From Dehalococcoidia bacterium (GTDB lineage Bacteria; Chloroflexota; Dehalococcoidia; Lucifugimonadales; UBA3495): 64,000 bases of DNA. Each line of letters begins with the position of its first letter. Positions within the stretch are counted from its first letter, which is position 1. This document shows, piece by piece, positions 1 to 64,000 of the stretch. The notes beneath the pieces are model-generated. The model saw nothing but the letters and a program-made list of their open reading frames with translations. It did no database searches and had not been told where the DNA came from. The stretch lies in NCBI GenBank assembly GCA_041485445.1, contig JBGPJN010000001.1, positions 11,221-75,220 of the forward strand, in the 5' to 3' direction. The position numbers were made by a program, and so were the translations under genes.

Positions 1-1176
1 CACGCCGGACCGGAAATGGAGGTGCGGCTATCTCCGGGACACGGGCTGGTGCTCTTGGGCGGGCGTCCCCTGCCGGGCACCCAACTGACCGGCGGGCTGG
101 TTCCCTTGCTCCAATGGGACCCCATGCTCTCGGATTGGGCCGCCACCATCGGCCCGGAGACCCGACCCCGCTGGAACGACGCCCTGCCCTACTTGGGAGT
201 GTTGGCTCCCCGGCTGGCGCCGGTGGCGGAGGGCCTGTCCCTCCGCGGGCAGGAGCAAGAGCTCCAGCAGGCGGTGGTCGAAATCGCCCGGCTGGTGGCC
301 CAGGCGCGGGAGCTGCTGTGGCTGCTGTCGCCTTCCCTTGGGGAAGTAGTGGCCACCAGCCCGGTGGCCGAGCTGCTCCAGCGCCTGTCCGGCGTCTCCG
401 GGGGCGACTTCCCGTCGGTATACCAAGCGGTGCGGAGCAGCTACCCCGACTTTCGCCGCCTGGAGGCCGACCTGGATGCGCTGCGGCAACTGGCGCAGTT
501 GGCGCGTCACGCCCCGGCAGTGCTGGCGGCCCGGGAGTACCTGGCGGCGGCGGCGGCGCCGGCCAGCATGCCGGAGTTGTCGGTGCAGCGCCAGGCGCTG
601 TTGGCGGCGCTGTCGCCGGACGGACTGCTCTGGCTCGCCCGGAGCTGGAGCCTGCTGGAGCAGCAGGTCTCGGCCTTCAAGGCGCAGTACGGGGCGGCCT
701 ACCGGTCCCACCACCACGGCACGCACCAGTCGCTGCCCGCCTACCTTGAGGACCGCGACACCGCCGGGCGAGAGCTGCGGGCCCTGGCGCTGTTGAACAC
801 CATGCCGGAGCTGGGGGAGGCCGCCGGCCAGGGCCTGGCGGAGGCCCTGGCGCAACTCTGGGACGGACCCCCTTCCTGCACGTTACCCGACGATGGTCTG
901 CCCCTGGAGACCGCGCCCCGGTGTCCAGCCTGCGGGCTGGGGCTGGACCAAGGCCTGCCCGCCCAGGAGCTGGCCAGGCTGGGCGCCGCCATCGCCGCAC
1001 TGCTGGCCGGCAAGAACCGCCGGCTCAGCAACCTGCTGGTGGAGCGGGTGCTCCAGGGCAAGACCGACCAGCGATTGGACGATTTTCTGAAGATTGTGCA
1101 GGCCAGCGACCTGTCCGCCCTCTCCAACACCCTGAGCGATGAGCTGGTGGCCCTGCTCCGCCAGATCCTCCAGTAA
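1..1176 (+). CDS. hypothetical protein, C-terminal part (ORF open to the left window edge)
   Basis: The frame is open from nt 1, with no stop before the first ATG at 16. The sequence is Ala/Leu-rich and helical, with a single CPACG motif near the C-terminus. The stop lies 2 nt before the pth start. I recognise no family with confidence. Confidence 0.5.
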   Translation, partial: HAGPEMEVRLSPGHGLVLLGGRPLPGTQLTGGLVPLLQWDPMLSDWAATIGPETRPRWNDALPYLGVLAPRLAPVAEGLSLRGQEQELQQAVVEIARLVAQARELLWLLSPSLGEVVATSPVAELLQRLSGVSGGDFPSVYQAVRSSYPDFRRLEADLDALRQLAQLARHAPAVLAAREYLAAAAAPASMPELSVQRQALLAALSPDGLLWLARSWSLLEQQVSAFKAQYGAAYRSHHHGTHQSLPAYLEDRDTAGRELRALALLNTMPELGEAAGQGLAEALAQLWDGPPSCTLPDDGLPLETAPRCPACGLGLDQGLPAQELARLGAAIAALLAGKNRRLSNLLVERVLQGKTDQRLDDFLKIVQASDLSALSNTLSDELVALLRQILQ

Positions 1177-1178
1177 GC

Positions 1179-1736
1179 ATGCGCCTGTTCATCGGTCTCG
1201 GCAATCCCGGCCCGCGTTACAGCCATACCAGGCATAACGTGGGCTTCCGCTGCGTGGACCTGCTGGCCCTCCGTTGGGGAATTTCGGTAAACGAGCGGCG
1301 GCCTACAGTGGTGCTGGGCCAGGGGCGCCGCCTGGGCCAAGAGGTGGTGCTGGCCAAGCCGCGCACCTTCATGAACCACAGCGGAGAGGCGATGGCCTAC
1401 CTGCGGGCCCGGTTCGGCGCCCCGCCCGCCGACATGGTGGTAATCTACGACGAAGCAGCCCTGCCGGTGGGCAAGCTGCGCATCCGCACGGGCGGCAGCG
1501 ACGCCGGGCACAACGGCGTCAAGTCCATCATCGCCGCCCTGGGCACCCAGGAGTTTCCCCGCATCCGGGTGGGCATCGGCCCGGCCCAGGCGGTGCAGGG
1601 CCAAGTGGCCCACGTGCTAGGCGACTTCTCCGGCGAGGAGGCGCCCCTCATCGCCCAGGCCCTGGAGCTGGTGGCCCAGGCCGCGGACTGCCTGCTGGAG
1701 GAGTCCATCCAGGCGGCCATGAACCGGTTCAACTGA
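1179..1736 (+). CDS. pth: peptidyl-tRNA hydrolase
   Basis: The N-terminus MRLFIGLGNPGPRYSHTRHNVGF and the later GGSDAGHNGVKS are the canonical Pth motifs. The 185 aa length is typical. Confidence 0.95.
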   Translation: MRLFIGLGNPGPRYSHTRHNVGFRCVDLLALRWGISVNERRPTVVLGQGRRLGQEVVLAKPRTFMNHSGEAMAYLRARFGAPPADMVVIYDEAALPVGKLRIRTGGSDAGHNGVKSIIAALGTQEFPRIRVGIGPAQAVQGQVAHVLGDFSGEEAPLIAQALELVAQAADCLLEESIQAAMNRFN

Positions 1737-1751
1737 GGTGGACCCACGCTA

Positions 1752-3773
1752 ATGGGTGTTCAGACGCAGCGCAGACACGCCCCGGTCCGCGTCCCACTGG
1801 TGTTGGCGGCGCTGGTTATGGTCATCATTGCCGGCTGCACCGGACGCGTTGCCCCGGCCGCCACCCCGGCCGCGGCTCCGCCGACCAGCGTTGCCGCTAC
1901 TCCGGTCACGAGCCCCACCAGGGCGCCCACGGCGTCGCCGGTCGCCACCGCCGCGCCGACCCTGCCGCCCACGGCCACCGCCGCGCCGACCCCACCGCCC
2001 ACGGCCGCCCCCACGCCGGTCAGTCTCCGGGGGTTAGTCCACACTAAGCTCCCTCCGGCGCCGGACCGGGACCTGTACTCCCTGGCCGCCCAGTTGTCCA
2101 CCCCGCCGGGGGCGCCGCAGGCCCCACGGGTAGTCAACGCCACACCCGTGAGCTACCAAGCGGGGCGCAAGGACACCTTCTGGCTGGTGGACCTGAGCAG
2201 CCAGCAGATGTACCAGCAGTCCTTCGAGCTGCGGCTGGTCAGCCCTCACGCGTATTGGTACGTGGCAGATGGCCAGACCGTGGCCCAGGAGGACTTGGAA
2301 CGGGCCGCAGCCGGGTTTGAAGCGGAGGTCTACCCGCGGGTGACGGCAGCCTTCGGCAAGGAGTCGTCCCCCGGAGTGGACAACGACACCCACATCAGCA
2401 TCATCAATGCCCAGTTGCGGGGCGCGGGCGGCTACGTCAGCTCAGCGGACGGGTATGCCCAGCAGGTCAATGCCTACAGCAACCAGAGGGAAGCCATCTA
2501 CATCAACATCGCGGCGTTCCCGGTGCCGGCATCCAGCTACCTGCCCACGGTGGCCCACGAGCTGCAGCACCTGGTCCACGAGAACGGCGACCCCAGCGAG
2601 GATACCTGGGTGAACGAGGGGCTGTCCGATCTGTCCGCCACCCTCAGCGGCACTGCCCGCCTGTCCTTTGGCTACGGGGCGCCCCAGGTCTCCCTGGTGC
2701 ACTGGCCGGTGGACGGAGGCGGATTGAGTGCTCACTACCAGGCGGCCTCGCTGTTCTTTCACTACCTTCGTGAGCATTATGCCGGCGACATCTCAGACCT
2801 GCGCAACTTGGTCGGGCAGCCGGCCAACGGCGCGGCGGGCGTGGAGGCCTATCTGCGGGCGCAAGGCTATCCTCAGAGCTTCCGGGAAGTGTTCCAGGAC
2901 TGGGTGGTGGCCAACTTCCTGGACGAGCCATCGGGAAAGTACGGCTACCACAACCTGATGGTCACGCCCGGCGACGTGGCGTCCACCAGCGGGTTCACCC
3001 AGCTCAACGGGCAGGTGCCCCAATACGCCGCCCGGTACGTGGAGATCAAAGACGTGCGCGGTCCGCTGCGGCTGCGGTTTCAAGGCGCTCCGGACACCCC
3101 GTTGCTTCCCGTGGATGTGGGTGATGCCGGCTGCTGGTGGAGCAACTCGGGGGATGCCATCAGCTCCACCCTGACTCGCGCCCTGGACCTGTCCAGGTCC
3201 ACGCAGGCCATACTGACGTACCAGGTGTGGCACCAGGTGGAAGAGGACTGGGATTATGGCTACCTTGAGGTGTCCTCCAACGACGGCCAGACCTGGACAG
3301 TGCTGGAGCCCCCCCACACCACCCGGAGCAACCCGTTGGGCAACAGCTACGGTCCCGGCTACACCGGGGACAGCCAGGGCTGGTTGGACGAACGCATCGA
3401 TCTGGGCGACTTTATCGGGCGGCAGGTCTTGCTGCGGTTTCACTACTTGACCGACGACGGCGTCAACGACTCAGGCCTTTGCGTTCGCCAGTTTTCGATA
3501 CCTGGGGCCGGCGTGGCCCCCGGCGACCAGGGCTGGCATGCCGAGGGTTTCGTCCTCACCGGCAACCGGGTGGCACAGGAGTATTTGGTCCAAGTGATTG
3601 AGACCGGCGCTTCCAACCGCGTCACGGCGATGTCCCTGGACGCCGCCAACCAGGGGGAACTGGTGTTGCAAACCCCAGATGCGCCGGGCCGCCTGGTGGC
3701 GGTGGTGGCCGCGCTGGCGCCCAAGACCCGGCAGGTCGCCCCCTTCACCCTCACCGTGGAGCCGGCGGGCTGA
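1752..3773 (+). CDS. secreted/lipoprotein zinc metallopeptidase (gluzincin type, HELQH...NEGLSD)
   Basis: It has a signal peptide with a lipobox-like IIAGCTG and a Pro/Thr/Ala-rich linker. HELQH is followed 15 residues later by NEGLSD, a thermolysin-like third ligand motif. A large beta-rich C-terminal region follows. Confidence 0.8.
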   Translation: MGVQTQRRHAPVRVPLVLAALVMVIIAGCTGRVAPAATPAAAPPTSVAATPVTSPTRAPTASPVATAAPTLPPTATAAPTPPPTAAPTPVSLRGLVHTKLPPAPDRDLYSLAAQLSTPPGAPQAPRVVNATPVSYQAGRKDTFWLVDLSSQQMYQQSFELRLVSPHAYWYVADGQTVAQEDLERAAAGFEAEVYPRVTAAFGKESSPGVDNDTHISIINAQLRGAGGYVSSADGYAQQVNAYSNQREAIYINIAAFPVPASSYLPTVAHELQHLVHENGDPSEDTWVNEGLSDLSATLSGTARLSFGYGAPQVSLVHWPVDGGGLSAHYQAASLFFHYLREHYAGDISDLRNLVGQPANGAAGVEAYLRAQGYPQSFREVFQDWVVANFLDEPSGKYGYHNLMVTPGDVASTSGFTQLNGQVPQYAARYVEIKDVRGPLRLRFQGAPDTPLLPVDVGDAGCWWSNSGDAISSTLTRALDLSRSTQAILTYQVWHQVEEDWDYGYLEVSSNDGQTWTVLEPPHTTRSNPLGNSYGPGYTGDSQGWLDERIDLGDFIGRQVLLRFHYLTDDGVNDSGLCVRQFSIPGAGVAPGDQGWHAEGFVLTGNRVAQEYLVQVIETGASNRVTAMSLDAANQGELVLQTPDAPGRLVAVVAALAPKTRQVAPFTLTVEPAG

Positions 3774-3878
3774 AGGCCTTTTAACCACAGAGAGCGCAGA
3801 GGACGCAGAGAGTTCACGAATGGCTTACCGTGGTCCCAGCGTTCTTTGCGCCCCCCGCGGTGAGTTGTCCTGCAGGCT

Positions 3879-4877
3879 CTAAATCCCCAGGAGGCGCTCC
3901 AGGTTCTTCCACAGAATGGCCTCCTTCTCCTGTTGGGTCAAGCTCTCCAGCCCCAGCACCCAGGACACCGGCCAGTCCGTGGCCATGTCAAAGGGCCAGT
4001 CCGTGCCAAAGACCACCCGGTCAATGCCCACCATGTCAATGAGCATCCGCAGCGCCGGCTCGCTGTGGGTCAAGCAGTCGTAGTAGAACTTGCTAAGGTA
4101 GGCGCTGGGGGGACGCGGCAGCGTCAGCCGTGCCTCGGAGCGCACCTGCCAGCCCCGGTCCATGCGCCCAATGCCGAAGCAGGTGTATCCCCCGCCGTGG
4201 GCCAGGCAGACCTTAAGGTCCGGGCAGCGGTCCATCACTCCCCCATAGACAAAGGAGGCAAAGGTCACCGTCCGGTCTGCCAGGTTGCCGATGGTGTTGG
4301 GCAGGTGGTAGCGGTTGCTGCGCGGCGTCACCACGGTGGAGCCGCCCTGGTGGATGAACATCACCGCGCCCAACTGCTCCGCCGCCTGCCACAGGGGCAG
4401 AAACTGGGGGTCGTCGAAGGTGCGGCCGTTGACGTGGTCGCCGATCATCGCCCCCTTCAGGCCCAGGCGGCCTACCGAGCGTTCCAGCTCGGCCACCGAG
4501 GCGCGCACGTCCTGCATGGGCAGCGTGGCGAAGCCGGCCATGCGGCTGGGGTGCTCCCGCGTTAGCTGGGCCACGTAGTCGTTACAGTCCCGGGCCAGCC
4601 GGGTGACCGTGGCGGCGTCCTTCTCGTAGTAGTAAAAGGCGGCGCCGGTGGAGAGCACGTGGACGTCCACCCCCAGGGAGTCCATGTCCGCCAGGCGCTG
4701 CTCCGGGGTCCAGGTGGTCCTGGGGTTGCTGCGGTGGGACGGCCAGGCGTCGGCGGTGATGCCATGCCAATCGCGGCCCTGGGCCATGGCCTCAAGGAAG
4801 GGCGCGGGTGAGATGTGGGCGTGGATGTCAATGGTTCGCACGCTAGCCTCCTGGGAAGGGATTAACTTCCCGGACAT
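3879..4877 (-). CDS. amidohydrolase-2 family protein (ACMSD-like metal-dependent hydrolase/decarboxylase)
   Basis: IDIHAHISP lies near the N-terminus, with HGGG and FGTDWPF-type motifs further on. I chose the start at the internal ATG (MSGKL) because a G-rich SD precedes it; the ORF track extends to 4937. Confidence 0.85.
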   Translation of the reverse strand: MSGKLIPSQEASVRTIDIHAHISPAPFLEAMAQGRDWHGITADAWPSHRSNPRTTWTPEQRLADMDSLGVDVHVLSTGAAFYYYEKDAATVTRLARDCNDYVAQLTREHPSRMAGFATLPMQDVRASVAELERSVGRLGLKGAMIGDHVNGRTFDDPQFLPLWQAAEQLGAVMFIHQGGSTVVTPRSNRYHLPNTIGNLADRTVTFASFVYGGVMDRCPDLKVCLAHGGGYTCFGIGRMDRGWQVRSEARLTLPRPPSAYLSKFYYDCLTHSEPALRMLIDMVGIDRVVFGTDWPFDMATDWPVSWVLGLESLTQQEKEAILWKNLERLLGI

Positions 4878-5006
4878 GTTAAATCCCCCGGCCTTCTTTG
4901 GGAAGAAGACCGGGGGAAGAAGGCCGGGGGGCAACACACCGGGGAGCGTTCTTCCGGTGGCGGCGCCGTGGGTTCTCCCTAAGGGAGAGCGGGGACGCCC
5001 TACAGG

Positions 5007-6020
5007 CTAGTGGGCGCCGTTCTTGTTGCTGTTTCCTTCCGGTATGCCGGTGGCGATGACCGTCAACCTGGTGGTGGTCTGCAGCTCCAGGTCGGTGGAC
5101 ATCCCAAAGAAGATGGTGGCCCGGGGGTCAACCTTGCGGGAGAGGGCCTCGCCCACGGCGTTGACGTCGCCCAGGGTTAGCGAGGTCCCGCCCTTGACGT
5201 TGAACAGGATGCCCATGGCGCCCTCGATGGACAGGTCAACCAGCGGGTTGCCCATAGCCATCTGGCAGGCCTGGGCCGCGCCGTACTGGCCGGTGCCTTC
5301 GCCCACGGCCATCAGCGCCCGGCCGGGGAGCTTCATGATGGTCTTGACGTCGGCCAGGTCCACGTTGATGTCGCCGGGCACATTGACCAATTCGGCCACC
5401 GAGTTGATGCCTTGCATCACCACGGTGTCCACCACCTTCAGCGCCTCCTGGATGGAGACGTCCTTGGGGACCATCTTCAGCAGGCTATCGTTGTGGACAA
5501 TGATGAGGTTGTCCACCTTTTCCTTCAGCTTGGCCATGCCAACCATGGCCGTTTCCATGCGCTTGGCGCCTTCCCAGGAGAAGGGGGTGGTGGCGACCGC
5601 CACCGTGAGCACGCCGGCGTGCCTTACCATCTCTGCCACCACGGGCGCAGCTCCCGTGCCGGTGCCGCCGCCCAGGCCGGTGGCGATGAACACCAGGTCG
5701 CTGTGGGCCACCGCCCGCTGCAGGGCCGCCTTGGCGCTCTCCGCAGCCTGGGCGCCCACTTCCGGGTCGCCGCCGGCGCCCAGACCGTGGGTGAGGCGCT
5801 CACCGATGAAGATCCGCATGGCGCCTTCCGGGACCTTGCCCAGGGACTTGACGTCCGTGTTGCAGCAGATGTACTGGACGCCGGGAATGGTCTTCTCCCG
5901 GATCATGCGGCTGACGGTGTTGCATCCGCCGCCGCCCACGCCGATGATAGTAATAGTCGCCGGGGCGTCACTGAACTCCAGGTTCTTGCTGGACCGGGAT
6001 GAGGCTCTTGTGGTGGCCAT
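5007..6020 (-). CDS. ftsZ: cell division GTPase FtsZ (short form, no C-terminal linker or tail)
   Basis: It carries IGVGGGGCNTV, the tubulin signature GGGTGTGAAPVVAE, and a T7-loop region. A GGAGGA SD lies upstream. The protein ends 11 aa after the core strand LTVIATGI. Confidence 0.9.
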   Translation of the reverse strand: MATTRASSRSSKNLEFSDAPATITIIGVGGGGCNTVSRMIREKTIPGVQYICCNTDVKSLGKVPEGAMRIFIGERLTHGLGAGGDPEVGAQAAESAKAALQRAVAHSDLVFIATGLGGGTGTGAAPVVAEMVRHAGVLTVAVATTPFSWEGAKRMETAMVGMAKLKEKVDNLIIVHNDSLLKMVPKDVSIQEALKVVDTVVMQGINSVAELVNVPGDINVDLADVKTIMKLPGRALMAVGEGTGQYGAAQACQMAMGNPLVDLSIEGAMGILFNVKGGTSLTLGDVNAVGEALSRKVDPRATIFFGMSTDLELQTTTRLTVIATGIPEGNSNKNGAH

Positions 6021-6187
6021 GAAGAAAATTCCTCCTCGGATTTAGTATCCCGCCAAAATATATAAGAACTGGGATAAGACCTATTGTGCCAGTCCGCTGG
6101 TTGGAAATTCTAGGAAAATGCCCGCCATATTTGCCCAGTTTGCGGTCACACCGCTGGACCCCCAGCGTACATCCCCGCGGCATGCGC

Positions 6188-6216
6188 TTGCAGCGGCGCC
6201 GCCGCGAGCATAGACT
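6188..6216 (+). promoter_or_regulatory. candidate sigma70-type promoter for the PAC2-like gene (TTGCAG-N17-TAGACT)
   Basis: TTGCAG at 6188-6193 and TAGACT at 6211-6216 are separated by a 17-nt spacer, about 47 nt upstream of the ATG at 6263. This is a pattern match only. Confidence 0.3.
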
Positions 6217-6262
6217 GGTGAGCAAAGGGAGATTGTCGGCTGGGTGGATTACGGAGGCAGCC

Positions 6263-7213
6263 ATGGAACGCCCGGAGCTGTTGACCCTGCGGCATCGGCC
6301 TGCCGCCAAGTACCTCATCGCCGGTTGGAAGCGCTCTTGGTCCGACGGCGGCGAGGTATCCGGTGGGTTGCCGGAGTATTTAATGGACCACCTGCGGGCG
6401 CGGCCCATTGGGGAGATGGGGGCGGAGGTCTCCCGCATGTGCTACCCCTTCCAGGTAGCGGGGACCCACGATGCCTACCGCCCCGCGGTGGCCTACCGGG
6501 ATGGGCTGCCCACCAAAGCCATGTCCCGGGAGAACCGCTTCTACGACGCGGGCCAGGGTCTGGTCCTTTTCTTGGGTGAGGAGCCCTGGCACCGGATAGA
6601 TATCTACGGTGACGCCTTCTTCCAGGCGGTCCAGACGCTGGGAGTCCAGCAGACCGTGGCGGTGGAGGGCTATTATGGGACCTGTCCCCCGGAGCTGGAG
6701 CGGAGCATTAACTGCATCTACAGTCGCCCGGAGATGAAGGCGACGCTGGAACGGTACGGCCTGCGGTTCTCCAACTTCGGCAGCGAACGCCGCCAGGGGC
6801 CGACCATCGGCATGGCCCTGGTGACCCTGGCCCACTACCAACACCCGGAGCTGGCGATGTTGCGCATGGGGGCCATGGCGCCCATGTACCCTTTCACTGC
6901 CAGCAATGAGCAGGTGGGCATCACCACCGACCACCGCGCCTTTTACGACATCCTGCGCCGGCTACGGTCGCTGTTCCAGTTGGACCTGGACCTCTCCGAC
7001 TTGCGGCAGCGGGCGGACGCCGATGCGGACCGTTTGCAGCGGATTCTGGACCGCATCAGCGAGACCAATCCCGAAGCCCGGGAGATTATCCGGCGGGCCC
7101 AGGCCGACTACCAGGCCACGCCCTACGTGGAGCCGGTGGCGCTGGACCCCGCCCTGGACCGGACCCTGGACGACATACTCCGGAACCCCCCCGACCCCCC
7201 TGGGGGCAGGTAG
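6263..7213 (+). CDS. PAC2 (proteasome assembly chaperone 2-like, ATP-grasp-like) family protein
   Basis: The start is at MERPELL, preceded by a GGAGG SD. The pattern LIAGW...GGEVSG...LVLFLGEEP...YYGTCP...GPTIGMALV matches my recollection of bacterial PAC2 proteins. The tail is a C-terminal coiled coil. The ORF track begins earlier, at 6086. Confidence 0.55.
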   Translation: MERPELLTLRHRPAAKYLIAGWKRSWSDGGEVSGGLPEYLMDHLRARPIGEMGAEVSRMCYPFQVAGTHDAYRPAVAYRDGLPTKAMSRENRFYDAGQGLVLFLGEEPWHRIDIYGDAFFQAVQTLGVQQTVAVEGYYGTCPPELERSINCIYSRPEMKATLERYGLRFSNFGSERRQGPTIGMALVTLAHYQHPELAMLRMGAMAPMYPFTASNEQVGITTDHRAFYDILRRLRSLFQLDLDLSDLRQRADADADRLQRILDRISETNPEAREIIRRAQADYQATPYVEPVALDPALDRTLDDILRNPPDPPGGR

Positions 7214-7451
7214 CATCGCCCTCATCCGTTGCTAAACCAATGCCCCAGTGCAGTCCCCAGACGCGGCGTAGGAGGGCCCCTTCATTCCCCCGGAAGGCAG
7301 GGGCAGACCGAAGCCGGCCCTGAGCGCAACGACGCAACAAAGGGTGTCTGCCCTTCGGCTGGATGGTCAGTCCAGAGCCCATCCCGACACAGTCGGGACG
7401 CCCCTACGGGCAAGCCGAAAATGAAGGTCTTGTTCAAGGCCATTCCCCAAG

Positions 7452-8532
7452 ATGGGGACGGCTTCTTTCGGAGATCTTAATTTAAGGCGAAGAACTTTGG
7501 CTAATATGCTTGGCGGTCGCAACTCCTTTAACGTACTCCATCAGGTGCTGATGGGGGGCATGACCGTGCTGGTGCTGTCCCTGGGAATGCTCTTCCAGGG
7601 GATAACCCCGGCCCAGGCCGGTGACCCGCCGTATATCCTCATCTTCAAGGTGGATGACTCCGACCCGCCGGCCCGGCTGGCCGGGGCTACATTCCACATA
7701 GTCCCCAACCCCGCGGGCTCCTGCCAGGACAACCATCGTGGGGTTCCATGGGACTCGACTAACCCCAACTTCGTAGCCGACTTTCTGGACGTTACCGACA
7801 ACGTCCCTCATCCAGCTGGCTGGCTGGGACGAAGATCCGGCTGTTGGTGTCATCAGGATTCAGGACCTGATCCCCAACCCCAACCGCCCAGGGGAGATGC
7901 GCCCCGGCCCGTGTGACGAGGGCAACGGTGTGCTCAGCTACACCATCAGCGAGATTACGGCCCCGGCGGGTTACGAGCGTGACCCGGTTGTCAAAGTAGC
8001 CCCGTACCTTGTGCCGGCTCCCCATGTGCGTGAGGCCTTGGCCACATTCGTCAATCACCGCAAGGAGAACGGCACGCCGACGCCGACGCCGACGCCTGCA
8101 CCCACGCCCACGCCGACTCCTACGCCGACTCCCACGCCCACGCCTACGCCTACGCCTACGCCTACTCCTACTCCTGAGCCCACGCCTACGCCCACGTTAA
8201 CGCCGCCAGGCAGCGGTGGTGGCGGCGGGTCCCCAACTGCCCCAACGCCTGCGCCAGTGCCTGCACCCACACCGGCGCCTACTGTGGCGGCAGCGGTGCC
8301 GGTGGCCCCACCCCTGGCGGCGCCCACACCGGCGCCGACTCCTACGCCGGCGCCTACGGTGGCGGCGGCGGTGCCGGTGGCGCCGACACCTCAGCCGGCG
8401 GCGGTGGCGGTGACTGGGACCCCCGGCGGTGGAGGCAGTCCATTGGTCTGGGTTCTGGCCGGACTGGCTGGCGCTGCCTTAGTAGGATGGGTGTTCTTGG
8501 TGGTCCGACGCCGCGGGAGGGCGGGAGCGTAA
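7452..8532 (+). pseudogene. cell-surface protein with a prealbumin/SpaA-like fold domain, a TP-repeat stalk and a C-terminal membrane anchor; split by a +1 frameshift at a (GCTG)3 repeat
   Basis: ORFs 7452-7916 and 7897-8532 are two frames of one gene. The first carries a signal peptide and LAGATFHIV. The second carries [16 protein letters not shown], a (TP)n tract, and a hydrophobic anchor plus RRRGRAGA. Deleting one GCTG unit at 7815-7826 fuses them in frame as ...[18 protein letters not shown].... Confidence 0.7.
8074..8196 (+). repeat. hexanucleotide (ACG/ACN CCN) tandem repeat encoding (Thr-Pro)n
   Basis: About 20 consecutive ACGCCG-like units are visible. Downstream, a roughly 39-bp imperfect direct repeat (8271-8309 and 8346-8384) encodes [16 protein letters not shown] twice. 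Confidence 0.85.
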
Positions 8533-8848
8533 GCCTTTAGATCCCTGCTGAGGATGGCGCGCCACGGGGATCGGAGGCAGCGTCTGCTGGTAGCGGACTT
8601 CGAGCCCTGGGTGCGCCAGTGGCGCTCCCACGCCATTTGTCACGGCTAGCGGGGCGCCCATTCTGGACTTCCGGAGCAAGTCCGTCCAGAGAATTCCTCT
8701 GGAGCCGGCCTGCGGCAAGCAATCGCCAAGTCTGCCAGAAGTTACGGGGTATTGGTGCTGTTGGTCATCCGAACCGACATACGGGTGAAACCTTTGGAGA
8801 AGCTACTCCTTGGAGACGGCTGTTGAGCGGTTTCAGGCGGACCGCCTT

Positions 8849-10195
8849 TCAGTTACCTTTCGGGGGGCGCTCCGGGCTCGTAGTGCGGTCAGCGTCCTGC
8901 CCCCAGAGGGGATGCTGGAAAGTGGGCGCCAGCGCCGGGTGAACTACCTTAGGCTGTGGGCGTGGTGTAGCTAGGTATTCCACCTGGTCGGGAGGGGATG
9001 GTTGCCGGTGGCGGGCCGGACCCCGGCGCGGGCCCAGCTGATTCAGGCGGCGGGCAAGGGCACTTAGGCTGTTCAAATTGTGCACCGGCAGAAAATCGTC
9101 CACGTGGGGCAAGGCCGCCCGCATCCCCCTTGTGAGCGGCTGGTACTCTGGTGACGCCAGCAGCGGGTTCAGCCAGATAAGGCGATGACAACTCCGCCGC
9201 AGCCGCTCCATCTCTTGGCCCAACAGTTCCGGTTCGCCCCGGTCCCAGCCGTCGGAGATTACCAGCACCACGGCCCCCCCTCCCAGCACCCGGCGCGCCC
9301 AGCGAAAGTTGAAGGTCTTCACTGCCTCGCCGATGCGAGTGCCCCCCGCCCAATCCGGCACGGCCTTGGACACCTCACTAACGGCTTGGTCAACGCTGCG
9401 GTGGCCCAGATGACGCGTGATGCGGGTAAGCCGGGTGGCGAAGAGAAAGGCCTCAACCCGGTCGAGACCCCTGGCGACGGTGTGGATGAAATGGAGCAGC
9501 ATACGGGTATACTGCTCCATGGAGCCGCTTACGTCGCAAAGTAGCACCAGGGTTCGGGGCTTGTCTTTGGTCCGCCGATGCGCCAACTCCAGCCACTCGC
9601 CGCCGTATTTGAGGTTGCGGCGCATGGTGCCCCGCAGGTCTAACCAAGCGCCGTCGCCGGCTTCCCGCCGCCGGGTGCGCCGCCGGCCCAGTTCCCAGGC
9701 CAGCTCCGCCATCATGTGCCTGGCCTCACCGATCTCGGCGACGGTATAGTCGGCAAAGTCCTTAGCTCGCAGGACCTCCTGAGGGCTGTAGCCGTAGCTC
9801 AGGTCGACTCGGTCAGCCGTGGGGTCGGCGCCCTCTTGAGCCTGGTTCTCCTGGCCCACAGCCCCGGGAGGCATTATCTGGGGCTTACGATAACGCCGCT
9901 GCTCACCCATGGAGCGCAGGTCCATGGCGGTTCGGTCGGTGGCGGGTCGCCGCCAGAAAACCTGGAACGCTTCGTCGAAGATGGGGAGGTCCTCCTTCCG
10001 GTGCACCAGCAGGCAGCGGGCCGCTTGGCGGAACTCTTCCCTGCGGCCGATGGCCAACTGCTCCGTGGCCCGCACCAGCTCCAGCATGTTGTCGGAGCTC
10101 ACCTCCAAGCCCGCCCTGCGCAGAACCTGGCCAAATAGCATCAGGTTACGCAAGATGTGGCCAGGGGCCCCGCCATCGCCGGATTGGGTGGTCAC
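8849..10195 (-). CDS. coxE: VWA domain protein, CoxE-like
   Basis: The N-terminus LRNLMLFGQVLRRAGLEV and a C-terminal VWA/MIDAS-like DVSGSM are typical of CoxE. Its start overlaps the coxD stop by 4 nt. Confidence 0.85.
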   Translation of the reverse strand: MTTQSGDGGAPGHILRNLMLFGQVLRRAGLEVSSDNMLELVRATEQLAIGRREEFRQAARCLLVHRKEDLPIFDEAFQVFWRRPATDRTAMDLRSMGEQRRYRKPQIMPPGAVGQENQAQEGADPTADRVDLSYGYSPQEVLRAKDFADYTVAEIGEARHMMAELAWELGRRRTRRREAGDGAWLDLRGTMRRNLKYGGEWLELAHRRTKDKPRTLVLLCDVSGSMEQYTRMLLHFIHTVARGLDRVEAFLFATRLTRITRHLGHRSVDQAVSEVSKAVPDWAGGTRIGEAVKTFNFRWARRVLGGGAVVLVISDGWDRGEPELLGQEMERLRRSCHRLIWLNPLLASPEYQPLTRGMRAALPHVDDFLPVHNLNSLSALARRLNQLGPRRGPARHRQPSPPDQVEYLATPRPQPKVVHPALAPTFQHPLWGQDADRTTSPERPPKGN

Positions 10196-11139
10196 GGCGC
10201 CGTGCCGCCGCCCCCGCCACGCCCACCCCGCTGGGGCCCGCGATTCCGAGAACGGTCCAGCATGGCTCGCACCGGTTCGCCTCGCACCAGGGCAATGTCG
10301 TCCTGGTACTTGAGCATGATGCCCAGGGTGTCGTCAATGACCTGGGGGTCTAGCGCAGTCTGGTTCAGGGCCAGTAAGGCCGCGGTCCAGTCCAAAGTCT
10401 CGGAGACACCAGGGACCTTGTAAAGCTCGGTCTGGCGCAGCTCCTGGATGAAACTGGTCACCTGCTCCGCCAGCCGCCGCGGCGCCTGGGGCATCCGGGT
10501 GGTGACGATTTGCAGTTCCTTCTGAAAGTCGGGGTAGTCAATCCAGTAGTATAGGCAGCGGCGCTTCAGGGCGTCGTGGACTTCACGGGTGCGGTTGGAG
10601 GTGATGATGACAATGGGCGGATGGGCCGCCCGGAAGGTGCCCAACTCCGGGATAGTGATCTGATAATCGGACAGCAGCTCCAGCAAGAAGCCCTCGAACT
10701 CTTCGTCGGCCCGGTCCAACTCGTCGATGAGCAGCACCGCAGGGCGGTCCCGGCTCTGGTCAATGGCCTGGAGCAGCGGTCGTTTGATGAGGAACCTTTC
10801 GCTGAACAGATCAGCGCCGGCGGTCTGCCGGTCCACGCGGCCCCCGGCCTCCATGAGCCGGATCTCCAGGATCTGGCGGGCATGGTCCCACTCGTACACG
10901 GCGTGGTTGATGTCCAGACCTTCATAGCACTGCAGGCGGATGAGCTGGGTGTTGAGACCACGGGCCAGCGCCCGGGCGATCTCGGTCTTGCCGACGCCGG
11001 CCTCCCCCTCCAGGAAGAGGGGCCGCTGGAGCTGAAGGGCCAGAAAGATGGCCACGGCCAAGCCGCGGTCAGAGATGTAGAGTTGCCCGCGTAGCAGGTC
11101 CTGGACCGCTTCGATGGAGGCAGGAGTGGTGGTGGTCAC
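10192..11139 (-). CDS. coxD: MoxR-type AAA+ ATPase, CoxD-like
   Basis: It has the Walker A GEAGVGKT and Walker B LLIDELD, and the 315 aa length is typical of MoxR/CoxD. It is coupled to the VWA partner. Confidence 0.9.
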   Translation of the reverse strand: MTTTTPASIEAVQDLLRGQLYISDRGLAVAIFLALQLQRPLFLEGEAGVGKTEIARALARGLNTQLIRLQCYEGLDINHAVYEWDHARQILEIRLMEAGGRVDRQTAGADLFSERFLIKRPLLQAIDQSRDRPAVLLIDELDRADEEFEGFLLELLSDYQITIPELGTFRAAHPPIVIITSNRTREVHDALKRRCLYYWIDYPDFQKELQIVTTRMPQAPRRLAEQVTSFIQELRQTELYKVPGVSETLDWTAALLALNQTALDPQVIDDTLGIMLKYQDDIALVRGEPVRAMLDRSRNRGPQRGGRGGGGGTAP

Positions 11140-11148
11140 GGCCTGGCT

Positions 11149-12039
11149 TTAATGGTGGGCCAAGCCCGCGGCGTGGTAAATAGCGTGCTTGACCTCCACC
11201 GGGGCCACTGCCCGGCGGTACTCCGCTGAGGCGTAGACGTCTCCCAGCACGTCACTACCCAGGTCTCGAGCCACATGAGCTGCTGCGGCGCCAATGGTTT
11301 CCAGAGTCAGTTGCTGGCCTCGCAAGGCGTTCTCCACCGAGGTGGCCCGCACGGGACGCGGCACCAAGCCGCCCACAACGATGCTGGCCTCGGTACACCG
11401 GTTACCAGACACAGTGAGGACCGCCGCAGCGCTGACTATCGGCGAAAAGGTGGCTGGGTGGGCCATCTTGGCATAGGCGGTGCGATGGTTGGGGCTGAGC
11501 ACCGGCACCTCAATGTCCACCAAGATCTCTTCCTCCCCAAGGTCGGTGACCAAGACATCCTTAAAAAAGCCGGCGGCGGAAATGGTGCGGCGCCCGCCGC
11601 TGCCCTGGGCCACAAATCGGGCGTTGAGGGCGGTCAGTGCGGCAGGCCAATCGGAGGACGGATCGGCGTGGGACACGTTGCCGCCGATGGTCCCACGGTT
11701 GCGCACCTGCGGATCGCCAATCTCCCCGGCGGCCTCGGTTAGCAAAGGACACGCACGGCCCAGTTGCTCTGAAGAAGCAATGGCGTGGTGAGTGGTCAGC
11801 GGGCCGATGTGGATGACGCCGTTGCGGACGCCGACTCCCTTTAGCTCGGTTAAACCTCCGATGTCCACCAGCGCGGTAGGCCGGGCCAGGCGCAGCTTCA
11901 TCATTGGAAGCAAGCTGTGGCCGCCGGCTAGCAGCTTGGCTCCCTGATGGGAGCGCAGCGACTGGATAGCCTCCGCCACTGAGCTAACTTTGTAGTAATC
12001 GAACCCGGAAGCGAACATGCCTTCTCCTACTACCCTCAT
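11149..12039 (-). CDS. coxM: molybdoenzyme FAD-binding medium subunit (CoxM-like)
   Basis: FDYYKVSSVAEAI...LLAGGHSLLPMMKLR is the FAD-binding motif of the xanthine dehydrogenase/CODH family. The start may be the internal MFASGF at 12018. Confidence 0.9.
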   Translation of the reverse strand: MRVVGEGMFASGFDYYKVSSVAEAIQSLRSHQGAKLLAGGHSLLPMMKLRLARPTALVDIGGLTELKGVGVRNGVIHIGPLTTHHAIASSEQLGRACPLLTEAAGEIGDPQVRNRGTIGGNVSHADPSSDWPAALTALNARFVAQGSGGRRTISAAGFFKDVLVTDLGEEEILVDIEVPVLSPNHRTAYAKMAHPATFSPIVSAAAVLTVSGNRCTEASIVVGGLVPRPVRATSVENALRGQQLTLETIGAAAAHVARDLGSDVLGDVYASAEYRRAVAPVEVKHAIYHAAGLAHH

Positions 12040-12117
12040 CCTGACCTACCCCCGCTCAGCGGGAAGGAGCGCTTCCTCCCCCTGATCCGAGGTGGGGAGG
12101 AGCGAGAGTGAACTAGG

Positions 12118-14463
12118 CTAGCCCTGCTGGTGAATAGCTCGCCAAATCCGTTCGGGGGTCAGGGGCATCTGCAAGGTGGTCACGCCCAGAGGTCGCAACG
12201 CGTCCAGCACTGCACTATACACCGCAGGGGTGGAGGCGATGGTGCCGGTTTCGCCAATGCCCTTGACCCCCAAAGGGTTGTGAGGCGAAGGCGTGACTGT
12301 GGAAAAGGTTTCCACGTCCGGGAGCTGATGGGCCCGGGGAAGCGCATAGTTCAGCATGGAGCCGGTGAGGAGCTGGCCGTTTTCGTCATAGACCGCTCCT
12401 TCCCATAGCGCCTGCCCTACTCCCTGCACCACACCACCGTGGACCTGGCCCTCCACCACCATGGGGTTAATTTGTGGCCCGCAGTCGTCCACCGCCACGT
12501 ACCGGGTCAGCTCAATATGGCCGTTGTCCGGGTCAACCATCACCACCGCCACATGGGCGCCGAAGGGAAAGGTGAAGTTTGGCGGGTCGTAGAAGGTGGT
12601 GGCCTCCAGCCCCGGCTCCATGCCCGGAGGCATGTTCCAGGCCACGTTGGCCATCAGGGCAATGTCCTGAATGGTCTTGCTCCGGTTAGGGGAGCCGCGG
12701 ACAAAGAATTTGCCATCGGCGTAGTCCACGTCCGCCTCCGCGGCCTCCAGCAGGTGGGCCGCCAGGATGCGGCCCTTCTCCTTGATCTTGCGGGCGCTCA
12801 AGGCAACCGCCGCTCCGCTGACCACAGTAGTGCGGCTACCGTAGGTGCCCCAGCCCATGGGAGTGTTATCGGTATCGCCGTGGATAACTTCCACGTCGTC
12901 CACGGGCACGCCTAACTCGTCGGACATGATCTGGGCAAAGGTGGTCTCCTCTCCCTGGCCATGAGGGGAGGTGCCGATGAAGACGTTGACCTTGCCGGTG
13001 GGATAGAAGCGCACGATGGCGCCCTCCCACAGGCCGCCGCCGAAGCCCACCGCGCCGGCCACCTGGGAGGGCCCGAGGCCACAGATTTCGCAGTAGCAGG
13101 TGACGCCGATGCCCATGTACTTGCCCTGCTGCCGCAACGCCTGTTGCTCCCGGCGCAGCTGGGCGTAGCCTGACCGGTTGAGGGCCATGTCCAGCGCTTT
13201 GGAGTAGTCGCCGCTGTCGTACTTCAGGCCGATGGCCACGTCGTAGCCGTTGTCGAACTTGGGGATGAGGTTGCGGCGGCGGACCTCCACGGGGTCCAGA
13301 CCCAACTCCACGGCCAGCAGGTCAATCATGCGTTCCAGCAGGAAGGTGGCTTCCGGGCGCCCGGCCCCCCGGTAGGCGTCCACCGGGGTGGTGTTGGTGA
13401 ACACCCCATACACGTCGGCACGGATGTTGGGGATGGCGTAAGGTCCGGAGTACATCAGCCCGTGGAGGATAGTGGGGATCCCCGGGCCCGCGGTGGATAG
13501 ATACGCACCCATGCCGGCGTAGACGGTGGCCCGAACGCCAGTGATTTTGCCCTGCCGGGTGGCCGCCATCTCCACGTGTTCAATGTGGTCCCGGCCGTGG
13601 GTGGTGGACCGGTAGTTTTCCGTGCGCGTCTCGGTCCACTTCACCGGGCGGCCCAGCTTCATGGCGCAGAAGACCGTGATCATCTCCCATGGGTACATGG
13701 CGATTTTACCGCCAAAGCCCCCACCCACTTCTGGGGCGATGACACGTATCTTGTGCTCCGGCACCCCGGTGACCAGGGAGCAGAGGAACCGGGCAATATG
13801 CGGGTTCTGGGTGGAGTTCCACAGGGTCAACTCCCCCATGGGCGCCAGCCAAGAGGCCACGGCGGAGCGGGGCTCCAGGGCGTTGGGGATAAGCCGCTGC
13901 TGGACGATGGTCTCGCGGACCACCACCTCCGCCGAGTTGAAGGCGGTATCCACGTTGCCGCCCGATGCAACCCAGTGGAACGCCTGGTTGTTGGGCGCTT
14001 CGGCATGAAGCTGGGGGGCGCCCGGCCCCAACGCCGCCTCCGGGTTGACCACTGCGGGCAGGAGGTCGAAATCTACTTCGATCAGCTCCAGGGCGTCCTC
14101 CGCCTGGTAGCGGGTCTCCGCTACCACTACCGCCACGGCCTCCCCGGCGTAGCGCACCACGTCCGTGGCCATGGCCGCATAGGGGACCTGCTTCACGTCG
14201 GCGTTGGGGACCACCCATGCGCAGGGGATGGGCTTGAGGACCCCATCGGTATCGGCGCCGGTGTAGACCGCCAGCACCCCAGGGGCTGCGCGAGCGATGG
14301 AGGTGTCAATGCTGCGGATACGGGCGTGGGCGTAGGGGCTGCGCCGGATGGCGGCGTGCACCAGCCCTGGCAGCTTGATGTCGTCAGTGTAGGTGGCCCG
14401 GCCGGTAATCAGCCGAGGGTCTTCCCGGCGCCGAATTCCGGACCCGAAGATTCTGGTAGTCAC
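12118..14463 (-). CDS. coxL: molybdopterin large subunit, form II CoxL-like (AYRGAGR active-site loop)
   Basis: It is a 781 aa member of the xanthine dehydrogenase family. The active-site loop reads VDAYRGAGRPEA, not the form I VAYxCSFR. Confidence 0.9.
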   Translation of the reverse strand: MTTRIFGSGIRRREDPRLITGRATYTDDIKLPGLVHAAIRRSPYAHARIRSIDTSIARAAPGVLAVYTGADTDGVLKPIPCAWVVPNADVKQVPYAAMATDVVRYAGEAVAVVVAETRYQAEDALELIEVDFDLLPAVVNPEAALGPGAPQLHAEAPNNQAFHWVASGGNVDTAFNSAEVVVRETIVQQRLIPNALEPRSAVASWLAPMGELTLWNSTQNPHIARFLCSLVTGVPEHKIRVIAPEVGGGFGGKIAMYPWEMITVFCAMKLGRPVKWTETRTENYRSTTHGRDHIEHVEMAATRQGKITGVRATVYAGMGAYLSTAGPGIPTILHGLMYSGPYAIPNIRADVYGVFTNTTPVDAYRGAGRPEATFLLERMIDLLAVELGLDPVEVRRRNLIPKFDNGYDVAIGLKYDSGDYSKALDMALNRSGYAQLRREQQALRQQGKYMGIGVTCYCEICGLGPSQVAGAVGFGGGLWEGAIVRFYPTGKVNVFIGTSPHGQGEETTFAQIMSDELGVPVDDVEVIHGDTDNTPMGWGTYGSRTTVVSGAAVALSARKIKEKGRILAAHLLEAAEADVDYADGKFFVRGSPNRSKTIQDIALMANVAWNMPPGMEPGLEATTFYDPPNFTFPFGAHVAVVMVDPDNGHIELTRYVAVDDCGPQINPMVVEGQVHGGVVQGVGQALWEGAVYDENGQLLTGSMLNYALPRAHQLPDVETFSTVTPSPHNPLGVKGIGETGTIASTPAVYSAVLDALRPLGVTTLQMPLTPERIWRAIHQQG

Positions 14464-14549
14464 GGATTACCTCCTGCGGGAGATCCACTTTGCGCAACAG
14501 GGGCAACGGGACTTCATTCCTGACGAACCGCAACCAAATGGAGAAGCTC

Positions 14550-15020
14550 TTAGCCTCCCATCGCTTCGGCAGCCGCGAGGGTAGCCCGCACAATGTTCTG
14601 GTATCCGGTGCAGCGACAGATGTTGCCCTTGAGTCCCCGCCTTACTTCATCGGCGGTGGGCTTGGGGTTGCGCTGCAACAGTTCCACCACCGTAAGTATC
14701 ATGCCGGCAGTGCAGTAACCGCATTGCAGTCCATGCTTATTCCAAAAGGCTTCCTGCACCGGGTGCAACTGGCCGGAAGGCGCCAAACCCTCAATGGTGG
14801 TGATGCCTGCCCCGTCGGCCTGCACCGCCAGGCAGGTGCATGACTTGACCGTAACACCATCCATCAGCACCACGCAGGCGCCGCACTGGCTGGTATCGCA
14901 ACCTACCTTAGTGCCGGTGAGGCCCACTATATCTCGGAGGAAGTGCACCAGGAGCAGACGAGGTTCCACCTGGGCTTGGTACTCTTTGCCGTTGACCGTG
15001 AGCTGAATGGGAGTAGTCAC
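14550..15020 (-). CDS. coxS: [2Fe-2S] small subunit (CoxS-like)
   Basis: [15 protein letters not shown] and [14 protein letters not shown] are the two Fe-S cluster motifs. The protein is 156 aa. Confidence 0.9.
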
Positions 15021-15108
15021 ATGTCCACCTCCCGGTAAGGTTGGCCCGCAGTCAAGGACTCTGAAGCTACGAAGGTTTAGTGTGCTTAAGGCCCTGCTTG
15101 ACGTTGGG

Positions 15109-15137
15109 AGTATAGCCCTGGGGGATTACCCAGTCAA
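15109..15137 (-). promoter_or_regulatory. candidate sigma70 promoter of the coxSLMDE-like operon (TTGACT-N17-TATACT)
   Basis: On the minus strand, TTGACT (15137-15132), a 17-nt spacer and TATACT (15114-15109) lie about 90 nt upstream of the coxS ATG. Confidence 0.5.
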
Positions 15138-15369
15138 TCAACTTCCCCACTACCCCGTGACATGAGATGCCATCGGTCCACCGTGGGATTGCCATCCTCA
15201 AGAAACAGGGTAGTTGGGGAAGTGGCACGGCCAATAAAGGCGACGCGGTGCCCAGGAGAACAAGTGTCCCGCCAAGGACTTTGCAGGTCTGAGTAGGCTG
15301 GCTTGAGCCTCGGGGCGGAGGGATAACGGATAACGAAGGTAAGTGTTGGCAGTTAGACTCGGAAGATCC

Positions 15370-16083
15370 TCACGGTTTAAGGGCGCCGTCGGCCAGCTCT
15401 ACCTGGCGGCTGCTCATCTCCGCCAAGGCCAAGTCATGGGTCGCCACCACCACCGTTACCCCCCGCTCCCGGGCAATATCCCGTAGCAGGGTGGCAATGG
15501 ACATGGCGGTGAGGGTGTCCAGCTCACCCGTGGGTTCATCAGCAAAGAGCACCTCGGGGGAGATTACCAGGGCCCGTGCGATGGACACCCGTTGCTGCTC
15601 CCCTCCGGAAAGCTCGTAAGGCCGGTGCCGCGCCCGCGCTCCCAGCCCCACCAACCCCAGTGCTTCCAGGACCCGCCGCCGCCGCTCCCGCCGGGGCACT
15701 CCCCGGATGTGCAGCGGAAGCTCCACATTTTCGTCCGCCGACAGCAGCGGGAGTAGGCCGAAGGACTGGAAGATGAACCCTATCTGGCCGCGGCGCATCG
15801 CCACCAACTCCGCCTCGGAGAAGGCGTTCAGGTTGCGGCCCCCGAAGAACACCTGCCCCGACGTGGGGCGGTCCAGCCCGGCCAGCAGATTCAGCAGGGT
15901 GGTCTTGCCCGAGCCCGAGCGTCCCATTACTGCTAAGAACTCCCCTGTGAGGACGTCCAGGTCAATGCCACGCACCGCGGTGACCGCTTGGCCACCCGAT
16001 CCGAACACTCGGGTCAAGCCCCGAGCGGAAATGTGGAGCGCGCTGGCCGGGGCGGTTTCCTGCGCGGCACGGGACTCAATCAT
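15370..16083 (-). CDS. ABC transporter ATP-binding protein (MacB/LolD-type)
   Basis: It has the Walker A GRSGSGKTT, the signature LSGGEQQR and Walker [13 protein letters not shown] chose the start at MIESR, which has an AGGAAG SD; the ORF track extends to 16146. Confidence 0.85.
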   Translation of the reverse strand: MIESRAAQETAPASALHISARGLTRVFGSGGQAVTAVRGIDLDVLTGEFLAVMGRSGSGKTTLLNLLAGLDRPTSGQVFFGGRNLNAFSEAELVAMRRGQIGFIFQSFGLLPLLSADENVELPLHIRGVPRRERRRRVLEALGLVGLGARARHRPYELSGGEQQRVSIARALVISPEVLFADEPTGELDTLTAMSIATLLRDIARERGVTVVVATHDLALAEMSSRQVELADGALKP

Positions 16084-16192
16084 GGCTTCCTGGCGCGCGC
16101 ATGGCGTCCTGGCGCGCGCCCCTGGCCGCGGCGGCGTGTTGGGCATGGAGTCCCTGAAACAATACGCTGCACTCCCACTTTAGGCCAGAGAT

Positions 16193-17245
16193 TCATCGCC
16201 CTTCCCTTTCTTCGGGGCGACCCACGTCCCGGGGTTTGGGTTGCTGCGCGGGACCGATGGTCACCTGGTCCCCATCCAGGTTGGCGCGAACCAACCCCTT
16301 GAGGCGGAGCCGGTCCACGAACTCCCTGGGGAGCTGGAGCCGGCCCACTCGATCTACCACGAGGTACTCCTGATGTACCGCCGCACCGGGCCGCTGGAAG
16401 GTGGCCTGCAGGAAGCTTTCCGAGCTAATGCGGCCATCCCGGATGTGCACCACACGGTCCACGTGCTGGGCCACTCCTGGATAGTGGGTGACCACCACCA
16501 CGGTCACCCGATAAACCCGGTTCAGCTCGCCCAGGAGATCAAAGACCTGAGTTGCGTTCTGAGTGTCCAGCTCGCCCGTGGGCTCGTCGGCCAGCAATAA
16601 GGGAGGCCGGTTAGCCAGGGCCACGCCAATGGCCACTCTCTGCTGCTCTCCGCCGGATAGCTGGCTGGGCAGCCGGCCAGCCTTGTCCTCCAGCTTCAGT
16701 GCCGCCAGCAGTTCTTTGCTGCGCTCCCGCCGCAGGCCCCGGCTCGTCCCGGCAATGGCCATGGGCAGCTCGATGTTGTCTTGGGCGGTGAGGTAAGGCA
16801 CCAGGTTTCTGCCGGTGGCCTGCCAAACAAATCCCACCTCCCGGCGGCGGTACAGGACCAGCTCCCGGTCCGAGATGTTCAGGAGGTCCCGGTCGCCCAC
16901 CTGTACCTGTCCCGCCGAGGGGCGCTCAAGCCCAGCCAGGATATTCAGCAGCGTGCTCTTGCCGCTGCCGCTGGCCCCCACCACCGCAATGAGCCCCCCT
17001 GACTCCACGTCCAGGTCCAAGCCGCGCAGGGCCACCACTTCCAGCTCGGCTCGCTTGTATATCTTGAACAGATCGCGGCACTGGATGTAGGGCCGGGCCT
17101 GCCCGACGGAAGAGGCGTTGTCCGCGCTCTCTCCGGCGGTTAGGCCCGCTTGGGCAGGCGTATAAGCGCCATCTGGCGTTTGGGCCGGCCTCCCTCCGGG
17201 AGCGGCCGGCTTGGGACGGGACCACTGGGGTTCTCTCTGGCTCAC
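16193..17245 (-). CDS. ABC transporter ATP-binding protein with a Pro/Ala-rich N-extension and an AbrB/SpoVT-like C-terminal domain
   Basis: It has [17 protein letters not shown] and [12 protein letters not shown]. The C-terminal [35 protein letters not shown] matches the AbrB/MazE swapped-hairpin pattern VDxxGRvxiPxElRxxLgi. Confidence 0.85.
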
Positions 17246-17354
17246 GCCACGCTCCGTTAAGTTACTTGAGATTTCCCTCCCCTTACCAAGGGGAGGTTAG
17301 AACCTGCCCTGAGCGCAGCGGGAGGGGGTCGTTCCCCCCTGGGGTAAGTGCGCG

Positions 17355-20300
17355 TCAGGCTTCCCCCGCGCGGAGCAGCCGCTGCACGTCCAGCCTGGCC
17401 GTCAGCCGGGCCAGCCACCACGCGGTGCCAGCCACCACCCCTGCCAGGAGCGAATATGCCACCGCCAGATTAACCCAATCGGCCTGGAGCACCATAGGTG
17501 GAGTTACCCGGACGCCGCCTTCCCCAACTTCCAGCAGCGGCAGCAGGCTGGCGCCCACCTGCCGCCCGGCCAGGGTGCCCAGGCCAATGCCGCAGGCCGC
17601 CACCATAGCCAGGTTGAACCATACCACGCCGTTGACCTGGTTTTGGGAAGCGCCCAGGGTGCGCAACAACGCAAACTCCACCCGGCGTTCTCGCGTGTCC
17701 AGGTAACAGAATAGCATCACTCCGGAGGCACTGGCCAGCACCACCGCCAGGAACATCAGGACCAGCAGCCCGCCCCATCCGGCGTTGACCAGGGGCTGGT
17801 CCACCCGCTGGGCCGCCAGCTCCGAAGCTAGGTTGATCTCCTTCACCCGCAGGCCCTGGCTGCCCAGAGCCTGAGTAGTTGGCGTCAGATCGGTTACAGA
17901 AGCGTCCCACTGGCCCCACAGCTCGTTGGCCCCTCCCACCAGTCTCCGGCTGTGCCGGTTGCCGTAGGCTCGGAAAGTGTCCAGGTCCAGCACCACAAAG
18001 GGGCTCTGCCGAGGGTCCAGAGTGGGGAAGTAGTCCGCCACGGCCGCTACTTGGATGGGCAAAGCGTACGTGGACAGGCTCAGCCGGAGGGTGTCTCCGG
18101 GGCGGGCCTGGGCCGTCTGGAGGAGATTTTGGCTCACCAGTGCGGGTATGGGCACTTCCGGCGGGCCGGCGGAGATGCCCCGGAAGCCGATGCCCCCAGG
18201 GGACCAACTGAAGGCTGCCGACCTGGCCTGACCGGGCAAGGTCACCGACTCGCTGGCCTCCAGCGCATACAGGCCGGGCCTGGAATAATCCTCCACCGCC
18301 TGCCAACCGTCCAGGGTCTGGAAATCGGCCAGCACCTTCTCTCCCGCCGGAGTGAGGGCGGCCAGCGTCCCGAAGAAGAGTACCCCCGGCTCGTTAATGC
18401 CGAAGTTGCTGGTGACCTGGAGGCCCTGCAATGTAAATGGGGGAGTCGGCACAGGCGCCGGGCCGCCACCGGCTGGCCTGGGACCCGCCGGAGCCAGCGG
18501 CGTCAGGCTGGCCTCCAACCGTTGCCATCCCCGGCTGCGCATCTCCCCCAGGCGCACGTCGAAGTAGTAGCCGCGGATGTCGCTGAGCCGCGCCTGGACC
18601 GACAGCCGGGAGTCGGGCCGCCCCGGGTTGGCCCAAAGCACCAAGGCCGTGGCCTCCAGCGGCAGCCCCACCCCGCCGGTGACATCCTCACCCGGCTTTG
18701 CCTGCTCCTTCCGCGGAAGGACGGTCAGGGCGCTGGGTGAGATGGCCGCCATCAGGTCCGCTAGGGGCTTGCCGTCCGCAAAGTCGGGCCGGTACCAGGC
18801 CACCTGGTCAAAGCTGCCGGTATCCACCGCCAGGACGGAGACCTGAGTGGAGCTGAACCCCCGGGTCAACAAGTGGCCGCTGGCCCGTTGCACCTCGGCA
18901 GCGACCCCGGACGGGACCAACTCCCCCGCCGACACCAGCGAAGGCCTGACGGACTGATCCCCGTCGTGTTCAATCCGCAGACCGGCCCCGGCGGCGTACT
19001 GGGCACGGTCCTGCTGACTGCGGGCCAGGGTGGCGTTGAAAGTGCTGCCGACTACTCCCAGGGCAGTGGCCAGCATCAACAATATCACCAGGCTACCAGG
19101 CGGGACGGGGTCCCGGGACAGGCGCTTCAGCCCGTGGACCAGCCAGGCCTGCCCCAGCGGCTCAGCGCCTCTGGCCAGCAGCGCCCAGCCCACGGGCAGG
19201 ATGCGCATCACTAATAGAGCCACCGCCAGCAGCCCCAGGACCGGCGCCAGCATCAGGCTCAGATCCAGCTCCAGTCCTTCGGCGGAGGGGCCCGCCCCCA
19301 GGGGGCGCACCAGAAACGAGCCCCTAGTTCTGACCTGCCACCACAGGAGGCCGATCAAGGCCAGCAACAAGAGGTCCAGGTAGTAGCGGTGGATAAAGGT
19401 GGTGCTGGGTGGGCGGGCGCCGGCCTGGTGGTACTCCACAATGCCGCGGCGGGCAGCCACCAGGGAGGATATGGTCAGCACCGCCACTGCCAGCAGCGCC
19501 CCGGCGGCGCCCAGAAGCAGGGCCCGCGGGGAAAGGGTTATGGTCACCAAATCAACTCCGCCGGGCGGGTTGAAAAAGAGACCGCCCAGAATCCGGGCGG
19601 TGCCCAGGGCCAGCGGCACTCCCAGTCCCAGGGCCGGCACGGCCAGCACCAAGGCCTCCACCAGCACCATTAGCCCCACCTGCCGGGTGGTACACCCCCG
19701 GCTCTTCAGCAGGGCGATCTCTGCACTGCGGGAACGCACCACCAGTCCGGCGATTAGGGACAGGTAGTAGATAAGAATGCCGGTGACCAGGAGGAGCATC
19801 AGGAAGAGGGGGATGCGGGCCAAGAGCAACTGTTCCTTGTACTCCTCCAGCACTCGGCCCAACCGCAAGTTGTAGCTGGAGCGTTGCAGGCCGGCGCGCA
19901 CGTCGCGTTCCACTTGCAGGATCGTCTGTTGGAGGTCTGCCACCTCACTGGCGTGTACTCCGCCCCGGTCCAGGTAAAAAACCCAGGTGACGTTGGTGTA
20001 GAGTCCGGGGTAGGTCCGGGCCACCGGCCCCAGGATGGTGTCTTCAGCGGTGAACATAGGTACGACGGTCCACCGGTTGTCCCGGTAGCTGAAGGCCCCC
20101 TGGGTGCCATACCAGAACTCATCCTCAGGGGCGACCCGGCGGAAGACCCCTGCAATCTTGACCTTGACCCGCACCGGCGCAGGCTCGGCAACGCCGCTGG
20201 CGGGGTACACCCACATCTCTTGTCCCACGCTCAGCTGGAGCAGGTCCGCCCCCAGAGCGTCCAGCGCCACCTCCAGGGGCTCCTGCTGGGACAATGGCCG

Positions 20301-20792
20301 GCCGCTGGCTTCTGACCAGGGCCAGTGCCCCTGGACCAACTCCGCACGGCCTGGTTCCTGGAGACCGCGCAGGTACTGAAACTTACCGCGGGGTCGCGCT
20401 TGGTCGGGCCCCGCCAGGTGGGGATGTCCCTCAAAAAAGAAGGTGCCGGTTTCCAGGAGCAGCTCTCGGTGTTCCTCCAGGTAAGGCTGCAGGGGGGTAA
20501 AGACTCGGAGCGCAACGTACTCATTGCTGCGCTGGTACATGGAGGACCGGGGAGAGACTACCGAGGGATCGTCCAGGTCGTTAAAGACCCGCACCAGGAA
20601 GTTGGCATCCTCCGGCGTGGCCTCATGCAGGGAACGGCGCAGGGCGGCCTCCGCCACCAGATCGGAGAACACCACGCCGCTGGCTAGCAGGGCCACCGCC
20701 AGGGTGATCCCCAGGAACACGGCCAACTCCAGCTTCCATGCGGAGGTGATGCGGCGCCAGGCGATGACGTAAGCCAGTTGCAGAAGGGACAT
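17355..20792 (-). CDS. large FtsX-family ABC permease (two FtsX modules, large extracytoplasmic domains)
   Basis: FtsX-like segments lie around LLKSRGCTTRQV and at the C-terminus (LLRTLGASQNQV). There are multiple TM stretches. I chose the start at MSLLQLAY; the ORF track extends to 20867. Confidence 0.8.
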   Translation of the reverse strand: MSLLQLAYVIAWRRITSAWKLELAVFLGITLAVALLASGVVFSDLVAEAALRRSLHEATPEDANFLVRVFNDLDDPSVVSPRSSMYQRSNEYVALRVFTPLQPYLEEHRELLLETGTFFFEGHPHLAGPDQARPRGKFQYLRGLQEPGRAELVQGHWPWSEASGRPLSQQEPLEVALDALGADLLQLSVGQEMWVYPASGVAEPAPVRVKVKIAGVFRRVAPEDEFWYGTQGAFSYRDNRWTVVPMFTAEDTILGPVARTYPGLYTNVTWVFYLDRGGVHASEVADLQQTILQVERDVRAGLQRSSYNLRLGRVLEEYKEQLLLARIPLFLMLLLVTGILIYYLSLIAGLVVRSRSAEIALLKSRGCTTRQVGLMVLVEALVLAVPALGLGVPLALGTARILGGLFFNPPGGVDLVTITLSPRALLLGAAGALLAVAVLTISSLVAARRGIVEYHQAGARPPSTTFIHRYYLDLLLLALIGLLWWQVRTRGSFLVRPLGAGPSAEGLELDLSLMLAPVLGLLAVALLVMRILPVGWALLARGAEPLGQAWLVHGLKRLSRDPVPPGSLVILLMLATALGVVGSTFNATLARSQQDRAQYAAGAGLRIEHDGDQSVRPSLVSAGELVPSGVAAEVQRASGHLLTRGFSSTQVSVLAVDTGSFDQVAWYRPDFADGKPLADLMAAISPSALTVLPRKEQAKPGEDVTGGVGLPLEATALVLWANPGRPDSRLSVQARLSDIRGYYFDVRLGEMRSRGWQRLEASLTPLAPAGPRPAGGGPAPVPTPPFTLQGLQVTSNFGINEPGVLFFGTLAALTPAGEKVLADFQTLDGWQAVEDYSRPGLYALEASESVTLPGQARSAAFSWSPGGIGFRGISAGPPEVPIPALVSQNLLQTAQARPGDTLRLSLSTYALPIQVAAVADYFPTLDPRQSPFVVLDLDTFRAYGNRHSRRLVGGANELWGQWDASVTDLTPTTQALGSQGLRVKEINLASELAAQRVDQPLVNAGWGGLLVLMFLAVVLASASGVMLFCYLDTRERRVEFALLRTLGASQNQVNGVVWFNLAMVAACGIGLGTLAGRQVGASLLPLLEVGEGGVRVTPPMVLQADWVNLAVAYSLLAGVVAGTAWWLARLTARLDVQRLLRAGEA

Positions 20793-20841
20793 CCCGGCCT
20801 CAGGTCGCACAGCTTTCGGTGAATGAGGGCTCGTGGCGATT

Positions 20842-23800
20842 CTATCCCGCCGTCCGCAGTATATCAAACGCCTTGAGCCGGCTGGCCGACCAGGCCGCCA
20901 GCGCCACGGACAGGAGGGTCGCCTCCACCAGGTTCAGGACCACCACGCCCACCAGCCAGCCTCGGACGTTGAAGACCATTGGGGGGATGACTTCCCGTCC
21001 GCTGGAGGTGAGGTCCAAGAATCCCAGCACCCACTGGCCCAGCCAGAGCCCCAGGGCGCCGCCCGCGGCCAGGGCCAAGATGGTCACCATGGCCCGTTCT
21101 AAGGCCAGGCCCAGGAAAAGCTGGCGACTGGAAAATCCCAGGGCCTTGACCACGGCCAGGTCCACCCGCTGGGCCTTGACCGCCACCACCGCATGGATGC
21201 CCAAGGCCAGCACCACAGTCACAGTCAAGGACCCCAGGGCAATCAGGGTGAGGCCGTCCCATCCACCGCCCGCCAGGGGGTCTCGCCCGGCCAACTGGGC
21301 GGCGGCTTTACCATCCCGCACCGAGGCGAAGCTGGGCAAGCGTTGGCGCAGCGCCAGCAGCACCTCTTCCCGGCTGGCGCTCTCTTCCACCGAGATCCAC
21401 GCTTCCTCAGGAGGTTGCACGCCGCCTCCGCCGACCCGGCTCAGGAAGTTCGCGTAGTCTTCCAGGGATACCAGGAGGAAGGGCTGCAGCGATGGGTCAA
21501 TGGTGGGGAAAAAGTTGGTCACTTCCCGGATGGTCACCAGCAAGACCTGCCTGCCGGCCCGCATGCGCACCTCCTGCCCTGGCTGGAAGGTAGGTCCGCC
21601 AATGGCGGGCAGCGGGAAGGGTCCCGGCGGCAGGAACGCCCCCCTGGGCGTTTCACCCGGCCCGCCTTGATCCCAGGAGTAGCTCAGCCCCGCCTGGCCG
21701 CTGCGAGCGCTTTGGCGTGTGCGCTCCACCGCATCTGCCACCGGTCCCGCGTGGGCCAGGGGCGCCCATCCGCCCGGAGCTTCGTACCCTTCGATGACCA
21801 TTCCGCCAGCGGGCAGCGCGGGTCCATTGACGGTTACGTCGTCCAGACTGACACTGCCCGGCGGCATTCTGGCGAAGGAACTGCCGGTGAGAAAAATGGA
21901 CACCAGGCCCCATTGCGGCTCCGGGGCGTTGGGCGCGCCGCCTGGGGCAAATGAGGAGTCAGGCAAGTTGGGCAAAGGGGCTTCCAAATAACCCCAGCCG
22001 GCGGCGCTGGAGATTGGAAGAGCGCCCAGGAGCACATCCCGGTGCTGGCCCTTGCCATCGGCCACCCGCGCCCACAAATTTAACGGTTGATGGAGGGGTC
22101 CCAGGTTCACTCGGTCGGTGTTGGCCCATACTCCGATGCTGGAGGCTTCGGCCGGGATTGGGATTCCCAGGGCTGGGTCCAGCAGGCCTGGGCTGATGGC
22201 GGTCCCGCCGGATACCGGCACCGCGGCTCCTTGCCGCAGGGACGCCAGGAGCTCTCGCAGGTCTTTGCCTGATGGCGAAAGGTCGTGCCGGTACCACCCG
22301 GCGGCGGGCAGAGTGTTAGGGTCCACTGCCACCAGCGCCGCCGATGCCTCGGAAAAGCCGCCCAGCAGGGTCACCGCCTCACGGCTGACTGGGCTCACCA
22401 CGCCCACGCCGGGCAGGGCGGACAACTCACGCTGGAGAGTGGGTTCAAAGGAGGGTCCTTTCACCACCACATCGCCGCCCACCTCGTACCGGGCCTGTTC
22501 CTGCTGGCTCCAGGACAGGGTTGACTGGAAGCTGGCCCCAAAGACTCCCAGGGCGGCGGACAGCATCACAATGACCACCAGGGAGGTATAGGGCAGCGGG
22601 TCCCGGGCCATTCGCGCCAGGGAGAAGGATGTCCAGGGGGGCGCCCACCGGCGTCCAGCCGCGCTCATTAATCGCATGAGCCACGGCATGACCCGCGCCA
22701 CCAGCAGGGCCGCCGCCACCAGCGCCAGGGTTGGGCCCAAGAGCAAGCTGGGGTCTACCACCTCCGGCGTGCGGGCCACCAAGCCCTGCTCCACAAAGCC
22801 TCCCCTGCCGCGGACCTGCCACCACACCAACCCCAACGCGCCCAGCGCCAGCAGGTCTAGGTAGTAACGCTGCAGGAAAGGCAAGGTAGGCGGTCTGGCC
22901 CGCAATCGCAAATACTCCACCGTACCCAGGCGGGCCATGCTCACGCCCGAGGCCAGCAATGTGCCCAGGGCCAGCACACCGCCGATGGCCCCAAACCAGA
23001 ACATGTCGGCGTCCAGCGCCACGGTCAGAGCGTCAGCGCCGCCGCCCGCGGGGTTTATGGTGCTTAGCAGGAGGCCGCGCACCATGGCCAGCGCCAAGAA
23101 TGGCCCGGCCACCACCGCCACCAGAATCCCGACCCCCTCCGCCAAGGCCAGCAGCCCCATTACCTGTAAGAGGCTGGCCCCCCGGCTGCGCAGCAGGCTG
23201 GCTTCGTCACTGCGGGTGCTTGCCATCAGCCCCACCACCACGGCCAGGAAATAGAGGATGACCACCACCACCAGAGAGATAAAGAGGAAAAGGGACACGC
23301 GCGCCAGGGTGAGCCTCCGCTGGTAGTCGGCCAGGGTGTTTTTCAGTCCGCTCAACACCAGGGACCGAGGAAACTGCTTGTTTATGTCAGTTTCCAAGGC
23401 CAGCATAGAGGCCCTGGCGGGCTCGGCAGTATCGGCTCGCAGCACCCGTGTGTCAAAGAAGAGAAACCAACTGTAGTCGCCCACCAAGGAAGGGTAGCGC
23501 GCCCCCAGGCCGCCAAAGAACGCGTCTTCTGGGACAAAGAAAGGCGCCAAGGGGCGGCCTGCGTAGTCCTGTATGGTGAAGTAGGTTGGGAACCCCATCC
23601 AGTACGGCTCGTTGGGGTCAGTGGGCTCCGCCAGGCCCACCACGGTGAGGGCGATGCGCTCCGGCGGGTCGGCACGGAATGGGATCAAGTAAAGCTGGGT
23701 GCCTACCTTCCACTGCATGGCGGCGGCAGTCTGCCGGCCCACCACCGCCTCTAGGGCCACGCCCTGGGCATGCAGCACCGGAGCAGATTCTGGCCAGCGT

Positions 23801-24237
23801 CCCTGCGCTAACCGCGAGTGCTGCTGGAAGTCGGTAAGGAAAAAGGGCCGGCCCAAAATGCTCTCAGGGCTTGCGGAATCGCCCTGAGGGCCGGAGACCA
23901 GCGGGAGGTTGGATTGCGTGCGGCCCGAGCGGTGCACCTCTCGGATCAAGTTGCCCACGCGCGCTTCCGCGATGCCCTCCACGGTCGAGCGCAGCCTCTG
24001 GTAATCCGCCGCGCCCAGAGGCCGGTTCTCCACGATAATCCATGTGTCCAGGACGCTTTGGGGGGTTGTGTCTAGGGCATGGCGCAGCCCGCCTTCAGCT
24101 ATAACTCGGGAGTAGCTGGCGCCGATGGCCAGGAGGGTTACGGCGGCAAGGACGCCAAAGGTGGTTACCGCCAGGAGGAACCAGGAAGAGGGGAGACGCC
24201 GGTACAGCAGCCACAACAGTGCCCTGGTCCATCTCAT
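20842..24237 (-). CDS. large FtsX-family ABC permease (paralog of the downstream gene)
   Basis: It is 1131 aa. FtsX-like segments (LLRSRGASLLQV and VVKALGFSSRQL) are each followed by TM helices, and the architecture matches 17355-20792. Confidence 0.8.
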   Translation of the reverse strand: MRWTRALLWLLYRRLPSSWFLLAVTTFGVLAAVTLLAIGASYSRVIAEGGLRHALDTTPQSVLDTWIIVENRPLGAADYQRLRSTVEGIAEARVGNLIREVHRSGRTQSNLPLVSGPQGDSASPESILGRPFFLTDFQQHSRLAQGRWPESAPVLHAQGVALEAVVGRQTAAAMQWKVGTQLYLIPFRADPPERIALTVVGLAEPTDPNEPYWMGFPTYFTIQDYAGRPLAPFFVPEDAFFGGLGARYPSLVGDYSWFLFFDTRVLRADTAEPARASMLALETDINKQFPRSLVLSGLKNTLADYQRRLTLARVSLFLFISLVVVVILYFLAVVVGLMASTRSDEASLLRSRGASLLQVMGLLALAEGVGILVAVVAGPFLALAMVRGLLLSTINPAGGGADALTVALDADMFWFGAIGGVLALGTLLASGVSMARLGTVEYLRLRARPPTLPFLQRYYLDLLALGALGLVWWQVRGRGGFVEQGLVARTPEVVDPSLLLGPTLALVAAALLVARVMPWLMRLMSAAGRRWAPPWTSFSLARMARDPLPYTSLVVIVMLSAALGVFGASFQSTLSWSQQEQARYEVGGDVVVKGPSFEPTLQRELSALPGVGVVSPVSREAVTLLGGFSEASAALVAVDPNTLPAAGWYRHDLSPSGKDLRELLASLRQGAAVPVSGGTAISPGLLDPALGIPIPAEASSIGVWANTDRVNLGPLHQPLNLWARVADGKGQHRDVLLGALPISSAAGWGYLEAPLPNLPDSSFAPGGAPNAPEPQWGLVSIFLTGSSFARMPPGSVSLDDVTVNGPALPAGGMVIEGYEAPGGWAPLAHAGPVADAVERTRQSARSGQAGLSYSWDQGGPGETPRGAFLPPGPFPLPAIGGPTFQPGQEVRMRAGRQVLLVTIREVTNFFPTIDPSLQPFLLVSLEDYANFLSRVGGGGVQPPEEAWISVEESASREEVLLALRQRLPSFASVRDGKAAAQLAGRDPLAGGGWDGLTLIALGSLTVTVVLALGIHAVVAVKAQRVDLAVVKALGFSSRQLFLGLALERAMVTILALAAGGALGLWLGQWVLGFLDLTSSGREVIPPMVFNVRGWLVGVVVLNLVEATLLSVALAAWSASRLKAFDILRTAG

Positions 24238-24329
24238 GGCTTAAGTTGCGATCTCAGCTAGCATTGAGTTGGAGTCCGCTTCCCCAGGGGTGAGATAAGG
24301 CCCTCTCATTGATGATGGATCATACGCCC

Positions 24330-24668
24330 GTGCATGGCCCCCCACAAGCCGAAAAGGTGTCTGCCTTGCAGGGCACACCTTTGGCCGCCAGTCTATCTGT
24401 CGCCTCCCCGATCTCGTGGCACAATTCCACCCGCTCAATATGCAATTCCCTTCAGTATTACCGATTTTACATCACCGGTGGCTAGCGTGCCCAGGACTTG
24501 GTAGTGGGTCAGTTTGTTACGGCAGGGAGCGGGGACGCTATCCGTCTCACCGGCGAAGGCCGGTGTCCAGGTACGACCGTGGTTGAGATGCTCTGGTGGA
24601 TTCCGGCTTGCGCCGGAAAGACGAGGACCTATCTGACCCACTACCCAGGACTCCCATACTGGAGCGCC
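24330..24668. repeat. roughly 190-bp dispersed repeat (copy X), interrupted by MITE copy A
   Basis: Once 24499-24652 is removed, this stretch aligns by eye with 54128-54308. Shared blocks include ATTCCACCCGCTCAATAT, TACCGATT and CCCAGGACTCCC..TGGAGCGC. Confidence 0.6.
24499..24644. mobile_element. MITE copy A (non-autonomous, about 146 bp)
   Basis: The terminal inverted repeats are TGGTAGTGGGTCAG ... CTGACCCACTAC. Two internal GC hairpins are present. The element is flanked by an 8-bp direct repeat CCAGGACT (24491-24498 and 24645-24652). Confidence 0.8.
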
Positions 24669-24688
24669 AGGGCCCTTTCACTTTCCTC

Positions 24689-24795
24689 CACTCGCTGGTC
24701 GAGTAGTCCCGATAAAATCGGGACGTATCGAGATCAACGGGGAGACGGGTTTCGATACGTCCCGACTGCGGTCGGGACTACTCGACCAGCGAGTG
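24689..24795. repeat. nested palindromic element (24-bp perfect outer IR, 14-bp perfect inner IR, four TCCCGA/TCGGGA cores)
   Basis: CACTCGCTGGTCGAGTAGTCCCGA (24689-24712) is the exact reverse complement of 24772-24795. TCGGGACGTATCGA (24718-24731) is the exact reverse complement of 24752-24765. Confidence 0.8.
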
Positions 24796-24864
24796 CAAGG
24801 CCCTTGCGGCGACCGACAATGAAAAGGAAAAGGCCCTGCCGGGGGCGGCGTTCCACTTGACCAG

Positions 24865-25377
24865 ATGGCCGACGGGCAATATAGTTTCCCGGTGCAACAA
24901 TTGGAATCTGAAACAGCGCCCGGTGTCTCCCAGTCCGAGCACTGCTCCGCCCAGTTGTTGGACGTGGTCCCGTTAATCATGCGCCATATCCGCATTGCAA
25001 CGCGGCATCCGGCCGTCCCGGGCATTTCTGATCACCAGCTCCGTTGCCTGAGATATCTGCGGGACCACCCTGGGGCGTCACTCTCCCAGTTGGCCGAGTA
25101 TCTTGGCCTGACCATGCCTTCCACATCGAAGCTGGTCCAACGGTTGGTGACGCGGGACGTGGTGGTGCGCCGCGTGGGCGCAGACCGGCGCCGTGTCTGC
25201 CTGTCGCTGACGGAGCAGGGTCGGATCTCAGTGGCGCTAGCCCGTGGGGAAACGCGCCAGGAACTGTCAGAAAGTCTGCACTCCCTGTCCCACGAGGAAC
25301 TGGCCAAAGTGTCGGCTGCCTTCATGATCCTGCGCCGGGTCTTTTTGCGAGGTGATGTCGGTGTCAACATACCTTAG
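24865..25377 (+). CDS. MarR family transcriptional regulator
   Basis: The winged-helix segment reads LRYLRDHPGASLSQLAEYLGLTMPSTSKLVQRLVTRDVVVRRVGADRRRVCLSLTEQG. The gene sits immediately upstream of the ABC exporter pair. Confidence 0.85.
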   Translation: MADGQYSFPVQQLESETAPGVSQSEHCSAQLLDVVPLIMRHIRIATRHPAVPGISDHQLRCLRYLRDHPGASLSQLAEYLGLTMPSTSKLVQRLVTRDVVVRRVGADRRRVCLSLTEQGRISVALARGETRQELSESLHSLSHEELAKVSAAFMILRRVFLRGDVGVNIP

Positions 25378-27142
25378 ACTCTATGTGCTGGCCTTCCGCT
25401 ACAAGACACGCGTAGCGTTCGCCTGGCTCTGCGTGGTCGGAGCCGGGGCTTTTCTTCTCATAAGTCCCCGGTTGGTGGCGTGGGCCATAGATTTCGGCAT
25501 CCAGAAGCAGCACCAACATCGCTATCTTGTCTTGGTGGCAGCGGCCCTGGCCATCCTTGTGGCGGCTGGCCTGCGCTCTCTATGCACCTATGGACAGCAA
25601 TTCCTGGGTCAATGGCTTGCCCAGCGCGTGGCCTACGACCTGCGCAACGCCATCTACAACCGGCTTCAGCGCCTATCCTTTGCTTACCATGACAAACACC
25701 AGACGGGGCAGCTAATGTCCCGGGCCACCCAGGATGTGGAGGCGGTGCAGCAGTTTATTCAGATGGGAATCCTTCGCGCTTCCTACTTTACGATAGTCAT
25801 GATCGGTTCATTGGTCCTGATGCTGCTCAGCGACTGGCGCCTGGCGCTGGTCACATCGCCCTTCTTGGTGGCTATTGCAGTGAGTTCAGGCTTTTTCAGC
25901 ACCATGCTCCGGGCCACATGGTCCCGGGTCCAAGAAGGACTGGCCCGGCTCACCACCATACTCCAGGAGAACCTGTCCGGCGTCCGAGTGGTGAAGTCCT
26001 TCGGCCGTGAAGACCTGGAGGTAACCAAGTTCACTGAGGCGGCGGAAACCCTGTTCAGAGACTCCTACGACTCCACACGGTTGCAGTCCATTTCTGTGCC
26101 CACCATGGCGGGAGTCTGGATGCTGGGCATGGCGGCCACCATCTGGTTTGGGGGGCGTCAAATAGCCGCCGGCACCCTCACTCAAGGTGAGCTGGCCAGC
26201 TTCGCCCTCTACCTGACCTTGCTGCAGCAACCGCTGCGCAGCCTTGGCATGGTGGTCAATGTCACGGCGAGAGCGTTCTCGGCGGGGCGGCGCATTTTCG
26301 AGATTCTGGACACGGAATCCGCCGTGACCGAAGCGCCGGACGCAGTGACATTGAGCCAGGTCACAGGACACGTTCGCTTTGAGGACGTGTCCTTCGGATA
26401 TAACCGGCTCAGCCCAGTTCTCAGCCATGTCAACATCGATGCCCAGGCGGGGCAGGTGGTCGCCTTGCTCGGTCCCACGGGCAGTGGCAAGACCACCATC
26501 GTAAACCTATTGCCCCGCTTTTACGATGTAAGTGAAGGCCAAATAACTGTCGATGGCCGGGACGTTCGTTCCCTGACGCTGGCGTCGTTGCGGAGGTGCG
26601 TGGCTATCGTCCAGCAGGATGTATTTCTCTTCGCTGGAACCGTCCGCGACAACATCTCCTATGGCGCGCCTTCCGCCACCCAGGAACAGATTGAGTGGGC
26701 GGCGAAGGCAGCGCGCATCCACGACTTCATAATTGGGTTGTCGGACGGCTACGACACCTGGGTTGGCGAACGCGGAGTAACTTTGTCTGGAGGTCAGAAG
26801 CAACGTGTGTCCATCGCACGCACGCTGCTTCTCAACCCGGCGATTCTGGTGCTGGATGACTCGACGGCCAGCGTGGATACCGAAACCGAGTATCTCATCC
26901 AGCAGGCGCTGCAAGAGGTTATGAAAGGCCGAACCACCTTTGTGATTGCGCAGAGGTTACGCACCATCAAGATGGCCGACCAGATATTGGTGTTGCGGAA
27001 GGGTCAGATCATTGAGCGCGGCCGGCACGACGAGTTGGTAAACCAGAACGGCTTCTACCGGCAGATTTACGACCTGGAGCTGCGCGACCAAGAAGAAGCG
27101 CTGGAAAAAGTCGGCCATGCAGCCAGTCCAGCCGCCGCCTGA
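25352..27142 (+). CDS. ABC exporter, fused permease/ATPase half-transporter (MsbA/MdlA-like)
   Basis: A six-TM N-terminal domain is followed by GPTGSGKTT, LSGGQKQR and LVLDDSTASVD. Confidence 0.9.
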   Translation: MMSVSTYLRLYVLAFRYKTRVAFAWLCVVGAGAFLLISPRLVAWAIDFGIQKQHQHRYLVLVAAALAILVAAGLRSLCTYGQQFLGQWLAQRVAYDLRNAIYNRLQRLSFAYHDKHQTGQLMSRATQDVEAVQQFIQMGILRASYFTIVMIGSLVLMLLSDWRLALVTSPFLVAIAVSSGFFSTMLRATWSRVQEGLARLTTILQENLSGVRVVKSFGREDLEVTKFTEAAETLFRDSYDSTRLQSISVPTMAGVWMLGMAATIWFGGRQIAAGTLTQGELASFALYLTLLQQPLRSLGMVVNVTARAFSAGRRIFEILDTESAVTEAPDAVTLSQVTGHVRFEDVSFGYNRLSPVLSHVNIDAQAGQVVALLGPTGSGKTTIVNLLPRFYDVSEGQITVDGRDVRSLTLASLRRCVAIVQQDVFLFAGTVRDNISYGAPSATQEQIEWAAKAARIHDFIIGLSDGYDTWVGERGVTLSGGQKQRVSIARTLLLNPAILVLDDSTASVDTETEYLIQQALQEVMKGRTTFVIAQRLRTIKMADQILVLRKGQIIERGRHDELVNQNGFYRQIYDLELRDQEEALEKVGHAASPAAA

Positions 27143-27181
27143 GCGGATGGCGCCAGAAGGTTTGCCCGCAGTCACGGTCAC

Positions 27182-29140
27182 ATGAGAACGGAGGCAGTGC
27201 TGATGGTAGGGTTCGGAGGTTGGAGTGGTGGCGGGGGTCCGCCTGGGGGTGGGGGAAGAGGTGGTGGTGGTGGCGGGGCAGGCCGGCTGCGACGCGCGGC
27301 TGATGGCTGGTCGGATGAAGCCCTTGGCAAAGCCTATGATCACAAAGTGGTGGTCCGGCTGGCCAAGTACGTCCGCCCCTACCGAGTCCGGGTTTTCATT
27401 GCGATCATCAGCACCATGCTGTTTGCGGCCTCGTCTTTCACACTGCCCATGCTGGTTGGAATGGCGGTTGACCGCGCCCTGCGGGGCAACCTTCACGATC
27501 TCACGCTGATCGTATTGGGCATGGTGATCCTGGCCCTCATCGGCTGGGCCTCCTATTTCGGGTACATGAACACCACGGCCTGGATAGGGCACCGCATCTT
27601 GTTGACGTTGCGCCGCGAGATGTTCATCCACCTGCAGCGGCTGTCCCTGAGCTTTTACGACCACAACGAGGTGGGCCGGGTCATGTCCCGCGTGCAGAAT
27701 GACGTGACCGCCCTTCAAGAACTGCTGACCTCAGGATTTTTTACGGTGTTGGCGGACCTGTTCGGCCTGGCCATCATAATCTTCTGGCTCATTCGGCTTG
27801 ACTGGGTCTTGGCCCTGGTCACTTTGGCGGAGTTGCCCATCCTGGCGGTAGTGCTCTGGATTTGGCAAGAGCACGCCAAGAAAGCATTCATCGAGGTGCG
27901 CAAGGCCATCGCCGTGGTGAACTCCAACCTTCAGGAGAACATCTCAGGAGTCCGAGTGACCCAAAGCCTTAACCGGGAGGATGAGAACCTTCGCCGCTTT
28001 GATCAAGTGAACACCAGCAACCTGGACGCCAACGTGCAAGCCGCGCGGCTCACCGCAATGGTGAACCCCGCCGTGGAGATTTCTGTGGCCGTCGCCACCG
28101 CCATAGTCATCGTCTTTGGCGGCTTCCGCGTGCTCAATGGGGCCACCTCCATTGGGGTGATCGTGGCCTTTGCGCTCTACGTGTTGCGCTTTTTTGACCC
28201 CGTCCGGGAACTGGTCATGCAGTACGCCCAGCTGCAGCGGGCCATGGCCGGCGGTCAGCGTGCCTTTGAGGTATTGGACACTGAACCGGAGATTACTGAT
28301 AAGGCCGCCGCCATGGCGCTGCCGCCAATTAAGGGAGCCGTAACCTTTGATCATGTGTGGTTCGAATACACTCCAGGGGCGCCGGTGCTCCGCGACATTA
28401 ACCTGCAGGTTGCCCCAGGGGAAGTCATAGCCCTGGTGGGACCCACCGGCAGTGGCAAGACCACCATCACCGCCCTGATCGCCCGGCTTTACGATGTCAC
28501 TTCCGGCACGGTGCGCGTGGACGGATACGATGTGCGCGATATTCAACGCACGTCTTTGGCGCAGCAGATGGGGGTCGTGCTTCAAGACCCGTTCCTGTTT
28601 TCCGAAACGGTGGAGTCCAATATCCGGTACGGGCGGCCCGGCGCCACCGACGACGAGGTAATCCGGGCCGCGGAGGCGGTGGGAGCCCACGAGTTCATCA
28701 TGCAACTGGAGAACGGGTACGATACGGTGCTGGAGGAGCGCGGCCAGAACCTGTCTCTTGGCCAACGGCAGCTAATCAGTTTCGCCAGAGCAATTATCAC
28801 CGACCCCCGCATCCTGGTTATGGATGAGGCGACGGCCCGAGTGGACAGCAGCACAGAAGCGGTAATACAACTGGCCCTCAAGAACTTGTTGAAAGGGCGC
28901 ACATCCTTCGTGGTGGCCCACCGGCTCTCCACCATCCGTGGCGCGGACCGTATATTGGTGCTGGAGGACGGGCGAATCGCCGAGGCAGGCACTCACGAGG
29001 AGCTCACGGCCCACCATGGCCTCTACAGCCGTCTCTACCACATGACCTACCAGGCCGAGCCCCAAGGAGTTAACGGCCACGCCAACAACGGAGTTGGCCC
29101 AAGGCCGGTTTCCGTCGCCCATGATGGCGGCCAGGCGTAA
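27182..29140 (+). CDS. ABC exporter, fused permease/ATPase half-transporter (heterodimer partner)
   Basis: A Gly-rich N-terminus precedes a TM domain, then GPTGSGKTT, LSLGQRQL and LVMDEATARVD. The start is ambiguous between 27182 and 27203. Confidence 0.9.
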   Translation: MRTEAVLMVGFGGWSGGGGPPGGGGRGGGGGGAGRLRRAADGWSDEALGKAYDHKVVVRLAKYVRPYRVRVFIAIISTMLFAASSFTLPMLVGMAVDRALRGNLHDLTLIVLGMVILALIGWASYFGYMNTTAWIGHRILLTLRREMFIHLQRLSLSFYDHNEVGRVMSRVQNDVTALQELLTSGFFTVLADLFGLAIIIFWLIRLDWVLALVTLAELPILAVVLWIWQEHAKKAFIEVRKAIAVVNSNLQENISGVRVTQSLNREDENLRRFDQVNTSNLDANVQAARLTAMVNPAVEISVAVATAIVIVFGGFRVLNGATSIGVIVAFALYVLRFFDPVRELVMQYAQLQRAMAGGQRAFEVLDTEPEITDKAAAMALPPIKGAVTFDHVWFEYTPGAPVLRDINLQVAPGEVIALVGPTGSGKTTITALIARLYDVTSGTVRVDGYDVRDIQRTSLAQQMGVVLQDPFLFSETVESNIRYGRPGATDDEVIRAAEAVGAHEFIMQLENGYDTVLEERGQNLSLGQRQLISFARAIITDPRILVMDEATARVDSSTEAVIQLALKNLLKGRTSFVVAHRLSTIRGADRILVLEDGRIAEAGTHEELTAHHGLYSRLYHMTYQAEPQGVNGHANNGVGPRPVSVAHDGGQA

Positions 29141-29287
29141 ACCGCCTGGTGGCGCTTCCAGGAAGGCGCCTGTATCCCCCTGCTGGGGTCATCTTGTTGA
29201 GGCCGGGGCAGGATCTTGGCCGCCTTCCTGTTTGTACCAGCTACCGAGCCTTGCATAAATAACTAACCCCATCGGATGTAAGGTAGT

Positions 29288-29370
29288 TGCGGCGTAAATC
29301 CCCCCTTTGCAAAGGGGGGTTGGGGGGATTTCGTCAGCCCAAGTTAAGAGCTTTAGGCAAGGGTCTATAA
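29288..29370 (+). repeat. dispersed repeat, left copy (contains the perfect 20-bp palindrome CCCCCCTTTGCAAAGGGGGG)
   Basis: Its reverse complement aligns with 53758-53850, sharing CTGACGAAATCCCCCCAACCCCCCTTTGC and TTATAGACCC. The palindrome lies at 29300-29319. Confidence 0.7.
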
Positions 29371-29399
29371 AAAGGGGAAGAGGATATAGACCCCGGCTG

Positions 29400-29860
29400 G
29401 AGGGGAAAGGCAGCACCGTGCATCTCCTGACCCCGACGCGTCGGGGCAATGGCTTGCCCTTGGCCCTTCGGGTAACGGCCGCCAACGTGGCCGAGGTTGG
29501 GGTGGGGCCCCAAGTGGTGGATCGGGTGGGGGTGCCACGGCTTCATGGACGTGCCAAGCAGCGTCCCGTCAGTCTGGCTGCGGACAAGCGCCATGACCGC
29601 GCCCTGTTCCGTCGCCAGTTGCGGCGACGACGGATTCAGCAGTCCAACCCCGCCGGGAGTGGCCCCAGCGCAATCGCAAGCCAGGACGCCTACCCCCAAT
29701 CCATGAAGCAAGCACGCTCCGCTGTAAGGTGGAGCGAAGCCATGGCTGGCTGGACAGCTGGCGCCGCCTGTTCACCCGGTATGACTGGTACACTCAATCC
29801 TACGTTGCCTTTCTGACCATCGCTGGTTGCAAGGTCATACTCTCAAGGCTTTTGGGATAG
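29400..29860 (+). pseudogene. IS5-family (DDE) transposase relic: C-terminal half only, frameshifted
   Basis: Frame 1 reads KGSTVHLLT..GLPLALRVTAANV...LAADKRHD..LRRRRI. A second frame continues WPQRNRKPGRLPPIHEASTLRCKVERSHGWLDSWRRLFTRYDWYTQSYVAFLTIAGCKVILSRLLG*. This is the typical IS5 C-terminus, but the N-terminal half is missing. Confidence 0.7.
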
Positions 29861-30232
29861 GTTTTTGGAAAAACGGATAGGCGACATCGGATCTCTGCGG
29901 GTTGTGTTCAGCGGCGACTCCCGGTAGTGGCGTGTCGTTCAGCGTCGGGGTATACTGCGGCCTATAGTAGGCGGCTTACGGGATGGCGGGCTTCAAAGCG
30001 AGAGCCGGTCCCTGTGGCGACCAACAGAGACCTGGGAGGGGCGCTCCGCAGAGACTTGGATATTTAGCGGTAGAGCGGTTCCACGGTTTCCAGGGAGGCG
30101 ACACGGGGACTGGCATCTGACCTTTGTGCGAACGATGGCCGGTCGCGCACACACCAAATCTGTGGGTGGAAAGATTTACGGATTCATTTGGGGGACCTCG
30201 GCTATAACCGCGTATCCCAGGAGAACGCTGAA

Positions 30233-30937
30233 ATGTTCACTCCAGACATGCTTTTGGCTGGCATGGCTGCTGCAGCTTATGCGGCGCCGGCTACGTGTCG
30301 CCTGCCGGTTGGTGGGCATATCTGGTCTGCTGTGACACACATCACTAGTACCGACTCAGTATCATTGACTTTTGATGACGGACCAGACTTTGCAACGGAT
30401 TTGTTTCTTCAGGAGTTGGAAAAAGCCGGGGTGCGTGCAACCTTTTTTCTCATTGGTGAACAGGTGGCGCGAAATCCGAATCAGGCTGCAGCGATCGTGC
30501 AGGCCGGCCATGAGGTAGGAATCCACGGCTACCGCCATCGCAACCATCTCTTGACCTCACCACAGGTCGTGCGTGACGAACTGCATCGAGCGCGGGACAT
30601 AATAGAGTCCGCGACGGGAAGGAGGTTGAGCCTCTTCCGACCTCCATACGGGGTCCTCAGTTGGGCCAGTTTGGCAACAGCCCGGCGTTTAGGATGGACT
30701 GTGGTACTGTGGAACCGCTGTGGCCACGACTGGGAGATGGGCGCCACACCTCGTTCCATCACTGCACATGTGGGCGTACCGAGAGCAGGCGACATTGTCT
30801 TGCTCCATGACTCTGACCGGTACAGCGCCACGGGCTCGTGGAAAAATACACTCAGTGCATTGCCCCTGCTCGTTGAAGTGGTCGACAGCAGGAATCTGAA
30901 GATGAAAACTGTAGGTGATCAACTTCTCCGCCAGTGA
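30233..30937 (+). CDS. polysaccharide deacetylase (NodB homology domain)
   Basis: It has LTFDDGP, RATFFLIG and the GHEVGIHGYRH NodB motifs. The start at MFTPDM is preceded by AGGAG; the ORF track begins at 30188. Confidence 0.85.
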   Translation: MFTPDMLLAGMAAAAYAAPATCRLPVGGHIWSAVTHITSTDSVSLTFDDGPDFATDLFLQELEKAGVRATFFLIGEQVARNPNQAAAIVQAGHEVGIHGYRHRNHLLTSPQVVRDELHRARDIIESATGRRLSLFRPPYGVLSWASLATARRLGWTVVLWNRCGHDWEMGATPRSITAHVGVPRAGDIVLLHDSDRYSATGSWKNTLSALPLLVEVVDSRNLKMKTVGDQLLRQ

Positions 30938-30988
30938 GCCAGCCCATCGCCTGTCGGCACCCCGCGGTGAACGCACGGGAAGTATGAC

Positions 30989-32212
30989 TTGGTTCACCTT
31001 TGGTTGGTGAAAGGAATGGGAGGACTGGTGGAGACATCTCATCGTTCAACGATGAACTACCCTTGGTCAGCGGAATCTGGGGGAGCAGGCCGGCGTCAGC
31101 GCCCGGTGGCGCTTATCTTGAGCGCCTCTGTAGCCGGCGGGCACGACGCGGCCGCCAGAGCCATTGCGTTGGAGCTTGAGGCGCAGGGATACCAGCCAAT
31201 CGTGGCCGATGGGCTTAAAGCCAGCAGCCGCTTCCTAGATTGGCTCATGCGGAATGGGTACAAGACTCTCCTTGATCATGCTCCGTTTTTGTGGGGCGTT
31301 ACTTTCCATGTGACTGCATTCGGACCGGTGGCCGCATTAACCAAGAATTTCGTTGGCTGGTTGGGTGGTGGCCGGCTGCTCCGGATGATAGAAACACACC
31401 GGCCCGACGTGGTCATCTCCACGTACCCACTGTTGAACGCTGTCTTGGGCGACCTCCGGAAACGCGGCAGACTTGCCGCACCCGCGCTGGCGAGCATTGC
31501 AGATTATGGCATCCATCCCTTATGGGTGGCTTCGGGGATGGACTTGCACTTGGTGTCCAGCCAGTTGTCCGCTGAGCGCTGTAACCAGCTGGGCGGGCGT
31601 GCAGCCGTGGCTTCTTTGCCGGTGGCACCAGGGTTCAAAGCGGCGCCACGGAAACTGGATGCGCGCCAAGAACTGGCGCTACCGATCAATGAGTACATCG
31701 CATTGGTGATGGGCGGAGCTTGGGGGATCGGCTCCATCCGACGGACCGTGAAGCTTGTGGCTGCCTCCGGCGCATATACCGTGGTCGTCTGTGGGCGCAA
31801 CGCCACCCTACAAGATTGCCTGGCACGTCGCTTCAAAGGGCAGGACCGCGTTAGGATCCTCGGTTGGTGCTCGGATATGCCTCGGTTGCTCTCTGCCGTC
31901 GACTGTCTCGTACAGAACGCTGGCGGCATGACCTGCTTGGAGGCCATCCGGATGGGAGTGCCCATCATTTATTTTGCCCCAGTGCCTGGGCACGGGCGGC
32001 TCAACATCCAGGTGATGGACCAAGAGCATGCCGGCCAATGGGCCCACTCCAGCCAGTCTCTACAGTCGCTCTTAAGCGCGGCAGTCCTCGGCACAACACA
32101 CATACCGGCGCCCAGGCACGCCGGTGCCCCCGGCATGGCGTTTTTCATTGAGAATCTTCCGCGGGGCACCAACCCATCCCGTGGTCCGACGCAGCCTGTG
32201 ATGCGGAGCTGA
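30989..32212 (+). CDS. MGDG-synthase/UgtP-type glycosyltransferase (GT28-like)
   Basis: The N-terminus ILSASVAGGHDAAARAI matches the MGDG_synth-type motif ILSASxGxGH. The C-terminal half, ending in NAGGMTCLEAI, is GT-B type. The start is uncertain and could be 30989, 31016 or 31052. Confidence 0.8.
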   Translation: MVHLWLVKGMGGLVETSHRSTMNYPWSAESGGAGRRQRPVALILSASVAGGHDAAARAIALELEAQGYQPIVADGLKASSRFLDWLMRNGYKTLLDHAPFLWGVTFHVTAFGPVAALTKNFVGWLGGGRLLRMIETHRPDVVISTYPLLNAVLGDLRKRGRLAAPALASIADYGIHPLWVASGMDLHLVSSQLSAERCNQLGGRAAVASLPVAPGFKAAPRKLDARQELALPINEYIALVMGGAWGIGSIRRTVKLVAASGAYTVVVCGRNATLQDCLARRFKGQDRVRILGWCSDMPRLLSAVDCLVQNAGGMTCLEAIRMGVPIIYFAPVPGHGRLNIQVMDQEHAGQWAHSSQSLQSLLSAAVLGTTHIPAPRHAGAPGMAFFIENLPRGTNPSRGPTQPVMRS

Positions 32213-32478
32213 GCGGGGATCTTGCTCACCTGTCGAGCAAGTGGCAGGGTTGATCTGTCCTTGCACCCTATAGCCGAGCCCTGCATGAAAAGCGACATCA
32301 GCGTGGAAGGCTTGAGCGCCCCAATCCCCCGGTTCCCTTTCCAAAGCCGGTTTGGGCCGTTGCCAGAGGCCGAAGACAGTTGCCAGCCTAACTCAAAGCG
32401 GTCCTGCACATTACGGCCACTGAACTGGTTTGCAAAGCCGGCGGCGTCCTTGACTCACTCAGTTGGTCATTCCGATCG

Positions 32479-33318
32479 ATGACCATTCTCATCGGAATTT
32501 TGCTTGCCATATTGGCCGCAACAGCCCATAACGCGTCGGCGGTCTTCTGGACAGCCTCGGTGCGGTCGGCACGAACTCCCGGTTCATTGGGAAGAATCCT
32601 TGAGGCAACGGTGCGATGGGAGGGAATACAGGGCACCGTATTGAGTGCAATTGGCTGGACGTTGCAATTATTCGCGTTCCAAATGATCTCTGTCTCTCTT
32701 GCGAGCATTGCTGGGGCGGCGGGGTTCGTCATACTTTTCGAACTTGCTCGCCGCAAGCTCCATGAGCCCTTTCGCCAGAGGGAGGCTTATGCCGCGGCAG
32801 CCATTATCGCCGGCGCTGCGGTGGTTTCCTCACATCCCATCCAATTGACCCCGGCCCAACCCAGTGCAATCCAGTGGGCTGCCGTTGTTCTGGTTCTTGC
32901 TTTATTTATCGTAAGTGCTGAGGGGCTAGCTCGATTAAACTTGTTGCCCTTTGAGACCATACGCATGCTATCATCGGGCGTAGCGTATGCGTTGAGCGGC
33001 CTGTTCACTAAGGAAGTAAGCGCTGCATTGTTCCAGCAAAACTGGGTGGTCACCGCCGTAGCCATCTTCGGCATGGCGGGGTCTGCGCTGGCCGGCTATG
33101 TGTTTGAGATGAGTTCGCTGCGGAGAGTTCGCTCGACCATCGTCGTCGGAACGGTGGCGGCCACTCAAATGGTCGTGCCAGTAGCATTGGCGCCTTGGTT
33201 ATTTGCCGAGGTCTGGCCAGCGACACTGTCAGGCCGCCTTCTTCTGGCCGTTGGCATAACCTTGGTCCTGGTGGGCATGACAGCCCTGGTCCGCCTGCCG
33301 ACCAAACCCACGGTGTGA
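32479..33318 (+). CDS. polytopic membrane protein, DMT/EamA-like two-repeat architecture
   Basis: It is 279 aa with about 8-10 hydrophobic helices arranged as two similar halves. No catalytic motif is evident. The assignment rests on topology only. Confidence 0.5.
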   Translation: MTILIGILLAILAATAHNASAVFWTASVRSARTPGSLGRILEATVRWEGIQGTVLSAIGWTLQLFAFQMISVSLASIAGAAGFVILFELARRKLHEPFRQREAYAAAAIIAGAAVVSSHPIQLTPAQPSAIQWAAVVLVLALFIVSAEGLARLNLLPFETIRMLSSGVAYALSGLFTKEVSAALFQQNWVVTAVAIFGMAGSALAGYVFEMSSLRRVRSTIVVGTVAATQMVVPVALAPWLFAEVWPATLSGRLLLAVGITLVLVGMTALVRLPTKPTV

Positions 33319-33454
33319 GTTCAGCCGTAGTCGACTCCTGGCTGTTTGAGACATTGGTTGAACCAATCCCGAAATTGCTCAAACTTGTTGAGCGGTGTCT
33401 ACGGTCACGTACTGATACTAGAATCGGAGGGAGGGCTTTGCTGGTTGGCACCTT

Positions 33455-35383
33455 CTATTTTGACAGTCTGCTGTTTTCGTCATCTAGCCGGAGTTGTTCC
33501 AGTTCTTCCCAACGTGCGTAGGCCTCAGCCAGAAGCGTTTTCAACTCTACTAGCCGATCCTTCGTGGCAATAATGTCGGCCCTGTCCCTTTTGTAGAGTC
33601 CTGGGTCTCCCATGGCTTGGAACAACTCCGTCTGTTCCCTCTCCAGACACTCAATGGTCTGGGGCAGTGCATCCAGTTCCTTTTGCTGCCTGAACCCCAA
33701 TTTTGGCCTTGCCCTGGGCGCCTGAGCCGGTGGGGAGTCTTGTTTGCTGGCAGATGCCTTACTCGGTTTTGCTTCCTGGGGGCGCTGACGCAGCCAGTCA
33801 TCGTACCCACCCACGTACTCCTTCACGATGGAGCCGCCTTCAAAAACGATGGTGCTCGTTACGATGTTGTTGATGAACGTCCTGTCATGGCTGACGAGGA
33901 GAATCGTTCCTGTGTAGTTAATCAAGAGGTCTTCAAGGAGGTCAAGGGTCTCAATATCAAGGTCGTTGGTGGGTTCATCCAGCACAAGGAGATTGGAGGG
34001 CCGCGTGAAGAGACGGGCGAGCATGAGGCGGTTGCGCTCCCCACCGGAAAGAGTAGAAACAAGAGAGCGAGCTTGATCTGGAGAAAAGAGAAAATCTCGC
34101 ATGTAGCCCATGATGTGACGACTCTTCCCGTTAACGGTAACTGTATCAGTGCCGTTGCCGACGTTTTCTATGGCGGTCTTGTTCTCGTCCAATTGCTCAA
34201 GAAGTTGGTCAAAGTAGCTGATTTGCAGGTTAGCGCCGAGGCGGACTGTTCCCGTCTCCGGACTGAGCGTGCCAAGCAGAAGGCGCAAGAGGGTTGTCTT
34301 GCCGCTGCCGTTGGGGCCCAGAATGCCGATCCTATCGCCCTTCAGAATCGTGGTGGAGAAATTTGTGATTACTTGAGTATCGCCATAACTAAAGCCAACT
34401 TTGTCCGCCTTGGCCACCAATGTTCCGGATCGCTCCGCCTCGTGGGCTTCCATCTTCACGTTCCCAGGCCGTTCCCGTCTGGACCTGCGCATCTCACGCA
34501 TTCTTTCCAGTTCCTTCACGCGGCCCTCGTTGCGCGTCCGCCTCGCCTTGATGCCTCCCCGAACCCAATGTTCTTCCTGTTGCAGCTTCCTGTCGAACAG
34601 AGCGTTTTGCGTCTCCTCTGCCTCGCGGTCGGCGCTTCGCCGAACCAGGAATGTCTCATAGTCGCAGGACTGATCAAACAGCCTGCCCCGATCAATTTCC
34701 ACTATGCGGGTAGCAATTCTCTGCAAGAACATCCGGTCGTGGGTAACGAAGATCAAAGCGCCCGTGAACCGAACCATGATCCGTTCCAGTTCCTTGATGG
34801 AATCAATATCCATGTGGTTGGTCGGTTCATCAAGTAGGAGGATATCCGGCTCACCAACCAGCGCCCTTTTCAACAGCACTTGACGTTTTAGGCCAGCGGA
34901 AAGGGAACTGAAAGGGAGGCCCGGATTCACGCCAAGTTGCGAGAGGATTTTGCTGACCTGTTCCCTCTTGTACCACCCTCCCTCCATCTCAAGGTTGTGG
35001 TGAATGCGGTCCAATTCTTCCCGAAGATGCGGCGTGCCTTCATTCAGCAACCCGGCCAGCAACCCGGCGCTTAGGGCTGGATTCCGTGCGATCAGGTCAA
35101 CGTATTCCCTGCTTCCGCTGGCGACTACATCAAACACGGTTCCTGGTAATTCATGGGGCACCTCTTGTGAGAGATAGGCGGAGTGGACACCACGTTGGAC
35201 GGAAAGAGCGCCGGAGTCTGGTTTGACGCTTCCATCTATCAGCCGCAGTAGCGTGGATTTGCCCGAGCCGTTCCTGCCTACCAGGCCAACCTTTTCTCCG
35301 CGCTCGATGGTTAGGTTGACCCCGTCAAAAAGGGGGACGCCAGTAAAGGAAAGGGATATACCTTGCATACCTATGAAGGCCAT
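33455..35383 (-). CDS. ABC-F family ATPase (Uup-like, C-terminal coiled coil)
   Basis: There are two ABC cassettes (GRNGSGKST and GPNGSGKTT; LSAGLKRQ and LSGGERNR), no TM domain, an inter-domain linker and a charged C-terminal coiled coil. Confidence 0.9.
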   Translation of the reverse strand: MAFIGMQGISLSFTGVPLFDGVNLTIERGEKVGLVGRNGSGKSTLLRLIDGSVKPDSGALSVQRGVHSAYLSQEVPHELPGTVFDVVASGSREYVDLIARNPALSAGLLAGLLNEGTPHLREELDRIHHNLEMEGGWYKREQVSKILSQLGVNPGLPFSSLSAGLKRQVLLKRALVGEPDILLLDEPTNHMDIDSIKELERIMVRFTGALIFVTHDRMFLQRIATRIVEIDRGRLFDQSCDYETFLVRRSADREAEETQNALFDRKLQQEEHWVRGGIKARRTRNEGRVKELERMREMRRSRRERPGNVKMEAHEAERSGTLVAKADKVGFSYGDTQVITNFSTTILKGDRIGILGPNGSGKTTLLRLLLGTLSPETGTVRLGANLQISYFDQLLEQLDENKTAIENVGNGTDTVTVNGKSRHIMGYMRDFLFSPDQARSLVSTLSGGERNRLMLARLFTRPSNLLVLDEPTNDLDIETLDLLEDLLINYTGTILLVSHDRTFINNIVTSTIVFEGGSIVKEYVGGYDDWLRQRPQEAKPSKASASKQDSPPAQAPRARPKLGFRQQKELDALPQTIECLEREQTELFQAMGDPGLYKRDRADIIATKDRLVELKTLLAEAYARWEELEQLRLDDENSRLSK

Positions 35384-35392
35384 AAGGAGAAA

Positions 35393-35596
35393 TTACCTCG
35401 CCACCGCTATTCTCTCGACGCGACCGTTTTGGCCGCTCTCCAACCGGACTTTTGTGCCATGGGGATAAATTGGGGAGTTCGCCAAATCGGCTTCAACCAT
35501 CACTTCGGCTAATTTTCCGGTCCGCTGGGCTTCCTTCATTGTACCGACATTGTACCGAAAAGGAGGCAAGACCATTGGATACAAGATTGGTCCCAA
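35393..35596 (-). CDS. YwbE/DUF2196-like small protein
   Basis: QRTGKLAEVMVEADLANSPIYPHGTKVRLESGQNGRVERI matches the pattern I recall for YwbE, QRTGKLTEGIV..ILT.S..HP.GIKVRL..GQ.GRV. The start codon is ambiguous. Confidence 0.6.
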   Translation of the reverse strand: MGPILYPMVLPPFRYNVGTMKEAQRTGKLAEVMVEADLANSPIYPHGTKVRLESGQNGRVERIAVAR

Positions 35597-35647
35597 GCGG
35601 GTAGGGGCTAATAACTCGTGTTCTACGTGTCAACCCAAAGCAGATGC

Positions 35648-35794
35648 GGGTAGTGGGTCAGTTTGATATGGCAGTGAACGTGGACTCTATCCGTCTCACC
35701 GGCGAAGGCCGGTGTCCAGGTACGATCGTGGTTGACATGCTCTGATGGATTCCGGCTTGCGCCGGAATGACGAAGACATATCTGACCCACTACC
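35648..35794. mobile_element. MITE copy B (about 147 bp)
   Basis: It has the same sequence family and orientation as 24499-24644. The TIRs are GGGTAGTGGGTCAG ... CTGACCCACTACC. It is flanked by the direct repeat CAGATGC (35641-35647 and 35795-35801). Confidence 0.8.
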
Positions 35795-35863
35795 CAGATG
35801 CAGCTCACCCAAGATTATGGCTCCTGCCTTTGCGTCCGGTAGGTATAATGGTATCCCTGGCAG

Positions 35864-37870
35864 GTGATAATGTTAAGTGCATCCAACATCAGCAAAGCCT
35901 ACACGGAGCGGACCCTGTTCAGTGGCCTCACCCTCAACGTGTTGGCCGGGGACCGCATCGCGCTGATCGGCTCCAATGGTTCTGGCAAGACCACCCTCCT
36001 GGACATCCTGGCAGGCGACGCCTCTCCAGACACGGGGAGCATAACAAGGCAGCGCAACGTCACCATCGGCTATCTCAAACAGGAGCTCACCCCATTTTCC
36101 GGCAAAACCCTGCTCCAAGAGGTCTTGGAGGCCTCTTCAGAGGTGACCGCGCTCAAGGAGAGGATCGCTGATACCCAGGAGTCTCTGGCGTCGGAGACCG
36201 GGCAGGCCAAGTCGGTTGCGCTGTGGCAGGAGCTCACTCATCTTGACACCGCACTGGAGGCGGCGGGCGGAGGCGACCGAGAGCACGAGGCCAAGGCCAT
36301 CCTCTTCGGACTGGGCTTCAAGCAGGACGGCTTTGTCCGGCCCCTCGGCGAGTTCAGCGGCGGTTGGCTGATGCGGGCTGCCCTGGCCAAGTTGCTTTTC
36401 AGAAATCCAGACCTTTTGCTCCTCGACGAGCCAACCAACCACTTGGACCTTGATGCAAACCTGTGGTTCGAGAATTTCTTGGCCTCGTTCCGGGGCGCGG
36501 TAGTCCTCACCTCTCACGACCGTGCCTTCCTGAACAAGGTGGCGACCAGGGTACTGGCCCTTGAGCGCGACGAGGTGGTGATCTTCACGGGCAATTATGA
36601 CGGCTACCTCATTGCCCGCGAGCGGTCCCTCCAGGTCAAGGAGGCGGCCGCGGCAAGGCAGGAGCGCGAGGTCCAGAGACAGATGCGCTTTGTGGAGCGC
36701 TTTCGCTACAATGCCCAGAAGGCCAGCCAGGTGCAGAGCCGCTTGAAGCAGCTTGCGAAGGTTCAGCCTATCCAGTTGCCCAGGGCGGTCAAGAGAGTAC
36801 ACTACTCATTCCCGGAGCCGCCACGCAGCGGCGTTGAGGTCATTCGGCTAGCCAACGTAAGCAAGTTCTATGGCGATCACGCCGTCTATCGCGGTCTGAA
36901 CCTAGTCCTAACGCGTGGCGATCGGGCTGCCCTGGTTGGGCACAACGGCGCCGGCAAAACCACCATGCTGAAGATTCTCGCGGGTGTCCTTCCCTTTGAG
37001 GAAGGCGAGCGAAAAACCGGTCACAACGTGGTGACAGCCTACTACGCGCAGCATGTGCTGGAGCTCCTCAACCCCGGCAACACCCTCATGGAGGAACTGC
37101 AACAGGCGGCGCCCGACGAGACGGATCAGAACTTGCGCCACACCCTCGGCGGCTTTCTGTTCAGCGGCGACGACATCCGAAAGCCCATATCTGTGTTGTC
37201 GGGTGGAGAGAAGGCGCGGGTGGCCCTGGCAAAGCTGCTGCTCCAGCCAAGCAACCTGCTGTTCATGGACGAGCCAACCAACCACCTTGACATCGTCTCA
37301 AGGGAGGTGCTCTCAGACGCCCTCAGCGACTATCGCGGCACCATCTGCTTCATAACCCACGACCGAACCCTGATACGACAGGTCGCCAACAAGATCATTG
37401 AGATCGAGAACGGTCAACCAAAGGCCTTCACCGGGGACTACGACAGTTACCTGTACCGCAAGCAGACCGAAACCGCGCAAGGCGCAACCACCTCCATTGC
37501 CGGCGGAGCAAACAATGACGCCTCGGGGCGCGGCGCTGCCAGCAACCGCCTCAACCGGAGACGTTCCGGACGACCTCTGGGCGCCGAAGAGGAGTTGCGC
37601 CGGGTCCTCCGCAGTGAGGCCCGCAAGCTGGTCATACGGATAGACGCGATTGAGGCCAAGCTGGCGGACCACGAGGCCCGGATTGCGGAGCTGGAGGCGA
37701 TGTTTTCCAGCCCGGACCAGTTCCAAGACCGGGCTCTGCTTGCCGCCGCTGGAGAGCAGCACCGGGAGCACAAGGAGGAGTCACAATCTCTCTGGGAGGA
37801 GTGGGAGCGGTTATCGCTGGAGGCGGAGAGTGTCGACAGCCGGCTCGCGGGACTCAATGCCGACCAATAG
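35864..37870 (+). CDS. ABC-F family ATPase
   Basis: There are two ABC cassettes (GSNGSGKTT and GHNGAGKTT; FSGGWLMR and LSGGEKAR), no TM domain and a long charged C-terminal extension. Confidence 0.9.
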
Positions 37871-38184
37871 GGCAACCCTGGCTACGAGTGAGTTTCCGGA
37901 TGCCTGCGTAGGGTGACGAGACGAGGGGTGCAGGAGTCTTTTGCCACTGCCAAGAGTGCGAGTCATCAACGATTACCAGGAGCGGTTACCAAAAGCAAGG
38001 AACGAACATATCGTGGATGCCTTTCTACAGTACGTCTTCACACCCCCTTCATTTCTTCGCCAACTGGGGTCACAGTTCCTTTACGGCGACTGGCCATAGT
38101 AGACTCCGTAGTCATTACAGGCAGAAGAAAGTCGCATTTCAGCCCCGCTGGTCATTACTGGGGCTGGTGGCTGAGGTTGGCGCC

Positions 38185-39372
38185 GTGGCCTACACCAAAA
38201 TCAGGGATTGGCTGGAAGAGCAGATTGAGGAGATCAAGAGGAGTGGACTCTTCAAGGAGGAGCGGATCATCACGACGCCCCAGGGAGCGGAGATCCGGAC
38301 TTCTAGGGGGCCCACCATCAACTTCTGCGCCAACAACTATTTGGGGCTGGCCAGCGACCCGGAGGTGATCGCCTCGGTCTCCCAAGGGATGCAGACCCAC
38401 GGCTTCGGCATGGCATCGGTACGGTTCATCTGCGGCACCCAGGACATACATAAAGACCTGGAGCGCCGAGTGAGCGATTTCTTGGGGACCGACGATACCA
38501 TCCTCTACAGCTCCTGTTTTGATGCCAACACGGGGCTGTTTGAGACCCTGTTGGCCCAGGAGGACGCCGTAATCAGCGATGCCCTCAACCACGCCAGCAT
38601 CATCGACGGCGTCCGTCTGTGCCGGGCCCAGCGCAAGATCTTCCGCCACAACGACATGGCCGACCTGGAGGAAAAACTGAAGGAGACCCGGGAGGCCAGA
38701 TTCCGTATCGTCTCCACCGATGGCGTGTTCAGCATGCAGGGCGACATGGCGAACCTGAACGGCATCTGCGATCTGGCCGGCCGCTACGACGCGCTGGTAA
38801 TGGTGGATGACTCGCATGCCACCGGGTTCGTCGGGCCGGGTGGGAAGGGCACGCCGGCCCTCCTGGGGGTGGCCGACCGGGTGGACATCGTCACCAGCAC
38901 CCTGGGGAAGGCCCTGGGTGGGGCCTCCGGTGGGTTCACCAGCGGCAGGCGAGAGATCATTGACCTGTTGCGGCAACGCTCCCGGCCCTACCTATTTTCC
39001 AATACCCTGGCGCCTCCCATGGTGCTGGGGGCGCTGAAGGCGCTGGAGTTGGTCCAGCAACGCCCGGAGTTGCGCCAGAAGTTGTGGGACAATACCGCCT
39101 ACTTCAGAAGCAAGATGACCGAGTTGGGCTTTGACATCGTTCCTGGAAACCACCCCATAGTCCCTCTGATGCTGCGGGACGAAATGAAGACGGTCAAGAT
39201 GGCGGGGGAGTTGTACCAGCGTGGCATCTATGTAGTAGGTTTCAGCTTCCCGGTGGTGTCCCGAGGCGAGGCCCGCATCCGGGTCCAGGTGTCGGCAGCC
39301 CACTCCCGGCAACACCTGGACAGGGCGCTGATGGAGTTTGAAGCCGTTGGCAAGCAGCTGGGAGTGATCTAG
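38185..39372 (+). CDS. kbl: glycine C-acetyltransferase (2-amino-3-ketobutyrate CoA ligase)
   Basis: It shows alpha-oxoamine synthase motifs ([26 protein letters not shown]). I propose a GTG start at 38185 with a GAGG SD, which gives the typical 395 aa; the ORF track begins at 38017. Confidence 0.9.
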
Positions 39373-39373
39373 G

Positions 39374-40333
39374 ATGAAGCGCATCCTGGTCACCGGCGCC
39401 TCCGGCCAGATTGGCTCCGAGTTGGTGCCCGCCCTGCGGGACCGTTACGGCGCTGACAGCGTCGTCGCGGCGGGCCACGCCAGGCCGCTGACGACGGAGC
39501 TTACGGCCTCCGGCCCATGCACTAACGTGGACGTCACCTCCTTTGACGACGTAGTGCGCGCCATCAAGGGGTTCCAGATTGATGCAATTTACCACCTGAG
39601 CTCAATTCTGTCCGCCCTGGCGGAGCAGCAACGACGCCTGGCCTACCAGGTCAATATCAACGGCCTGTGCAACGTGTTGGAGGCGGCAAGCATGAACGGA
39701 GTGGAGCGGGTCATTATCCCCAGCTCCATCGCCGCCTTTGGGCCCAGTACCCCACGAGACAACACACCAAACGACACCCTCCAGCGGCCGAATACGATCT
39801 ACGGCATCTCCAAAGTGTTCGGTGAGCTTCTGGGTAACTACTACTACGAAAAGGTTGGGCTGGATGTCCGGGGCGTGCGGCTGCCCGGCATCATTAGCTG
39901 GAAGGTTGAGCCCACGGCGGGGACCACCGACTACGCGGTCGCGGCCTTCTACGGCGCCCTGCGGGAGCGGCGGTATACCTGTTACTTGAGGCCGGACACC
40001 TTTCTGCCCATGATGTACATGCCAGACGCCATCCGCGCGCTCCTGGAGGTGGCCGAGGCAGATATTTCAAGGCTGCAGCACCATGCCGACTTCAACGTCA
40101 GCGCCATGAGCTTTGCGCCTGAACACCTTGCCCGGTCCATCGCCAAGCACGTGCCCGGCTTCACCATAGCATACCAGGTGGACTCGCTGCGCCAGTCCAT
40201 CGCCGACTCTTGGCCCAACTCCCTTGACGACTCGGCGGCCCGAGCCGAATGGGGATGGCAGCCGCAGTACGACCTGGAAACCATGGTTGAGGACATGTTG
40301 CGGAACCTGGCCCGAAAACTCACTTTATCCTAA
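39374..40333 (+). CDS. tdh: L-threonine 3-dehydrogenase, SDR/epimerase-type
   Basis: It has the Rossmann motif VTGASGQIGSEL and the YGISK catalytic motif. It starts 1 nt after the kbl stop, forming a classical kbl-tdh pair. Confidence 0.8.
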   Translation: MKRILVTGASGQIGSELVPALRDRYGADSVVAAGHARPLTTELTASGPCTNVDVTSFDDVVRAIKGFQIDAIYHLSSILSALAEQQRRLAYQVNINGLCNVLEAASMNGVERVIIPSSIAAFGPSTPRDNTPNDTLQRPNTIYGISKVFGELLGNYYYEKVGLDVRGVRLPGIISWKVEPTAGTTDYAVAAFYGALRERRYTCYLRPDTFLPMMYMPDAIRALLEVAEADISRLQHHADFNVSAMSFAPEHLARSIAKHVPGFTIAYQVDSLRQSIADSWPNSLDDSAARAEWGWQPQYDLETMVEDMLRNLARKLTLS

Positions 40334-40505
40334 TTAACGCCAAAAGGGGATGGCCGCCGGTTATAAGCTTTTTGCGCCTCGTAAGACTTTCGCGGCTCCT
40401 AGCAAAACCGGGAGCTCCTTCTTTGTCTCCACCCCCAATTGTTCCAGCAGGGCCTTGAGGTCGGATTTTACAAACTCGGCATAGTAATGATGGCCGTGAA
40501 AGAGG

Positions 40506-41036
40506 CTAAACACTCCATATAATCAGACTATAGACCAGAAGTCTATGAACTCTGTTCCGGGGCAGAGCAAAGTCCACAATCAACACCGTCCCTCCCCGCC
40601 TGGTAACCCTTACCATCTCCTTCAACGCCTTTTCTCTTATGGTTAAAGGCATGGTATGTATCACAAAGGAGGTGCAGGCAACGTCAAAACCAGCATCCGG
40701 AAACGGCAGGTTGGTGGCATCTGCCACGCTGAAGGTCGCGTTCTTATATGTGTTCTTCCTGCTGGCCACCCTGAGCATGGCGTCGGAGAGATCCACGCCC
40801 ACCACCTCATACCCCAGTTTCGCAAAGGCAAAGGCTTGTTTGCCCGTGCCCGTGCCAACGTCCAGTATTCTTGACCCGGGTTTGACGTCGGCGAACCTCA
40901 CCACCCGGTCCCGCAACCCGGACATGGGGGTAACAAAGATGTCATAGACCGGGGCCAACGTGCCAAACGCCCGTTTTACCAGCGAGTAATACCTTTTTTC
41001 TTCGTCAGCAACCCGGTGGCCCTGATCAGGCCGCAT
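40506..41036 (-). CDS. class I SAM-dependent methyltransferase (probably frameshifted near its 3' end)
   Basis: It has the ILDVGTGTGK motif. After the stop at 40506, a different frame continues YGVFSLFHGHHYYAEFVKSDLKALLEQLGVE... to 40361, which looks like the missing C-terminus. Confidence 0.7.
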   Translation of the reverse strand: MRPDQGHRVADEEKRYYSLVKRAFGTLAPVYDIFVTPMSGLRDRVVRFADVKPGSRILDVGTGTGKQAFAFAKLGYEVVGVDLSDAMLRVASRKNTYKNATFSVADATNLPFPDAGFDVACTSFVIHTMPLTIREKALKEMVRVTRRGGTVLIVDFALPRNRVHRLLVYSLIIWSV

Positions 41037-41102
41037 GTGTGTTCACCGGTCCGTCGTAGAATCGCGTGAGAGGGTCCAGGACTTGAACGGCTCTGCCTGG
41101 GC

Positions 41103-41528
41103 CTATGTTGGAGGCTGCGGAGCAGACGGTTGACCGCTCTGGGATGCAGTCTCTCCTTCGACGTTGTATCCGATGCGCCGCTGGTGGGGGTGTTGCAGGG
41201 CAACCGACACCAGGACCACCAGCTCGTAGGGCAGGAACGCCACGTCCATGTCGGCGCAGGTTACCGTGTCTCGGAAGTATTGGACGGCGAACCACCGCTC
41301 GGTCAGATGCATGATGTGGCACAGGTCCAGCACCCTCCCGTTGGCCAGATGCAGGTTCACCACTGGGACCGCGCCGGGATTTCCCTGGCACTGGGCCACC
41401 ACCCGGTCCGGCAGCACGCTGGTGTAGAAATGTGCGTCAAAGGGCGCCGCAGTGGCCTGGCGCCAGGGCCGGCCCGCCGGGGCCAGCAAGGTTTCCGGGA
41501 CACCAGGGTTTTCTTCTCCCGTGACCAT
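41103..41528 (-). CDS. hypothetical protein
   Basis: This ORF sits on the same strand at the distal end of the metal-related array. I recognise no motif. Confidence 0.4.
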   Translation of the reverse strand: MVTGEENPGVPETLLAPAGRPWRQATAAPFDAHFYTSVLPDRVVAQCQGNPGAVPVVNLHLANGRVLDLCHIMHLTERWFAVQYFRDTVTCADMDVAFLPYELVVLVSVALQHPHQRRIGYNVEGETASQSGQPSAPQPPT

Positions 41529-41624
41529 GACTTACCGTCCCTCCCTGCAGTAATGGCTCAATTCCCACCAAGTCCCTGAGATCGCTTCAGAAGCGGCCAT
41601 AGCCAACCAGCCTGGCGGTAGCCC

Positions 41625-42182
41625 CTAGTCCCAACGCAACACCCTTTCTTTGACCCCAGCCACGTCGTACAGGACCAGCTCCAGGGGCTCGGGACTCTGA
41701 GTATATGCTGGCTTGATCCCGGTGTCCCTGCTGGAGAACAGGAGAAGCCCCGACCGGTGGTGGGAGTCCTCCTTGAGGCCCTGCCAGGCGATGGGCTTGA
41801 ACTCTCGACCGTTACTGTCCCGGAAGGCGGCGAGCTTGGCGACGTCCAGGGCCATGAGGTCCCCGGCGTGGGTATCCAGTTGCACGACAAAGCCCCAGTA
41901 GTCTGACGGATATCCCCTGGCCGTCAGGTCGGAAGCCTCAGCGGGAGTCGCCACAAAGGTGACGCCTCCCTGGCCACCGTCGGTCCTGGTCAACCCCTGG
42001 CGGGCCGATGGCTCGCCGGGGGCAACCCCACTCTCTCCGTTGGAGGGCGCGGGCTGCGACCCGCACGCCATCACACCCACAACGAACAGACTGGCTAGGG
42101 ACAGCATGATGAACGCCCGCCCGCTTCCCCTCCCCCTTCCCAGGGGCCGCGGCATGATGCTGCTGGCAACGACTGCCATCAC
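41625..42182 (-). CDS. putative lipoprotein of unknown function
   Basis: It has a signal peptide with the lipobox VMACGS and a mature domain with an HH pair (EDSHHRSG). Its start overlaps the stop of the upstream membrane protein by 4 nt. Confidence 0.5.
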   Translation of the reverse strand: MMAVVASSIMPRPLGRGRGSGRAFIMLSLASLFVVGVMACGSQPAPSNGESGVAPGEPSARQGLTRTDGGQGGVTFVATPAEASDLTARGYPSDYWGFVVQLDTHAGDLMALDVAKLAAFRDSNGREFKPIAWQGLKEDSHHRSGLLLFSSRDTGIKPAYTQSPEPLELVLYDVAGVKERVLRWD

Positions 42183-42727
42183 CCTCCTCCAGTCGCAGTT
42201 TGTGCTTTCATGGCCCGCAGGTGAGCCCGGCCCTGGAGCACGACCCTCACCATGATGGCCACGCCGACGGCGTTAACCACCAGGCCCACCACCATGAAGG
42301 GAACGCGGTACTGGTTGAGGAAGATGGCCGCGCCGGACAGGCCAAGCACCGGCAGCACGTCGGTGACGTGATGCAGGCAGCAGGCCACCATGGCCACCGA
42401 GGATGTGCCGGTGCCCGCGCCGGTGGCCGCGGTGGGCGCCGCCAGCCGGACTCCGTGGTGGACCACCAGGCGCAGGTAGCTGTAGAGGCCCATCTGCACA
42501 CCGAAACCTCCGGCAATGGCCGACACCAGGGCCCGGTCCTGGCCCAGCAGCTCCACAGCGTGGGTCCACCCCTGGCCCCAGGTGACAATCCCCAGGTAAA
42601 GCAGCACCAGGAACCCCGCTGCCGCCAGCCCCAGAATGAAGGGCAATAATCGCCGCACCAGGCTAATTTGTGCCGTGGTCTGGGGCGTACCTTGGTCTGG
42701 CAGGTGGCACGCTGCCTCGCTGGACAT
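42179..42727 (-). CDS. membrane protein with an intramembrane vicinal-Cys motif (VACCLHHVTDVLPVLGLSG)
   Basis: I chose the start at MSSEAA, which has a GGAGG SD; the ORF track extends to 42847, overlapping ubiB. There are about 5 TM helices. The CC motif in a helix followed by P..LG..GLS resembles the MerF/MerT metal-transfer helix. Confidence 0.5.
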   Translation of the reverse strand: MSSEAACHLPDQGTPQTTAQISLVRRLLPFILGLAAAGFLVLLYLGIVTWGQGWTHAVELLGQDRALVSAIAGGFGVQMGLYSYLRLVVHHGVRLAAPTAATGAGTGTSSVAMVACCLHHVTDVLPVLGLSGAAIFLNQYRVPFMVVGLVVNAVGVAIMVRVVLQGRAHLRAMKAQTATGGG

Positions 42728-42776
42728 GGGAGCCTCCTTCAACAGTGATTGCCCAGGGCAGTCTACCCTGGGGAGT

Positions 42777-44459
42777 TTACTTGGCCCTCCAGATGCTCCA
42801 GGCCAGATACCCGCCCAGCACCGATGCCGCCACCATCCCCGCGCCAAACATCACTGCAAGCCACCCCTCGTTCCCGCCAGGATGGTAGACCGACATCAAC
42901 ACCGCCAGGCCGTTAATCAATGCGGCTGCGATGATCCCCAGGACGATGCGATTGACCAGCTTTTCCAGCCGCCCCATGTAGGGTTCAAGACCTGCTGGCT
43001 GAACGCGCACCGAGATATCCCCTCGCTCCAGGGCCCTCACGATGCGTCTGGCTCGCTTGGGGAGCTCCACCCCTAACCACGCCAGGTCCGGGGCAGCCCG
43101 GCCCAACTGCTGGCCCCACCGCCACGGCGAGTACTGCCGGACCATAACCCGTTTAGCGTAAGGCTCCAGCACGGTGGCCAGGTTGAACGCCGGGTCAAGG
43201 CGTTCCCCGATGCTCTCGCTCATGATCAAAGTCTTGATCAGAAGAAACAGATTGGAAGGAAGACGCATGTGATGGCGTTGCATCACCGACATGGCGTCGG
43301 TGAGCAATGGGCCAAGGTGCAGCTCGGCCAGCGGCCGTCCGTAGTAGCGGGACATCAGGTGCTTGACGTCTCTCACCAGCAGCGACCGGTCCACGCCTCC
43401 CCGGGTAACACCCATGTCGAAAAACGCGTCCACCAGGCGCTCCACGTCCCCCCCGGTAATGGATAGGAGCACTTCAACCAGTTGCCCCTGGGTCAACTCG
43501 TCTACCGTGCCCACCATGCCAAAGTCGATAAGGCCGATGCGCCCATCAGCCTCGATGAAAATGTTTCCTGGGTGCGGGTCGGCATGGAAAAAGCCGTTCT
43601 CAAAGACCGTCTTCAGCAAAATCTCCGCCGCACGCCCGGCCAAAGCCTCCCGGTTGATGCCAGCGGCCTCCAGGGCCTCCACATCACTGACCTTAATGCC
43701 GCGGATCCGCTCCAGAGTGATGACACGGGAGGTCGTTGCCTCCAAGAAAATGCGCGGGATGTGAACGTCGGGGTCGTTTTTGAAGATCTGGCCGAACCGT
43801 TCGGCGTTCCGGCCCTCTTGCAGGTAGTCCAGCTCCGCCTGCAGGGTCTCGGAGAACTCGTCCACCAGGCCCGCCAGGTCGTACTGCTCTGCCGGCTTCC
43901 AGCGGCGGCTGGCTGCCGCCGCCAGGTTATGCAGAATGCCCAGGTCCTCCTGGACCTGTTCCACCACCCCTGGCTTGCGCACCTTGACCACCGCTTCCGT
44001 GCCGTCCAAGAGCGTGGCGGCATGGGCCTGACCGATTGACGCGGTGGCCATGGGCTGGGGGTCAAAGCTGGCGAAGACGGACTCGGGGGGCTGGCCCAGC
44101 TCCTGAGCTATGACCTCCCTGATGGCCGGGTAGGGGACGGGCGGGGCGCTGTCCTGCAGTTTGGCCAGCTCCGTCAGGTACTCCGGCGGCAGCAGGTCAG
44201 CCCGGGTGGAAAGGACCTGGCCCAGCTTGATGAAGGTGGTGCCCAGCTCCTCCACCGCCATGCGGATGTGTTCTGGTTGAGTGTAGGGCGTGGTCCGCCG
44301 CGGATGCCCCAGCAGGCCCCGGTGGAAGGGCACGAACCGCTCCAGGCCGACAGTGCCCACCAGGTATCCCAGGCCGTGGCGGCTGAGCACGCCGGCAATC
44401 TGCCGATACCGCCGCAGATGGTTAACCCCGGCCCCTTTTTTCAAGGCTCTGCCATTCAC
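42777..44459 (-). CDS. ubiB: ABC1/UbiB atypical kinase family protein
   Basis: It has ASIGQAHAA..L.DG..VVVKV.KPG, HADPHPGN and IDFGMVG motifs, and C-terminal TM helices. Confidence 0.9.
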   Translation of the reverse strand: MNGRALKKGAGVNHLRRYRQIAGVLSRHGLGYLVGTVGLERFVPFHRGLLGHPRRTTPYTQPEHIRMAVEELGTTFIKLGQVLSTRADLLPPEYLTELAKLQDSAPPVPYPAIREVIAQELGQPPESVFASFDPQPMATASIGQAHAATLLDGTEAVVKVRKPGVVEQVQEDLGILHNLAAAASRRWKPAEQYDLAGLVDEFSETLQAELDYLQEGRNAERFGQIFKNDPDVHIPRIFLEATTSRVITLERIRGIKVSDVEALEAAGINREALAGRAAEILLKTVFENGFFHADPHPGNIFIEADGRIGLIDFGMVGTVDELTQGQLVEVLLSITGGDVERLVDAFFDMGVTRGGVDRSLLVRDVKHLMSRYYGRPLAELHLGPLLTDAMSVMQRHHMRLPSNLFLLIKTLIMSESIGERLDPAFNLATVLEPYAKRVMVRQYSPWRWGQQLGRAAPDLAWLGVELPKRARRIVRALERGDISVRVQPAGLEPYMGRLEKLVNRIVLGIIAAALINGLAVLMSVYHPGGNEGWLAVMFGAGMVAASVLGGYLAWSIWRAK

Positions 44460-44468
44460 GGCTGCATC

Positions 44469-45506
44469 CTAGTGGCCCATGCCCGGCATGGAAGGACCCC
44501 TGACTGGAGCCGGCGCCGGTGCGTTGCCGCCGGCATAGCCCTGGTAGCCGTCAAACTTGATGACCTGCATGAGTCCGCCCGGCTCTACACCGCCGTTCTC
44601 GGTATGGTGCAGCTCATGGCAGTGGAACATCCAGTTGCCCGGATTATCGGCGATGAAAGCGATGTCGTAGGTCTCCCCCGGATCAACGCTGAGGGTGTTC
44701 ATCCACTGCTGGTTGCCCGCCGCCACCGGCTCCCCGTCTTTGGCCACCACCTTGAAATCCATCCCGTGCAGGTGCATGGGGTGGGCCAGGTTGCTGATGT
44801 TCACCAGCCGCACCCGCACCTTGTCGCCCTGCTTAACGCTCCAGGGCTCGGTGGCAGGATAGGACTTGCCGTTGATGGTGAAGAAGTTGTAGCCCATGTT
44901 CATGCCGCCCATCGCCATGCCAGGCCCAGCCCCCACGATCCAGGCGCCCAGGACCATGGAGAACTCCTTGTCAAAGGTCGGTGTCCCCACCTTCTGGGGC
45001 TCTATGACCACCAGGCCGTACAGTCCGTTGTCGATCTGCTCCACACTGTTGATGTGGGGATGGTACATGAAGGTGCCGGCGTGGGAGGCTTTGAACTCGT
45101 AGGTGAAGGTCTCTTGGGGCCGGATGGGCGCCTGGGTCAGACCTGGCACCCCGTCCATGGGGTTGGGCACGTGGACGCCGTGCCAGTGGATGCTGGTGTC
45201 CTGGTCCAACTCATTCTTCACCACTACACGCAGAGTATCGCCCTCGATGACCCGGATGGTGGGGCCGGGCACGGTGCCGTTGTAGGTGATGGCCGGAATG
45301 GTGACGCCCGGCACCAGCTCCCAAGGCGCCCGTTGCACCACCAGGTCGTAGGACTTGGTGGCGCCGGTGGGGTTGGGGTTGCCGCTGTAGCCCAGGGAGA
45401 CGGGTAACGGGTAAGGGATGGCAGGATCGGAAGCACTGGGGTTGCTGCATGCCACCATGGCGCCCGCCAGCAGAGCAATAAGAATGGGGACACTGAGTTT
45501 CCGCAT
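44469..45506 (-). CDS. two-domain multicopper oxidase lipoprotein (SLAC-like size)
   Basis: The start at MRKLSV has a GGAGGA SD and the lipobox MVACS. The four MCO motifs HWHG, YHPH, HPMHLHG and HCHELHH fall within only 345 aa. The tail is Met/His-rich (SMPGMGH). The ORF track extends to 45725. Confidence 0.85.
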   Translation of the reverse strand: MRKLSVPILIALLAGAMVACSNPSASDPAIPYPLPVSLGYSGNPNPTGATKSYDLVVQRAPWELVPGVTIPAITYNGTVPGPTIRVIEGDTLRVVVKNELDQDTSIHWHGVHVPNPMDGVPGLTQAPIRPQETFTYEFKASHAGTFMYHPHINSVEQIDNGLYGLVVIEPQKVGTPTFDKEFSMVLGAWIVGAGPGMAMGGMNMGYNFFTINGKSYPATEPWSVKQGDKVRVRLVNISNLAHPMHLHGMDFKVVAKDGEPVAAGNQQWMNTLSVDPGETYDIAFIADNPGNWMFHCHELHHTENGGVEPGGLMQVIKFDGYQGYAGGNAPAPAPVRGPSMPGMGH

Positions 45507-45664
45507 GGTCGTCGTCCTCCTGTATAGTCCACGCCCGCCATTTCCTGGCCGGCGACAATCTCCCAGAAACCGGGAGCGTCTTGTTGCCTGGGCATGCCTT
45601 CCAATCCGCATCCCGCTGGTTCCGCCCATCATGCCCGCCGTTGCAGTTGCCCGAGTTCGACTGG

Positions 45665-46192
45665 TCAGGGCCGTGTCTTCAGATACTCCGCCAATTCTGC
45701 CAGGTCTTCGTCGCTGAGCCTCCATCGGGGCATGTTTGCGCTGAGCGGCGTGCCGCCGGGATGCTTTCCTTCCACGACGGCGAGGCGGAAGGTTTCAAGG
45801 TTGTATGCCGCGCTTCCGTGCACCGCTTCACTCTCACCGCCGTGTTCACCCTCCATCTCACCAGCCAGCACTACCCAACGAATGTCGGGTGCATACATCG
45901 TTTGCATTCCCATCATGGTATGTACGCCGCCACGACCATCGGGGCCATGACAGGAAGCACAGGTCAGGTAGCCACGCATCATCATCATGCCCGAGGACGG
46001 CCCGCCCGTGTAAGTAATGTTGGGGCCCTTTTCGCTTGTGGCGGTGAAGTAAATGCGTTCGCCGCTGGAATCAAATGCTCCCACACCCCACGCAGTGCCG
46101 CCCTGCGGCAGCTGTGGCGCACAGGCCAAGAGCGATACCGTGGCCAGCACGCCGAGCAGCCAAACCGGGATGAAGTTGCCTTGGCGGTTCAC
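45665..46192 (-). CDS. monoheme c-type cytochrome (lipoprotein-like signal)
   Basis: It has the CASCHGPDG heme motif and the signal LLGVLATVSLLACA. I propose a GTG start with an AAGGAG SD, forming a GTGA overlap with the SRPBCC stop. The ORF track extends to 46351. Confidence 0.7.
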   Translation of the reverse strand: MNRQGNFIPVWLLGVLATVSLLACAPQLPQGGTAWGVGAFDSSGERIYFTATSEKGPNITYTGGPSSGMMMMRGYLTCASCHGPDGRGGVHTMMGMQTMYAPDIRWVVLAGEMEGEHGGESEAVHGSAAYNLETFRLAVVEGKHPGGTPLSANMPRWRLSDEDLAELAEYLKTRP

Positions 46193-46737
46193 CGTCTCAC
46201 GCTCCTTTTCGAGTCTTCCGCTTGGTGATCCTTCCTTACAACACTGGACACAACACTGGACGCTAGCTTGGCATAGTGGCCTTGCGCGCCTTTGACCATC
46301 TGCCGCACGCAATACTTGGCGTAGGCCCTGCCGAGGAGCCGTCCCAGCCATGCATTCTTGGGCGGCAGGTCATAGTCTATGGCAACGCGAAGCAGCGAGC
46401 TACAGTCCCGCGGCTCCACCTCAATACTCATGCGGTAATGCCCCACCACCAGAAGCCGCAGGTCCCCCACGGTCGCCCATGTCTTCCCTCGCGGCGGGTC
46501 GTAGCGCGTGACCACTTCGTCCAGGAAAAGTCTAATCCCGAAAACCTTGCCGCTCATACGAATGTGAGAGCCGACCTGCTGGCCGCGCCCCTCGTCCACT
46601 GAAATCTCCATGCGCCCACCCCCCGTCAGCCAGGACGACTGGCTCATGTGCGAGGAGAACCGGGCGTGGTCATCCACGTAGGCGAATAGATCTTCCGCCG
46701 GGGCGCTGATCGTTACGGAAGCTTCATAGTGCTTCAT
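46189..46737 (-). CDS. SRPBCC (START/polyketide cyclase-like) family protein
   Basis: The N-terminus [23 protein letters not shown] is typical of SRPBCC proteins, and the length is 182 aa. Confidence 0.75.
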
Positions 46738-46907
46738 GCACCCGCCTTAACGTACTTGTCCGGCTCCTTCTTGAAGTTGGCCTGGCACGCCGGACTGCAA
46801 AAGTAGTAGGTCTTGCCCTGGTAGTCGTGAGTCGCCTTGGTCTTCTTGGGCTCTATCTCCATCCCGCACACCGGGTCCTTGGCCTTTTGTTTAGTCCAGA
46901 ACGGCAT
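46734..46907 (-). CDS. YHS/TRASH domain protein (57 aa, absent from the ORF track)
   Basis: My own translation gives [65 protein letters not shown] lies upstream, and an ATGA overlap links it to the SRPBCC start. Confidence 0.75.
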
Positions 46908-46937
46908 ATGCGCTACCCTCCAAATTAGATTCTAGTC

Positions 46938-47597
46938 TCATGGTTCACGAACTGCGACGCCCCGCGAACTCCACCGGGGAATGAAGGCAGGAGTCCGCAG
47001 GGCATAGGCATCCCACCCCTCGCCAAACTCGCTTTTTACCTCCGCTTCCTCCCGCCGGGCTAGGCGGACGTACATCCAGACCAGCACCGGGAACATGGCC
47101 AGTGTCAGGATGGTCGGCCACTGGAGTAGGAAGCCCAGCATGATGAGCACGAAGGCGGCGTACTGGGGATGGCGGATGCGCGCGTACGGCCCGGTGGTGG
47201 CCAGGGCGTGAGCTCGCTGGGCCTTGTACAGCACCTGCCAGGAGCTGGCCAGGAGGACGAATCCGCCGAAGATCAGGACGTTGCTTAGGATGTGGAACGG
47301 CCCCAGGTGGGGATTGCTTCGCCAGCCGAACATGACCTCCAGGAGATGACCGGCATCGTGGGAGAAGAAATCGACGCCGGGGAACTTGCTCGAGAGCCAC
47401 CCTGAGAGCAGGTAGATGGTCAGGGGAAACCCGTACATCTCGGTAAACAGCGCCACAATGAAGGCGGAGAAGGCGCCAAAGGACCGCCAGTCCCTAGGGG
47501 TCTTTGGCTTGGTAAAGCTGAAGGCAAAGATGATGAACACCAGCGAGTTGATGACAACCAGCGTCCACAGGCCGTAGGCAGGCGCTAACGCAGTCAT
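46938..47597 (-). CDS. isoprenylcysteine carboxyl methyltransferase (ICMT)/PEMT-family membrane methyltransferase
   Basis: The C-terminal signature is [20 protein letters not shown]...RREE. The protein is polytopic. Confidence 0.8.
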
Positions 47598-47830
47598 GGC
47601 TTCGCAGACTCCTTGGCATGGGCATGAGGATCGTCACCCCCGGCCGGTCCACCGTGGCCTTTATGCATGAACAGGTGCAGCAGCAGACACGCCGCCACCA
47701 GCAGGAACGGCAGAAAGCCGAAGAGGTGGGCGCGGTGTTCCGTGAAGAGGAAAAAGGCGGCCACCGCCAGAAAGCCCAGCAGGGCCCATTTCCACCTGGA
47801 GCCAGTTCGATTCTGGGGTTGTCCATGCAT
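47594..47830 (-). CDS. DUF2933-like small membrane protein with a His-rich tail
   Basis: [49 protein letters not shown] matches my recollection of DUF2933. The start has an AAGGTGGA SD, and there is a 4-nt overlap with the ICMT start. Confidence 0.65.
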
Positions 47831-47840
47831 GCGGTCCACC

Positions 47841-48107
47841 TTATGCCTGCCCTTCCAAGCTGGAGTTGTGCATCCAGACGAAGTAGGCGGCAAGAATCAG
47901 CGCGAACGCCAGCGCGTAGACCGCGCCCAGCACCACGCTTCCGGCGTTGATCCACGTGAATCCGGGCAACGTCTCAAAGATGGTGTGATGTAGCTCCATG
48001 CCGCGGGCGCTGCGCCACGGCATAAACCCGCCCAGCAGGCAGATGACGTAGACGACCTCGGCGCCCAGGACGCACTTCCAAGCATATGTTGTAAGTGAAA
48101 GGTTCAT
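47841..48107 (-). CDS. small membrane protein (DUF5676-like, from memory)
   Basis: The start is at MNLSLTTY. There are 2-3 TM helices. It sits in the position and has the size typical of small proteins found next to DUF2933 in metal loci. Confidence 0.5.
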   Translation of the reverse strand: MNLSLTTYAWKCVLGAEVVYVICLLGGFMPWRSARGMELHHTIFETLPGFTWINAGSVVLGAVYALAFALILAAYFVWMHNSSLEGQA

Positions 48108-48151
48108 AGGTGTACTTAAGCCCTCCTCTGTAGTTGTGTTGACTGTGGATT

Positions 48152-48733
48152 TCACTGCCCGGCCGAGCGGAGCTCGTCCGCCGACAATGCACTTGATGGT
48201 TGCCGCCGCATGGACCAAAGAAGCGCGGCGGCGACGCTAGCCAGGGCCAGCTCGATGGCAGGCATCAGGCTATCGAGGTCCACGCCCTCCTCGAAGCCAT
48301 CTCCCGGCAGCAACCATGGATGGGGGAACCCGTCCGCCAAATGGAATACCACGTTCATAAGCACGCCAGCCAGTGCCGCGATGATGATGACGACCAAAGT
48401 TCCCACCTTCATAGGCCGGCCGAGACGCTCCCACGCCAGGAGCCAAATCAGTCCGGCGCCAATAAGAGCGACGCCATCAAGCAACTCGCCAATCTCAACA
48501 AGGTACCCGAAGGCGGCGCCATTAGGAATGACGACGTTGTCCAGGAAACTGACAAACCAACCCGGCGCACCCACCGATTTCTCCGTGAGCTCGTCGGCAA
48601 GCCCCGCCGGGAAGCCACCACGGACGATCTTCGTCAGCCCGGAGATGAGCCATTCGTAACCGATAAATATCTGGACGGCAATCAACCCTACCAGTGGAAG
48701 TCTCGTTGCGAGGCGGTGGGAATGATCATCCAT
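48152..48733 (-). CDS. DoxX/DoxD-like membrane protein
   Basis: IFIGYEWLISGLTKI and FGYLVEIGELLDGVALIGAG match the DoxX-family pattern. Confidence 0.6.
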   Translation of the reverse strand: MDDHSHRLATRLPLVGLIAVQIFIGYEWLISGLTKIVRGGFPAGLADELTEKSVGAPGWFVSFLDNVVIPNGAAFGYLVEIGELLDGVALIGAGLIWLLAWERLGRPMKVGTLVVIIIAALAGVLMNVVFHLADGFPHPWLLPGDGFEEGVDLDSLMPAIELALASVAAALLWSMRRQPSSALSADELRSAGQ

Positions 48734-48959
48734 GGTTTCCTCCTTGCTCGCTGACCATGCGAGCCTTCACCCTTGCACTCACCAGGGGGGTGACGATGGG
48801 CATCAGCACGATCATGCAGAGGCCGAACACCCAGGCGGTGCCGCCGCCCCGGGCCACCCAGGTGTAGTCGCCCGCCAGGGTCACCCCCAGGAATGCTCCC
48901 GCGGCCACCAGGGCAACGCTGGTGTAGATAAGGGCACTGACCAGTCCCGGCCTTTTCAT
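48726..48959 (-). CDS. small membrane protein (hypothetical)
   Basis: The start at MKRPGL has an AAGGAGGAG SD. Two TM helices are present. The gene is wedged between copA and the DoxX-like gene. Confidence 0.4.
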   Translation of the reverse strand: MKRPGLVSALIYTSVALVAAGAFLGVTLAGDYTWVARGGGTAWVFGLCMIVLMPIVTPLVSARVKARMVSEQGGNHG

Positions 48960-48972
48960 CCTCCGCTCCTCC

Positions 48973-51468
48973 TTACTGGCCCGCCACTGGAGCCAGGTCA
49001 TTTGCCGGTGCTCCGGCTCCCTTCCGTAGCCGCCGGACTGGCGGCACAAACCCCCGCATCCGCTGAGTGTTCAGCGTCACCGAGAGGGAGCTGACCGCCA
49101 TCAGCAGCGCTGCCAGCTCCGGGCTGACCACCTGGGCAAAGAAGGGGTAGAGCAGGCCTGCGCCCAGGGGGATGGCCAGGGTGTTGTAGCCAAAGGCCCA
49201 CACCAGGTTCTCCTTGACCAGCCCCATGGTCCGGCGCGCCACCTGTATGGCGGCGATGACGTCCATCAGGTCGTCCTTGATGAGAATGACATGGCCGGTC
49301 TCCTTGGCTACGTCGGTGCCGGAGCCGATGGCGATGCCCACGTTGGCCTGGGCCAGGGCCGGCGCGTCGTTGATTCCGTCGCCCACCATGGCCACCCGGT
49401 ACTCCTCCGCCTGGAGCTTCTTCAGCTCGTTGGCCTTGTCCTCGGGCAGCACCTCCGCCAGCACCCGGTCGATGCCCAGCTTGGCGGCAATGGCGGCGGC
49501 GGTACGCTGGTTGTCGCCGGTGATCATGGCCACCTTCATGCCCATCCCCTGGAGGGCCTTGACTGCCTGGGCCGAGGTGTCTTTGAGGGTGTCGGCCACG
49601 GCCACCATCCCCAGCAGTTGACCGTCCGCCGCCACGAACATGGCGGTCTTGCCCTCAGTCTCCAGACGCTCCGCCTCGGGCAGGGCCGCCGCCAGGGGTA
49701 TCCCCTTCAAGGCCATCAGCCTCCGGTTGCCCAGCAGCACCCAGCGCCCGTCCACCCTGGCCTCAATGCCGTGGCCGGGAATGGCGTTGAACCCTGAGGC
49801 GTCCTCCAGCGTAAGACCCTGGGCCTGGGCACCCCGCACAATGGCTTCGCCCAACGGGTGCTCCGAGTTCTTCTCGGCGATGGCCGCCAAGCGCAGCACG
49901 TCCTCCTCGGCGCCGCCCAGGGCGACCACGTCGGTCACCGAGGGCTGGCCCTTGGTGAGGGTGCCGGTCTTGTCGAAGACCACGAACTGGAGCTTGGAGG
50001 TGGCCTCGATGGCATCCGCACCCTTGAAGAGGATACCGTGCTCGGCGGCCTTGCCGGTGCCCGCCATCATAGCCGCGGGAGTAGCCATGCCCACCGCGCA
50101 TGGGCAGGAGATGATCAGCACGCTCACCGAGGTCAGCAGGGCGAAGCCGAACACCCCCATGGCCGCCAGTGTGTAGGGCGTCAGCATGAGGTGGCTTTCC
50201 GGGGTGAACCAGAGGCCATAGCCCAGGAAGAACCAGAACAGGAACACCGTCAGGGCCAGGGCATGGACCCCCAGGATGAACTGGCCCGCCACCCGGTCGG
50301 CCAGCTTCTGGATGGGCGCCTTGCGGGTCTGGGCCTCCTCCACCAGCTTGATGATCTGGGCCAGGGCGGTGTCTTTGCCCACCTTGGTGGCGCGGAACGT
50401 GAAGGCGCCGGTCTTGTTCAGAGTAGCGCCGATGACCTCGTCCCCCGCTTTCTTCTCCACCGGCATGCTCTCCCCAGTGATCATGGACTGGTCCACTGAG
50501 GAGTAGCCTTCCTGAATCAGGCCGTCCACTGGAATGCTCTCTCCGGGCTTCACCAACAGCAGGTCGTTGATCTGCACCTCCTCGGCGGCGATCTCCACCT
50601 CCTGCCCGTCCCGCATCACCCTGGCCCTTCGGGGCTGGAGCTTCATCAGGCGGCGGATGGCCTCAGACGTGCGCCCCATGGTCACCGCCTCCAGGTAGCG
50701 CCCCAGGACGATGAAGGCGGTGAGCAGCACCGCAGCCTCGTAGAAGGTGGCCTCACGCCCGCCGAAGCCGGCCTCGGGCCAGAAGGTGTTGATGACGGCG
50801 ATGAGGTAGGCGGCGCCGATGCCGGTGGCGTAAAGGAGGTTCATGTCGGTGATGCCGTGCTTGAGGCCGTTCCAGGAGTTCACGAAGAACTGTCGCCCCG
50901 GCCCGAAGACGATGGGCGTGGTGAGCAGGAACAGCACCACCTTGTCGTTCAGCCACTGGGGAATGAGGCTGGGCAGGAACCAGTAGGGCTGGAAGGTGCC
51001 CAGCATCACCACAATGCCCACGGGCCAGGCGATGGCCATGTTGATCAGCTGGCGGCGGGTCTCCCTCTGCCGGGCCGCCCGTTCCCGGTCCAGGGCCTCC
51101 TGCCCCTCTGCCCTTTCGGCCACTCCATAGCCCAGGTCCTGGATGACCCTCTTGAGTTGTTGGGGCGAGACCGCTCCCGGAACGTACTCAATACGGGCGT
51201 TCTCGGTGGCGGAGGTGACCACCGCCTGCTGTACCCCCGGCGTTCCCATCAAGGCCTTGGTGATGTTCACCTCACAGTGCCCCCCCATCATGCCGGTGAC
51301 GTGGAACTGGATGGTGGCCGTGTCCCCCTCAGACCCCCCTTGGCCCGTCGATCCAGTGGTGGCGACAGAGGGGGCCGCGGCCGGGTCGTACGGCACTCGG
51401 GTGCCGCAGTGGGGGCAAATCTGCCTGTCGTCGTTGGCTCTTGGCTCTTTCTGGAGTTTCCTGGCCAT
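48973..51468 (-). CDS. copA: copper-translocating P1B-1-type ATPase
   Basis: It has the CPC motif in [26 protein letters not shown], the TM7 YN (FGYNTLAIP) and the TM8 MAVSSLSV. The start at MARKLQ has a GGGAGG SD; the ORF track extends to 51648. The N-terminal HMA-like domain carries GMMGGHC instead of GMTCxxC. Confidence 0.95.
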
Positions 51469-51470
51469 AC

Positions 51471-51695
51471 TCAACCTCCCTGCTTGCTGGAAGGGCGCCC
51501 TGGTCTCTTGCCCCAGCCAAAATACGTGAACAGATACCAGCAGAGCAGGAAATCTGCCAGGACCAATGCTCCCAACAGGTACCAGGTCGTGCGCCAGCCG
51601 ATGAAGCGCGGCGCCACCAGGAGCAACACCGGGATGGTGCATAGCCAAAGAGCAATGGCCATCCAGAGACCCGTATTGTCAGACCTTCGATGCAT
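51471..51695 (-). CDS. small two-TM membrane protein (hypothetical) immediately upstream of copA
   Basis: This 74 aa ORF has an AGGGAG SD and ends 2 nt before the copA start. I recognise no family. Confidence 0.35.
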
Positions 51696-51885
51696 CGTGT
51701 TTGACTCCCTATCGCAGTTGGGGCAACCGCGAACCTATGACTGGGCCCCAGGGGCGCCCTGCTAAACTGCTCGACCCCCTTCAGTATGTTGCTGTGCCCT
51801 CGATCCCTGTAAGCAGAATCAGCCGCGTCGTCTGCCAGCGGGCCGCGGGTTGGCCCCTCTGCCCGCTTCGGCGGGGTGTGGTTCT

Positions 51886-52653
51886 TCAGCCCGCGGCTTC
51901 ACGGGCTGCGCCTGCATTCGCCTGAGGCCCAGCAGAGGCAGGACCCGGCGGTCCAGACCCCACCAGCCGGCGGTGCGCCAGGCCAGAATCAGCCGTGTCC
52001 CCTCCAGCGCCAGCACCGCGTTGGTGCCGCGGTCTCTTGAGTACTCTGATGTCGGTCAACTCGCCTTTCCCGTTCTTCACCTCCACGGCGCCAATGGTCA
52101 AGAAGTGCCTCGCGATATTTTTCCAGATGATCTTGGTATTGCGATGACGGAACATCGAGACGATAACCAAGCCATCTTCCTCGAGCGCGTCGAAATAGCG
52201 CGACAGGACCTGGATGGGGCGCGATGCGTAGTAAAGACTCTCGTTGAAGACGACTATGTCGAATCTGGAGGGAGGGCGCCATTCCGTGAAATCAGCCACT
52301 TCAAACGCAACCCTAGCGCGCACGCACGCACGGGCCTTGCTGACCCCTTCCGTTGACAGGTCAATCCCGACGTATTCTCTCAAAGGAAACCCTTCGAGTT
52401 CTGTCAGCAAGCGGCCATATCCACATCCGACGTCCAGAATCGCTGGCGGAGCCGGGTGATTTCTAATGTACGCAGCGATCAGGGCATATCTCGGCAACTC
52501 GTCCAAGGACTCGAAGTTATCCCAGTGACCGGTGCGGTACTGTGAGTCCCAGGTGTTCGCCGGAACGGGACAGCCATATCCCCTCGGCCCTAGGAACATT
52601 TCATAATAGGCAAGTCCAACCACCCGCAGAGCTTGCCTCATGAGCCGACGCAT
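51886..52653 (-). CDS. class I SAM-dependent methyltransferase
   Basis: It has the ILDVGCGYGRL motif. The low-complexity Gly/Ala/Pro C-terminal tail suggests the native 3' end may have been altered. Confidence 0.7.
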   Translation of the reverse strand: MRRLMRQALRVVGLAYYEMFLGPRGYGCPVPANTWDSQYRTGHWDNFESLDELPRYALIAAYIRNHPAPPAILDVGCGYGRLLTELEGFPLREYVGIDLSTEGVSKARACVRARVAFEVADFTEWRPPSRFDIVVFNESLYYASRPIQVLSRYFDALEEDGLVIVSMFRHRNTKIIWKNIARHFLTIGAVEVKNGKGELTDIRVLKRPRHQRGAGAGGDTADSGLAHRRLVGSGPPGPASAGPQANAGAAREAAG

Positions 52654-53162
52654 CGATCACCTCGCTTCCTCTTATCTGCCCTCACCGTCTGGCGCCGAAC
52701 GACTTGATTGCATATAGTCTTGGAGTTCGGCAGACCTGGCGCTATATCGTGTCTCTCCCCGATGCCACCAGCTTGGCGAACCAGGTGTAGTGCCCACCCT
52801 CCAGCAACGTCTGCCAGCAATGCCTGAAGGAAAGCCCGGTACCAATCATAGGCCACCGGCGGTCGCCCCACCTCCGGGACCACAATGGCCCGCTCCCAGA
52901 ACTTTTGCACCGCCGCCCCGGTCTGCATCCAGGCTGGATCGTTGACCTTCTCCCAGCCGGCTTCCAGCCACTGCCAGCCCAGCCACAGGCGAAGGACGAG
53001 CCAGACCGGAGCGAAGCGGAAGTCCCCAAAGACCAAGCGGGAAAACCAGGGCTCCGCAGCCCAGGAACACGAGCGTGTAGAGTCGGGGTGAGCCTCGCAT
53101 TTCATGGGTTGTTTAATCCACTGTGCGAGTCTACTGGGCATTTCACGCCTCCACGCGGACAA
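52638..53162 (-). pseudogene. DoxX-like membrane protein fragment (frameshifted/truncated)
   Basis: The N-terminal part reads FAPVWLVLRLWLGWQWLEAGWEKV...AFLQALL. The family-typical continuation EGGHYTWFAKLVA appears in another frame (ORF 52742-53029) and then stops, so the rest of the domain is absent. Confidence 0.35.
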
Positions 53163-53757
53163 CGTTTCCGTACTTGGGGTTTCCCATCCCAGCGGCTGTC
53201 TAGCCCATAACGAACCGAGTCGTGATGAGTTTCCCAGTCCCGCATGACTCTGCCAGGAGCTAGGCGGCTTTCCTCAGCGCGTTGGCTAAGGAATAGGCAA
53301 GGGAAAGAGCCGGGCTGAAGAAGCCCTTACGCTGGCTAGTCTGCCAGCTAGGCGGAGATACGAGGCGGTCTAACGGGAGGCTGGACGGAGGCGGTAGAGA
53401 GATGGGGTGCCGAAGGAGAGGAAAGCAAAACTGGGGTCCCTAGGGGTAGTGCGGTCGCAGAAATACCCATCAGAGCCTGGGCGGTCATCCCATGGACGTG
53501 GATATTGTCCCCTTCATGCTGGCCGGGGGCGGTTGGCAAAACTGGAGCAGTTGTGTGGTCGCAAGGGCTGGGTGAAAAGGCGGGGGTTACGCCGCTGGAC
53601 GAGCGGAATGGGTCTCCCCTACTCGCAACCACGTGTCCAGGGTCGCCCCCGCAACTCAAGTCAAGGATTGGAGACACGAAGGTCATCAAGGCTGCCATGA
53701 GGACACTCGACGCAGCAAGCAGGCACATGGCCCTGGTCCGCTTCATGCAATCCATAC

Positions 53758-53850
53758 TTATAGACCCCTGCATAAATTCTTGACCCGTATCTGACGAAAT
53801 CCCCCCAACCCCCCTTTGCGAAAGGGGGGCAAGGGTGGAGTTCCGCCGCA
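53758..53850 (-). repeat. dispersed repeat, right copy (inverted relative to 29288-29370)
   Basis: CTGACGAAATCCCCCCAACCCCCCTTTGCGAAAGGGGGG and TTATAGACCCCTGC align with the reverse complement of 29288-29370. This copy has a short insertion after the G-run. Confidence 0.7.
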
Positions 53851-54127
53851 AGCGTCTTCCAACCGGTTTAGATGCTTATGCAAGGGTCGTTAACTTCAAC
53901 TTGTGCGGCAACGCATCCATCAAAAATTATTTGCTTATAGTCTAAACCATGAATCATGGTGTCATCTTGAGGGACTGCCGTGATGCCTCCGTGGAGACGA
54001 TGGCCGACTGGTGTGAAAGAGCCGTGAAAGCGCCCGGCACTATCAGGACCGAGATGTCTTGGCATGGCTGGCCGCACATAGACTCAGTAGCACCGGAAAG
54101 GCTTGTTCATCCACTATTCCCCGCGGC

Positions 54128-54308
54128 TGGCCCACGAGGGCCGCTAAACAATTTAACTTGCTGGGCCCACCCTTGGTCCCCAGTCCTTCTGTCGCCTACC
54201 AGGCCATGGTGGCGCCATTCCACCCGCTCAATATACAGGTCTCTTTGGTGCTACCGATTCTACACCAGGGGGGCTACCCCGCCCAGGACTCCCTAAATGG
54301 AGCGCAGA
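54128..54308. repeat. roughly 190-bp dispersed repeat (copy Y), uninterrupted at the MITE target CCAGGACT
   Basis: It aligns with 24330-24498 plus 24653-24668. A single CCAGGACT (54281-54288) sits where copy X has CCAGGACT-MITE-CCAGGACT. Confidence 0.6.
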
Positions 54309-55085
54309 GTTGGTGGCCGGACTTCGGCGACCGGCAGGCGGAGACTGGTGACTATGCGCCGTGTATAGAGCAAAGGCAGCAGAGATGGCTCAGTGGGAGT
54401 CGTCCCTGGTCGCAACAGGTAAGCGGGCACGGCGTCCGCCTTGAAGCAGGGACCACGGTGGTCACGGGAGTCAGCTTACCCTGGGAGCCCGCGTATTGTG
54501 TAGCGGGGCCTGCACAATACGCTTTCCCCGGTCCCGCATCGGGCATCACCTATACGCCATAGAGGGGTGAGAGACTTGGATCAACGCGCCGAGGCTCACT
54601 GGTCGCCTGAGTCGGAGTCGTCACCGATTGGTGGCCAAACTCGGCTGACCACGTGGGCGTCAGTGCGACCCTGATCCAGCCCACCGCTACCAAGGCCGAC
54701 AACTATGATGTACGAGGGTGTTCGGGCGTAAACAACCGCTGCCATCTGGAGCGCCCAGTCGCTAATCCCCTCGACAACGACCCGAGACAGAAGGCTGGTT
54801 TGGGTATCACGCCCTCGAGTAGGGTCGAATTCCCCGATCTTACATATCTGGCGGTGCTGGTGGCGGTAGGGTGGAGTAGCCTGAGACCATCAGTACTCGC
54901 CGGATCAACGTCTGAAGACGCAACGCCAGGACAAATCAACGCGATTAGACCACTCCGCTCATGCCAGGCCTCCTAAACTAGAGTGACCGATTATTCCACA
55001 TTGCCACAAATGGCCCCCCTGAGAACAACGCAATCTACCGTCCCAAAGGAGCTTGTATGCTATCGGGAAACCCAACTGGCAGTGG

Positions 55086-56843
55086 TCACCTCAGGGTTAT
55101 TGTATGCAAAGCCGAGATATGGAAGGCCAGCGGATCGGGCTGCCATGTCTGAATCCGGGGCCCCACACCCCAGGGGATATTGAAATAGCCAAGGGGTATG
55201 TCATAGGCTTCGTCCCGCATCCGCCGGTAGGCGCTGTTAAGCGCCTTCTCCCGCTCAACCGAGTCGAATACGGCCAGAGCTTTTCCCGTTAGCGCGAGCA
55301 GCTCGGGGTCGTCATGGCGCCGGCTTTTCTGCTCTGGGTCCGCGTAAAACTTACGCAGCAGGCGCGACGCATCCAGTTCGGTCTGGTTGGCCCGCCAATA
55401 TATCTGGCCGTAGAGGTCCTCGGTGAGACCGACGGTCTTTGACAGGGCCGCAGCGTCCCACACCTTCACCTCCACATCCAGCCCCAACTCTTTCCTCCAG
55501 TCCCCGGCGCCAAGCTGCGCCGACTCGGGCAGCAAGGGAGCCGAGGTGGACACCAGGGTGTTGATGACCAGCTTACCGAAACCCTTGCCGCCGGGATACC
55601 CAGCCTCAGCAAGGAGTTGCCGGGCCTTGACCGGATCGAAGGGGAAGGGGTCCAGCTCCGGGCTGTAGCCAAGGGAACTGGGGGTGACGGAGCCCCACCC
55701 CTTTACCTGCAACACTTCGGGGCCCCCATATAGGCGGTCCCGTATTAAGCCCCGGTCAAGGGCGTAGCTGAGGGCCTGGCGTACCCTCCGGTCGCTGCAC
55801 GGGGACGAGGGTCTCATGCACCCCATTTGGAAGATCTCTACGTACACTCCTTCCTGACCGAACACCAGGCGGCCGCCTCCGGCTTCCACCTGCTTGCGCG
55901 ACGACAGGCTGACCGGCGCGATGTCGGCTTCGCCGGCCCGCAATGCAGCCATCCGGGTAGCCTCCTCGGGGATCAGCCGCAGGTCCAACAGGGCGAAGTT
56001 CAGCCGTTTGTCGGTGGGGAGCCCATTCTTGGGCTGATAGTAGTAGTCCGCGAACCGCTCGAAGGTCATCTGGGCCGCCGGGACTTGCTTGACTAGCTTC
56101 CCGAGGCCAGCGCCAATGGGATTGCGGTCATAAACCTCTTCATCCTTGAGATCGTGCAGAGTCGCCCGCTTGGGCAGGACGAAGCCATGCGGACTGGAAC
56201 CTGCTTCCGATATACCCGTAGGGAAACCAGCGGTGGGAACCTTGGTGGTCACACTCACCTGGTCTGGCCCGGTCTGTTCAATCCGGTCCATTATGCGGGC
56301 CAGTACGGTAGCCGAGGTAGTGGCGTACTCCACAGCCTGCGGGCCCATGATATGGCGGAGGCTCCAGACCGCATCCTCGGCGGTCACTTCCGTCCCATCG
56401 TGGAACTTGACCCCCTTCCTGATGGTAAATGTCCAGGTCAGGCTGTCACTGGATACCTTCCATTCGCTGGCGATGCCGGGGACGACTTCCCTGCGTCCTT
56501 CCTTGGCGTTGGAGGAGACGAGGAAGCCGTGGGTTAGCCGGGTGTAGTCTTGGCTGTTGCTGGTGGTAAAGGTGGGGTCGAACCGTCCGTTGCCAAAGTC
56601 GCCGATCATCCAGGTCACCTTGCCGGGGTTGACCATTGGCGCCGCCAGGACCGCGGTGGCTTGTGGAATGGCCGTGGGGGTTGCCCGCGTGCCAACTGAT
56701 GGCGCCGGGGCGATAGTGGCAACGGAGGCTGGAGTAGCGGTGGCCGCGGCGCCGCATCCCACCGACAGCAGCAAGAGTAGCACAAGTGCTGGAGCCATAA
56801 CTTTGGAGTATGTGGGCCCGAGGCATCTACGGAAGTGTCTCAT
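55086..56843 (-). CDS. ABC transporter substrate-binding protein, family 5 (peptide/nickel/opine type) lipoprotein
   Basis: The start at MRHFRR has an AGGAGA SD and the lipobox LSVGCGAA. The length and conserved blocks (FHDGTEVTAEDAVWS, RVRQALSYALDR) match SBP family 5. The ORF track extends to 56888. Confidence 0.9.
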   Translation of the reverse strand: MRHFRRCLGPTYSKVMAPALVLLLLLSVGCGAAATATPASVATIAPAPSVGTRATPTAIPQATAVLAAPMVNPGKVTWMIGDFGNGRFDPTFTTSNSQDYTRLTHGFLVSSNAKEGRREVVPGIASEWKVSSDSLTWTFTIRKGVKFHDGTEVTAEDAVWSLRHIMGPQAVEYATTSATVLARIMDRIEQTGPDQVSVTTKVPTAGFPTGISEAGSSPHGFVLPKRATLHDLKDEEVYDRNPIGAGLGKLVKQVPAAQMTFERFADYYYQPKNGLPTDKRLNFALLDLRLIPEEATRMAALRAGEADIAPVSLSSRKQVEAGGGRLVFGQEGVYVEIFQMGCMRPSSPCSDRRVRQALSYALDRGLIRDRLYGGPEVLQVKGWGSVTPSSLGYSPELDPFPFDPVKARQLLAEAGYPGGKGFGKLVINTLVSTSAPLLPESAQLGAGDWRKELGLDVEVKVWDAAALSKTVGLTEDLYGQIYWRANQTELDASRLLRKFYADPEQKSRRHDDPELLALTGKALAVFDSVEREKALNSAYRRMRDEAYDIPLGYFNIPWGVGPRIQTWQPDPLAFHISALHTITLR

Positions 56844-57371
56844 AGCCGTCTCCTGTTCCCAATTTGCTTGGACCCTGTTGCTAACCAAGTCTAGGGGGTT
56901 GAATCAGCGCAACGGACGGGTAAGGATTCTTCCCCTCTCCAAATCTGGCGCCATCGTCGAGAGCGCGGGGAAAGGGGGGTGAGCGGGCAAGAGTGGAAGC
57001 GGAAGCCATGCTACCAGTGTGGCAATGCCGCGTCAATCAGGGTAAAGCGCCGCAAGAAGCTCGTCTTTCGTAACAATAGACAGATTTATATGGCCAATTC
57101 ACTAGCCGTTGTGATGGTTGGCAGATGGGGTAGAGATTTCCCCTCTGGGCTGGTGGCCCGCAGATTTACTTGCCAGGACGTTGTGGGTGGCCTGCTGGAA
57201 CGGTATGAGGGCCAGCGTTGCAGCAGAACTGCCACCGCCAGCCACCGCCGGGTTCGGTGTGGTTGACTGACGTTGGACCATCGCTTGGCCAACTGTGCGG
57301 GGAGGCCATCCGCCGTGCTGAGCCAACGGGAACCCTGGTAAACTGAGTCCTGGGGGGTTCAACTGCTCGCT

Positions 57372-58766
57372 ATGAAAAAGGCCCTCAGCCTCTTCGACCT
57401 CACCAATCTTACCGTCGGCTCCATCGTGGGAGCGGACATCTACATCGCCTCGGCTATCACCGCCGGGCTGGTGGGGCCGTTCGCCTTGGCGGTCTGGGTG
57501 GTGGCTGGGGGCATGGCTACCATCCTGGCCCTCGTGTTCGCCTATTGCAGCCACCACGTGCCTAAGGTCGGGGGCCCCTTTGCCTACGTAACGGAAGCGT
57601 TCAACCCGTTCCTGGGCTTTCTGGCCGGCTGGTGCATCTGGGTGGCCGAGCTGATCGCCCTGCCCGTGTTCGCCATCGCCTTTACCAACTACCTGCACTA
57701 CCTGCATCCGCTCACGTCATTGCAGGATGTCCTGGTGAAAGCCCTGTTTCTCCTCACGCTGACGGCCATCAACATCGTGGGGGTTAAAGCCGCCGGAGTG
57801 GTCAACGATGTCCTTACCCTGCTCAAGCTGGCGCCCTTGTTTCTGCTGGTGGCGATGGGCGTTGTCTTCCTGGGGATACACCCTGAGGTCCTGGGGCAGA
57901 ACTACTTGCCCTTCATCCCATTGGGGCTGGACCGGTTCCCCACTGCGGTTGTGCTGGTCTTCTGGGCCTATGTGGGATTTGAGCTAACCACCATCCCAGC
58001 CGACGAAGTGAAGGACCCGGCCCGCACCATCCCAAGAGCCATCGTTTTGGGAATGGCGGTGGTGATGCTGTTCTATCTGTCCACCAACTTCATTGTCTAC
58101 GGAGTGGTGCACTGGAGCGAGCTGGCCAAGACCCAGGTGCCTCTGGTGTTAGCCGCCAGCGCGGTGATCGGCACGGCCGGCGCGATGATTGTCAGTGTCG
58201 GGGCGCTGGTCTCAGTTTCGGGCTCCGATGAGTCGGACATGCTGGCCAGCTCGCGACTCTCCTACGCCATGGCGGTGGACGGATTGCTGCCCAAGACCTT
58301 TGCCGCCCTCCACCCCAAGTTTGGCACGCCGTACAAGGCGCTTGTAATTCAGGGTGTGGCTGCCTTTGGTCTCTCTCTGGCCTCCGGACTGGCGAAGCTC
58401 ATCTCTTTCTCGGTGTTCAACCTAAGTGTGGGATTCTTACTGGTGTGCCTGGCCTTGTTGGTGTTTCAGCGCAGGAGCCCAAGGGTGAGCGTCGTCCAGG
58501 GAGTCATGGCGGGGTTGGGGCTGGGGGTCTGCCTGTTTCTCATCTACTCCACATCGGTGTTTGACAAGATTGTTGGGACCTTGGTGCTGGCGGCGGGAGC
58601 AGCCCTCTACTGGTTCTATTCTCCCAAGCAAGAGATCAGCCACCTGAAGGCGCTCTGGTTGACGGAGGCCGGGAGTGTGGCCAGGCTTCTGGAAAGGGAA
58701 CGCCGGTCCCTTGGCGGTTTCTTTCGACTGGTCTACCGGTGGATGCGTTGGTCCCGGCGGGTCTAA
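57372..58766 (+). CDS. APC superfamily amino acid/polyamine permease
   Basis: About 12 TM helices are present. The N-terminal motif LTVGSIVGADIYIASA is followed by the FAYCSH..PKVGGPFAY pattern typical of APC permeases. Confidence 0.9.
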   Translation: MKKALSLFDLTNLTVGSIVGADIYIASAITAGLVGPFALAVWVVAGGMATILALVFAYCSHHVPKVGGPFAYVTEAFNPFLGFLAGWCIWVAELIALPVFAIAFTNYLHYLHPLTSLQDVLVKALFLLTLTAINIVGVKAAGVVNDVLTLLKLAPLFLLVAMGVVFLGIHPEVLGQNYLPFIPLGLDRFPTAVVLVFWAYVGFELTTIPADEVKDPARTIPRAIVLGMAVVMLFYLSTNFIVYGVVHWSELAKTQVPLVLAASAVIGTAGAMIVSVGALVSVSGSDESDMLASSRLSYAMAVDGLLPKTFAALHPKFGTPYKALVIQGVAAFGLSLASGLAKLISFSVFNLSVGFLLVCLALLVFQRRSPRVSVVQGVMAGLGLGVCLFLIYSTSVFDKIVGTLVLAAGAALYWFYSPKQEISHLKALWLTEAGSVARLLERERRSLGGFFRLVYRWMRWSRRV

Positions 58767-58938
58767 CAGCTAGCGGGGCTAGCGGTGTATGCTGACGCCA
58801 CCCCCAGCCGCACCGCCAAGCGGGTGTGGGAAGCTGTTCTGAACTGGCATGTGTCAGCTCTGCCAGCGGGAATAAATAAGCCAATGCATTGACTTGTAGC
58901 GGCGGCAGGAGCCACTCAATAGTTTGTGCTGAACCGGC

Positions 58939-59847
58939 CTACAGCCACCCGGTCCTCTTGAAGATGACTAAAGCCAGGCCCATGAACGCGAATTGAATGA
59001 TGACCACTGCCGGGTACACCCAGCGAATGTGCAGCTCGGGCATATAGGCGAAATTCATTCCGAAGTGACTGGCGATAAGTGTTGGAATCATCAGGATGAC
59101 GGTGATGGCGGTCAGACGCTTGACCACGTCGTTGAGCCGCTCAAGCCTCAAGTTAAGCTGCATGGCCGCTTGCATCTCGTGGTCCCGGGCAACATCCCTC
59201 AGTACGTTCAATCGCCGTCGACACCGATCCACCAGGCTTGTGCTTTCCGCCTTTAGCACGCTGTAGTCAAAGGATATGTAATCCGTCTCAACTTGCCTAA
59301 CGGAGCTTTCCTCTAAACGGAGCAGCAGGTCATGCAATCCTTCCAGACGGTCCTCAATACGACCGAAGTGGGCCGCCACCTCCCGGTATTTGCCGTAGTC
59401 AAAAGCCAGATTGAGCTCGTTAATTTCTTTGTTGCGGGCATCGAGCCTGGCCTTGTAACCATCCAGGACCTTGTGCAGCGTAAGGTATGCCAGAATCGTG
59501 CTGCGGCCAAAAGGCTTGGTGAGCACCGCGCCAAAGGATTTGTAGGACTCGGCCGATGACGGTCTCTTGGAGTACAAAAGAGCCTTCTCCTCACTCAAGA
59601 AGAGCAGATTGTTGGCGTCCTCCCCCTCATCGTCCTTCACATTCATGATCAGGTATTGGTCGGAGTTCTCCAGGAAATGTCCAGGCACTTCAACGACTGA
59701 GGGGAAGTCGAGGGTAAGCCCCGTCTGATCCCTTACCGCCGCTGCGAAGGAGGTGAGGTCATTAAAGGCCAAGACACCTCCCTGATCGCCATGCTGCTGG
59801 ACTAGAACTTCGCCCTGGGAAGGGCTGCGGTTATTTGTCTGAGCCAT
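58939..59847 (-). CDS. corA: CorA-family divalent cation channel
   Basis: The C-terminal GMNF motif (SHFGMNFAYMPEL) lies between two TM helices, preceded by a long cytoplasmic N-domain. Confidence 0.85.
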   Translation of the reverse strand: MAQTNNRSPSQGEVLVQQHGDQGGVLAFNDLTSFAAAVRDQTGLTLDFPSVVEVPGHFLENSDQYLIMNVKDDEGEDANNLLFLSEEKALLYSKRPSSAESYKSFGAVLTKPFGRSTILAYLTLHKVLDGYKARLDARNKEINELNLAFDYGKYREVAAHFGRIEDRLEGLHDLLLRLEESSVRQVETDYISFDYSVLKAESTSLVDRCRRRLNVLRDVARDHEMQAAMQLNLRLERLNDVVKRLTAITVILMIPTLIASHFGMNFAYMPELHIRWVYPAVVIIQFAFMGLALVIFKRTGWL

Positions 59848-60416
59848 GTGGACTCCTAGCTAGAGAGTGCAAACCGGTCGCCATTATACTCCCGTGGGTC
59901 AACCACCTCATTTACTGGGCTGGGCCTACCTTTGCGCCCCGTCTCGTCCATTATACGATCCCTCTAAGCGTCGCCCCGTGGCACTCTCGCAGATGTGCCG
60001 ATCAGGCTGATAAATACACCCTCCAGCGTCGGCACAATGGCACTGATTTGACTCACCAACACTCCTCCTTGACTGAGTTGGCTGGCCCGCGCGTTCTGGA
60101 TTTGGAGAACAAGATTCGGGAAGTGGAAGTGGTCCAGGATGTGGCCCCCCTGATTGGCGAGGTAGGCCTGCCCTACTGATGGTGAATGTCTGGTTGACTG
60201 CCGGCTTTCGGTGTCGTCAGATGCAAGCGAGGAATGGGATGTTCCGTTCTTCCCACAAGCCAGTGGTCCAATTTTGAAGGGCAGGGAGGAGTGGCTGCCT
60301 ATGCGGCGCACCGGTACAAGCCTGAAAACCGGGTAGGTCAACCACAGGGTTGGCTGGCCTGCCCAGTTGCTAGGCGCCCGGAAACGGAGTTCCTCAGGGA
60401 TCCCCTATCCGAAAAT

Positions 60417-62174
60417 TTACTTCAACGTAATGGTGTGCAGGGCGGAGGGATAGAAGGCCAGAGGGTAAGGCTCCCAAGTCAGTATGCGGGGGCCTGCGGC
60501 CCACGGAACGTTCACGTACCCCGGGTAAATGTCAATCGCCTCATCCCTCAGCTGAAGGTACAGGTCGTGAAGGACCTTGGGACGTTCATCGGGATTGAAC
60601 ACCGCCAGGGCAGTGCGCGTAAGATTGAGCAGCTGAGGGTCATTGTGGGCTCGGTCTTGGCGGTCGGAGGAGCCGTACCCTGACCGGATAACCGAAGAGG
60701 CGTCAACCCGAGCCTCATTGTCCCGCCACAGTATCTGTCCAAGATAAGTATCACTCAGCCGTGTGTCCTTCTTGAGGGCGGCTTCATCCCCCACCTTCAC
60801 AACCACGTCCAGCCCCAACTCCCGGCGCCAGGTGTCGGCGGCCAGTTGGGCCGCTTCGGGCATCAAAGGCATGGTCGTGGAAACCCACGTGTTTATGGTC
60901 AGCTTGCCGAACCCCTGGCCGCCCGCAAAACCGGCGTCGGCCAGCAACTGCCGGGCCTTGTTGGGGTCGTATGGGAAGGGGTCGAGGTCTGACTGATAGC
61001 CGATGACACTGGGGGTAACCGGGCCCCAGCCCCGTACTTGCATTACATCGGGTCCGCCATACAGCTTGTCCCGCATCACCATCTTGTCCAGGGAGTAGCT
61101 CAAGGCCTGCCGCACCCGCTTATCGTGGCACGGGAACTCGGGTTTCCAGCACCCCAGCTGGCGGATATAGATGTAGCCACCTTCGCGGCCGAACAGCAGA
61201 CGTCCGCCTCCCGCCTCCACCTGTTTCCTGGCCCCCAGAGTCACCGGGGCGATATCGGCCTCGCCGGATCGCAGGGCAGCGACCCGGGTTGCTTCCTCGG
61301 GCACGAGACGAAGGTCCAAGGTGAGAAACTTCACCCGTTTGTCTTTGGGCAGACCGTTTATGGGCTGATAGTAGTAGTCGTCAAACCTCTCGAACTGCAT
61401 CATGGATGCAGCCTGACGCTGCTTCAGCTTCATGATTCCGGCGCCAACGGGATTCTTATCGTAGGCCGCCAGCGCCTCCGGATCGTAGACTTTCTCCTGC
61501 TTTGGGTAGATCGTGCCAATCCAGTTGCCGTCGGCTTCTGACACGAAAGACACAAAGTCAGACACGGGAATCTTGGTGGTTACACTGACCTTGTCAGGGG
61601 CGGTTTGCTCTACCTTTTCCGTCACCGCGGCGATGGTCAGAGAAGCGCCGCCGGTGGCATAGTCTTTGGCCTGGGGTCCCATGGAGTACCGCAGTGTCCA
61701 CAGCACGTCCTCCGCAGTCAACTCCCTCCCGTCGTGGAACTTGACCCCCTTTCTAATGGTCAAGGTCCAGGTCAGGCCATCGCTGGAGACGCTCCAGTCC
61801 GAGGCGATGCCGGGGGTCAAGACTCGCTGCCCATCCTTAACGTCAGAGCCAACCAGGAAGGCGTGAATTTGCCTGCCATAGTCGTGACCCCCGCCTGCCG
61901 CCAAGGCGTAGGTCATGCGCTCGTTGGAGAAGCTGCCCACCATCCAGGTCACCTTCCCCTGGCTGACCACCGCGTCGGCCGGAACCGGGGCCATGATTGG
62001 GGCTGGGGCGACGGTGGGTACGCCTCCGACCGTGGGAGTCGGCGCCTTGGCGGTGGGTGGTGGTGGCGTGGCGGTGGCTGCGGCGCCGCAGCCTGCGGCC
62101 AGCAGCAAGCTCAGCATCAAAGCCAAGAGCCTGACCTGATGAGACGAAACCTGATGTCCCCTAAGACACTTCAT
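60417..62174 (-). CDS. ABC transporter substrate-binding protein, family 5 lipoprotein (paralog of 55086-56843)
   Basis: The start at MKCLRG has an AGGAGAG SD and the lipobox LAAGCGAA. It is collinear with the other SBP (FHDGRELTAEDVLWT, RVRQALSYSLDK). The ORF track extends to 62192. Confidence 0.9.
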   Translation of the reverse strand: MKCLRGHQVSSHQVRLLALMLSLLLAAGCGAAATATPPPPTAKAPTPTVGGVPTVAPAPIMAPVPADAVVSQGKVTWMVGSFSNERMTYALAAGGGHDYGRQIHAFLVGSDVKDGQRVLTPGIASDWSVSSDGLTWTLTIRKGVKFHDGRELTAEDVLWTLRYSMGPQAKDYATGGASLTIAAVTEKVEQTAPDKVSVTTKIPVSDFVSFVSEADGNWIGTIYPKQEKVYDPEALAAYDKNPVGAGIMKLKQRQAASMMQFERFDDYYYQPINGLPKDKRVKFLTLDLRLVPEEATRVAALRSGEADIAPVTLGARKQVEAGGGRLLFGREGGYIYIRQLGCWKPEFPCHDKRVRQALSYSLDKMVMRDKLYGGPDVMQVRGWGPVTPSVIGYQSDLDPFPYDPNKARQLLADAGFAGGQGFGKLTINTWVSTTMPLMPEAAQLAADTWRRELGLDVVVKVGDEAALKKDTRLSDTYLGQILWRDNEARVDASSVIRSGYGSSDRQDRAHNDPQLLNLTRTALAVFNPDERPKVLHDLYLQLRDEAIDIYPGYVNVPWAAGPRILTWEPYPLAFYPSALHTITLK

Positions 62175-62279
62175 GGTTACTCTCCTGTCCACCTTGATCG
62201 GCCTGCTCCCCTGACCAACCAGCGTGTTTAGCTTGAGGCTTTGGGACGCCGATATGGGCTTCAGCCCGTCAACGGGCGG

Positions 62280-63653
62280 CTACAGGTCTGTAAAGGTGGC
62301 CGCCGGCATCTCAAGCTGGGACATGACGCCGGCTACGTTGCCGCTGGTGTCTATGCCCTTCAGTACGAGGGCCAGCTGGCGTGCCTTGGCCTGGCCGGCC
62401 CGCAGGGTTACCAGGTCCATAAACTTGGCGTCCACGTCTGCCTCGGTCATCTTTCGGTAGGTGAGTTCCTTCTGTACCTTTCGGCCCTGCTTGGTGGTGA
62501 TGGACACCACGGCGCGGAAGTGGTCCGCGTGTCCCGTCCAATCGCTCCTTGGAGAGATGGTCACGCGCTCGCGCAAGGCGAGGAAGGCCGGGTTGCGGCG
62601 GCTGCCTTCGTCGTAGGTCTCCTTAAAGCCCCTGCCGCCGTACACCGCGGCCAGGGCCAGCACATCCTTCCCTTGGATGGACGGGTGGTGCACGTGGGTT
62701 ATAGTGTTGTGGCCGGCCGGTTCGACCTCGGCGTGGATCTCCCGGACGTCCTCTCCCGATAGGTGGTGTTCGGACATCAATTCCAACACTCCTTGCCTTG
62801 GGGCCTGATTGGGACCGCCGCCGCAAGCCCGTTTGAATACGATCCCGCGGATTGCGTAATCCTCGCCCAAGCCCCTGAGGAAGTCACTGCCTGGCGCTTC
62901 CACCCCCAGGCGGCTTTGGAAGAATCCCTGTGGTCCGTCAAGCGAGTCCTGGGGGGCGTCGTACCCCGCCTTGGCCATGAGTGCGGCAGCTACCCCGTTC
63001 CTCGCGCCCACGCCGCCCCGCACGAACGACTTGAGCATGTGCTCCGATTCTCTGGCAAAGGGGGTGATGCCGCAGGACATCGCCGCCCCTAGACAGAAGG
63101 CAATCTGCATCTGCTCCGGGGGAAGCCCCAGCGCGATGCCGGCCGCTGCGGTTGCCCCCATGGTGTTGCCAGGATCTATGGCTCCGGGAGTCCTCCCCGT
63201 CTCGCGCCGTAACTGGGCCGCCGCCCGATTCAGCCGCTTGGCCAGCTCATATCCGAACACCACGCCGCGCAGGGCCTCTTGACCCGACGCTTCCACCATC
63301 TGGCCGGCCGCTAGCGCGGCCGCGGCGGGCGCGGCGATGATGTGGGCCCCCATGCCATCGCCCTCAATGGCGTCCACCTCATCAGCGTGCCCAAGGGTAC
63401 CGTTGACCACCGCAGCGTTCAGCACTGAGGTGCGGGTTGGGAACCCGACGATGGTGCAGTCCGGCTGGCCTCCCACCAGGTTGGTGAAGTCCACCATGCG
63501 GTGGGCCAATGGGATCAAGGAGCACGCCAGCCAACCGCCAACGCAGTCGTACACGGCAAGCGACACGAGCCGCCGCACGTCGGGAGGGAAGTCCTCAAAG
63601 CTGGTCTCGTACATCCAGTCGCAGAACGCGCGCGTCGTGCTCTGGTCAGCCAT
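62280..63653 (-). CDS. MmgE/PrpD family protein (2-methylcitrate dehydratase-like)
   Basis: It is 457 aa. The N-terminal FCDWMYETSFEDFPPDV...DCVG pattern and overall layout are typical of PrpD/MmgE. Confidence 0.85.
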   Translation of the reverse strand: MADQSTTRAFCDWMYETSFEDFPPDVRRLVSLAVYDCVGGWLACSLIPLAHRMVDFTNLVGGQPDCTIVGFPTRTSVLNAAVVNGTLGHADEVDAIEGDGMGAHIIAAPAAAALAAGQMVEASGQEALRGVVFGYELAKRLNRAAAQLRRETGRTPGAIDPGNTMGATAAAGIALGLPPEQMQIAFCLGAAMSCGITPFARESEHMLKSFVRGGVGARNGVAAALMAKAGYDAPQDSLDGPQGFFQSRLGVEAPGSDFLRGLGEDYAIRGIVFKRACGGGPNQAPRQGVLELMSEHHLSGEDVREIHAEVEPAGHNTITHVHHPSIQGKDVLALAAVYGGRGFKETYDEGSRRNPAFLALRERVTISPRSDWTGHADHFRAVVSITTKQGRKVQKELTYRKMTEADVDAKFMDLVTLRAGQAKARQLALVLKGIDTSGNVAGVMSQLEMPAATFTDL

Positions 63654-64000
63654 GGCTTTACCTCCGTAGCTTCAATCCTGATTGCGGGATGAGCGGCTAA
63701 CAGCGGGACCCAAGTGAGTTACGCCGGAACCGTCCTGATGAGCGACAACCGAGCCTGGGCTGGGGAAATTTGGAGCCGCAGGAGCCCCGTTTGCCCGGAA
63801 CACCTATACCTTACTGGAGGCCGGTTGATCATTGAGATTCTAGCACCAGTGTCAATGCTTCGCAGCCAAATAGTATTTGCTGTGCACTTTGGTTACGGAT
63901 TGCGTACCGGACTGGCAGTAATACGGCATGCCAGATCCATCGGCACTTGATCTTTAGGCCTGACCCGCCGACGATTTTGCGTATTTCAGAGTTGACCGAC

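Follow-up and report, generated by a model that had tools for sequence, protein, structure and literature searches.

The 64-kb stretch of DNA analysed in this study (hereafter the window) carries two copies of a short, structured repeat in intergenic DNA. Copy A occupies the interval between a gene for an FtsX-type permease (20842-24237, - strand) and marR (24865-25377, + strand), at 262 bp upstream of the permease gene and 219 bp upstream of marR. Copy B separates a pair of divergent ABC-F genes (33455-35383, - strand; 35864-37870, + strand) and is 265 bp upstream of the first and 69 bp upstream of the second. Both sites are intergenic and promoter-proximal, as the initial annotation of this DNA had placed them. 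The closest homologues of the flanking proteins come from Chloroflexota/Dehalococcoidia MAGs. Relatives at 81-90% identity share the coding regions with the window, and the homology stops at window 24263 and 35461, short of the insertion points (L317 and L318 for ABC-F, L321 for the FtsX permease); no empty site was found in these three loci, in which synteny and nucleotide homology end ahead of the insertion sites. In the closest relative (L317 1-9650, with an ABC-F gene 88% identical), IS3-, IS256- and IS4/IS5-type transposase genes crowd the region upstream of ABC-F and stand in place of the second ABC-F gene of the window. The ABC-F neighbourhood is a mobile-DNA hotspot in this lineage. 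Another structured sequence, the perfect G/C-run palindrome AAATCCCCCCTTTGCAAAGGGGGGTTGGGGGGATTT, was observed at 29296-29331, downstream of a 652-aa ABC gene, and its 33-nt core recurs at 97% identity in a related Dehalococcoidia MAG (L321 2648-2693). This palindrome could be a terminator or could represent a further family of small repeats.

The two copies and their boundaries

The copies stand in the same orientation and align over their full length without a gap, 134 of 146 positions being identical (91.8%, 12 substitutions by BLAST). The full-length, same-orientation pair described in the initial annotation was thus recovered; its length of 147 bp was reduced to 146 bp, since the leading T or G lies outside the element. 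When aligned with 39 bp of flank, the surroundings of the two copies are unrelated and the homology begins and ends abruptly at the termini. A BLAST search with copy A matched only 35649-35794, with everything else in the 64 kb at noise level, and no third copy was found there. The G+C content of the element (61.6%) is close to that of the window (62.7%). No conserved ORF was found in the element, in agreement with the coding capacity denied to it earlier, as the mechanically called ORFs at 24498-24860 and 35767-36171 are not common to both copies.

Both copies are bounded by terminal inverted repeats, as had been claimed; these are perfect over 13 bp, GGTAGTGGGTCAG/CTGACCCACTACC, and GGTAGTGGGTCAG has exactly four exact sites in the window, one per end of each copy. 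The right end fits the family consensus over only 13 bp, and most relatives over at least 17 bp. A copy of the 13-mer with one mismatch (GGTAGTGGGCCAG, 6827-6839, - strand) has no partner end, is otherwise unlike the element, and is most likely a chance occurrence. The copies differ at 24517, 24520, 24526, 24529, 24532, 24537, 24577, 24587, 24596, 24619, 24625 and 24629; all 12 substitutions lie outside the terminal repeats and the two hairpins, for which a post-hoc calculation gives a chance of (84/146)^12, or about 0.001.

The boundaries of the flanking duplications were fixed from about 120 relatives with the same termini, described below. The 8 bp abutting the two ends were identical in 57 of 121 short elements and matched at seven of eight positions in another 23, while shuffled flank pairs reached 5/8 at most, and duplication lengths of 7 and 9 bp were rejected by the same flank statistics, which do not support 10 bp either. 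As these matches lie far above the shuffled pairs and other lengths are unsupported, the family duplicates 8 bp at its target. Both window duplications are imperfect (7/8), a match expected by chance at about 4e-4 per copy by our own calculation, and they differ between the copies. The copy-specific direct repeats proposed initially were confirmed in this respect, their boundaries and lengths having to be shifted: the duplication listed for copy A, CCAGGACT at 24645-24652, includes the last base of the right terminal repeat. In each window duplication the single mismatch is the base adjoining the left end, whereas the mismatches of the 7/8 cases in the family are scattered over all positions; we regard this shared position as a coincidence, unexplained but minor.

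Table 1. Positions of the two repeat copies and their parts in the window, and of four plasmid elements with the same type of ends
Feature	Position	Strand	Sequence or basis
MITE copy A, 146 bp	24500..24645	+	alignment, exact 13-mer ends, BLAST
MITE copy B, 146 bp	35649..35794	+	alignment, exact 13-mer ends, BLAST
Left terminal inverted repeat, copy A	24500..24516	+	GGTAGTGGGTCAG exact over 13 bp (24500-24512); TTTG lengthens the match to the family consensus GGTAGTGGGTCAGTTTG
Right terminal inverted repeat, copy A	24633..24645	-	CTGACCCACTACC on the + strand
Left terminal inverted repeat, copy B	35649..35665	+	exact 13-mer at 35649-35661
Right terminal inverted repeat, copy B	35782..35794	-	exact 13-mer
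Target-site duplication, left, copy A	24492..24499		CAGGACTT; 8-bp length from family statistics
Target-site duplication, right, copy A	24646..24653		CAGGACTC; 7/8 against left
Target-site duplication, left, copy B	35641..35648		CAGATGCG; 8-bp length from family statistics
Target-site duplication, right, copy B	35795..35802		CAGATGCA; 7/8 against left
REP-doublet-like palindromic module, copy A, 81 nt	24543..24623	+	CGTCT, hairpin 1, TCCAGG, 28-nt spacer, TGGA, hairpin 2, AGACG
REP-doublet-like palindromic module, copy B	35692..35772	+	hairpins 35697-35714 and 35750-35767
Hairpin 1, copy A	24548..24565	+	CACCGGC-GAAG-GCCGGTG
Hairpin 2, copy A	24601..24618	+	TTCCGGC-TTGC-GCCGGAA
Mesorhizobium loti 582 plasmid element, 3370 bp	L319 796-4165		ends exact; 8-bp duplication CGCTGGTG
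Acidiphilium multivorum plasmid element, 2634 bp	L320 1267-3900		ends GGTAGTGTCTCAG; 8-bp duplication AAGCCGAG
Hoeflea sp. plasmid element, 4224 bp	L323 2555-6778		ends GGTAGTGTCTCAG; 8-bp duplication GATGATTG
Methylocapsa polymorpha plasmid element, 3125 bp	L322 2776-5900		ends near-exact; no duplication

The hairpin doublet in the interior

Between the ends, each copy holds the two GC hairpins already seen in the initial annotation, with the sequence CCGGCGAAGGCCGG of hairpin 1 at 24550-24563 and 35699-35712 and the sequence CCGGCTTGCGCCGG of hairpin 2 at 24603-24616 and 35752-35765. They belong to a doublet of two inverted arms of about 29 nt, each arm being a hairpin and the right arm an imperfect reverse complement of the left. 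The two copies are the only places in the window where the module was found. Metagenomes scanned with the interior 20-mer GGCGAAGGCCGGTGTCCAGG yielded 78 loci, 53 of them with the full hairpin 1. A complete unit, CGTCAC-ACCGGCGAAGGCCGGT-GTCCAGG, a spacer of 9-30 nt and CCTGGAT-TCCGGCyTyCGCCGGA-ATGACG, was present in at least 21-30 of the 78, and none of these free-standing units has IS1-type ends or flanking duplications. In total, about 50 metagenome contigs (among L239-L316) hold the doublet with no IS1 ends around it, and short contigs often hold two to four of its arms. Hairpin 2 varies by paired changes that preserve the stem (TTCCGGC..GCCGGAA, TTCTGGC..GCCAGAA, TGCCGGC..GCCGGCA, TACCGGC..GCCGGTA, GTCCCGGC..GCCGGGAC). 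The free-standing form can be written as CGTCACACCGGCGAAGGCCGGTGTCCAGG, 9-30 nt of spacer and CCTGGATTCCGGCyTyCGCCGGAATGACG, as in L269 3259-3328, L285 2130-2201, L316 7568-7641 and L304 1117-1201, and some subfamilies lengthen the inverted repeat outward (CTGAATAAGTCC...GGACTTGTTCAG). By analogy with REP/BIME/REPIN and with Neisseria dRS3-flanked NIME units, the free-standing doublet looks like REP/REPIN or dRS3.

A derivation of the hairpin module from the IS1 parent, which is described in the next section, was considered and rejected. The REP-like arm was found neither in about 1.06 Mb of IS1-bearing loci nor in 0.84 Mb of other MITE loci, and it was likewise not found in the cultured-plasmid elements or in the three related Chloroflexota loci. 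Because the doublet stands free without IS1 ends elsewhere and does not occur in the IS1 loci, the window element is a chimera, with IS1-type ends around a REP-like doublet, moved as one unit. Diverged relatives of the whole composite are present in two metagenome contigs (L262 1247-1344, 87% identity, and L247 510-643), in which the spacer is conserved and the IS1-type ends have decayed. Inside copy A, a direct repeat, GGACGCTATC (24533-24542) and GGACCTATC (24625-24633), brackets the doublet, and its counterpart in copy B is weaker (GGACTCTATC, 35682-35691, and AGACATATC, 35774-35782). This bracketing repeat may be the footprint of the entry of the doublet into a proto-MITE of about 55 bp, or it may be due to chance.

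Elements with the same ends and their transposase

A collection of species-representative genomes was scanned for both termini at a distance of 105-135 nt, and the same termini were found to bound at least 119 short elements of 131-161 bp at no fewer than 118 MAG loci. Their hosts are Acidobacteriota, Nitrospirota, Bacteroidota, Planctomycetota, Alpha-, Beta- and Gammaproteobacteria (Pseudomonadota), Verrucomicrobiota, Actinomycetota (Acidimicrobiales), SAR324, Methylomirabilis, Armatimonadota and others. Beyond the terminal 17-30 bp, the window element resembles none of these other short elements. With the ends trimmed, 127 short elements fell into 56 interior clusters, which appear to follow lineages: the largest comprises 31 copies in two Nitrospirota MAGs, and others comprise 13 copies in Acidobacteriota MAGs (mostly Terriglobales), four in one Betaproteobacteria MAG and three in one SAR324 MAG. 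The further copies with flanking repeats that the initial annotation had called for were therefore found at the level of the family, by the flank counts given above. One element of only 36 bp (L158 6179-6214) consists of nothing but two abutting terminal repeats (GGTAGTGGGTCAGTTTGACCAAAGTGACCCACTACC) and has its own perfect 8-bp duplication, GGTCGCTG, which shows that the ends alone suffice. A tblastn search for an autonomous element in the MITE loci (at least 118) returned only a 34-aa transposase fragment, in L049, and blastn of the window element against PLSDB plasmids gave no match. In the literature, the terminal 13-mer and the hairpin 14-mer gave one unrelated primer match or nothing, and we found no description of IS1-derived MITEs with these ends and nothing on ISMhu11.

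The autonomous relatives came from a scan of IMG/VR with the 17-mer GGTAGTGGGTCAGTTTG, which gave at least 120 loci, the paired ends being separated by 36 bp to 4.8 kb. When all ORFs up to 3.5 kb inward of the ends were clustered, one protein of about 275 aa proved to be common to about 29 of these loci; its ORF sits at one end of the element and reads outward. The transposases with these ends are single uninterrupted ORFs of 267-295 aa. They score 26.8 and 30.3 bits against Pfam DDE_Tnp_IS1 (PF03400), above its gathering cut-off of 24.1, and the best NCBIfam model is the IS1 family (NF033558), at 58 and 70 bits, below the curated cut-off of 100. Weak matches to the NCBIfam models of IS1595 (20-28 bits) and IS6 (23-28 bits) were also obtained, the IS1 model leading by more than 40 bits, and the score for Pfam DDE_Tnp_IS240 is just under its cut-off. 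Homologues number more than 8000 and are named IS1 family transposase by both NCBI and JGI. Elements of 1-5 kb with the same ends that encode this transposase include L129, L137, L152, L196 and L319, and long transposase-bearing elements with perfect 8-bp duplications are L137, L152, L188 and L196. The link between the ends and the protein was re-tested without selecting on the ends, using the four best tblastn matches in PLSDB, which are plasmids of cultured Alphaproteobacteria (Table 1). In every full element inspected, the ORF adjoining these ends is this transposase. The autonomous element with matching ends, which the initial annotation had proposed to look for, thus exists elsewhere and encodes an IS1-family DDE transposase; within the window, tblastn found no IS1-family transposase of this type, and the earlier statement that a cognate transposase is lacking there holds.

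In the ISfinder definition, members of the IS1 family have ends of the form GGnnnTG, direct repeats of 8-9 bp and a DDE transposase (PMC10425158, table 8; PMC6807381, discussion), and GGTAGTG at both ends of both window copies fits this form. The extended consensus end of the present elements is GGTAGTG(GG/TC)TCAGTTTGAAATTT. In several elements, among them L129 (4826-4838) and L320 (3888-3900), the transposase ORF enters the right end, and the TGA of ...CAAACTGACCC (CAAACTGACCCACTACC) appears to be its stop codon. Many MITEs of other phyla retain the preceding ...TCAAAC (Ser-Asn) codons, and L319 is an exception in which the transposase ORF stops about 270 bp short of the end of the element. 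The constancy of the end across phyla may be explained by coding constraint from the final codons and stop of the transposase.

Many of the full-length elements have a recurring pair of passenger genes upstream of the transposase, as seen in L319 (1281-2876), L322 (3281-4911) and L323 (3122-4949) and in the viral loci L129 and L153. The first gene of the pair encodes a protein of about 370-390 aa with HTH_3 and Peptidase_M78 domains (IrrE/ImmA-like), which matches PADLOC PD-Lambda-2_B at 1e-40 to 2e-49, and the second encodes a protein of about 160 aa without a family match. Other full-length elements carry a DNA methyltransferase-like ORF. Judged from these sequence matches, the pair is suggested to be candidate anti-phage cargo borne by IS1.

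Origin of the element and its relation to known systems

The interior of the repeat could suggest that the whole is a REP/REPIN-type element, moved as single-stranded DNA by a RAYT (an IS200/IS605-like tyrosine transposase), with the outer and flanking repeats being incidental. The two inverted, hairpin-forming arms at 24543-24623 do have the anatomy of a REP doublet, the module exists free of IS1 ends, often as several arms in one short contig, and the changes in hairpin 2 keep its stem paired. However, the window copies share 43 and 22 bp past the module, up to exact IS1-type termini that are followed by 8-bp duplications, while duplications are foreign to REP/REPIN elements and are not seen at the free-standing modules; the module is also missing from the rest of the window and from the three loci of related Chloroflexota. 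We consider this origin very unlikely, and because of its DDE-type ends and its duplications the whole element is not a REPIN. A MITE mobilised by another 8-bp-duplicating family with GG... ends (IS1595, IS6/IS26, ISL3 or IS256) is only slightly less improbable. Such a source would agree with the secondary matches of the transposase to IS1595, IS6 and DDE_Tnp_IS240 and with the form GGnnnTG, which is common to IS6/IS26 and IS1 (PMC6807381). Against it, IS1 is the top model in both libraries (58-70 bits compared with at most 28 in NCBIfam, and above the gathering score in Pfam), the homologues are named as IS1 family, and the ORF beside these ends was the IS1-type protein in every full element inspected. 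The two copies might also owe their origin to segmental duplication or gene conversion, with terminal and flanking repeats arising by chance, which would account for there being only two copies in view in the window; the homology ends exactly at the termini, and exactly the same termini recur in hundreds of elements from other phyla that have 8-bp duplications of their own, so that this reading is effectively refuted and the earlier conclusion in favour of transposition is upheld.

It is also conceivable that the repeat is, or became, a functional host structure, such as a small RNA, a 5'-UTR or insulator hairpin, or a protein-binding site for the divergent genes, which would be compatible with an origin from a transposon. 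Both copies lie in divergent promoter regions, their predicted folds are far more stable than those of shuffled sequences on either strand (z = -4.1 to -5.4), and the hairpins and ends are free of all 12 substitutions. On the other hand, both strands fold equally well, as a DNA palindrome would; such folding is what nested DNA palindromes should show, and it is no sign of an RNA gene. Rfam gave no match in the whole window at gathering score and, for 24400-24750 at E up to 10, only chance-level scores of 8.7-16.3 bits against gathering scores of 50-60. Consensus scans found no promoter inside the element, and a terminator scan found one weak terminator-like hairpin, in copy A only. The genes beside copy A and those beside copy B are unrelated in function, and no copy of the element lies near the orthologous genes in the closest relatives, where homology stops short of the insertion points. 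A host function is accordingly improbable in our view, though less so than the other alternatives.

Each copy is very probably a non-autonomous MITE, of the deletion or capture type, of an IS1-family insertion sequence. The MITE reading of the initial annotation is thereby supported and refined to an IS1 parent, and the hairpins turn out to form a palindromic doublet that is distinct from the MITE around it and widespread in its own right. In the proposed mechanism, a DDE transposase of the IS1 family, encoded in another part of this genome or on a plasmid or phage that passed through, would bind the GGTAGTGGGTCAG(TTTG) termini and insert the 146-bp unit where it has opened the target with an 8-bp stagger, the repair of which would leave the copy-specific 8-bp direct repeats. 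Only the ends are needed, and the interior does not stem from the transposase gene; rather, it is the 81-nt REP/REPIN-like GC-hairpin doublet, which is independent in other genomes. Once joined to IS1-type ends, the composite would have spread as one unit. From the sequences we infer that the unit was mobilised in trans, in what order the chimera was put together, and that it is selectively neutral for the host. Because the copies have diverged by 8% and one base of each duplication has mutated, both insertions are probably not recent; the ends of both copies are still intact. The sites of both copies, between divergent promoters, are of a kind that tolerates insertions.

A broader scenario is put forward tentatively, and we think it rather unlikely. 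A single-ORF clade of the IS1 family would keep an almost invariant 17-bp end (GGTAGTGGGTCAGTTTG) in more than 10 phyla, its right end consisting partly of the last codons and stop of the transposase, and would have repeatedly spawned unrelated MITE families. A REP/REPIN-like doublet, otherwise free-standing in other bacteria, would in this Chloroflexota lineage have been captured by the MITE or have invaded it, so that two repeat-propagation systems would be fused in a chimera of 146 bp, and the conserved hairpins might give the unit a host role, e.g., by insulating transcription or binding a protein between the divergent promoters. The element itself is mobile DNA of an ordinary kind, apart from the unusual pair of hairpins in its interior; it involves no new mechanism and belongs to no Rfam family. 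Nor is a new mechanism indicated by the cross-phylum constancy of the ends, the multitude of independent MITE families or the REP-like interior. Two structured repeats of this genome that would otherwise be puzzling in their promoter regions are hereby accounted for, and they point to an IS1-family transposase having once been active in a Chloroflexota (Dehalococcoidia-like) lineage. The ends are a simple probe of 13-17 nt, with which MITEs and IS1-type elements with cargo are retrieved by the hundreds from different phyla, some of them bearing a candidate anti-phage gene. Such a probe could aid the annotation of MAGs, in which repeats of this kind break assemblies and stay unannotated.

As compared to REP/BIME/REPIN sequences, the window interior is similar in its inverted, GC-rich, imperfect palindromes of about 29 nt, its variable spacer and the stem-preserving substitutions between instances, and an inverted-palindrome doublet able to form a long hairpin was found in the interior 24543-24623 only. 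It differs in that the module occurs in the window only inside an IS1-type MITE, and the whole unit has DDE-type ends and duplications. With the IS1 family (PMC10425158, PMC6807381) the element shares ends, GGTAGTG, that fit GGnnnTG and an 8-bp duplication, and the protein of its full-length relatives with the same ends passes Pfam DDE_Tnp_IS1 and carries the annotation IS1 family transposase. It departs from that family in having no transposase, in that the related transposases fall below the NCBIfam IS1 cut-off, and in that many of the full elements are 2.4-4.8 kb long with passenger genes. The IS1 of E. coli has a two-ORF arrangement, InsA/InsB', joined by a programmed -1 frameshift; the related transposases, unlike this classical IS1, are single ORFs of about 275 aa and not two frameshifted ORFs, and their uninterrupted form places them in a single-ORF branch of the IS1 family and not with classical E. 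coli IS1. Like other bacterial MITEs, among them MITEAba12 of Acinetobacter (PMC6382973) and the 187-nt ISL3-related MITE of Microcystis (PMC11448079), the window element is small (146 bp, MITEs being shorter than about 300 bp), non-coding (no ORF is shared by its copies) and intergenic, is present in two copies in the window, and has IS-matching terminal inverted repeats, copy-specific duplications and a presumed mobilisation in trans. Unlike those two, its parent family is IS1; its termini are common to dozens of unrelated MITE families across phyla (127 elements in 56 clusters), and its interior is a foreign palindromic doublet and not a remnant of the parent IS.

Follow-up and report, generated by a model that had tools for sequence, protein, structure and literature searches.

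Within the window (the whole 64,000-nt stretch of DNA that was analyzed), genes for a small YHS/TRASH protein, an SRPBCC protein, a cytochrome c and a multicopper oxidase (MCO) lie in succession on the minus strand, as does the whole of the island around them (Table 1). The island opens with a predicted CopA-type Cu(I) pump, followed by small membrane proteins, a DUF2933 protein and an ICMT-like methyltransferase; the four genes come next in the order given, and a UbiB kinase and two envelope proteins of no known family complete it.

Table 1. Features of the island, listed in the direction of transcription.
Feature	Position	Strand	Family or remark
P1B-type ATPase (CopA-like), putatively Cu(I)-exporting	48973..51648	-	Pfam E1-E2_ATPase, Hydrolase, HMA
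DUF2933 small membrane protein	47594..47893	-	Pfam DUF2933, E 1.2e-19
ICMT-like membrane methyltransferase	46938..47597	-	Pfam ICMT/PEMT
YHS/TRASH protein, 57 aa, contains YYFCSPAC	46734..46907	-	Pfam YHS
SRPBCC protein, 182 aa, cytoplasmic	46189..46737	-	Pfam Polyketide_cyc2
Lipoprotein monoheme class-I cytochrome c, Met-rich loops, 175 aa	45665..46192	-	Pfam Cytochrom_C
Spacer between cytochrome c and MCO, 158 nt	45507..45664	-	moderately conserved in L081
Lipoprotein two-domain MCO, 345 aa	44469..45506	-	Cu-oxidase_3 + Cu-oxidase_2
HCHELHHTENGG, MCO residues 295–306	44589..44624	-	invariant in alignment A2 (104 sequences)
Leu312 codon, inferred axial position of the T1 site	44571..44573	-	
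ABC1/UbiB-type atypical kinase, 560 aa	42777..44459	-	Pfam ABC1, E 1.5e-76
Membrane protein with CCLHH motif	42179..42847	-	
Lipoprotein	41625..42182	-	

The YHS gene was absent from the list of open reading frames solely because its product is shorter than 60 aa. A preliminary description of this DNA had nominated it as an unannotated gene, and our analysis shows that it is real. The protein scored 63.1 bits against Pfam YHS (E 2.3e-17; cut-off 30.3), its cysteines (C14-x22-C37-x3-C41) have the TRASH spacing of C-x(19–22)-C-x3-C, and a GGAGG sequence lies 9 nt ahead of the ATG. Substitutions on codon positions 1/2/3 number 2/1/9 relative to related locus L081 and 1/0/8 relative to L090, a third-position bias that indicates selection at the protein level. 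Moreover, gene callers annotated the gene in L081, L085 and L170. The protein has no signal peptide and is likely a cytoplasmic Cu(I)-binding protein serving as a chaperone or sensor. When the PDB was searched with it, only weak matches were returned, namely the YHS segments of phenol/methane monooxygenases and ribosomal protein L24e.

The YHS stop codon overlaps the SRPBCC start (ATGA), and the SRPBCC stop overlaps a GTG at 46192 that had been proposed as the cytochrome c start (GTGA); both overlaps are present as first reported. The SRPBCC protein is a member of Polyketide_cyc2 (52.7 bits, E 7.5e-14; cut-off 27.4) with 516 homologues at 60–70% identity, drawn from Chloroflexota, candidate phyla radiation (CPR) bacteria and a Halobacterium; a sequence search of the PDB gave no solved relative. 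The SRPBCC gene adjoins a YHS gene in L171 and L179–L182 and Cu-type ATPases in L172–L174 and L179–L182, and in P0468 the SRPBCC and YHS portions are fused as a single protein. No description of a translationally paired YHS–SRPBCC unit was found in the literature searched.

The proposed GTG start of the cytochrome holds: it is preceded by AAGGAG at a 9-nt spacing, and independent gene calls in L081 and L170 place the start at the same codon, yielding 175 aa in each. The protein has a lipobox (LLAC) and a heme motif (CASCH), and it scored 34.3 bits against Pfam Cytochrom_C (E 6e-8; cut-off 21.3). The CxxCH motif and Met154 of MPRW are invariant in alignments of 42 and 121 sequences; having both CxxCH and a distal Met ligand, the protein is classed as a class I cytochrome in which heme attachment is predicted. 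The motifs GMMMGGG and HTM..MQTM are also conserved among the 121 sequences of the larger alignment, and the family comprises more than 1100 homologues. Its structure model (pLDDT 52.6) was too low in confidence for use, and a sequence search of the PDB found marginal matches only.

The cytochrome c stop at 45665 and the MCO ATG at 45506 are separated by 158 nt, in keeping with the gap of about 160 nt originally estimated. An RNA element or terminator in this spacer was considered and rejected: Rfam gave nothing at E ≤ 0.1, and scans of the coding strand found no terminator-like or promoter-like site.

The preliminary description treated these four genes as a module. Their tight coupling stands, but the boundaries are arbitrary, because the DUF2933–ICMT pair upstream and the UbiB/ABC1 gene downstream are equally tightly coupled. 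The DUF2933 gene overlaps the ICMT-like gene by 4 nt, the latter sits 30 nt upstream of the YHS gene, and the ABC1/UbiB gene begins 9 nt past the MCO stop. The MCO–ABC1 adjacency is also seen in L081 (again with 9 nt) and in L085 (24 nt). Similar-sized genes come after ABC1 in both of these loci; the downstream pair, for which Pfam and NCBIfam contained no match, is thus conserved. At the other end, the translated ATPase displays the CPC, YN and MxxSS transmembrane signatures. It belongs to the P1B family, and the signature motifs point to Cu(I) as the exported ion. Pfam scans of the ORFs from 41.6 to 52.7 kb detected no CsoR, MerR or CopY-like regulator and no single-domain cupredoxin.

Conservation of the four-gene order had been suggested as a check. 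The order was found in very close relatives only (L081, L085/L086, L090, L150 and L170); each gene family on its own recurs beside copper P-type ATPases. The closest matches come from metagenome-assembled genomes and from one JGI metagenome contig (L170); the named relatives belong to Chloroflexota (Dehalococcoidia, Anaerolineales). The ICMT-like gene was seen again in copper islands L001, L021, L073, L168/L169 and L172–L174, and copA–cupredoxin–DUF2933–ICMT is a published copper-island module (PMC8478169). We consider it reasonably probable that the island, roughly 10 kb long, serves copper detoxification and that the four genes are its middle stretch and do not make up a dedicated machine of four parts. 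Points against this reading include the failure to identify a copper-responsive regulator in the island and the coupling of the MCO to a UbiB kinase, for which copper handling suggests no obvious task.

Architecture and T1 site of the oxidase

In Pfam, the MCO matches solely Cu-oxidase_3 (residues 58–172) and Cu-oxidase_2 (203–305). As previously described, its 345 residues accommodate all of the copper motifs (HWHG, HPH, HPMHLHG and HCHELHHTENGG) together with a lipobox (MVAC) and a Met/His tail (SMPGMGH); a signal peptide is also present. Eight trinuclear-cluster histidines (H107, H109, H149, H151, H245, H247, H295 and H297) are invariant in a 104-sequence alignment (A2), and the same is true of the T1 ligand set H242, C296 and H301 in domain 2. 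Within HCHELHHTENGG, His295 and His297 are cluster ligands and Cys296 and His301 are T1 ligands. Alignment of the domain 1 segment YHPHINSVEQIDNGL with its type-C counterpart YHCHVNSPHHVDMGM showed that the T1 Cys, His and Met are replaced by Pro, Gln and Leu, respectively. Having a T1 site in domain 2 and none in domain 1, the MCO is a type B enzyme.

The best structure matches were 2zwn (mgLAC; E 2e-56, 38% identity) and 3g5w (Nitrosomonas blue copper oxidase, NeBCO; E 1e-50, 36% identity). A model of the monomer (pLDDT 90.3) superposed on them over its full length with TM scores of 0.80 and 0.79 and an rmsd of 2.4 Å. Domain 2 matched mgLAC and NeBCO with E values of 1e-33 and 1e-32 vs. 1e-10 to 1e-14 for SLAC-type chains. 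The scaffold thus resembles that of mgLAC/NeBCO, not that of SLAC: the earlier characterization of the protein as SLAC-like was right about the two domains and the similar size but wrong about kinship. By analogy, the MCO is presumably a homotrimer with its clusters at subunit interfaces. The possibility that homologues of 430–517 aa, and the 490-aa MCO of L085, are three-domain forms was rejected, as their inserts are Met-rich low-complexity linkers. Literature searches found no paper on the MCO clade of the window protein and none on YHS together with an MCO.

A Gly had been reported at the position usually occupied by the axial Met of the T1 site, with either an unusual site or simply an insertion offered as the explanation. 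By plain counting, Gly305 is indeed at Cys+10, with Met313 eight residues later. However, by homology this count runs across a six-residue loop insertion; Gly305 is therefore not the axial residue, and the insertion alternative is the correct one for the T1 loop. Relatives having the same six-residue-longer loop finish with PGGM, and the clade of the window MCO finishes with PGGL, in which Leu312 is invariant. In the alignment, Leu312 takes the place of the PGGM Met and, where relatives have a short loop, of the canonical Met at Cys+10. It directly precedes the final strand of the model (313–318), and 117 of 120 close homologues have Leu here. From these relatives and from where the alignment places its gaps, we infer that Leu312 holds the axial position, which predicts a three-coordinate, Fet3p-like T1 site. 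The other candidates for the axial ligand (Gly305, the Asp/Asn that relatives have in its place, and Met313) were discarded because these positions vary.

Substrate and partners of the oxidase

The best reading of the MCO's sequence is that of a Cu(I) oxidase; the Met-rich linkers and MPGMxH C-terminus of the clade are the reasons for this preference. The window protein has the linker GMAMGGMNMG and ends in MPGMGH. Across the family, linkers are 16% Met, inserts of up to 159 aa carry 36 Met residues, a C-terminal His occurs in 97 of 120 homologues, and most of these have the MPGMxH tail. The axial Leu counts against this reading: such a residue shifts the T1 potential upward and is typically found in ferroxidases and phenol-oxidizing laccases, whereas CueO carries Met at this position.

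Fet3p and fungal laccases use just this three-coordinate T1 site with an axial Leu, and the MCO could accordingly be an Fe(II)/Mn(II) oxidase or a phenol laccase that sits in a copper island simply because it needs copper itself. The acidic residues around T1 His301 (invariant Glu308 and the almost invariant Glu298 and Glu303) would suit such a role, as would the nearest structure, mgLAC, which reportedly oxidizes phenolic substrates. Many homologues also bear the JGI name “manganese oxidase”; this label, however, stems from automatic assignment by orthology and not from experiment. The Met-rich linkers, the inserts of 100–159 aa and the MPGMxH tail are instead hallmarks of Cu(I) handling, Pfam scans found no iron-uptake, manganese or aromatic-catabolism genes nearby, and the recurrent neighbors of the MCO are YHS genes and copper pumps. 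We therefore regard this alternative as unlikely.

The neighbors were surveyed in 80 species-level MCO loci. A copper-type ATPase was present in 14 of them and a YHS gene directly upstream in seven, all within the clade having the axial Leu (the Leu clade); L082 and L083 show the arrangement ATPase–YHS–MCO. These associations were observed in a minority of the loci sampled, partly because the contigs are short. A companion sample of 80 cytochrome c loci had a median length of only 3.8 kb. In it, a P-type (copper) ATPase lay within 1.5 kb in 17 loci and a YHS gene directly upstream in nine; among 12 ATPase ORFs longer than 1.5 kb, six had CPH, two had CPC and four matched no motif. MCO relatives and the cytochrome thus repeatedly have a YHS gene directly upstream, and the Met-rich lipoprotein cytochrome keeps company with CopA- or CopB-type pumps and YHS genes, and only rarely with MCOs. 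No paper on a Met-rich cytochrome c beside copper pumps emerged from the literature search.

These surveys bear on the suggestion in the preliminary description that the cytochrome and the MCO are a dedicated electron-transfer pair. The MCO would then be an alternative cytochrome c:O2 oxidoreductase, fed by the respiratory chain or by a metal substrate, with the YHS and SRPBCC proteins as assembly or copper-insertion factors. The two genes are indeed adjacent on the same strand, an arrangement kept in L081, L085, L090 and L170, and both products are lipoproteins on the same membrane face. Furthermore, with an axial Leu the T1 site is predicted to have a high potential, at which it could take up electrons from a His/Met heme, and heme-fused relatives of the MCO fold exist, e.g. 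the heme-Cu nitrite reductases among the fold matches. Yet the pairing is limited to one narrow lineage: a homologue of the window cytochrome adjoined the MCO in none of the 80 MCO loci, a single locus of the Leu clade had any CxxCH ORF within 2 kb of the MCO, and just two of the 80 cytochrome loci had an MCO within 1.5 kb, as opposed to the 17 with a copper pump. The 158-nt spacer also interrupts an otherwise tight translational coupling, and in L085 a DUF302 gene fills its position, parting the cytochrome from the MCO. The surveys thus speak against a dedicated pair, to which we assign a low probability.

For related two-domain enzymes from nitrifiers, a function in the chemistry of nitrogen oxides (hydroxylamine, NO or nitrite) has been proposed; for the window MCO, such a role appears very improbable. 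Its structural neighbors do include the Nitrosomonas blue copper oxidase, a Nitrosopumilus MCO (9cck) and copper nitrite reductases, and UniRef names one homologue (P0103) a nitrite reductase. The protein, however, has a full trinuclear cluster in place of a type-2 nitrite site, its T1 site is in the opposite domain from that of NeBCO, and Pfam scans of the island found no nitrification or denitrification genes.

Proposed copper handling and comparison with known systems

Under the copper-island reading, the small YHS/TRASH protein would bind cytoplasmic Cu(I), probably together with its SRPBCC partner, and the P1B ATPase would then export the ion. Outside the membrane, the lipid-anchored MCO could use its Met-rich linker and MPGMxH tail to capture Cu(I), which it would oxidize to the less toxic Cu(II) at the three-coordinate T1 site (His242, Cys296 and His301, with non-ligating Leu312); electrons would pass to the inter-subunit trinuclear cluster, where O2 would be reduced. 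The ligand set and the fold are observed; the substrate and the trimer are predicted. The Met-rich cytochrome may be an accessory of copper pumps in general, filling the slot of the small cupredoxin in proteobacterial copA–cupredoxin–DUF2933–ICMT islands, and it probably either binds exported Cu(I) or swaps single electrons with it. Electron exchange with the MCO is a further possible function in the window's lineage. A bolder combination strikes us as improbable when taken as a whole: that the Met-rich cytochrome represents an undescribed class of extracytoplasmic copper-handling heme protein associated with CopA/CopB pumps, that electrons in this lineage run from Cu(I) through the cytochrome and the MCO to O2, and that YHS–SRPBCC is a new cytoplasmic module feeding the pump.

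If correct, the copper-island reading would explain how exported Cu(I) is detoxified in bacteria of the Chloroflexota type, from which the well-studied Cue, Cus and Pco systems of proteobacteria are absent: the defense would fall to a two-domain, trimeric oxidase whose T1 site is three-coordinate, and not to an enzyme like CueO. It would also single out the Met-rich cytochrome c, the SRPBCC–YHS pair and DUF2933–ICMT as candidate copper-handling families, which are abundant, uncharacterized and found with copper pumps across phyla. Among close relatives, the mgLAC-type scaffold has T1 sites in both domains, in domain 1 only or in domain 2 only; these three arrangements, if real, bear on the current model that derives laccases and nitrite reductases from two-domain oxidases.

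The type C enzymes mgLAC (2zwn) and NeBCO (3g5w) are built, like the window MCO, from two cupredoxin domains, have the same eight histidines at the trinuclear cluster, and possess the same long loop in domain 2, whose closing GG comes ahead of the last strand. Their T1 Cys belongs to domain 1 (YHCH), and their domain 2 has HDH, whereas the window MCO has HPH and then HCH; its T1 site is thus in the other domain, and it is not a type C enzyme. The lipobox, Met-rich linker and MPGMxH tail are likewise features of the window MCO and not of mgLAC/NeBCO. SLAC and the type-B laccases (3cg8, 3gdc; CjMCO, PMC13151041) resemble it in their two-domain size and C-terminal-domain T1 site. The trimer with inter-subunit clusters of SLAC-type enzymes is carried over to the window MCO by analogy only, and the kinship is distant, the window domain 2 matching 3cg8 at an E value of about 1e-10 vs. 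1e-33 for 2zwn, which places the MCO outside the SLAC family. SLAC has a short HCHxxxHxxxxM loop with an axial Met; the loop of the window MCO is six residues longer, with Leu and no Met at Cys+10. The genomic context also differs, being copper export and not the secondary metabolism or lignin of the SLAC-type comparison.

The CueO, PcoA and CopA oxidases are, like the window MCO, extracytoplasmic, encoded with a Cu(I) pump and equipped with Met-rich Cu(I)-binding sequence, and the Cu(I)-to-Cu(II) role proposed here would be common to all. They are monomers of three domains in which the axial residue is Met and a Met-rich helix lies over the T1 site; the window MCO is a two-domain, presumably trimeric lipoprotein with an axial Leu, and its Met-rich sequence is located in the interdomain linker and the C-terminus. 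With Fet3p and the high-potential fungal laccases (Leu or Phe), it has in common the predicted set of His, Cys, His and a non-coordinating aliphatic axial residue; it differs from them in domain number, kingdom, loop length and context.

At the level of the island, the closest parallel considered is merR–copA–cupredoxin–DUF2933–ICMT of Alteromonas and other Proteobacteria (PMC8478169). Both islands contain a copper ATPase, the DUF2933/ICMT pair and a small extracytoplasmic one-electron protein. In the window, this last is the Met-rich cytochrome c in lieu of a cupredoxin, MerR was not found, and YHS, SRPBCC, the two-domain MCO and UbiB are additions. Finally, a small metal-binding Cys-x(19–22)-Cys-x3-Cys module encoded beside a copper pump is shared with archaeal TRASH copper proteins of the CopM/CopT type and with the YHS module by which an adenylyl cyclase of Mycobacterium phlei senses copper (PMC4626032); the window YHS protein differs in being a stand-alone bacterial protein of 57 aa that is translationally coupled to SRPBCC.

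The YHS, SRPBCC and cytochrome c genes and their surroundings

The preliminary description had proposed a translationally coupled module of four genes, the first of which, encoding a 57-aa YHS protein, was unannotated. This gene is real. Its product matches the Pfam YHS model at 63.1 bits (cut-off 30.3) and has the TRASH cysteine spacing, C-x22-C-x3-C. Substitutions relative to two equal-length relatives are concentrated at the third codon position (2/1/9 at positions 1/2/3 against related locus L081; 1/0/8 against L090), and gene callers independently called the gene in the related loci L081, L085 and L170. Its absence from the ORF track is due solely to its length, which is below 60 aa.

The GTG start proposed for the cytochrome c is likewise borne out, both by the AAGGAG sequence upstream and by the calling of the same start in relatives. 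The protein carries a lipoprotein signal (…SLLAC) and a CASCH motif, and it matches Pfam Cytochrom_C. Indeed, the literal sequence statements of the preliminary description were correct throughout: both overlaps (ATGA and GTGA) are present, and the gap before the multicopper oxidase (MCO) gene, put at about 160 nt, is a spacer of 158 nt. Within this spacer (window 45560-45576) lies a perfect 5-bp inverted repeat, CTCCC-N7-GGGAG, whose conservation in L081 is only partial. On the coding strand it is not followed by a T-run; it may be either an operator or a coincidence.

Features of the probable copper island in the window, in 5' to 3' order on the minus strand
Feature	Window position	Strand	Details
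CopA-type pump	48973-51648	minus	CPC, YN and MxxSS signatures; upstream
DUF2933 / ICMT		minus	4-nt overlap; upstream of YHS
ICMT		minus	stop 30 nt before YHS gene; upstream
YHS	46907..46734	minus	57-aa ORF; GGAGG at 9-nt spacing before start
SRPBCC		minus	ATG overlapped by YHS stop (ATGA); 182 aa; Polyketide_cyc2 E 7.5e-14
Cytochrome c	GTG at 46192	minus	GTG overlaps SRPBCC stop (GTGA); AAGGAG 9 nt upstream; 175 aa
MCO	45506 to 44469	minus	GGAGG, 9 nt, ATG; 345 aa
ABC1/UbiB atypical kinase	42777-44471	minus	start 9 nt after MCO stop; AGGA overlaps TAG
Two conserved envelope-protein genes without family assignment	41625-42847	minus	downstream of UbiB

Tight coupling runs past the 44469-46907 span of the preliminary description on both sides. 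In the HMA domain of the upstream pump (about residues 115-175), the canonical GMTCxxC motif is altered, with another residue in place of the first Cys and a His before the second. Met-Gly strings like those of this domain occur in the cytochrome (GMMMMRG), the SRPBCC family consensus (SSWMMGGGRM) and the MCO linker (GMAMGGMNMG). Downstream, the MCO–ABC1 junction recurs in L081 (9-nt spacing) and L085 (24-nt spacing); the coupling of a quinone- or lipid-related kinase to a copper oxidase is without obvious explanation. Of the two genes that follow, one encodes a membrane protein in which the motif VAMVACCLHHVTDVLP occurs, the other a lipoprotein (…GVMACGSQ…) containing DSHH. In L081 and L085, too, ABC1 is followed by similarly sized genes; the two products may be additional envelope proteins that handle copper.

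Architecture and type-1 copper site of the multicopper oxidase

The MCO has a signal with a lipobox (…AMVAC), the motifs HWHG, HPH, HPMHLHG and HCHELHHTENGG, and a SMPGMGH tail; Pfam detects N- and C-terminal MCO domains and no others. Its best solved relatives by sequence, mgLAC (2zwn, 2e-56) and the Nitrosomonas blue copper oxidase NeBCO (3g5w, 1e-50), are both two-domain enzymes, and an AlphaFold model computed with 104 homologues as input (pLDDT 90.3) matches them with a TM of about 0.8 and an rmsd of 2.4 Å at 38% and 36% identity, respectively. The claim of a two-domain MCO with all copper motifs is upheld. The comparison to SLAC holds for size but not for close kinship: domain 2 alone scores 1e-33 and 1e-32 against domain 2 of mgLAC and NeBCO, versus 1e-10 to 1e-14 against SLAC-type chains.

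Homologues measuring 430–517 aa, the L085 orthologue among them, were considered as three-domain forms and rejected: their extra length lies in the interdomain linker, as Met-rich inserts of low complexity (e.g. MQDMGRQMTEMGTQMMAMGGQMG…), which reach 159 aa with 36 Met in the homologue P0005. An insert of about 145 aa accounts for the 490 aa of the L085 protein. Among the representatives at 50% identity there is also a giant protein, P0247 (6257 aa), with 30 separate MCO-domain-matching stretches (34% identity).

The MCO type was assigned by the definition quoted in PMC13151041. The type-C enzymes mgLAC and NeBCO have the type-1 (T1) Cys in their domain 1, within YHCH, and HDH in their domain 2; the arrangement in the window MCO is the opposite. 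Its domain 1 reads YHPHINSVEQIDNGL versus YHCHVNSPHHVDMGM in type C, with Cys, His and Met replaced by Pro, Gln and Leu, and HCH is present in domain 2. None of the eight cluster histidines varies among the 104 homologues, nor do H242, C296 and H301. Judged by these motifs, the protein is a type-B two-domain MCO (T1 in domain 2) on an mgLAC-type scaffold. Four homologues on the same scaffold (P0357, P0375, P0376 and P0379) carry T1-type HCH motifs not only in domain 2 (HCH…PGGM) but also in domain 1 (YHCH…M). With long extensions at the N-terminus, they resemble two-domain MCOs of type A, a type that PMC3192119 reports from archaea only.

What occupies the axial position of the T1 site? The preliminary description had placed a Gly there. 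Across 120 close homologues, the consensus is FHCHELHHTEN[DNGA]G[V]EPGGL[IMVLT]Q. None of them has Met at Cys+10, where D, N, G, A, E or H stands instead, and residue 313, the Met that had been flagged as the next candidate, is variable. We surveyed 150 representatives at 50% identity and 80 species-level loci. Short-loop relatives have the canonical HCHxxxHxxxxM (e.g. HCHELHHASAGM), while those that share the long loop have HCH-x3-H-x10-M, ending in …PGGM; nine of these long-loop representatives are type-B-like, and four, with Cys in both domains, are type-A-like. In the MAFFT alignment the short-loop sequences carry a gap of six residues, and their Met as well as the PGGM Met align with Leu312 of the window protein. 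The axial Gly is therefore a counting artefact, and the other reading offered at the time, that of a simple insertion, is the correct one. Leu312 is invariant in the 104-sequence alignment, is Leu in 117 of the 120 close homologues (one has Met), and directly precedes residues 313–318, the final β-strand of the model. From this alignment, the T1 site is predicted to be three-coordinate, with a non-ligating Leu.

Genomic associations of the four families

The complete four-gene order was found only in very close relatives (loci L081, L085/L086, L090, L150 and L170), and a four-component system as a conserved unit is thus unsupported. The L081 MCO is 89% identical to that of the window; L170 and the window have identical YHS genes, SRPBCC products and 158-nt spacers, and probably derive from the same organism. 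At L085 5605-7607, in addition to the 490-aa MCO, there is a DUF302 gene within the cytochrome–MCO spacer. DUF302 also occurs in the SRPBCC/YHS islands L171 and L172.

Among 80 species-representative MCO loci, YHS was directly upstream of the MCO in seven, all from the clade with Leu at the axial position. L082 and L083 (74% identity) have the order ATPase–YHS–MCO, and L084 (72% identity) has an ABC ATPase–YHS fusion followed by the MCO. A gene for Lgt, the prolipoprotein diacylglyceryl transferase, lies inside the copper/MCO island of L084 (9283-10113), which fits the MCO and cytochrome being lipoproteins. A copper-type ATPase was present in 14/80 MCO loci. SRPBCC was found in one MCO locus, on the opposite strand, and a homologue of the window cytochrome also in one (L073; E 6e-4), more than 4 kb from the MCO.

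The cytochrome c family has more than 1100 members and is marked by two invariant motifs, CxxCH and MPRW, and two conserved ones, GMMMGGG and HTM..MQTM. In 80 metagenome loci (median length 3.8 kb), a P-type ATPase lay within 1.5 kb of the cytochrome in 17, YHS was directly upstream in nine, and an MCO was adjacent in two. A dedicated cytochrome–MCO pair in this lineage, which their proximity in the window had suggested, is accordingly doubtful. The 12 ATPase ORFs above 1.5 kb from these loci comprised six CopB-like CPH forms, most with a His-rich N-terminus, two CPC forms and four without a motif match.

The SRPBCC family (516 matches) retains 60–70% identity across Chloroflexota, CPR bacteria and one Halobacterium. 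Its genes adjoin YHS in L171 and L179–L182; in L172–L174 and L179–L182 they have a pump, DUF2933–ICMT or the gene for a CsoR-type repressor as a neighbour. SRPBCC and YHS are naturally fused in P0468 (211 aa). The SRPBCC–YHS gene pair also occurs in a Halobacterium and in pump operons associated with CsoR (L171 6001-7006; L179 5001-5699), where its order is opposite to that in the window. A published genomic-island module combines DUF2933–ICMT with copA and a cupredoxin (PMC8478169). Since the families recur separately beside pumps, and since the coupling in the window extends beyond the four genes, we conclude that these are a lineage-specific assortment of independently mobile copper-pump accessories.

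Proposed role and comparison with known systems

From the established gene products, families, copper and haem ligand sets, lipoprotein signals, two-domain fold and genomic associations, we infer a copper-detoxification mechanism that, taken as a whole, is somewhat favoured. The YHS protein, with SRPBCC, would bind cytoplasmic Cu(I), which CopA would export. The membrane-anchored, presumably trimeric MCO would capture Cu(I) via its Met-rich linker and MPGMxH tail (a C-terminal His is present in 97/120 homologues, most with this tail) and oxidise it at the Leu-axial T1 site, with O2 reduced at the inter-subunit cluster. The cytochrome c, likewise Met-rich, may stand in for the cupredoxin of proteobacterial islands, either by handling copper after its export or by exchanging single electrons with it. 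A role of the MCO as an Fe, Mn or phenol oxidase has a low probability, and one in nitrogen-oxide chemistry is unlikely.

Copper islands that contain an MCO are already known, as are TRASH/YHS copper proteins and the two-domain MCO types A to C. In a literature search of incomplete coverage, we found no description of a large Leu-axial, long-loop, type-B clade on the mgLAC scaffold, of a Met-rich cytochrome c family beside copper pumps, or of SRPBCC–YHS pairing; all three are apparently new. The T1 site itself has precedents: Fet3p and high-potential fungal laccases possess three-coordinate T1 sites with a non-ligating axial residue, and the predicted Leu-capped site of the window MCO resembles theirs. 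To our knowledge, a three-coordinate, Leu-type T1 site is uncommon among characterised bacterial MCOs, yet it is no new kind of site.
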